Origin: a virus
Lineage: Duplodnaviria; Caudoviricetes
Reading direction: 5' to 3' (one strand)
DNA: 26,739 nt
IMG/VR virus record: IMGVR_UViG_3300005805_000397
Span: 1 to 26,739 of that record
A model generated the notes under the pieces. It was not told the origin of the DNA. It did no database searches and was given only the letters and a program-made list of their open reading frames with translations. The translations under genes were made by a program, and so were the position numbers. Position 1 is the first letter of the stretch, and each line of letters opens with the position of its first letter. Positions 1 through 26,739 of the stretch are shown piece after piece.

Positions 1-1089
1 AACCTTTGCATTACCAGTCTTTACACCAGTAAGAGCAAATGTGGCAACTCCGTTTGTAATTGATGCAGATGTAGCAGAATTGCTTACAACCGCAAGAGTA
101 TCGGATGTTGCATAAAGTGTTCCTGAATTAACAACAACATTATTTGCATCATATGCTACGGCTGTCAAAGCTTCAGCATTTGATCCAACTGCAAGGACTG
201 GCTTCTTTACTGTTGTAACAATCTTAGCAATATCTCCATAAAATGTTACAGACTCTGTTGCAAGAACAACGTTTGAAGCGGTTGTAATTGTTACAGTACC
301 TACTCCAGAAGTTCCATCAGAAAATACACCAATATAGTGTCCTGCTGGAACTACCATTGCACGAACAGATCCAGAAATTGTTGCATGGTTTGATCCATGT
401 CCAAGAAGTCCTGGTCCAGAAATAGTCACAGTAAGTGACTCAGAAGCACTACCACCAGCAGCGTTCTTTTGTGTTACAACAATAATACCTGCTGCATCAG
501 AAGCTACTACCTTAGAGGCAGAAACTGCTGAATCAGATGTAGCAGAAATTGTTTCTCCAGCATTAAGAATTGATGTGGATGTTGCTGCAGAAGCTTTTTC
601 ATCTTTTGCATTAACAGTAACTGTCCACACTAATGGTGAAGCAGTAACCTTTCCACCAGCACTCTTAAGAACTGGATAAAGATTAATAACATATGTGCCT
701 GCAGCAGATGGTGCTACAAGTGCGACATTAAGTTTAGCAGTTACCTGTGCTGCAGAGTTAGTTGTTGAACTAACATCAGCAGATGTATTTCCCCCACCAA
801 GTGTTACAACTGCATTGCTAGTTTCTGAAACCGAAAGAGTAGCAGACTTACCAGCGCCAGTTGGCTGACTTGAGACAAGGGAGAGAACAGAAACTGTATC
901 ACCAGAGTTTTCTGCAATAAATGTCAAAGTAACAACTGCTGTTGCTGTATCACCTGCGGTAATTGTATCCGCTACGGCATCAATAGCAAAACTATCAGCA
1001 AGAACTGCTGCCTTTGATGGAATTGCAGAAAATGTGCTAAATGCCAAGGCTGCAGCCAAGGTCATTGCAATTTTCTTAAATGAATTCAT
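1..1089 (-). CDS. Secreted Ala/Ser/Thr/Val-rich beta-strand protein, Ig-like/S-layer-like (3' end runs off the window; absent from the ORF track)
   Basis: Manual translation from ATG at 1089: MNSFKKIAMTLAAALAFSTFSAIPSKA|AVLADSFAIDAVADTITAGDTATAVVTLTF..., open to position 1. RBS AAGGAG at 1094-1099. Sec-type signal peptide (KK, hydrophobic stretch, S-K-A cleavage). Ig-like strand patterns such as AGTYVINL, VWTVTV, GVGTVTITT, NGVATFAL. Confidence 0.8.
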   Translation of the reverse strand, partial: MNSFKKIAMTLAAALAFSTFSAIPSKAAVLADSFAIDAVADTITAGDTATAVVTLTFIAENSGDTVSVLSLVSSQPTGAGKSATLSVSETSNAVVTLGGGNTSADVSSTTNSAAQVTAKLNVALVAPSAAGTYVINLYPVLKSAGGKVTASPLVWTVTVNAKDEKASAATSTSILNAGETISATSDSAVSASKVVASDAAGIIVVTQKNAAGGSASESLTVTISGPGLLGHGSNHATISGSVRAMVVPAGHYIGVFSDGTSGVGTVTITTASNVVLATESVTFYGDIAKIVTTVKKPVLAVGSNAEALTAVAYDANNVVVNSGTLYATSDTLAVVSNSATSASITNGVATFALTGVKTGNAKV

Positions 1090-1101
1090 TTTTCTCCTTG
1101 T

Positions 1102-2883
1102 TTATATTAGTTTGTACGAATCAAGAAAGTCCATAACGTCGTCAGGAATTTCCTTGTCTAATTCTACCATATCCTTCTTTTTATCTGCAAATCGGGAGGC
1201 AGAAGACCATGTGTGAACTTCAATCTCTATGTTAGAATCTCTGCTTGTATGTGATATTGCTCCGAATACAGCACCACAAACGGCATCAGCCAAGTCTTTT
1301 GACTTTTTTCTTGGGTGGTCTACTCTCTTACCATTATCTGTTATTTTCAATTCAGACATTTCTTCCAGAAGCAGAGGGATCATTGGTATAGCAACACGCT
1401 CCTCATATACCATCATAGCTAAATCCTCATAGTGCTTTTTAGCAACAGAAACAGTGTCAGTTCTCATACCTACTGCTTTTAGTTCTTGCTGAATATCAAA
1501 TGATTGCCAACGGTCAAATGTGACCATGCCTATGTTAAAGCCCTCTCTACGAAGATTCATAATCCATTTTTTAACTTCAGAAAGATCAACTGGCCCCTGT
1601 ATCTTTGGTTCCCACCATGCAACTGCATCAACTACAACTATTGGAGCAACCTGTTCGTAATCTTTAATTACCTGAATGTTAACCCATCGTTCAACATGTG
1701 CTATTGCAACTGCACACTTGTCATGTTTTTGTGCAAGGTCAGCATGTACATAATAAACTTTATCTGGGTCTGGCTTAAAATTTTCTTCAAATCTTTTATA
1801 GGTATCTACAGGATTTCTTAAGGTCATGCACTTTTCTAACTTGTCTCTTTGTTTAAAAAATGCATCAGATGAATAGGTTGGGGTGCATAGAAAGCGCATC
1901 ATTGCATCGCCAAGATCAGTTAAAAATGCAATCTTAAAATCATCTATTTTTCTAGTTGGGTTAACTTCCCATGTTGGACGTTTTAGTGCAAACATTCTAG
2001 GATATTTATATGATTTAATATGATCCTCTTCCCAAACAATTTCAAACTCATTATCTGGTCCTTCTGGTAATTCTTCATTAATAATAAACTTATGTCTGCG
2101 CTCTATTACATCTTTTTCCATTATAACTTCTTCATACCGCTTTGAAATAAAGTCTCCGTTATAGCGTGGGAATGAAAGAAGAACTACTTTGCCAAGATCT
2201 GGAAAACGAGAATCTACAGTACCACGAAATGCTTTATAGATATTATCAGCAGTCTTACCCTGATCATTTCCAGTACCTACCTCTGTAGCAAAACCAGAAA
2301 TCTCATCAAGTACTGCCATAAAAAGATTTAGACCCTCATGTGATTCTCTTTCTGAGTGTCCAGAATAAACGGTAATTGATTTATCAAAACCAATTGAGTT
2401 TACTTTAGGATCATATTTTCCAGCAAACCATGGTGACTTTTCAATCTTAGTTTTAAAACCTTTAAAGAAAACATTTTTTGCTTGCTCTGCGTTTATAGCA
2501 ACATTGATAATATCTATCGCATCTCCAGCTGGTTTACCATAATATCTAGCAGGATCTTTTAAACATAGCAGTTTGTATACAACATACGCACAAGCTACGG
2601 TAGAAACAAAATCTTTTCCACTACCCTTTCCAAGCTGTAGAATAATTTCATTTTTAGTATATTTTGTATAATGTTGGCTACCATTTTCTGTTCCAAGTAA
2701 AACTTGTAAATCTTCTTTACGGTAAATCTGACTCATCGCCTCAACAACATCATACTGAATTGAAGATAGTGGTGGTTGCCCCAAATAGTCTAGTGACTCA
2801 ACAAATGTTTTTACATCTACTGGTATTTCTTCAAAATGGTTGTCTTGTAGTGCCTCAAGAAAATCATTGAACATCGTGGACAA
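1102..2883 (-). CDS. terL: Terminase large subunit
   Basis: Walker A-like QLGKGSGKD, Walker B AVLDE, coupling motif LLSFP, RNase H-like nuclease YVHADLAQKHD...TFDRWQS...KDLADA. Start may be the ATG at 2874. Confidence 0.93.
   Translation of the reverse strand: MSTMFNDFLEALQDNHFEEIPVDVKTFVESLDYLGQPPLSSIQYDVVEAMSQIYRKEDLQVLLGTENGSQHYTKYTKNEIILQLGKGSGKDFVSTVACAYVVYKLLCLKDPARYYGKPAGDAIDIINVAINAEQAKNVFFKGFKTKIEKSPWFAGKYDPKVNSIGFDKSITVYSGHSERESHEGLNLFMAVLDEISGFATEVGTGNDQGKTADNIYKAFRGTVDSRFPDLGKVVLLSFPRYNGDFISKRYEEVIMEKDVIERRHKFIINEELPEGPDNEFEIVWEEDHIKSYKYPRMFALKRPTWEVNPTRKIDDFKIAFLTDLGDAMMRFLCTPTYSSDAFFKQRDKLEKCMTLRNPVDTYKRFEENFKPDPDKVYYVHADLAQKHDKCAVAIAHVERWVNIQVIKDYEQVAPIVVVDAVAWWEPKIQGPVDLSEVKKWIMNLRREGFNIGMVTFDRWQSFDIQQELKAVGMRTDTVSVAKKHYEDLAMMVYEERVAIPMIPLLLEEMSELKITDNGKRVDHPRKKSKDLADAVCGAVFGAISHTSRDSNIEIEVHTWSSASRFADKKKDMVELDKEIPDDVMDFLDSYKLI
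1161..1190 (-). promoter_or_regulatory. Putative sigma70/SigA-type promoter inside the TerL 3' end, upstream of the secreted protein gene
   Basis: Minus strand TTGCAG-N18-TAGAAT, with extended -10 TGG-TAGAAT. Confidence 0.45.
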
Positions 2884-3403
2884 TTGTAATCACTTCGCCT
2901 TCTTTTGCAATAGCAGAAAGCCTTTGCATAATCAAATCACGAACTTCTGGATTTGATGAAGCTATGTCTCTTAAAATTCCAACAAGAACTTCTTGTCTTT
3001 TTTCTATTTCAACCATTTCCTCTGCAAGCTCTTTATTTTCTAATAGTCCAGCTTTTTGCAACATATCAATTCGTTTTGATTCAATATCCATAACAAGCTT
3101 AATGCCTGCAGTCTTTGCATTTAGATTTGCCGTAGTTGTTGCATCTTCAATAACTTCATATGCCTTATTGATAAGTTTGTTATAGTGTGCATCGGCAGCA
3201 GCAAGTGCTTCTTTGGCACGAGCACGAATAACTGTATTATCTGATGCCATCTTCTTCCACTCATCAAGATGTGCAACAACACGAGTTCTTGGAATAGCCA
3301 AGTCTTTAGATATTCTTGTTGGATCGCTGCCCTTTAAATATTCTTCAACAACACGATTAACTTCATCAAGATGATTAATTAGATCAATCTCGGTGTTTGT
3401 CAT
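2864..3403 (-). CDS. Probable terminase small subunit (N-terminal HTH, helical oligomerisation region)
   Basis: HTH-like YLKGSDPTRISKDLAIPRTRV, long helical region, directly upstream of and overlapping terL. Confidence 0.65.
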   Translation of the reverse strand: MTNTEIDLINHLDEVNRVVEEYLKGSDPTRISKDLAIPRTRVVAHLDEWKKMASDNTVIRARAKEALAAADAHYNKLINKAYEVIEDATTTANLNAKTAGIKLVMDIESKRIDMLQKAGLLENKELAEEMVEIEKRQEVLVGILRDIASSNPEVRDLIMQRLSAIAKEGEVITIVHDVQ

Positions 3404-3647
3404 ATTTTCCTTCTAATCTATTAATCTCATCTTGTATATAAAACATAGCCTTTCTTAAGTCTTCAATATGCTTCTTTTCATCTTTAAGACCAGCCCTCCA
3501 TAGGTACTTGAATGCATTACCTATATTAAAGTTACGGTGTCTAGTTATTTCAATACACTCAACACCAGAGGGATCTGTGGTGTAATGTTCTGGATGATTC
3601 ACTTGATCTACGCTTGTAACTAATTTAGTCTGTTTATTCTTCATCAT
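3384..3647 (-). CDS. DUF3310 (SaV-like / T7 gp1.7-like) protein
   Basis: Signature DQVNHPEHYT...GVECIEI...FNIGNAFKYLWRAGLK...EDLRKAMFYI. Start moved to the ATG at 3647, behind a GAGGA RBS. Confidence 0.85.
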   Translation of the reverse strand: MMKNKQTKLVTSVDQVNHPEHYTTDPSGVECIEITRHRNFNIGNAFKYLWRAGLKDEKKHIEDLRKAMFYIQDEINRLEGKYDKHRD

Positions 3648-3765
3648 ATTCCTCATCAAAAATATATGCATCCTCTAATACCTTACCAAAATTTACAATA
3701 GCATATAGTAGTCCAACTGAGCATACAGCTCCAACAAAAGCTAACAGAATAGCTGTTTTTTTCAT
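3634..3765 (-). CDS. Small membrane protein, 43 aa (absent from the ORF track)
   Basis: MKKTAILLAFVGAVCSVGLLYAIVNFGKVLEDAYIFDEEYDEE*: one TM helix and an acidic tail. ATGA overlap with the upstream gene; fills the gap exactly. Confidence 0.7.
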   Translation of the reverse strand: MKKTAILLAFVGAVCSVGLLYAIVNFGKVLEDAYIFDEEYDEE

Positions 3766-3917
3766 CGCTTAGACTTCCTTAAACCAAACTTAGCCAAGTA
3801 AACATATATAGTTTCTACGCTTGCCCCACACTCTTTTGCTATTTCTTGAGGAGTCTTTTTATCCATAACATATCGTTTGCGAAGCCAAGATTCACTCGTA
3901 TATAGTTTACCAGTCAT
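3762..3917 (-). CDS. Small helix-turn-helix DNA-binding protein, 51 aa (absent from the ORF track)
   Basis: MTGKLYTSESWLRKRYVMDKKTPQEIAKECGASVETIYVYLAKFGLRKSKR*: clear HTH pattern TPQEIAKECGASVETIY. Confidence 0.8.
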   Translation of the reverse strand: MTGKLYTSESWLRKRYVMDKKTPQEIAKECGASVETIYVYLAKFGLRKSKR

Positions 3918-3932
3918 GATTTTATTTGTCAA
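3904..3932 (-). promoter_or_regulatory. Near-consensus sigma70/SigA-type promoter overlapping the ruvC stop and the HTH gene start
   Basis: Minus strand TTGACA-N17-TAAACT, with extended TG (TGG-TAAACT). Confidence 0.65.
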
Positions 3933-4497
3933 CCCCAATAGCTTTTTCCCAGTTATGAATAGCCCAATGACCTATACCGCAGGCATCAGCAACATCATGA
4001 TCCTCTATCTTTTTATCATAAATTATATCAATAAGATTAATCGTTCTTTGCTTTCTTAAATTTCTTTCATAAGATTTATACCAAGAATCTGACTTACCAG
4101 GATTTGCTGATCTTACTGCTAACTGCTCTTCTTTGCTTAATTTTTTGTTGCCTAGATAGTTCTGCCAGGTAATTGGTGATACCTTTCCTATTTGATTAAT
4201 ACCATTTAATCCTATACCGCCAATAATTGCTCCCTGCACCATAGCTAAATCTGCTGCAGTTTTTGGAGAATTCATAAACACTGTATGCTCAATAACAACA
4301 GCATCTATATCGTATAGTCTAAAAAATGCTCTAGTCTTAGCAGTTGCATCTATAATTTTCTCATATATATCATGACCAAAAAATGCAACTTTACCAGTAC
4401 TTTTTATTTTATTATCTGAAAAGATAGCAAAAGCAATAGTGCTTGTACTTGCATCAATAGCACAAATTGTATTTGGCTTAATCTTGTTCATAGTCAA
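3922..4497 (-). CDS. ruvC: RuvC-like Holliday junction resolvase
   Basis: RNase H-fold acidic motifs ICAIDAST, VVIEH, DHDVADACGIG. Start may be the ATG at 4491. Confidence 0.85.
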   Translation of the reverse strand: MTMNKIKPNTICAIDASTSTIAFAIFSDNKIKSTGKVAFFGHDIYEKIIDATAKTRAFFRLYDIDAVVIEHTVFMNSPKTAADLAMVQGAIIGGIGLNGINQIGKVSPITWQNYLGNKKLSKEEQLAVRSANPGKSDSWYKSYERNLRKQRTINLIDIIYDKKIEDHDVADACGIGHWAIHNWEKAIGVDK

Positions 4498-4768
4498 AAT
4501 ATCCTTTTACCTCTTTGAGCATTTTGTCTACCATTTTTTTGCTTACATTACAATTTGCACAAAATCCATCATCGTTATATATTGATAGTTGAGTTTTGCA
4601 TCCACCCAAACACAATCTTTTTTTGCCTATTCTTTTTTTTCTTCTTGTAACTAAATATCTTTCTGCAATTTTTTCTTTAGTCGCTTCATCTCTGCATAAA
4701 ATACTACAGTAAATTTGATATGTTACCTTTGGCTTAAACTTTTTATCGCATCTTTCACACGACTTCAC
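4478..4768 (-). CDS. Cys-rich zinc-finger protein of unknown function
   Basis: CERC...YCSILC and CLGGC...FCANC motifs; overlaps both neighbours. Confidence 0.7.
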   Translation of the reverse strand: MKSCERCDKKFKPKVTYQIYCSILCRDEATKEKIAERYLVTRRKKRIGKKRLCLGGCKTQLSIYNDDGFCANCNVSKKMVDKMLKEVKGYFDYEQD

Positions 4769-5567
4769 TTAGCTTCTCCAAGGTTTTTATTTTAATTAGT
4801 CCTTTATCTGCATCACCACATGCAGAAACTAACGGACATGCCTTGCATACTTTAGAATTAGATCGGTAGTTTTTTTGTGGAATAGTTTTATCTAGCCACG
4901 CTTTTCTAACTTCTTTTAGCCATGCAAATGTACTATCAATCCATTGCTTATAAACTTCATTAACTTCTATTGGAAAAACACATAGATCATGTGTATTTTT
5001 ATTTTCATAAATCAAAACACCTTTAGCCTTCTTAAGAATTTTCATATAAATAAGAAGCTGCATTACATGGCTTCCTCTTGGCTTGCCCTTTGTTTTTGAA
5101 TACTCAAAAGAATCAGATGGCATTGTTTTAATTTCTAATACTATCTCTTCTTCATTCCATTTAAGCATTCCATCCGCATATCCAAAAATTGGTGGGTCAT
5201 CAAGAGTAACCTTAAATTCTGTTGTTGGATTATTATTTTCATCATAATATACAACTGCAAGATTTGCATCCAGAATAGCCTTTTGAATTCTTGCATGAGA
5301 ATCTGTTCCAGAAGTCATATTTGCTACTCCATAAGGAGTATCGCTATTTTCAAAAACATTACCTTCAAAAGCTAAATACCAATATCTAGCACATTCACCA
5401 TGATTCCAAACAAGAGACGATGGTGCGAATGTTTTTTTAGTCTGATGTTTACTAGATCTTTTTGCAATGTATCCAGCATTTATTTTTTCTATTAGAAGCT
5501 GAGTATCAATAATCTCAGGTTTGTCCTCTGGCTTCATCATAATCTGCTTTAATAAGTTTTTAGTCAT
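4755..5567 (-). CDS. Cas4-like PD-(D/E)XK exonuclease with a probable 4Fe-4S cluster
   Basis: ECARYWY, GTDSH, GYADG...LEIKT, QLLIY, and C-terminal CKACPLVSAC: the 1+3 Cys arrangement of Cas4/AddB-type nucleases. Confidence 0.85.
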   Translation of the reverse strand: MTKNLLKQIMMKPEDKPEIIDTQLLIEKINAGYIAKRSSKHQTKKTFAPSSLVWNHGECARYWYLAFEGNVFENSDTPYGVANMTSGTDSHARIQKAILDANLAVVYYDENNNPTTEFKVTLDDPPIFGYADGMLKWNEEEIVLEIKTMPSDSFEYSKTKGKPRGSHVMQLLIYMKILKKAKGVLIYENKNTHDLCVFPIEVNEVYKQWIDSTFAWLKEVRKAWLDKTIPQKNYRSNSKVCKACPLVSACGDADKGLIKIKTLEKLSEVV

Positions 5568-5583
5568 TATATTCCTTTTGTCT

Positions 5584-5592
5584 ATTATATCA
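5584..5592 (-). promoter_or_regulatory. Putative extended -10 promoter (TGATATAAT)
   Basis: Minus strand TGATATAAT in a short intergenic gap, followed by an AAGGA RBS; no -35 recognised. Confidence 0.45.
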
Positions 5593-5593
5593 G

Positions 5594-5908
5594 TTACCGC
5601 ATTATATATTTTAAAGCAGATACTAAATCATTTATTGATTCGGCTGCGGTATAGTAAATATTTTTCTTGCCTCTATCAGACTTATCTACATTGGTCATCC
5701 ATGTAGCACGAAATGCCATTTTTGCTGCAATAGCCTGTAGTCTTACGATTTCTAGGCTAGCAACATTGGGGGGAATATCTGGCTTAATAATAAGCTTTGC
5801 TATCATAGTTAATGCTGTAGTTAGCTCTTGATCTTGCATATAATCAGCTATCTCAGATAAGCCATTAATCATTTCTAAGGTTGTTTTAGACTGTTCATTA
5901 TTCTCCAC
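5594..5908 (-). CDS. Hypothetical alpha-helical protein
   Basis: 104-aa ORF with GGAG upstream, in operon context; no motif recognised. Confidence 0.65.
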   Translation of the reverse strand: MENNEQSKTTLEMINGLSEIADYMQDQELTTALTMIAKLIIKPDIPPNVASLEIVRLQAIAAKMAFRATWMTNVDKSDRGKKNIYYTAAESINDLVSALKYIMR

Positions 5909-6191
5909 TGTATTCCCCTAACATGCTCTCTAAAATATCTAGCTCTATTATAGCAAGCCTAGTCTTAGTGCCGCTTTCTCCAAGTACTACAATAATAGCT
6001 GGATCATTTCCATTTCTTATTGCATCAGTTGTTGCTTTAGCCCAAACATCTTTATTTATCGTAAAAGACTTGGCATTTTCTTTAAAATCAACCGTAAAGT
6101 TGTTCCAAGTTGCATCACCCTTCTTAGTATTTCTACCAGAATTTTTATGCTGTTTAGCCCCTATCCTTTTACTCTCGTTCTTTTCGCTCAT
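5898..6191 (-). CDS. Small PD-(D/E)XK nuclease, Hjc/Holliday junction resolvase-like
   Basis: E...NSG...KGDA...VDFKE motif spacing typical of Hjc-like resolvases; located next to recA. Confidence 0.65.
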   Translation of the reverse strand: MSEKNESKRIGAKQHKNSGRNTKKGDATWNNFTVDFKENAKSFTINKDVWAKATTDAIRNGNDPAIIVVLGESGTKTRLAIIELDILESMLGEYSGE

Positions 6192-6360
6192 AATCTTTCT
6201 TTTTTCTATAGCCTATATAATATAAATTAGACTTAGAAAGATGTTTGTTTGAACACATCCATGACCAAACACCAGTTTCTGGGTATAATCTACATTCTTT
6301 AACTTCTTCTTTGCATGTTCGGCAAAGAAATTTGCCTGGATAAACAGTAAACCTAGACAT
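6169..6360 (-). CDS. Small zinc-ribbon-like protein
   Basis: CRTC...CSNKH; overlaps the recA stop and the next gene. Confidence 0.6.
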   Translation of the reverse strand: MSRFTVYPGKFLCRTCKEEVKECRLYPETGVWSWMCSNKHLSKSNLYYIGYRKKKDYERKERE

Positions 6361-7369
6361 TAATTAGTTTAGACCTTATAGATTCTTGCAAGTCTAAATC
6401 TTCCCTTACCCTATTAATAAAAGCCTCTCTACCCTGAACTTTTGTGCCATCTTCTAGGTTATACCATGCACCAGTTCTTGATACGATACCAGCTAACTCT
6501 GCTGTATCAACAAGATCTCCTATGGTATCTACGCCAAGATCTTTGCCTCTAAAATAAAAATCATATTCTCCAGATTGAAAGGCTGGAGAAGTTTTAGAAA
6601 ATTGAACCTCCCAGCGAACTTTTCTACCAATCTTTTCTTCAATTATTTTATCCCCAACGCTTATTTTTCCTTTTAATGCTTGGTTTTCAGACTCAGATGA
6701 AAATAGTTTTATAACAGTAGAAGAATAAAATTTTGTGGCCTGTCCACCAGTTGGTTGCTGACTTGTATACATTGCATTAATATTGTTGCGTGATTGACTT
6801 ATTAAAACAAGTAGTGTTGGCTTTACCTTGTTATTGGCATAATTTAACATCTTCCATGCATTACTAAAATCTCTAGACTCTGCACCAATCTGTTTAGTAT
6901 TTTCAAGCTGCTTAAGCTCATCTGAATCTTTTTCAAAATATATTGCTGGTAGCAAAGACGTAATGCTGTCTATTACAATAAGATCAACTCCAGCCTCCAT
7001 AAGATTAACCCCTACATCAACCATTTCATTAATAGTCCTTGCTTGAGACACAATAAGCTTAGCAGTGTCAACACCAAGCCTTTCTGCCCAATCTTTATCA
7101 TAAGACATTTCTGCATCAACCCAAGCACATATCTTTCCTTCTTTTTGTGCCAAAGCAATCATTTGTAAACATAGGGATGATTTAGCAGATGACTTGCTAC
7201 CCCAGACCAAAACCTGCCTTCCATAAGGCAAGCCACCATTTAGTGCACGATTTAAACCAAAGCTAGGTGTTGCAGCATATTCTGTTTTAGGAACAGAATC
7301 ACCAACCAATATATTTTTTCTTAGCTTAGGATTTAGTTGTGCTAAAACATCCTCTATTGTTAGTGTCAT
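6353..7369 (-). CDS. recA: RecA-like recombinase
   Basis: LNRALNGGLPYGR, variant Walker A GSKSSAKS, WVDAE, Walker B LIVIDS, ISQSR, TGGQATKFYSS, RTGAWY...QGRE. Confidence 0.93.
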   Translation of the reverse strand: MTLTIEDVLAQLNPKLRKNILVGDSVPKTEYAATPSFGLNRALNGGLPYGRQVLVWGSKSSAKSSLCLQMIALAQKEGKICAWVDAEMSYDKDWAERLGVDTAKLIVSQARTINEMVDVGVNLMEAGVDLIVIDSITSLLPAIYFEKDSDELKQLENTKQIGAESRDFSNAWKMLNYANNKVKPTLLVLISQSRNNINAMYTSQQPTGGQATKFYSSTVIKLFSSESENQALKGKISVGDKIIEEKIGRKVRWEVQFSKTSPAFQSGEYDFYFRGKDLGVDTIGDLVDTAELAGIVSRTGAWYNLEDGTKVQGREAFINRVREDLDLQESIRSKLINV

Positions 7370-7686
7370 TAAAATCTTACTCCATGCTTCTTTGGTCTAT
7401 TTGAATTTATTTCCATCTTTTCTTTAATAGCATAATCAAGAGATTTTTTCATATACCCTGCATCTACCATTCCAGCATAAAGGTCAAGGGTACGAATAAT
7501 AATATCTGCAAACTCATCAGACAGTTTATCTTGATCCATATCTTTACGAACAACTTCCATTGCCTCTACTACCTCTGAAACAATCATCATCATTTGTTTT
7601 GCAACAAATATTTCATCTGCAGGTCTATCCCAAAAACCTTTTTCTTTTGCATTATTGTGTATTTTTTCTGCTAACTCATCAAACAC
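7369..7686 (-). CDS. MazG-like NTP pyrophosphohydrolase
   Basis: EVVEAME...DEFAD acidic motif (ExxE...ExxD), KGFW N-terminus and KMEINSNR C-terminus typical of phage MazG-like proteins. Confidence 0.82.
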   Translation of the reverse strand: MFDELAEKIHNNAKEKGFWDRPADEIFVAKQMMMIVSEVVEAMEVVRKDMDQDKLSDEFADIIIRTLDLYAGMVDAGYMKKSLDYAIKEKMEINSNRPKKHGVRF

Positions 7687-10600
7687 TTACTACATCCTCC
7701 ATTATCACTGTACCGTCTTTTGTTTTACCAAGCTCAAACTTATATACATTTCCTGGTTGTACATTCATATATGCTTTTGGAAATGCTGTTGGAAATACTG
7801 TTATTGCATGTAGTTCTCTACCAGAATCTGCCACAGTAAGAGATGCCATTTTTTTACCAGCCTTAGTTATTCTTGGCTTGAAAGAAACAACAAACATTTC
7901 ATCATCTTTATATGGCAACATCTTATAGTTTAAAAATTTAATCAAGGCATCGGATGAATTAGATATTTCATCAACAGGTACTGCAGAAACAACCCTATTA
8001 TCATTTGCAAGAATAATATAAGTACGACCAGCCTCAATAGTCGTATTCTCTTCATCAAATATACCCACGCTTCCTGTTTTATCTAACAGCTCTATCCTTG
8101 ACCAGCCTTTTGCTCTCTTAATAGATTTTACCATACCCATCAGAATAAAAGCACCTTTTTCTTCATATTCTTCAATGTCATTTATATATGCATAGTAATG
8201 CTGTGGTATTGGCATATTAAATTCTGGAAGGTTAAGATACTCATAAAGATTTTCTCTCACCTTGTTTTGGTCTGATGGATTGTCTGAAAATGTAAGCGCA
8301 CCAATAGCATTCATTGCCTGAAGTGCACGACTATTGACTCCATTGCCTTTTGTAAATGTAAACTCTTCTACATGCTTATATGAAGAGAATGGACGAGCAG
8401 CAATGTACCTATCAGCAATAGTATCAGAGATATACTTAATAGCGGAGAGTCCAAATCTAATACCTTTACCCTCAATTTTAAAATCTTTGTCCGAATCATT
8501 AATATGAGGCAACTTAATTGGAATACCCATTCTTTTTGCTTCAATTAGATACTCCGTTCTTGTATCTTTGTCCTTCTCATTTTTAAGAAGTGAATACATA
8601 AATTCTAATGGATAGTGATACTTTAACCACGCCGTCCAATAAGAGAGCGTAGAGTAAGCAACCGCATGAGACTTGTTGAACGAGTACCCCGCATGCGCCT
8701 CAAAATCGTGCCACAGATCCAAAGCGGCATTAGGAGAAATATAAGCAGAAGCGCCCTTAACAAACTTGTCTTGGAATTCGTTGAACTCTCTTGCATCTTT
8801 TTTCTTACCAATAATCTTTCTTACTTTATCTGCTTCTGCCATAGTCATGCCACCAAGCTCAACGCATGCTTGCATAACCTGCTCTTGGTATAGGATACAC
8901 CCATATGTTTCTTCTGTAAAAGGCTTTAATACTTGATGCATATAGTCAATATTTTGTCTACCATGCTTACGAGCAATATAATCTTTACCAATAGTATTCA
9001 TTGCTCCAGGACGTACTAGCGCATTTGATGCAGCAAGTTCTGCCAAACTCTTTACACCCATCTTAACAAGAAGATTGGTATATGGAGTTGCTTCGCACTG
9101 AAATACTCCCTTTGTATATCCATCAGAAAGCATTTGATAAACATTTTTATCTTGCATATCAAGATTTAAAAGATCAATCTTTTTATCATATCTTTCTTCA
9201 ATAATATCAAGTGTATCCTTAAGAACACTCAAGGTTTTTAATCCAAGAGCATCAATTTTGATAAGACCTATTCTTTCTGCCTCTTCCATGTCTACACCAA
9301 CAACTGGAATTCTTTCATCTGATCCAGTAGAACTACGTGTTTCCATTGGGGCATATTTAAATATGGGCTCTTTACTTGTTACAACACCTGCAGCATGAAT
9401 TCCTGTTCCACGAATACGGCCACGAAGTTGATCTCCATAAGCTACCACTTCAGGATACTTATCTCTGAACCAAGCAGAATTTTTAGATGTACAAAACTCG
9501 TCCCAAGTATCAACTGTTTTAAGAACCTTATTAACATCTGGAAGTGGTATATTAAGAGCTCTTGAAACATCTCGTACAACTCCCTTATCTTTAAATTCTA
9601 AGAAAGTAGCAATAGAAGCAACATGGCGATACTGTCTTACTAGATAATCTTTGACTTCATCACGACGAGAGTCTTGAATGTCTGTATCAATGTCTGGGAA
9701 GTCATTACGCTCTGGATTGATAAATCGGAAGAATAAAAGTCCATGCTCAATCGGATCAATCTCTGTTATACCAAGAAGATAACAAAGCAAGGAGCCAGCA
9801 GACGATCCACGACCTGGACCAACCATTATGCCTTCCTTCTTTGCCCAGTTAATCATATTTCGCACAACAAGGAAGTAAGGGGCAAACTTCTTTTCTTTGA
9901 TGATGTCAAGCTCTTCATGTAGTCTTAACTCATACTTATCATTTCCAAGCCAGCTAGATGTTAGCTTTTTTTCCTCTAAACTTGCAAAGGCAAGATTTCC
10001 CAATTCGCTGTCAGGATTTTTATATTGAACTGGTAAAAGTGTAAGGCCAGACCTAATATCATAGTCTTCTACCTTATTATAAATATCAATAGTAGACTGG
10101 AACATTTCTTCATTATCAATACCCTGCTTTGCCATTGAACCTTTCATTTCTTCATATGAAAGTAAATGAATATCAAATGATCTAAATGACATTTGACGAT
10201 CTGATCCATAAAGATAGTCAAGACGATCCATCATATCGTCATGCTTTTTAGATTTATCATATGTTACATCTTTTTGTAACTTAGCATGGGTATTGAGAAT
10301 AAGCATTAACTCTTGTATTTCTTTTTGACTTGTATCAGAATGGTGGCAGTCTGGGGTAACAACAATCTTTACATCCATAGACTTAGCCAAACTAATCAAT
10401 CCTTTATTTACTTTTTCAGGATTATGTGGCATTACCTCAATATAATAATCATCGGCGAATGTATCTTTAAACCACTTAATATGTTTCTTTGCTATTGCTA
10501 GTTCATCTAGCTCTACCGCTTTTGCTATCCAACCACTAAGGCATGCAGAGGTAACAATAATTCCTTCTTTGTACTTTTCAAGTATTTCAAAATCAAATCT

Positions 10601-10966
10601 AGGCTTGCTAAAGAATCCTTCAGTCCAAGCAATTTCGTTTATCTTGTTTAGGTTTTCTAGACCCTGTTGGTTCTTGGCTAGAAGAACTATATGATGATAG
10701 TTTTGATCTAAAGGATCTGTTCTATCAGCTTTTGCTCTATTATCAAAGCGATTGCTAGTCATATATCCTTCTACGCCAAGAATAGGTTTAATACCTGCTT
10801 CTTTCGCAAGGCGATACATTTCACGGTGTCCAGAAAGAGTTCCATGATCTGTAATAGCAATTGCTGGCATACCCAGTTCAACTGCTCTAGTTACATATTC
10901 TTGCGGAGTAGCCACACCATCCATCAGCGAGTAATGTGTGTGGACATGAAGCCCAACGTAATTCAC
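7679..10966 (-). CDS. dnaE: DNA polymerase III alpha subunit (DnaE-type, family C)
   Basis: PHP domain (HVHTHYS, TDHG, GVE, PDCH), GPGRGSSAGS, catalytic PDIDTD, GIHAAGVV, KIDALGL, YSFNKSH, C-terminal OB folds. Confidence 0.96.
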   Translation of the reverse strand: MNYVGLHVHTHYSLMDGVATPQEYVTRAVELGMPAIAITDHGTLSGHREMYRLAKEAGIKPILGVEGYMTSNRFDNRAKADRTDPLDQNYHHIVLLAKNQQGLENLNKINEIAWTEGFFSKPRFDFEILEKYKEGIIVTSACLSGWIAKAVELDELAIAKKHIKWFKDTFADDYYIEVMPHNPEKVNKGLISLAKSMDVKIVVTPDCHHSDTSQKEIQELMLILNTHAKLQKDVTYDKSKKHDDMMDRLDYLYGSDRQMSFRSFDIHLLSYEEMKGSMAKQGIDNEEMFQSTIDIYNKVEDYDIRSGLTLLPVQYKNPDSELGNLAFASLEEKKLTSSWLGNDKYELRLHEELDIIKEKKFAPYFLVVRNMINWAKKEGIMVGPGRGSSAGSLLCYLLGITEIDPIEHGLLFFRFINPERNDFPDIDTDIQDSRRDEVKDYLVRQYRHVASIATFLEFKDKGVVRDVSRALNIPLPDVNKVLKTVDTWDEFCTSKNSAWFRDKYPEVVAYGDQLRGRIRGTGIHAAGVVTSKEPIFKYAPMETRSSTGSDERIPVVGVDMEEAERIGLIKIDALGLKTLSVLKDTLDIIEERYDKKIDLLNLDMQDKNVYQMLSDGYTKGVFQCEATPYTNLLVKMGVKSLAELAASNALVRPGAMNTIGKDYIARKHGRQNIDYMHQVLKPFTEETYGCILYQEQVMQACVELGGMTMAEADKVRKIIGKKKDAREFNEFQDKFVKGASAYISPNAALDLWHDFEAHAGYSFNKSHAVAYSTLSYWTAWLKYHYPLEFMYSLLKNEKDKDTRTEYLIEAKRMGIPIKLPHINDSDKDFKIEGKGIRFGLSAIKYISDTIADRYIAARPFSSYKHVEEFTFTKGNGVNSRALQAMNAIGALTFSDNPSDQNKVRENLYEYLNLPEFNMPIPQHYYAYINDIEEYEEKGAFILMGMVKSIKRAKGWSRIELLDKTGSVGIFDEENTTIEAGRTYIILANDNRVVSAVPVDEISNSSDALIKFLNYKMLPYKDDEMFVVSFKPRITKAGKKMASLTVADSGRELHAITVFPTAFPKAYMNVQPGNVYKFELGKTKDGTVIMEDVVSV

Positions 10967-10969
10967 TGA

Positions 10970-11623
10970 TTACCAGTCAACGTTTGTTGATGTAACAGAT
11001 GGGGTATCAAATCCAAAGTAAAATGCTTCCTGCTCTGGATATGGTACTTCACGAACAACCTTCTCAAGATTGAAGGGCTCAATACTTTCCCATGCAAATG
11101 GCTCAGCATCTGGTGCCGATGGAATCAAAGTATAGTTTGTCTCTGTTCCTTGACCATTTCTCTTTAACTTCCACTGAACATTAGAAACACTGCCAGTCTC
11201 TAGTGCATATTCACGAATTGTATTAAATGCTGACTGCTTGCTAATACCCTGTGACCAAACAGCCACGTATGGGGCTTCTAGGCCGTCATCTACAAGAACA
11301 TTGGTATAGAAGCGAAGACGGGCTCTCCATCCGCTCTTAGGCTCCTTACGAGCCATTTCACAGCCAAAACAGCGACCTTCTGACTCCTGTGTACAGGCAG
11401 CCTTACGCTTATAGTCCTTCGGATTGGTATGCTCTGACACAACTACTGCCAAGCCACGATCTTCATTAAAATGAGCAGAGTCCGAATCAAGCTCATTTAC
11501 AAATCTAATTTTTGCAGACTGTCCATCTGCTAACTTAACCCAACGTACCTTAAGTCCAGTACCTTCTGACTTAGGCTTTTCTACTAATGCATTGATATTT
11601 TTTAATCCTTTTACGATTGCCAT
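10970..11623 (-). CDS. Single-stranded DNA-binding protein (gp32-like OB fold with a Zn site)
   Basis: KLADGQSAKIRF, H...C-x7-CxxC, KLKRNGQGTETNY; located between primase and polymerase; AAGGAG upstream. Confidence 0.75.
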   Translation of the reverse strand: MAIVKGLKNINALVEKPKSEGTGLKVRWVKLADGQSAKIRFVNELDSDSAHFNEDRGLAVVVSEHTNPKDYKRKAACTQESEGRCFGCEMARKEPKSGWRARLRFYTNVLVDDGLEAPYVAVWSQGISKQSAFNTIREYALETGSVSNVQWKLKRNGQGTETNYTLIPSAPDAEPFAWESIEPFNLEKVVREVPYPEQEAFYFGFDTPSVTSTNVDW

Positions 11624-11649
11624 TTTATTTTTTTCTCCTTGTGTTTTTT

Positions 11650-12582
11650 CTATTGTAGCATAGCGATAATAGAATTGTCAAACTTATACTCAAGCCGTCT
11701 AATTGAATCATCGTCCATGTCACCTATATCTTTGTATTTTTTATCTATATTTATTATTGTTATTTGAGATCCAAGTCTTTCAACAAGTTTCTCTGACATT
11801 ATTTTTCCTGCTTCATCGTTATCTGCAATCAAAACTATGTTATTAAAATATTTTTTTAATAACTCAATTTGTGATACAGAAACATTAGCCCCAAGCGTTG
11901 CTACTGCTGGGAATCCTACCTGATCTAATCTAATAGCATCAAAAGAAGATTCTACTACATATACTGTAGCAGAACTTTTAATTCTATGTAGATTAAATAA
12001 TACTTTGCTTTTGGGAAGTCCTGGGGTATTTTTAAAATCTTTACCCTCAACAGTTCTTGCAACAAAACCAATAGTCATTCCATCTGGAGAATGTATTGGT
12101 ATTGTAACTGAATCTTGCTTTTCAGAATAACCAAGACTAAACTTTGCAACAGATTCTTTTGTTATTTTTCTTCCTTCAAAATATCTTATTGCTCTTGGAG
12201 ACTCTAGTGCCTGAACATTTAGTCTTTTAATTAATACCTCGTCATATTGAATAAAATCTGGTTTAGCATATAAAGCTTTATTAACAACAGAAGATATATT
12301 AGATTCTTTTTCTTTACTTTTAATATACCTTAATGCTTCAAAATATGTTCTGCCAGAAACATGCATGACTAGTTCTGTAAGATTCTTGGTGGTTTGACAT
12401 CCAAAACAAAAAAACAAGCCAGATTCCTTAGATACCTCGCCAGCTGGTGTGCGAGTATTGCTATGGTATGGGCAATAAATAATATAATCTAGACCAAACT
12501 CTGCTTCTATATCTACGCCTGCTCCGTTTAGTACTCTTTTTATTTGTTCTTCTGTATATATATCGTTATTTTTGTTCTTCAT
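11650..12582 (-). CDS. dnaG: DNA primase (Zn finger plus TOPRIM)
   Basis: CPYH...FFCFGC Zn-binding domain; TOPRIM VVESSFDA...IADNDEAG...KDIGD. Start taken at ATG 12582 (ORF track extends to 12612). Confidence 0.9.
   Translation of the reverse strand: MKNKNNDIYTEEQIKRVLNGAGVDIEAEFGLDYIIYCPYHSNTRTPAGEVSKESGLFFCFGCQTTKNLTELVMHVSGRTYFEALRYIKSKEKESNISSVVNKALYAKPDFIQYDEVLIKRLNVQALESPRAIRYFEGRKITKESVAKFSLGYSEKQDSVTIPIHSPDGMTIGFVARTVEGKDFKNTPGLPKSKVLFNLHRIKSSATVYVVESSFDAIRLDQVGFPAVATLGANVSVSQIELLKKYFNNIVLIADNDEAGKIMSEKLVERLGSQITIINIDKKYKDIGDMDDDSIRRLEYKFDNSIIAMLQ
11652..11681 (-). promoter_or_regulatory. Near-consensus sigma70/SigA-type promoter embedded in the primase 3' end
   Basis: Minus strand TTGACA-N18-TACAAT, with extended TG (TGC-TACAAT), just upstream of the SSB gene. 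Confidence 0.65.
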
Positions 12583-13789
12583 AGTCTTTATATTTGTAAT
12601 ATCCTCTGTCAAAATCTACTTGTACTAAAAAGTCCCCCATAAATCCATTTCTATTTTTTCTAAATACACATTCAATGATATCACTATTTGTTGCACGACC
12701 TAGTGCCATTACCCAGTCAGCATCGTATGCAATTTGTCTTGACCATGCTGTTTGACCAAGAGTTGGTGCACTACTAAGATCTTTGACATCATCTGGGGTA
12801 GCAGAAGAGATAGCAATAATAGGAACCTCTTCACTAATAGCCATAAGCTTTAGCTCACGAGATAAGTTCTTCATGCGTACCGTCTCATTGTCAGACTTTT
12901 GATTTGGAGACATAAGTTGAAGATAATCAACAACAACAAAGTCTGGCTTATACTGATCAATCTTTCCACGAATCACAGATGGAGTGACTTCTCCACCAGA
13001 GTCGTTGGAGATTATATGAAATGCTGGCTTACCTTCAAGCTTACTGTTATGCCACTTCTTTAGCATATCAATTTCTACTTCACCATTACTTAGCTTACGA
13101 TGTGACCACAATCCCTCACCCATAATTGCAAATACACGATTACGAACTTCGGTTTCTGACATTTCAAGAGAAATGATTAGCGGAGATTTGCCTTGCTTCC
13201 AAGCTTGCACTGCAAAGTAAAGAGCAAGCCAGGACTTTCCAATACCTGGATATGCTAGGAAAACACCAAGCTGTCCTGGCATAATCCCAGATGGGAGATA
13301 ATTGTCAAATCCTGGCAGCCCAGTTTTGATTCCAACTTGCCCAGACTCTTTCATCTTTTGGACGTTTTCGTAATAGGCAACGGCAGAATCAAGATCAGTA
13401 ACATCTACATCTCTGATAGCAGATGTATTCTTTTTTAGTTCAGAAGTCTTTGTAATTAATTGCTCTAGTGCTTGTGCTCCATTACCGCCTTGAACATCTG
13501 TAGCAGCATTTCTTAAAATATCTTTAAGGCTGTCATTTAGGTATTCAGTTTGTAATTCATCTAAATGATGCTTAGTTGCACCAACATCTGGCACTAAATT
13601 AAAATCTCTAAACTTTTCAATAACCAATGATGATGGTGGAACAGATCCATTAATATCAAAATAGTGCCTAATAAAGTTCCAGACATCGCTGTGTGTACGC
13701 AAAAGATTATCTAAGTTTGCTTGTAACAATACGTGCATCTGTTTATCGTTAAGTACAGCAGATATTACTTTTGCCTCTGAATTATTCAC
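12566..13789 (-). CDS. dnaB: DnaB-like replicative helicase
   Basis: Walker A AYPGIGKS, SLEMS, Walker B VVVDYLQLM, IAYDAD, KNRNG. Confidence 0.95.
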   Translation of the reverse strand: MNNSEAKVISAVLNDKQMHVLLQANLDNLLRTHSDVWNFIRHYFDINGSVPPSSLVIEKFRDFNLVPDVGATKHHLDELQTEYLNDSLKDILRNAATDVQGGNGAQALEQLITKTSELKKNTSAIRDVDVTDLDSAVAYYENVQKMKESGQVGIKTGLPGFDNYLPSGIMPGQLGVFLAYPGIGKSWLALYFAVQAWKQGKSPLIISLEMSETEVRNRVFAIMGEGLWSHRKLSNGEVEIDMLKKWHNSKLEGKPAFHIISNDSGGEVTPSVIRGKIDQYKPDFVVVDYLQLMSPNQKSDNETVRMKNLSRELKLMAISEEVPIIAISSATPDDVKDLSSAPTLGQTAWSRQIAYDADWVMALGRATNSDIIECVFRKNRNGFMGDFLVQVDFDRGYYKYKDYEEQK

Positions 13790-14090
13790 TCAACCACTTC
13801 CTAGCTAATTTTCTACGTTCTGCACGTTCTTTAATATCTAACTGAACCTCAAGTTTACCATTTAATATTTTTTCTGCATTATAAGCAAAAAAGTTCCAAT
13901 TAGGATCTTGTGCAACCCTAAAGTAATAGTCCAAAAGATCATAACAATCTTTAATGCCGTAGGACTCTACCAAGGCATCTGCAGCCCATTGTTCTACATT
14001 TAGATTAAGATTAGACTTTTGCTCGTATCTCTGCAAATGAAGTTTATTGTAGCGACTGAGCAAAGCCATTCGGTCTTTGCGCTCAGCCAC
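13782..14090 (-). CDS. Hypothetical helical protein upstream of the helicase (possible loader/initiator accessory)
   Basis: 102-aa ORF overlapping the dnaB start; function inferred from position only. Confidence 0.6.
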   Translation of the reverse strand: MAERKDRMALLSRYNKLHLQRYEQKSNLNLNVEQWAADALVESYGIKDCYDLLDYYFRVAQDPNWNFFAYNAEKILNGKLEVQLDIKERAERRKLARKWLSE

Positions 14091-14091
14091 T

Positions 14092-14301
14092 TTATTCCAT
14101 CTCTAGAGATTCTTTAGCTTCTTTTACCTTTGCAACAAGCTCTGACTCAACAAAACCATAAACACGGTCCATTGCCTGCTTTACATTTTCCTCATTACGA
14201 GCACTATCTGTTACTGCAAGATCTACTCGTAAAGACTGAAAGTTTCCTAGATTAAGTGTGTATCCAAGTGTTACAGATACCTTTGTGTCATTGTTTTCCA
14301 T
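14092..14301 (-). CDS. Hypothetical phage protein, 69 aa
   Basis: Start re-assigned to ATG 14301 (MENNDTKVSVTLGYTLNLGNFQSLRVDL) behind GGGAGG; the longer track ORF overlaps the upstream gene. Confidence 0.7.
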   Translation of the reverse strand: MENNDTKVSVTLGYTLNLGNFQSLRVDLAVTDSARNEENVKQAMDRVYGFVESELVAKVKEAKESLEME

Positions 14302-14320
14302 TACTACCCCTCCCAAGGTT

Positions 14321-14863
14321 TTAAATGCTCTCTGTCCAAACTGGTATAAATCTACCATCTGGAGTTTTCGTATATGTAAGTATACCATCGCCCATTCTGC
14401 GTGTCAACTCCTGCGATGTAGGAGTTTGATTGTTTGTTATTAAGTTGTCTTTTCTTGGTCTACCAATATGTCTAGATGCTAGTATATCACGTATCTCTTT
14501 TACTTGTACCTCTGAATAATAAGATCTTATTTGCCAACCTCTTTCGCCATTAACTTTTGATCCAGTTGGCGGTGGAATGACTCCCCATTTTATTAATCTT
14601 GGAAAATATTTTCTATGTCTGTTTACTAAAACAGCAGTTTCTGCTACAGTATAAGCTTTCTGTCTATTTTTTCTAAAATCAGAACGCAAACATGTTTCAA
14701 GTCTATCTTTAGTTATATTATAAACAGTTACCATTCCAGTTGATCTAGAACTATGGTGTAATCTTACAAGATCTCCATTTAAAAAATAAACTTTTTTATT
14801 TCCAGATATTACAGGGTCGTTATTGTACTCTTGGCTAACAATTTTTCCTTTGCCAGTAGCCAT
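14321..14863 (-). CDS. DNA-binding protein with a MerR/excisionase-like winged HTH
   Basis: AYTVAETAVLVNRHRKYFPRLIKWGVIPPP...RSYYSEVQVKEIRDIL; GGAGGG RBS. Confidence 0.65.
   Translation of the reverse strand: MATGKGKIVSQEYNNDPVISGNKKVYFLNGDLVRLHHSSRSTGMVTVYNITKDRLETCLRSDFRKNRQKAYTVAETAVLVNRHRKYFPRLIKWGVIPPPTGSKVNGERGWQIRSYYSEVQVKEIRDILASRHIGRPRKDNLITNNQTPTSQELTRRMGDGILTYTKTPDGRFIPVWTESI
14379..14407 (-). promoter_or_regulatory. Near-consensus sigma70/SigA-type promoter embedded in the MerR-like gene, upstream of the replication genes
   Basis: Minus strand TTGACA-N17-TATACT, with extended TG (TGG-TATACT). Confidence 0.68.
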
Positions 14864-14997
14864 CTTCCCTCCGAAGTATCAATCGGTGGATGAAAAAATT
14901 TTCTATCGCCACACATAACACAGAATGTTTCTAGATGATCAATAGAGCTATATTGACGATCTACAAATACTCTTCCGTTACATCTTTTACAATTCAT
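14809..14997 (-). CDS. Small zinc-ribbon protein, 62 aa
   Basis: MNCKRCNGRVFVD...FCVMCGDR (two CxxC). Start moved to ATG 14997 behind AGGA. Confidence 0.72.
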   Translation of the reverse strand: MNCKRCNGRVFVDRQYSSIDHLETFCVMCGDRKFFHPPIDTSEGRWLLAKEKLLAKSTITTL

Positions 14998-15041
14998 TTT
15001 TTTTCCTATAGAATATAAAGTATACAATCTTATTTAATATA

Positions 15042-15617
15042 TTAAGACTTATTTTCATTTGATAGCCACTCTTCTTCGGTTATATTATTTCTAATTACAT
15101 CAAGATATGATGGCCCTTTAGTAAAAAACCAATGATCTGGTTCTACAAAATGAAAAAAAATCATTTGAACATAATTAGTTTCTGGCTCTGGAAATTTTTC
15201 TCTCCAGTGAAGCTGATCGTTGCCATAGTATGCTAAAGCTTGATTTGGCTTTAATGTATATGGAATACCTTCAACATATATATCCCACGGGTATTTTTGA
15301 AAAATACATAAATCAATTGTATATGTACAAGCATTATCATCTTTGTGTTTAATTAAATTTGCATTAACACCCTCGTAATGAGAAAAAAGTGTATAACTTG
15401 GTAATAAATATTCATTATTAAATATTTTTCTAGCTAAAGGAGTTATTAAATATGCATAATTTTGAAGTTCTGGAAGCACGGCATTTGAAACAACCCACCT
15501 AGAAAGATCTTCTTGATAATGTCCAGACTTAGGATCTGGAAATAATGACTTTATATTATTGAAATCATTGTCATTAAATACAGAGTCTAAAACGACTGGA
15601 TCTTTTATATCATGCAT
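15042..15617 (-). CDS. 2OG-Fe(II) oxygenase-family protein
   Basis: HxD (LIKHKDD), distal His/Arg (QLHWRE), YVQMIFFHF: the double-stranded beta-helix pattern of phage prolyl-hydroxylase-like enzymes. Start taken at ATG 15617. Confidence 0.8.
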   Translation of the reverse strand: MHDIKDPVVLDSVFNDNDFNNIKSLFPDPKSGHYQEDLSRWVVSNAVLPELQNYAYLITPLARKIFNNEYLLPSYTLFSHYEGVNANLIKHKDDNACTYTIDLCIFQKYPWDIYVEGIPYTLKPNQALAYYGNDQLHWREKFPEPETNYVQMIFFHFVEPDHWFFTKGPSYLDVIRNNITEEEWLSNENKS

Positions 15618-15810
15618 TGTGTTGGCTTTGATCTGATATTTTAGCAAGAACACTTTCTGAATATTGTTCTATAGCAGCTTCTTTTTCATTTTTTTCATTA
15701 ATTAATTGTGTAATTTCTGCACGAATAATTGCAATTTGTGTTTCATAATTTGAAACCAATTCACCAATTCTTTGCTGCAATGCTGCAACTATTAATTCTG
15801 TTTTCTGCAT
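15610..15810 (-). CDS. Small coiled-coil protein
   Basis: Heptad pattern LQQRIGELVSNYETQIAIIRAEITQL. Confidence 0.65.
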   Translation of the reverse strand: MQKTELIVAALQQRIGELVSNYETQIAIIRAEITQLINEKNEKEAAIEQYSESVLAKISDQSQHNA

Positions 15811-15811
15811 A

Positions 15812-16033
15812 TTATTCCCCTATACCTAGTTTACCATACTCTTCTAACAAAATTGATTTTTTAGCATTTTCATTCTTAAGCTCTTTATTAAGATCATTAA
15901 TTATATCTATATTTGGATTTTCTAGTGCCCCCTCTGCTATTATTTTTAAATTAATAGCATATATTAATGAAACACAGTCCTTAATATAATCTTGTATTAT
16001 ATTAGCCTTTTCATATTTGTTTAATTCAAACAT
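15812..16033 (-). CDS. Small helical-hairpin/coiled-coil protein
   Basis: 73-aa amphipathic helical ORF with 1-2 bp spacing to its neighbours. Confidence 0.6.
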   Translation of the reverse strand: MFELNKYEKANIIQDYIKDCVSLIYAINLKIIAEGALENPNIDIINDLNKELKNENAKKSILLEEYGKLGIGE

Positions 16034-16035
16034 TA

Positions 16036-16344
16036 TTAATTAATTCGTCTTCCATTATCATCAACAACATCTGGGATTGATGATGGGTTTGTTTCTATTG
16101 GCCCCCATTTTCCTATAGGACATGATGCATGTGGAAGCCTTGCTTTTTCAGTCATAAAACATCCACATTTCTTGCAAGTTTTAGTTAATTGAATTAATGA
16201 TGGACATTTTAGACATCCCTCTTTATATCTATAATTAAAAATATCATCATCTACACGACCAATTTTTGGATTTATTAAATCCCAAGGTCTAACAGTGTCC
16301 CCTGCATTTTTTTCTTTCCATAACTGCCAATTGCTTTTAGACAT
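16036..16344 (-). CDS. Cys-rich small protein (CxxC...CxxCGC...CPxGKW; DUF6171-like)
   Basis: CLKCPSLIQLTKTCKKCGCFMTEKARLPHASCPIGKW. Start at ATG 16344 behind GAGGAG. Confidence 0.72.
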   Translation of the reverse strand: MSKSNWQLWKEKNAGDTVRPWDLINPKIGRVDDDIFNYRYKEGCLKCPSLIQLTKTCKKCGCFMTEKARLPHASCPIGKWGPIETNPSSIPDVVDDNGRRIN

Positions 16345-16345
16345 T

Positions 16346-16618
16346 TTACTCCTCAATAGGGGTATCTTGTTGATCTGGCTCTAAACTTTCTATAAAAAAT
16401 TGTTGTGTTTCATAGTCCCACTTAGTACCTATTTTAATAATTCCACCGTCTTGAACTAATTGTCCAGTTACATCTATAATTAATGGGCTGCTAGTAAATA
16501 TTGCAGATAATCTTTCATCAGTATGTAATATATCAACAACCTCTCCATCTAAAACAAATGCTATTTTTATAGGCGGAAGCTGTTGTTCTTGAACATTATT
16601 ATTTATTTCTTCTGACAT
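16346..16618 (-). CDS. Small acidic beta protein, possible tail-fibre/adhesin assembly factor
   Basis: IAFVLDGEVVDI...IGTKWDYETQQF resembles small proteins encoded next to phage fibre genes; AAGGAG RBS at 16624-16629. Confidence 0.6.
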   Translation of the reverse strand: MSEEINNNVQEQQLPPIKIAFVLDGEVVDILHTDERLSAIFTSSPLIIDVTGQLVQDGGIIKIGTKWDYETQQFFIESLEPDQQDTPIEE

Positions 16619-16642
16619 TTTTTCTCCTTTTTGATTATTTCT

Positions 16643-16651
16643 ATTATACCA
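16643..16651 (-). promoter_or_regulatory. Extended -10 promoter (TGGTATAAT) for the 16618->15042 cassette
   Basis: Perfect TGnTATAAT in an intergenic gap upstream of a strong RBS; the same motif occurs at 21815-21823. Confidence 0.6.
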
Positions 16652-16676
16652 GAATCAAGGCTTTTTGAAAAGTATA

Positions 16677-18935
16677 TCAAACTATACTTAAATTATCATA
16701 TAAAGTTCCAACATTATTTGGTGTATGAGCCTTAATGATTCCTGATGATGTTTCATCATTAGCACTTGATTTTGTAGGAGAAGAAAATGTTTTTGTTAAG
16801 GTAGAACCTATTTGTGATCCTCCACTATCATATGCCTTTGCAGTTACGATATTGCCACTTGTTTCAGATACTATTTTATATATTCCTGTAAAATTAGAGG
16901 TATCAAATGATTCTCCAGCTGGCCTAGTATTATTTATAATTAACCCAGTAGCATTTCCAGAATTGTCCCAGTTATTAGAAGACACAACCCCAGAAATAGC
17001 TGACCAAACTTTCATTTTGGTATTATATGTATACTGGGTTGCGGTTGTATCTTCATTTTTTGGATATGTAAAATTATATTGAGCAACATATTTTGGATAT
17101 GTAAAATTATATGTTGTAACTGATACATTTTTTGGATATGTAAAGCTATATGTAGTAACTGATGCCCTACTAGGATATGTAAAATTATATGTTGTTGTTA
17201 CTAATGTTTGTCTAACTGAATAAGAATATACTGTTGCTGTAGTTCTAACCGTGTATGTGAATGTTCTACATCTACATTGCCAAAAACCAGTTGAACAGTT
17301 ATATTGAGCATTACTAGTTGTTCCATTTGGGCATGATGGACAAACTGGTGTAAGGCTGGTAGATCTGCATAATCCAAAAGTATCAACTGTTGTACATGCA
17401 GAACATCTATCTCCTGCAAGAGGTCCTGTATCTGGACAGGTAGCGCTACTCACAGTTCCACCAGAACATGGGTATGTTGTACTTGGGGTACATACTGAAC
17501 AACGATCTCCATTACCAGATCCCTCGCTTGGACAAGTAGATTGATTAGATACGCTGCCAGTACATGGATATGTTGTACTACTACTTTGACTTACATAAGT
17601 ACAAGATCCACACCTGTCTCCAATATTTGATCCTATTGGGTTTGCGGTTTCACAAGGACCAGTAGCGGTGCCGCTTGTATTTGAATAACTACCAGTTCCA
17701 GTACACTGTATTGATGTTGATGAGCCAGTATATGTACAAGATCCGCATCTTGTTCCATCTGTTGTTCCACTAGGGTTAGCACTTTCACAAGCACTGGTAG
17801 ATGATCCACTTGTATTTGAATAGGTCCCAGTTCCAGAACATGATACTGACGTTGATGATCCAGTATATGTACAAGATCCACACCTATTTCCAACAATAGG
17901 AATACTATCTGTTGGGTTAGCGCTTTCGCAAGCACTGGTAGATGATCCACTGTTGTTTGAATATGTTCCTGTTCCAGTACATACTGCTGTTTGATTTACA
18001 TATGTACATGCACCACATCTTGTTCCAGATGTTGTTCCTGTTGGATTAGCATCATTGCATGGAGTTGTTGATGTTCCAGTACTATTTGAGTAAGATCCCG
18101 TTGCAGTACATGTTACTACATTTACAGTTGATGAATCATAATCAAAATATGAAGTAACCGCATACCAAGAATTAGCAGATGTTACCCAAAAAGCTACTCC
18201 CTGTCCGCCTTTTCCATCTGGAATGTCTATTGAATATGTTTTATTAACTTTAGACGAATTACTACTGCCAACTTCAATTGTTTGTAAAGGATGGTTTGAG
18301 GCTGATGCTCCAGAGGTGACTGATGCACTATTTACTGCTCTTGATCCATTTACAGACCATCCAGACGTTAAATTTGCATATGAACTATATATATATGAGC
18401 TTGAAGATGTTCCAAGACCTACAGAAACTGTTCTATTAAAGTTATCTGTTATATTTCCAACATATGCTTGAACATACATAGAAGAATAAAAATAATATGT
18501 TTTTGTTCCACTTTGATTTTTTACTGAATCTTCTGTATAGTATTTATATACTGGAGTTGTTGCATCTTCTTGAGTTACGGTATAAGAATTTGTAAGATCT
18601 GTTCCATATTTGGTTTCTGAACCGTTTATTGGATTTAAATCAATACTCATTTTAACTAATTTTTTAACAATTCCATATGATGTATTAATATTCGTATATG
18701 TTCCAGATGATCCAACCCCTACAGATGTAAAAGCTTCTCCAGAGCCACTTGGTGATGTGGGAGATGATGTTTGTGTTACGGCTGCTTCTGTTGAAGAAAA
18801 TACTTTTTTCCATTCTCCATTAGATTTGAGCCTATATATTCTACTTAAAGATCTCCATGCACCAGTATTTTTTAGTCTATATATTTTTGAAAGCTTTCGC
18901 CATTCTCCAGAACTTTTTAATCTGTAAATCGGCAT
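16677..18935 (-). CDS. Putative tail adhesin/receptor-binding protein: triple N-terminal repeat, and a lectin-like beta-sandwich interrupted by a nested Cys-rich insert
   Basis: Last gene of the tail module. N-terminal (IYRLKxxGxW)x3. ConA/LamG-like elements ITDNFNR...GWSVNG...GQGVAFWV...WYAV before the insert and KMKVW...VTAKAYD...SSGII...YDNLSI after it. 30 Cys in residues 276-556. Confidence 0.75.
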   Translation of the reverse strand: MPIYRLKSSGEWRKLSKIYRLKNTGAWRSLSRIYRLKSNGEWKKVFSSTEAAVTQTSSPTSPSGSGEAFTSVGVGSSGTYTNINTSYGIVKKLVKMSIDLNPINGSETKYGTDLTNSYTVTQEDATTPVYKYYTEDSVKNQSGTKTYYFYSSMYVQAYVGNITDNFNRTVSVGLGTSSSSYIYSSYANLTSGWSVNGSRAVNSASVTSGASASNHPLQTIEVGSSNSSKVNKTYSIDIPDGKGGQGVAFWVTSANSWYAVTSYFDYDSSTVNVVTCTATGSYSNSTGTSTTPCNDANPTGTTSGTRCGACTYVNQTAVCTGTGTYSNNSGSSTSACESANPTDSIPIVGNRCGSCTYTGSSTSVSCSGTGTYSNTSGSSTSACESANPSGTTDGTRCGSCTYTGSSTSIQCTGTGSYSNTSGTATGPCETANPIGSNIGDRCGSCTYVSQSSSTTYPCTGSVSNQSTCPSEGSGNGDRCSVCTPSTTYPCSGGTVSSATCPDTGPLAGDRCSACTTVDTFGLCRSTSLTPVCPSCPNGTTSNAQYNCSTGFWQCRCRTFTYTVRTTATVYSYSVRQTLVTTTYNFTYPSRASVTTYSFTYPKNVSVTTYNFTYPKYVAQYNFTYPKNEDTTATQYTYNTKMKVWSAISGVVSSNNWDNSGNATGLIINNTRPAGESFDTSNFTGIYKIVSETSGNIVTAKAYDSGGSQIGSTLTKTFSSPTKSSANDETSSGIIKAHTPNNVGTLYDNLSIV
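17025..17267 (-). repeat. Return-strand repeats: FTYTVR, YSYSVR, then 4 x Y(N/S)FTYP
   Basis: Plus-strand GGATATGTAAA(A/G)(T/C)TATAT copies start at 17062, 17095, 17134 and 17173 (spacing 33, 39, 39 bp). Confidence 0.9.
17370..18110 (-). repeat. Six tandem 4-Cys modules: 4 type A (C-x16-C-x13/15-CGxC; 43, 47, 45, 47 aa) and 2 type B (C-x9-C-x10-CSxC; 32, 33 aa)
   Basis: First Cys codons at 18110, 17981, 17840, 17705, 17564 and 17468. Exact DNA repeats CAAGCACTGGTAGATGATCCACT (17788-17810, 17929-17951) and CCAGTATATGTACAAGATCC (17725-17744, 17860-17879). Confidence 0.92.
18798..18929 (-). repeat. Three tandem 15-aa repeats IYRLKxxGxW(R/K) at the adhesin N-terminus
   Basis: IYRLKSSGEWRKLSK / IYRLKNTGAWRSLSR / IYRLKSNGEWKKVF. 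Confidence 0.9.
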
Positions 18936-18937
18936 TA

Positions 18938-21307
18938 CTATGCATCTTCCTCTACCAAAATCAAATCTCCCACCTTTACTGTTTGAGATCCAGTCGGGTG
19001 GCTATATGTACCCTCTCCACCAGATAATGACACTGAATCTGGAACTTCAGTTGGAGACAATGAGGAATCAAATATAATTCTTCTGCCTTTTGATATTTTA
19101 CCAGTTGCATGATCAATTGTTAAGGTTGCGTCGCCAGACCACTGATCGTCATCTTTTGACGGCATCTGAACCATAAAAAAGTTAGCGGATCCACCATAAA
19201 GGTCTATAGTTACTGTTTCATGATCACCTCTTAATATTCCGCCACCAAGACTAAATTCGGCTGTAGAATACCAATAGTTTGTAGAATTAATATGTATTCC
19301 ATCTTCTCCAGAATCTCCAGCACTAACACCAAACTTCATAATGTTACCAGTATCGCCAGTTCTTAATTGTCCCAATAAGTCTGCATCAACAGCATGTAGA
19401 ACACCAGTTTGTGTTATATAAAATCTTGGAACCTGTCCATCGGTTCCAGCTTCAAAAATATTTGTTGTATTGGTTCCTGATCCACCGCCACTTATTGCTC
19501 CGCCAGATAGTGCCGTACCAAACTTTACCGCAAAGTTAGTATTTCCTTCACCAACTGGTGTTGTTCCAGTTATTGATATTCTTTTATTTGTTGAGTCAAG
19601 TTGAAACTGATTAGATCTATCTTTAATAAGTGTATCAGTAACAATCCATCCGCCAATCATTGCAGACTTTGTAAAAAAGTTAATTAGTTCACTGGTTGTC
19701 CATGATCCTAAAGCATTTTGTCCAGGAGTTGTATCGCCAGTTCCAAGTGGCTCAGTCAAAATTTCTGTTAGTGCTGCGCCAGATGAATTATTTGCAGATA
19801 AACCATCAGAGTTTACTATAACAGATTGTGCTCCAGATGTTCCTGCAATAAGCGAACCAGTAGTTATGCCTACATTTCCTTTAAATGTTCCCTGTTGTGC
19901 AATAAGGTTTCCATCTATAACAAATGTTGCGCCATCCCACTCAAGATAGTTGCTTGTTGCTCCACCCACCTTTAACCTTGCACTATTGGTAGCATTTATA
20001 TACCAATAATTACTTGAATCAAAATAAAGACCCTTATTTGTTGATACCCCACCAACTCCAACACCAAACTGAAATGGTCCACCAGTTATATAATTTGAAA
20101 CAGAAGGTGTTCCAGTAACAGTAACATCTGGTCCTGCAACAAAACTTGATGAAAGATTATTATATTCATCATATGTTGCAACAGCAATTTTATATGTAGA
20201 CCCAATTGCTAAACCACCAAGCCTATAAGTTGTTCCAGTTCCAGGTGAATCTACGTATGAATATGTTGTTCCATTATCGTTACTAAATCTAATTCTATAT
20301 CCACGAATACCCCCGCCAGTTACTTCTGGCCAAGAAATATCTGCATATGCATTAAAACCAAGATATCCACTAGTATCAATTCCACTAGTAGCTGTAACAT
20401 TTGCAACATTATCTGGTCCAGTAGTATCAGCTGCTACTATACTTTCAGGAGTTACCTGAACTATATTTGAATATGATCCATATGATCCAGTTCCATCTGT
20501 GTACCGTGCTTTTACCCATCTTGATTCAGTAGTGGGTGTAATAACCGTTGCTGGACGAATTTCACTTAAATATACCTGTTGATATCCTGAAGTTGGTGCG
20601 GTATTTGCACTTGAAACAACTTCTTCTATTGATACAAAATCATACTCTTTTTCACATGTTTCTAAAAAGTTTACCGTATATCCTCTTGGAATACTATTTG
20701 CAGAAATTTCTGGTGTACATAAATCTGGAGTATATGATGGTATAACAGATAATGTAGCATAGTCTCCAACATTACCAAAGCTATCTTTTGCTCTAATTTT
20801 TAATAAAGAAAACGAAGATTTAAATATGTTAAATGCATTTATATTATTTGTATATGTAAAATTAATTGTTTGGGTAGTTCCAGCTTTATTTAATACTAAA
20901 GAAGATATAATTGTTGACTCAGATCCACCAGATGTTAAAGTATACTCAAATCCTGTTACATATTTGTTTTTATTATCACTAAAATCAAAATCAAATGTTA
21001 TAACAAGTGTTGAGCCAGACCATGCTACAGCGATATTAGAAATATCAGATGGTTTGATAAAGTTTGTGCTTGTTGGAGAAAAAGGATCTGGAGTTGTTGA
21101 ATATGTTGGACCTCCAGAGTTTTGTATTGATGATAATTTTCCTATTGGTGTAGTCGCTCCACCGTCAGTAACAATAACAAAATCAGATCCTAGACGAGCT
21201 GTTGTAATTCCATATTTTATTGGATTGCGTACTCTAGGATCATTTGCATCAATATATACAGTCTGCCGCTTTCCAACAGTATACGGAGATGTATATTTTG
21301 CCTTCAT
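18938..21307 (-). CDS. Tail fibre / minor tail protein with fibronectin type III domains and a beta-helix-like C-terminal half
   Basis: FN3 pattern DTTGPDNV...ISWPEV...GYRIRF...YRLGGLAIGSTYKIAVATYDEYNN; spike-like segments IDGNLIAQQGTFKG and AMIGGWIV; two NYWY repeats. Start taken at ATG 21307. Confidence 0.8.
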   Translation of the reverse strand: MKAKYTSPYTVGKRQTVYIDANDPRVRNPIKYGITTARLGSDFVIVTDGGATTPIGKLSSIQNSGGPTYSTTPDPFSPTSTNFIKPSDISNIAVAWSGSTLVITFDFDFSDNKNKYVTGFEYTLTSGGSESTIISSLVLNKAGTTQTINFTYTNNINAFNIFKSSFSLLKIRAKDSFGNVGDYATLSVIPSYTPDLCTPEISANSIPRGYTVNFLETCEKEYDFVSIEEVVSSANTAPTSGYQQVYLSEIRPATVITPTTESRWVKARYTDGTGSYGSYSNIVQVTPESIVAADTTGPDNVANVTATSGIDTSGYLGFNAYADISWPEVTGGGIRGYRIRFSNDNGTTYSYVDSPGTGTTYRLGGLAIGSTYKIAVATYDEYNNLSSSFVAGPDVTVTGTPSVSNYITGGPFQFGVGVGGVSTNKGLYFDSSNYWYINATNSARLKVGGATSNYLEWDGATFVIDGNLIAQQGTFKGNVGITTGSLIAGTSGAQSVIVNSDGLSANNSSGAALTEILTEPLGTGDTTPGQNALGSWTTSELINFFTKSAMIGGWIVTDTLIKDRSNQFQLDSTNKRISITGTTPVGEGNTNFAVKFGTALSGGAISGGGSGTNTTNIFEAGTDGQVPRFYITQTGVLHAVDADLLGQLRTGDTGNIMKFGVSAGDSGEDGIHINSTNYWYSTAEFSLGGGILRGDHETVTIDLYGGSANFFMVQMPSKDDDQWSGDATLTIDHATGKISKGRRIIFDSSLSPTEVPDSVSLSGGEGTYSHPTGSQTVKVGDLILVEEDA

Positions 21308-21314
21308 TTTTTTA

Positions 21315-21794
21315 CTATCTTGGACCAATAGCAATAAAGTTTACAATTATTGGCGCAGTCGCTGCTGAACCATCTGGCTTATATGCTCTAACAGTAAATC
21401 CAGTTGTTGTAACATTATGAGTTGATACAACAATATCAAGCTGTCCACCGATAGTTCCATCTGTATTATCATGAGAAACTATTACTCGTGGAATCTGTGA
21501 AAATGTAACTCCAGTTTCAAATGGAAATGTATTACGATAATATGGATTTCCATTGCTATCACCAACATGATCTGTCTCGCTTGGATCTAATTTAACTTTA
21601 CCAAACACAATATTACTTGTTGCTAAATCAAAATCAGACTGAAGATCATCTGCAAGCCAGTCTGGTATATAATCAGCACCAAACCTATTAACTAAAACAT
21701 TTAAATAATCACTATGGTCATTTATAACATCAATTATTTTTTGGATGCTTGCCATATCAATTATCTCTGGATTGTCTATTTTTACATAAGCCAT
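21315..21794 (-). CDS. Minor tail protein with an H-type-lectin-like C-terminal domain
   Basis: F...FSQIPRVIVS...VSTHNVTTTGFTVR...VNFIAIG pattern; short helical N-terminus; AGGAG RBS. Confidence 0.72.
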   Translation of the reverse strand: MAYVKIDNPEIIDMASIQKIIDVINDHSDYLNVLVNRFGADYIPDWLADDLQSDFDLATSNIVFGKVKLDPSETDHVGDSNGNPYYRNTFPFETGVTFSQIPRVIVSHDNTDGTIGGQLDIVVSTHNVTTTGFTVRAYKPDGSAATAPIIVNFIAIGPR

Positions 21795-21814
21795 TATCTT
21801 CTCCTATTTATATT

Positions 21815-21823
21815 ATTATACCA
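21815..21823 (-). promoter_or_regulatory. Extended -10 promoter (TGGTATAAT) upstream of the lectin/fibre/adhesin genes
   Basis: Perfect TGnTATAAT in the 35-bp intergenic gap, followed by AGGAG. Confidence 0.6.
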
Positions 21824-21829
21824 TTTTGA

Positions 21830-24800
21830 CTAGTAGGATACCCCTGAACCTATCATGGTCATACCAAGCCTTGTTGATAAGCCATTGCTAAAATCAGTAG
21901 AAACTGAAGTTACTATATATTTTTGTTGATTAATTCCAGCAAGGGGATAGGTTAGCTCTACCCTATCTCCAATTTGAATCAATGGATTTCCAAAAATATC
22001 TAAAGTAATATCTTTAGAAAAATAGTCTATTCCATTTGTTATTACCGAAATAAGGCTAGTTGCTGCTTCTTTTGATTGAATCCAGTTTGAGTCAATTTGT
22101 ACTGTTTCAGTTATATTACCTGGATCTATTATTTTTTCAATAATTTCTGGGTCTGAATTAGCAATAATTTCATGTGTCCATAGGTTTAGTCTAACTGTAG
22201 TTTGTTTTGATTCATCAGAATCTTTCATTAAATAAACCATATGTGATGAGTTATTTGCAATTGCAAACTTTGCTCTAAAGCCAGTATTAATGACACTGGA
22301 GTAGGCTAGAGAATGCTCTTCTACTGTTTTTGTTTGCATAAATTTTTTCTCTACTGGACCGTTTCCTGGATAATAATTTAATAAATATTCTACAGGCCAA
22401 ACAGAAACTAATACTGCTGCTGGAGTTGTATATTGAACATCATATGTATTTATTCCAATTACTTCTGGTTTTGTTTGCATCATATAAGATTTTGATGAGG
22501 AAAAAAGATTTTGCCCTTGCACCATTCCATTTAAAAACTCTCTATCTTGAAAATAGTAGTTAACACTTCTTTCTTTTAATGGCTTATGTGTAGCATAAAT
22601 CTCTCTTACTGATCCAGGGTCTGTAGCAACAAAACCTGTTATATATGGTATGCCTGGAATTCCTATTGGATCATTAGAAATAAAAGCACCAAATATTGCA
22701 CCAGTGCTAAACTCATCATCATATTGAAGTTTTTTAGGCAGTCCAGTATTTGTATTTGGATAAAAAGGTATCCATCCGTCTTCAGTATATTGTTGCCACC
22801 CTTTTATTTCATAGTTATTTAAAAATACAGAGAATAAATTAGTTATAGACGCAGATTCTCCATCTTCTCCAGTAGATTTATAAATACTAGTTCTTAAATT
22901 AAAATATTCATATCTTGGGTCACTCTTTACTGTATAGACAACTTTATTATTAACAACATCGTCTTCTAATACCTTTTCTGTATTATTTATAATATTCTTT
23001 ACTACTCCAGTTACATTAGAATAACCAATAATTTCTGGATCGTATGTTGTGATTGGACCATCATTTCCTATAGTAGTATTTACTGCAATACGATATAATA
23101 CTAAAGCATAATTAAATACTGGTGGATAGTTTACTGTTGTACCATCAAGCTTATATGTATTATACTTGACTAACTCTAAGAAAAAAGTGTTAGGGGTTAC
23201 GTTTGGTGATACCGCAAAATTAAAAAATACTCCGCCAGAACTAACATCTGATGTTTCATGTAGTCTTATTTTTGCAGAATAAGTATGATAATAGTCTGTT
23301 CCAGAATCTGTTACTACGGTGCTTCTTTCTGTTGTAGGATAAAAAATAACCTTTGACAATGATGGAACTTCTGGAACAAATTCATTATTATACGCCGTTG
23401 TGTATGTAGCGTCTTCAACTGCTGTTTCATAATCATTATATAAAATCTTAGCTGTAATATTTTTTGATGCAGCATTTCCAGAATCTAAAACTGTATGTGC
23501 TGATGGCTTGCTACCAAATAGTCCACGCCGAACCTGTGTAATTTTTCCAGTTGGCTCAACAAGTGTAGAAGAGTCTGGCCTTGTTTGTCCATCTGATGTT
23601 CTAAGTCCTACCTGATACTGCTTATTAAATTTATTGATTTCAGATTCAAGCTCTACCGTGCTTTTTATAGAAACTTTTACTGGCTCTGTTGGCTCTAAAT
23701 CTTCTCTAATTAAATCACTAGACAACTCGTACTCTTTATATGCAAATGAAACAATTTCATTTTCAATTGCAGCATACCCCTGAAAGTCTCTATTGTATGT
23801 ATGAAATATATCAAGCAAATCATTTTGATCTGTTATAAAATAATTTTGTGATTCGTTCATTGAATTAGCAAGATAGTTCATTCCTACAGAATCTGCATTT
23901 TGTTGAGACCATACTATTTCATTTGATGTTGTATAAATAAATGATGGTGAATCCTCATCAAGTTTAAGGTTTTGTAAAGCAGGAGATTGTTTGATTTTGG
24001 GTGTTTGATATCTTAGAGATATTTTTCCTGGTTTTGCTTTATTAACAACTGAATAACCACCTTCAAGAACATCGGAGTTATCAATTACAATATCTGATGA
24101 GCCAGCGTCTAGCATTTGAGACAAACTAGAAAATCTCATAACATTATATTCATCTATATATGCAACTATTTGATATGGTAAAAATATTTGATTTAACGCA
24201 TCAATAACTGTAGTATCTTTTGAGTTAACATAAAAATATGCTAGATCCATTGGTGCGTTTGTATTTAAGCAAGCAAGTGTTAGTTCATAGCTGTCATAAT
24301 CGGTAAAACCAGAAAGATCAAGCATATTAGTTATTAATGTAAATACTGACTCTTTGTTTGATACATAGTCTGCTACCTGCGCTGATTGTAAATATCTTGT
24401 TATGTCAAAACATTGAACAGCTACCTGATTAGCATCATTTTCTGACCAGGCATCCGAATAAAATACTCCAGCTGGTATTAACGTATTTGATTCTACAACA
24501 GAATTATTGCTTGAGTTATGATAATCTTCTAAATAATAATTTAAATAAAATTTTACATTTTTACCCAAAAGATTTTTTAAAGCCGTTCCAGAATAATTAC
24601 TTTGATTAGAAAATATTGGAATTGGTTGAGAAGAATTTCCAAGTGGTATAGATGAAAGATTTATTGTTGCATCATTAGAATTTATTGATGAGATGGGTAG
24701 TGGGGTTGATTTGCTATCCATTGATTTATTTACACTTAAATCAAGAACATAGTCTGATAGATTAATTTCTATTCTTGGTGAAATTTCTATTACTTGCATT

Positions 24801-26017
24801 CTTGATGAATCAGAATCAAAATATGTTGAACTTGTTAGCCTATCTTTAAAGTCAGAAAATGCATCACGCAATGTTGATGCTGTTTGTGTTACAGTTATTT
24901 TATTAACTGTTGTTGATATAGAAATTGATCCATCTTGACTTATTGATGGCATTGTTGACCACCTAGATCTAGTCCATGCAGAACCGTTCCAATATAAAAC
25001 TAAAACTCCAGCGTCTTCTCTTATACCGCCAGATTCTTTTGCTATGTTGGCTGCTAAGCTAATAGAGGTTGATCCATCAACAGTAATTAATGATCCATTT
25101 ATATAAATATTTATTGTGGGAGTTGCAACTAATGTATTAAATTTTAATACAAGTTTATTTGTTGTTATACCAGTTGATTCATATACTGCTGTTATAGATT
25201 TGTTTGATGTATCAGAAATAAAATATTTATATGGTGACATATCATTTACAAGAGCATGTTTATAGAATCCAGTTGGATCATATGATGGTATAAAGTTTGG
25301 AAGTCTTGATATTGAGGTAACTGGAGGAATATCATGCGCTACTGAAACTACCTCTCTAAAACTTGATGGAAATGAAAAAAGAGAACTACCAGTATTTACA
25401 TAAGATTCTCCTGGCCTAAAATTTGTAAATACAGATTCTGGAGGATATATAGAGTTAAACTTATAATCAAAAAAACTAACAGGGTAAACTTCTGGTACAG
25501 TAAATAAAATATCTATTGGCAAGTCATCTTCTGTCGTAAACCTATTTAATGCAATTTTATATGTAATGCTTGTTATATTATCTGCTGAAGATGCACCGCC
25601 AATATAAGTTTCTACCTTTTGCCAAGAATAAGAGTTAATTTCTGCATTAGATGAACCATACTGACTAAAAGATCCTGAAGCAGAAAAATTTGCCATAATA
25701 GGGTATGACTTATTTGTTTTTATAAAAGTAACTATCTTATATGCTGGACTAGTTGCAGTAGGTGTAATTGTATAGGTAATGGTTTGGTCATCATCTGTCA
25801 TTTCAAACTTTTTAGTTGTAAAGTTTGATTTTACATCTGAACCAGTAGCATCGCTAAGTGTTGTTGATGTTGTAACGTTTGTTTGTTTTGTTCCAGTACC
25901 AGCTAAAACTGTATAAGGAGGATTATAAATATTTTGATTCCACTCCGCAAATACCATCGGCTTAAGAAAAACAGAGTTGGAGTTTGAAAAAATACTTGAG
26001 CTAACATTTGTTAACAT
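21830..26017 (-). CDS. Large minor tail protein (tail-tip hub / central fibre-like), 1395 aa
   Basis: Hub-like segments (VAVQCFDITRYLQ; YIDEYNVMRF; C-terminal IDSNWIQS...FGNPLIQIGDRVEL...YIVTSV) with inserted beta-sandwich regions; follows the Dit-like gene. Confidence 0.78.
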   Translation of the reverse strand: MLTNVSSSIFSNSNSVFLKPMVFAEWNQNIYNPPYTVLAGTGTKQTNVTTSTTLSDATGSDVKSNFTTKKFEMTDDDQTITYTITPTATSPAYKIVTFIKTNKSYPIMANFSASGSFSQYGSSNAEINSYSWQKVETYIGGASSADNITSITYKIALNRFTTEDDLPIDILFTVPEVYPVSFFDYKFNSIYPPESVFTNFRPGESYVNTGSSLFSFPSSFREVVSVAHDIPPVTSISRLPNFIPSYDPTGFYKHALVNDMSPYKYFISDTSNKSITAVYESTGITTNKLVLKFNTLVATPTINIYINGSLITVDGSTSISLAANIAKESGGIREDAGVLVLYWNGSAWTRSRWSTMPSISQDGSISISTTVNKITVTQTASTLRDAFSDFKDRLTSSTYFDSDSSRMQVIEISPRIEINLSDYVLDLSVNKSMDSKSTPLPISSINSNDATINLSSIPLGNSSQPIPIFSNQSNYSGTALKNLLGKNVKFYLNYYLEDYHNSSNNSVVESNTLIPAGVFYSDAWSENDANQVAVQCFDITRYLQSAQVADYVSNKESVFTLITNMLDLSGFTDYDSYELTLACLNTNAPMDLAYFYVNSKDTTVIDALNQIFLPYQIVAYIDEYNVMRFSSLSQMLDAGSSDIVIDNSDVLEGGYSVVNKAKPGKISLRYQTPKIKQSPALQNLKLDEDSPSFIYTTSNEIVWSQQNADSVGMNYLANSMNESQNYFITDQNDLLDIFHTYNRDFQGYAAIENEIVSFAYKEYELSSDLIREDLEPTEPVKVSIKSTVELESEINKFNKQYQVGLRTSDGQTRPDSSTLVEPTGKITQVRRGLFGSKPSAHTVLDSGNAASKNITAKILYNDYETAVEDATYTTAYNNEFVPEVPSLSKVIFYPTTERSTVVTDSGTDYYHTYSAKIRLHETSDVSSGGVFFNFAVSPNVTPNTFFLELVKYNTYKLDGTTVNYPPVFNYALVLYRIAVNTTIGNDGPITTYDPEIIGYSNVTGVVKNIINNTEKVLEDDVVNNKVVYTVKSDPRYEYFNLRTSIYKSTGEDGESASITNLFSVFLNNYEIKGWQQYTEDGWIPFYPNTNTGLPKKLQYDDEFSTGAIFGAFISNDPIGIPGIPYITGFVATDPGSVREIYATHKPLKERSVNYYFQDREFLNGMVQGQNLFSSSKSYMMQTKPEVIGINTYDVQYTTPAAVLVSVWPVEYLLNYYPGNGPVEKKFMQTKTVEEHSLAYSSVINTGFRAKFAIANNSSHMVYLMKDSDESKQTTVRLNLWTHEIIANSDPEIIEKIIDPGNITETVQIDSNWIQSKEAATSLISVITNGIDYFSKDITLDIFGNPLIQIGDRVELTYPLAGINQQKYIVTSVSTDFSNGLSTRLGMTMIGSGVSY

Positions 26018-26739
26018 TAAATCTCCGTAAATTCTATATTCATATTAACATAGTCAGTTGTTCTTGTTCTTTTTATGATACTTTTATTAAAATTACTCAT
26101 AAATACATTGTATGTTTTTGATGTATTTTTAGCAGAAAGAAATGTTGAATCTGTGGGAACTGCTCCAGCAGATGGATCAGTCATTTTTGATTCAGTTATT
26201 TTTAAATATATAGGAACTCCAACATTAGCATTATAAAATGAAGTTAGCCATGCTGCACCCTTATTACCGTCAACCGTTGTTATTGATGGAAGTATTTCTA
26301 TAAGAGATGCCGATGGTGTAGTAAAGGTTATTGTTCCAGATACCTGTGACACTGCTTCTGGTGAAAAACTAACTACAGTATTTGCTTGATTAATACCTGT
26401 AACTATGGTATTATTATCAAAACCAGTTCCAGTTATTGTTTGAAAAGTTTTAATGTTTGGATTTGCTGTTGTAATAGTTACAGACTGTGAACCTTCTGCA
26501 CCACCAGAAGACCTTGTAGCAGTTGTTGTTGATCCAGGCGTTGTTGTTCCGTCTGGTGCTGATTTAGGATTAGATACTTGAAAATTATTAGTTGAAAAAT
26601 TTAAAACTTTTGCTGTTATATTGAGTCTGTCATCATTAAATCCAGAAACTCTTACGACTGAATCTGTTGTAAAATTATGGTCGGTAGACAAAACATAAAA
26701 TATGCTATTACCAGATACAATAGCTGAGGTTATTGAAAA
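26017..26739 (-). CDS. Distal-tail (Dit)-like minor tail protein with inserted beta domains (5' end off the window)
   Basis: The frame stays open to the window edge (FSITSAIVSGNSIFYVLSTDHNF...), so the track start at 26691 is probably not the real start. C-terminus TVDGNKGAAWLTSFY...YNVFMSNFNKSIIKR...VNMNIEFTEI resembles tube/Dit-fold proteins. Confidence 0.6.
   Translation of the reverse strand, partial: FSITSAIVSGNSIFYVLSTDHNFTTDSVVRVSGFNDDRLNITAKVLNFSTNNFQVSNPKSAPDGTTTPGSTTTATRSSGGAEGSQSVTITTANPNIKTFQTITGTGFDNNTIVTGINQANTVVSFSPEAVSQVSGTITFTTPSASLIEILPSITTVDGNKGAAWLTSFYNANVGVPIYLKITESKMTDPSAGAVPTDSTFLSAKNTSKTYNVFMSNFNKSIIKRTRTTDYVNMNIEFTEI

Follow-up and report, generated by a model that had tools for sequence, protein, structure and literature searches.

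A putative phage host-recognition protein whose ConA-like domain appears to be interrupted by a nested out-and-back arm

The window (the whole 26,739-nt stretch of DNA analysed here) appears to be a phage fragment, with terminase, replication and tail genes that all lie on the minus strand. The gene that concerns us encodes a protein of 752 residues (Table 1). Genes upstream of it match phrog_11445 and phrog_10359 (minor tail) and H_lectin, and its position relative to these is kept in several related loci. The terminase shares 53-54% identity with its counterparts in Streptomyces phages, and the gene itself was detected in lake-water sequencing runs, all from one study. On these two grounds, the source is probably an uncultured freshwater actinophage, with an actinobacterial host. 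There was no RNA run among the runs listed as containing the gene, a list that leaves out runs in which its share is small. The insert described below is spanned by overlapping contigs from four lake-water runs, all of that one study and possibly including the source sample; these show no letter changes, indels or joints over positions 17026-18395. As far as can be told, an assembly artefact is unlikely. The 752-aa protein has no match in Pfam, PHROG or NCBIfam, its family profile has none among PDB sequences, and tblastn detected no homolog of it in annotated or cultured phages, a result compatible with remote homology to a curated family. No export signal was found, a signal-peptide-like hydrophobic stretch being absent from the protein, and no reverse-transcriptase-like gene was recognised within the window.

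Table 1. Features of the arm gene and its two neighbours, in coordinates of the window
Feature	Position	Strand	Basis
Whole gene, 752 aa, last large gene of tail region	16677..18935	-	ORF list, sequence
Three N-terminal aromatic/basic repeats, Y-x-x-K-x-x-G-x-W	18792..18935	-	Sequence; conserved Trp columns in alignment A1
Conserved spacer domain of ~110 aa preceding the lectin-like domain	18459..18788	-	Invariant columns in alignment A1
Predicted ConA-like beta-sandwich, N-terminal half, residues 160-266	18138..18458	-	Model pLDDT mostly 94-98; VIA-align rows span model 1..593
Module A1, 4 Cys, residues 276-310, partner strand a1	18006..18110	-	Predicted contacts of Y282 and Y312 with F622
Module A2, 4 Cys, residues 319-355, partner strand a2	17871..17981	-	Predicted contacts of Y325 and Y357 with F611
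Module A3, 4 Cys, residues 366-400, partner strand a3	17736..17840	-	Predicted contacts of Y372 and Y402 with F598
Module A4, 4 Cys, residues 411-445, partner strand a4	17601..17705	-	Predicted contacts of Y417 and Y447 with F585
Short module B1, 4 Cys, residues 458-482	17490..17564	-	Sequence; within predicted interface
Short module B2, 4 Cys, residues 490-514	17394..17468	-	Sequence; within predicted interface
Apex knob, 34 aa, 6 Cys, residues 523-556	17268..17369	-	Sequence
Return strands b2 and b1, (F/Y)xYxVR, at residues 559 and 570	17211..17261	-	Sequence; strands in model
Return strands a4, a3, a2 and a1, Y(N/S)FTYP, at residues 583, 596, 609 and 620	17061..17189	-	Sequence; one continuous beta-strand in model
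Predicted ConA-like beta-sandwich, C-terminal half, residues 635-752	16680..17033	-	Model, VIA-align
90-aa partner gene, Cys-free	16346..16618	-	Present in 37/41 related loci
106-aa partner gene, six invariant Cys, DUF6171-like	16036..16356	-	Present in 37/41 related loci

Judging from their sequence, the N-terminal repeats likely serve virion attachment or oligomerisation, and the spacer domain is probably a beta-sandwich. In some homologs, extra domains precede the spacer. All 30 Cys of the protein are confined to residues 276-556, in a 368-aa insert within the flanking domain. An earlier note on this DNA had read this insert as four long modules, two short ones, a knob, two (F/Y)xYxVR strands and four Y(N/S)FTYP strands, a layout that is fully present in the sequence. 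The linkers between A modules (8, 10 and 10 aa) and the return periods read from the outside in (11, 13 and 13) are likewise as the note gave them. Its further claim, that the two arms are shortened alike, holds as stated for the A modules, but the shift is constant only within one module type: the distances from hinge Cys to next Cys are 12, 14, 14, 16 and 11, versus 11, 13, 13, 13 and 11 on return, so that the offset depends on the type of module.

The flanks had been taken for a lectin-like beta-sandwich that carries the arm, and in the AlphaFold2 model both halves indeed form one split ConA-like fold. When the whole model was compared with 48,161 chains by VIA-align, 155-187 residues over both flanks matched ConA-like sandwiches among the matches listed. 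The receptor-binding domain of TM4 gp23 came first (9n6a; Z 14.5, rmsd 3.1, 176 aligned), and CBM66 (Z 14.2; 4b1m, Z 14.2, rmsd 2.8, 155 aligned), GH43 C-terminal domains, the Douge baseplate chain 8zdo (Z 12.7) and the evolved Dit CBM2 of J-1 (5ly8; Z 11.4) were also found, all at an identity of only 6-12%. TM4 gp23, the Douge BppU carbohydrate-binding module and the J-1 Dit CBM2 resemble the split host domain in both fold and tail-gene placement, but these matches cover that domain only; no listed row spans the 368-aa insert. The Douge module binds mycobacterial glycans, according to the main text of the paper describing it, in which the word "disulfide" is absent (PMC13033339). A shared ConA-like fold by itself shows no function. 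Taken with the position of the gene, however, it makes a host-recognition (adhesin) role for the arm protein probable.

Searches for homologs yielded 29 proteins initially and 56 with a profile. Viral contigs scanned with the single protein gave none, and a profile scan of them was needed to find 41 loci. The family has 674 representatives at E<=0.001 and 162 at E<=1e-10; it is thus large in environmental phages, yet unnamed. The best 150 of these were retrieved. In all, 225 proteins were collected, 182 of which have both halves of the flanking domain. Inserts range from 65 to 521 aa among 99 de-replicated complete proteins, and the number of modules from about two to ten across the family. 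Structure searches of BFVD matched only six uncharacterised proteins of uncultured phages, and the ESM Atlas returned unnamed clusters, with weak structure rows for the lectin-like domain and nothing usable for the arm. No description of the family or its relatives was found in the mostly open-access literature searched; within that scope, the arm is not a described phage receptor-binding architecture, as had been supposed.

If each module is matched by a strand on the way back, the two counts should agree in homologs, as the earlier note expected. Cysteines were grouped by hand in 43 parseable proteins, one of which was dropped because it has no anchor, and strands were located with a profile for which five of the parsed proteins served as training sequences. 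The expectation was borne out exactly in 27 of the 42 semi-automatic parses (4|4, 5|5, 6|6, 7|7, 8|8 and 9|9), including the five training sequences and two off-register matches (P0028 and P0065). The other 15 parses missed an exact mirror. In 13 of these, the strands are present by eye but divergent or mis-registered; that they lie under the score threshold is our own reading. One more has an extra apex strand, and the last, P0006, is a true mismatch of six versus eight. We rejected P0006 as a counterexample: relative to its sister P0233, with which it shares 719 of 723 residues, one tandem unit is missing from it, in a single deletion of 64 aa, and P0233 has eight modules in the order predicted by the return arm. 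The deletion could be either a repeat collapse in assembly or a fresh event. Total token counts on the two arms correlate weakly (rho 0.36). In the seven proteins of the P0007 group, the outbound arm has four modules and a bare strand, and the return arm one module and four strands; on this sequence evidence, a module appears to have moved to the other arm, and its strand with it. By eye, P0019 and P0020 read MMMMSMSMM out and SSMSMSSSS back (M, module; S, strand), a full interleaved complement of which the automatic parse recovered the inner part only. Modules, as far as these sequences tell, are not bound to the outbound arm.

The lengths of the two arms also vary together. From the matched set we took 14 representatives, four of which lack length variation and were dropped. 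In the remaining ten proteins, outbound linkers and return spacings paired in mirror order correlate at r=0.90 (55 pairs), a figure that, like those below, is inflated, since many homologs are related and the pairs are non-independent. Pairing in parallel order gives r=-0.21, and none of 20,000 within-protein permutations reached 0.90. In P0002, for example, 12, 14, 12, 14 and 11 out face 11, 13, 11, 11 and 11 back, and in P0031, 13, 11, 15, 9, 15, 9, 15 and 11 face 15, 11, 15, 9, 15, 9, 15 and 11. A second, independent set comprises 31 of the 182 proteins, in which one end of the insert has at least two 3-Cys modules and the opposite end has lone Cys, an arrangement that occurs in either orientation. 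Here the spacing between lone Cys is either the same as the module linker or longer by 1, in 59 of 59 pairs (r=0.97); shuffled spacings agree in 31% on average and 54% at most. A simple rule on the number of lone Cys, which held in only 16 of the 31 and overcounts at the inner edge, was dropped in favour of these spacings. The covariation recurs across different module chemistries. Because of the homolog covariation, the lone-Cys tests and the Cys parity described below, a chance equality of six and six at a single locus is excluded.

Structure prediction points the same way. With the single sequence of residues 160-752, AlphaFold2 gave no confident fold (pLDDT 34). With a 46-row alignment, pLDDT rose to 87.4 (pTM 0.54), with no segment of low confidence. 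In that model each A module contains a short helix, and the return arm is one unbroken strand (protein residues 578-647, model 419-488) that has no turns between its repeats. The outbound (267-522) and return (557-636) arms were also predicted as separate chains. They scored 0.65, versus 0.00 for the best of three controls, against a mark that 116 of 157 solved complexes reach, as do 2 of 215 mismatched pairs, and that is only roughly valid with our own alignment; both confident predictions rest on that one alignment, A2, built in this analysis. Contact agreement among the two-chain runs was at least 99% and partner pLDDT at least 90. Two parts of one chain may pass this test through likeness to solved structures; searches with the whole model met none such. 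Foldseek on the PDB returned nothing at E<=0.001, and its top rows, long-hairpin pore proteins at TM 0.03-0.09, were treated as chance. In the lowest-error contacts, the Phe of each return strand a1-a4 is flanked by two Tyr of the mirror module, one at its entry and one at its exit. The 25 contacts listed include no B pair; B1 and B2 lie inside the interface. The predictions thus agree with the earlier proposals that return strand i pairs with outbound module i in reverse order (a1-a4 on A1-A4) and that the whole is a single-chain antiparallel arm. The idea beneath them, that a returning strand completes each module to make nested hairpins, draws on length covariation, lone-Cys compensation, Cys parity and both predictions. 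We consider a nested out-and-back arm very likely.

How might such a protein work? Mirror order, covariation, parity and synteny are read directly from sequence; the fold and the pairing are predicted; and disulfides, a virion location, host binding and recombination are what we infer from them. On balance, the protein is likely a virion host-recognition protein in which a ConA-like domain is interrupted by a nested arm, itself likely stapled by disulfides. The modules, the knob and the mirror-ordered strands would together make one long arm, the chain running out to the knob and then returning. In the model, a return strand lies clasped between two strands of its mirror module, those of entry and exit; each small domain would thus be encoded in two places and nested within the one before it. 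The span of the return strand would be no more than about 26 nm. Ordinary repeat proteins are tandem, with one stretch to a unit; here the unit would be split over two distant stretches, its copy number varies, and the module half would be able to switch arms, so each change of length would demand two matched edits. The length and tip of the arm likely change when recombination exchanges or duplicates inner cassettes of the nest, and selection would keep the two sides balanced. The arm would keep the knob at a distance from the tail, from where the surface of the host, probably an actinobacterium, could be reached or sampled.

Comparison of knobs with their scaffolds bears on this last step. 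The knob type of the window occurs in 20 of the 225 collected proteins, on very different scaffolds. In P0014, P0021 and P0031 it is 82-91% identical, on host halves that are 24-44% identical to those of the window, and the DNA from B2 to the knob matches two related loci (L001 and L002) at 71%, the rest of the gene being without a match. Conversely, P0015 and P0019 are 100% identical in the N-terminal half and 37% in the insert, and P0019 and P0025 (98%/93%) differ in their knobs. We read these patterns as suggesting that inner cassettes are exchanged between scaffolds; strong purifying selection on the knob is an alternative. Another possibility, which we regard as rather unlikely, is that the arm is real but does not determine specificity, being instead a spacer, a decoy or a decoration of the capsid or tail, such that the lectin-like domain alone binds the host. 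Such an arm might serve adhesion to particles, shielding or slower sedimentation. Homolog inserts can be as short as 65 aa, and a knob conserved on distant scaffolds could be a structural cap. Further, there are ConA-like domains in phages that bind glycans and have no arm (PMC13033339). Nearly identical scaffolds with different arms or knobs, as in P0015 and P0019, are nonetheless what one expects of a host-interaction module under diversifying pressure. If the knob does set host specificity, it would provide a marker in the sequence by which uncultured freshwater phages could be paired with their hosts.

The chemistry of the modules is the next question. The nested arm could be the same but with its Cys binding zinc, through two Cys and a CxxC in each module or through three and one across the arms. 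The zinc finger of DnaJ is a precedent. Each of the six modules in this protein contains four Cys, a CxxC among them, the 3+1 variants likewise sum to four, and the cytoplasm in which phage proteins fold is reducing; the absence of an export signal also counts against disulfides. Across the family, however, an odd number of Cys is rare: 164 of 166 complete proteins have an even number, as do 97 of 99 after de-replication at 50%, and for five control residues the number is even in 47-58 of the 99. Multiples of four account for 86 of the counts, and 78 of the 166 are 2 modulo 4; because these 78 are even but not multiples of four, the Cys appear to work in pairs rather than tetrads. Whole subfamilies have 2-Cys modules, others have 6-Cys modules with an adjacent CC, and His is rare (82, versus 3,700 Cys, in the collected family). 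These sequence features favour disulfides over four-Cys zinc with good confidence, and we judge zinc binding improbable.

In a further alternative, the return strand of one subunit would complete the modules of a neighbour in an oligomer. Tail proteins are often trimers, the same mirror rules would be expected, and the two-chain prediction is blind to the difference between intra- and inter-chain pairing. Against this, both arms are rooted in one split domain, with the turn at the knob, and the single-chain model is confident throughout; pairing between chains therefore seems quite unlikely. That the modules are independent beads beside a separate return sheet or solenoid, their mirror order a coincidence, is hardly credible: the 15 of 42 automatic parses without an exact mirror would fit it, but length covariation, Cys parity, lone-Cys spacing, the P0006 deletion, the lack of turns between return repeats, the mirror order of the contacts and the fall in pLDDT without the true partner (29 for the return chain, 41-46 for the outbound) all speak for the nested arm instead.

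Out-and-back stalks are known in streptococcal antigen I/II (SpaP, BspA), as one report describes (PMC7732690). Antigen I/II shares the single chain that runs out and back, and there two unlike repeat regions, alanine-rich and proline-rich, pair and lift a variable tip domain clear of the base. It is, according to that report, a cell-wall-anchored bacterial protein, whereas the phage arm is predicted to be beta-structure built on Cys modules. The arm also differs in having several module types in mirror order, with modules on either side. Neither the alanine-rich and proline-rich repeats nor an LPXTG anchor is present in the phage protein, which has Cys/Thr/Ser modules in their place. The resemblance is one of working principle, and the phage arm is not a member of that group. 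Si3 of cyanobacterial RNA polymerase is an elongated insertion in which four of eight beta-domains are made from distant segments (PMC10895346, in the text available). Like the phage arm, it has repeated small discontinuous beta-domains and a chain that folds over itself. Si3 differs in being an insertion in a cytoplasmic enzyme, composed of sandwich-barrel hybrid motifs (SBHM), with no knob or Cys staples described in that text. The 50 VIA-align matches listed for the whole model include no SBHM row.

The earlier note likened the arm to bovine ultralong CDR-H3, and in shape the likeness stands: both have a knob, disulfide-rich in the bovine loop and probably so in the phage arm, a two-stranded stalk and a beta-sandwich base. 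The bovine loops are about 50-70 residues long and unsegmented, and phage inserts reach up to about 520. The comparison fails on variability, since the phage knob is conserved across scaffolds rather than diversified and near-identical scaffolds carry different arms; the scaffold, too, is ConA-like and not an immunoglobulin V domain. The knob behaves as an exchangeable allele, unlike the hypervariable CDR-H3. The receptor-binding needle of T4 gp37 is an out-and-back chain at the tip of a fibre, trimeric and with His-coordinated iron. It shares the out-and-back course with the arm, in whose family His is rare. Tentaclins are phage proteins in which a lectin-fold domain with a variable surface hairpin is joined to Ig-like domains; that domain is N-terminal and of the C-type, the hairpin short, and their variation a product of retroelement hypermutation (PMC10743442). 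The lectin-like domain of the arm protein is C-terminal and ConA-like, which sets it apart from tentaclins and diversity-generating retroelement (DGR) targets. We would class the protein as a ConA-like phage tail domain that carries an undescribed nested arm, and as a member of neither the antigen I/II, the CDR-H3 nor the Si3 type. As such it poses a testable problem in protein evolution, and would be a natural scaffold for holding out a small disulfide knob to a fixed distance.

Both small partner genes occur in 36 of 41 related loci; the remaining five break off at the arm gene or shortly after it. The 90-aa partner has no useful match in the PDB, PHROG or NCBIfam and is possibly an assembly chaperone. 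DUF6171 is matched by 15 of 15 members of the 106-aa partner family at E<=0.1 (best 5.2e-08), with the copy in the window under the curated cut-off; at a guess, it is a folding or oxidation helper of the arm. A putative virion protein with 30 Cys and conserved partners bears on how disulfide-rich phage proteins are produced in the cytoplasm. We entertain, tentatively, the bolder proposal of an undescribed but widespread class of phage probe: a telescoping, disulfide-stapled split-repeat arm whose knob confers host specificity, with the two small genes as a dedicated maturation system, and whose length, module polarity and tip would be reset by nested-cassette exchange. Among three cultured phages inspected, the CxxC partner adjoins Cys-rich genes in two, both cyanophages (neighbours with 23 and 9 Cys), and in Yut3 it has no Cys-rich neighbour, so the notion that it always lies beside Cys-rich proteins was not upheld. 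Weak relatives of the DUF6171-like partner are present in cyanophages and in Stenotrophomonas phages.

Among the homologous proteins, that designated P0021 carries an insert with two modules and two strands on both the outbound and the return arm; its outer module contains seven Cys residues, and the strand mirroring this module contains one. The same scaffold bears different insert chemistries in other homologs (proteins P0122, P0147, P0154, P0161 and P0202, and loci L025-L039), whose repeats are of the short CxCxxC or CNPY type or the YSCPSGG type, and which also include evenly spaced ladders of lone Cys residues. In locus L041 (3083-7489), two arm-gene paralogues lie in tandem; the 90-aa partner gene occurs twice, one copy per arm gene, alongside a single CxxC partner.

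Gene content on the upstream side of the arm gene, where an H-type lectin gene lies in the window, varies among related loci. Directly past the partner genes, a low-GC stretch contains a gene whose PHROG match is labeled “ferrochelatase” and whose motifs we take to resemble those of a 2-oxoglutarate/Fe oxygenase. The 41 related loci have no such gene at this position.

Further features of the window and of locus L044
Feature	Location	Strand	Remark
Unannotated 346-aa protein, 23 Cys	L044 (Synechococcus phage S-CRES3), 4200-5240		
203-aa gene	window, 15042-15653	-	phrog_2954 match
H-type lectin domain gene	window, 21315-21794	-	tail region
Gene with signal-peptide-like N-terminus	window, 1-1089, continuing beyond window end	-	weak Big_1 match

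The gene at the window end, with its Big_1 (bacterial Ig-like) match at E 0.006, looks like a phage-borne exported surface protein of host type; it is possibly a host indicator. In the cultured cyanophage S-CRES3, the gene for the 23-Cys protein is adjoined by a DUF6171-like gene and two ConA-like genes.
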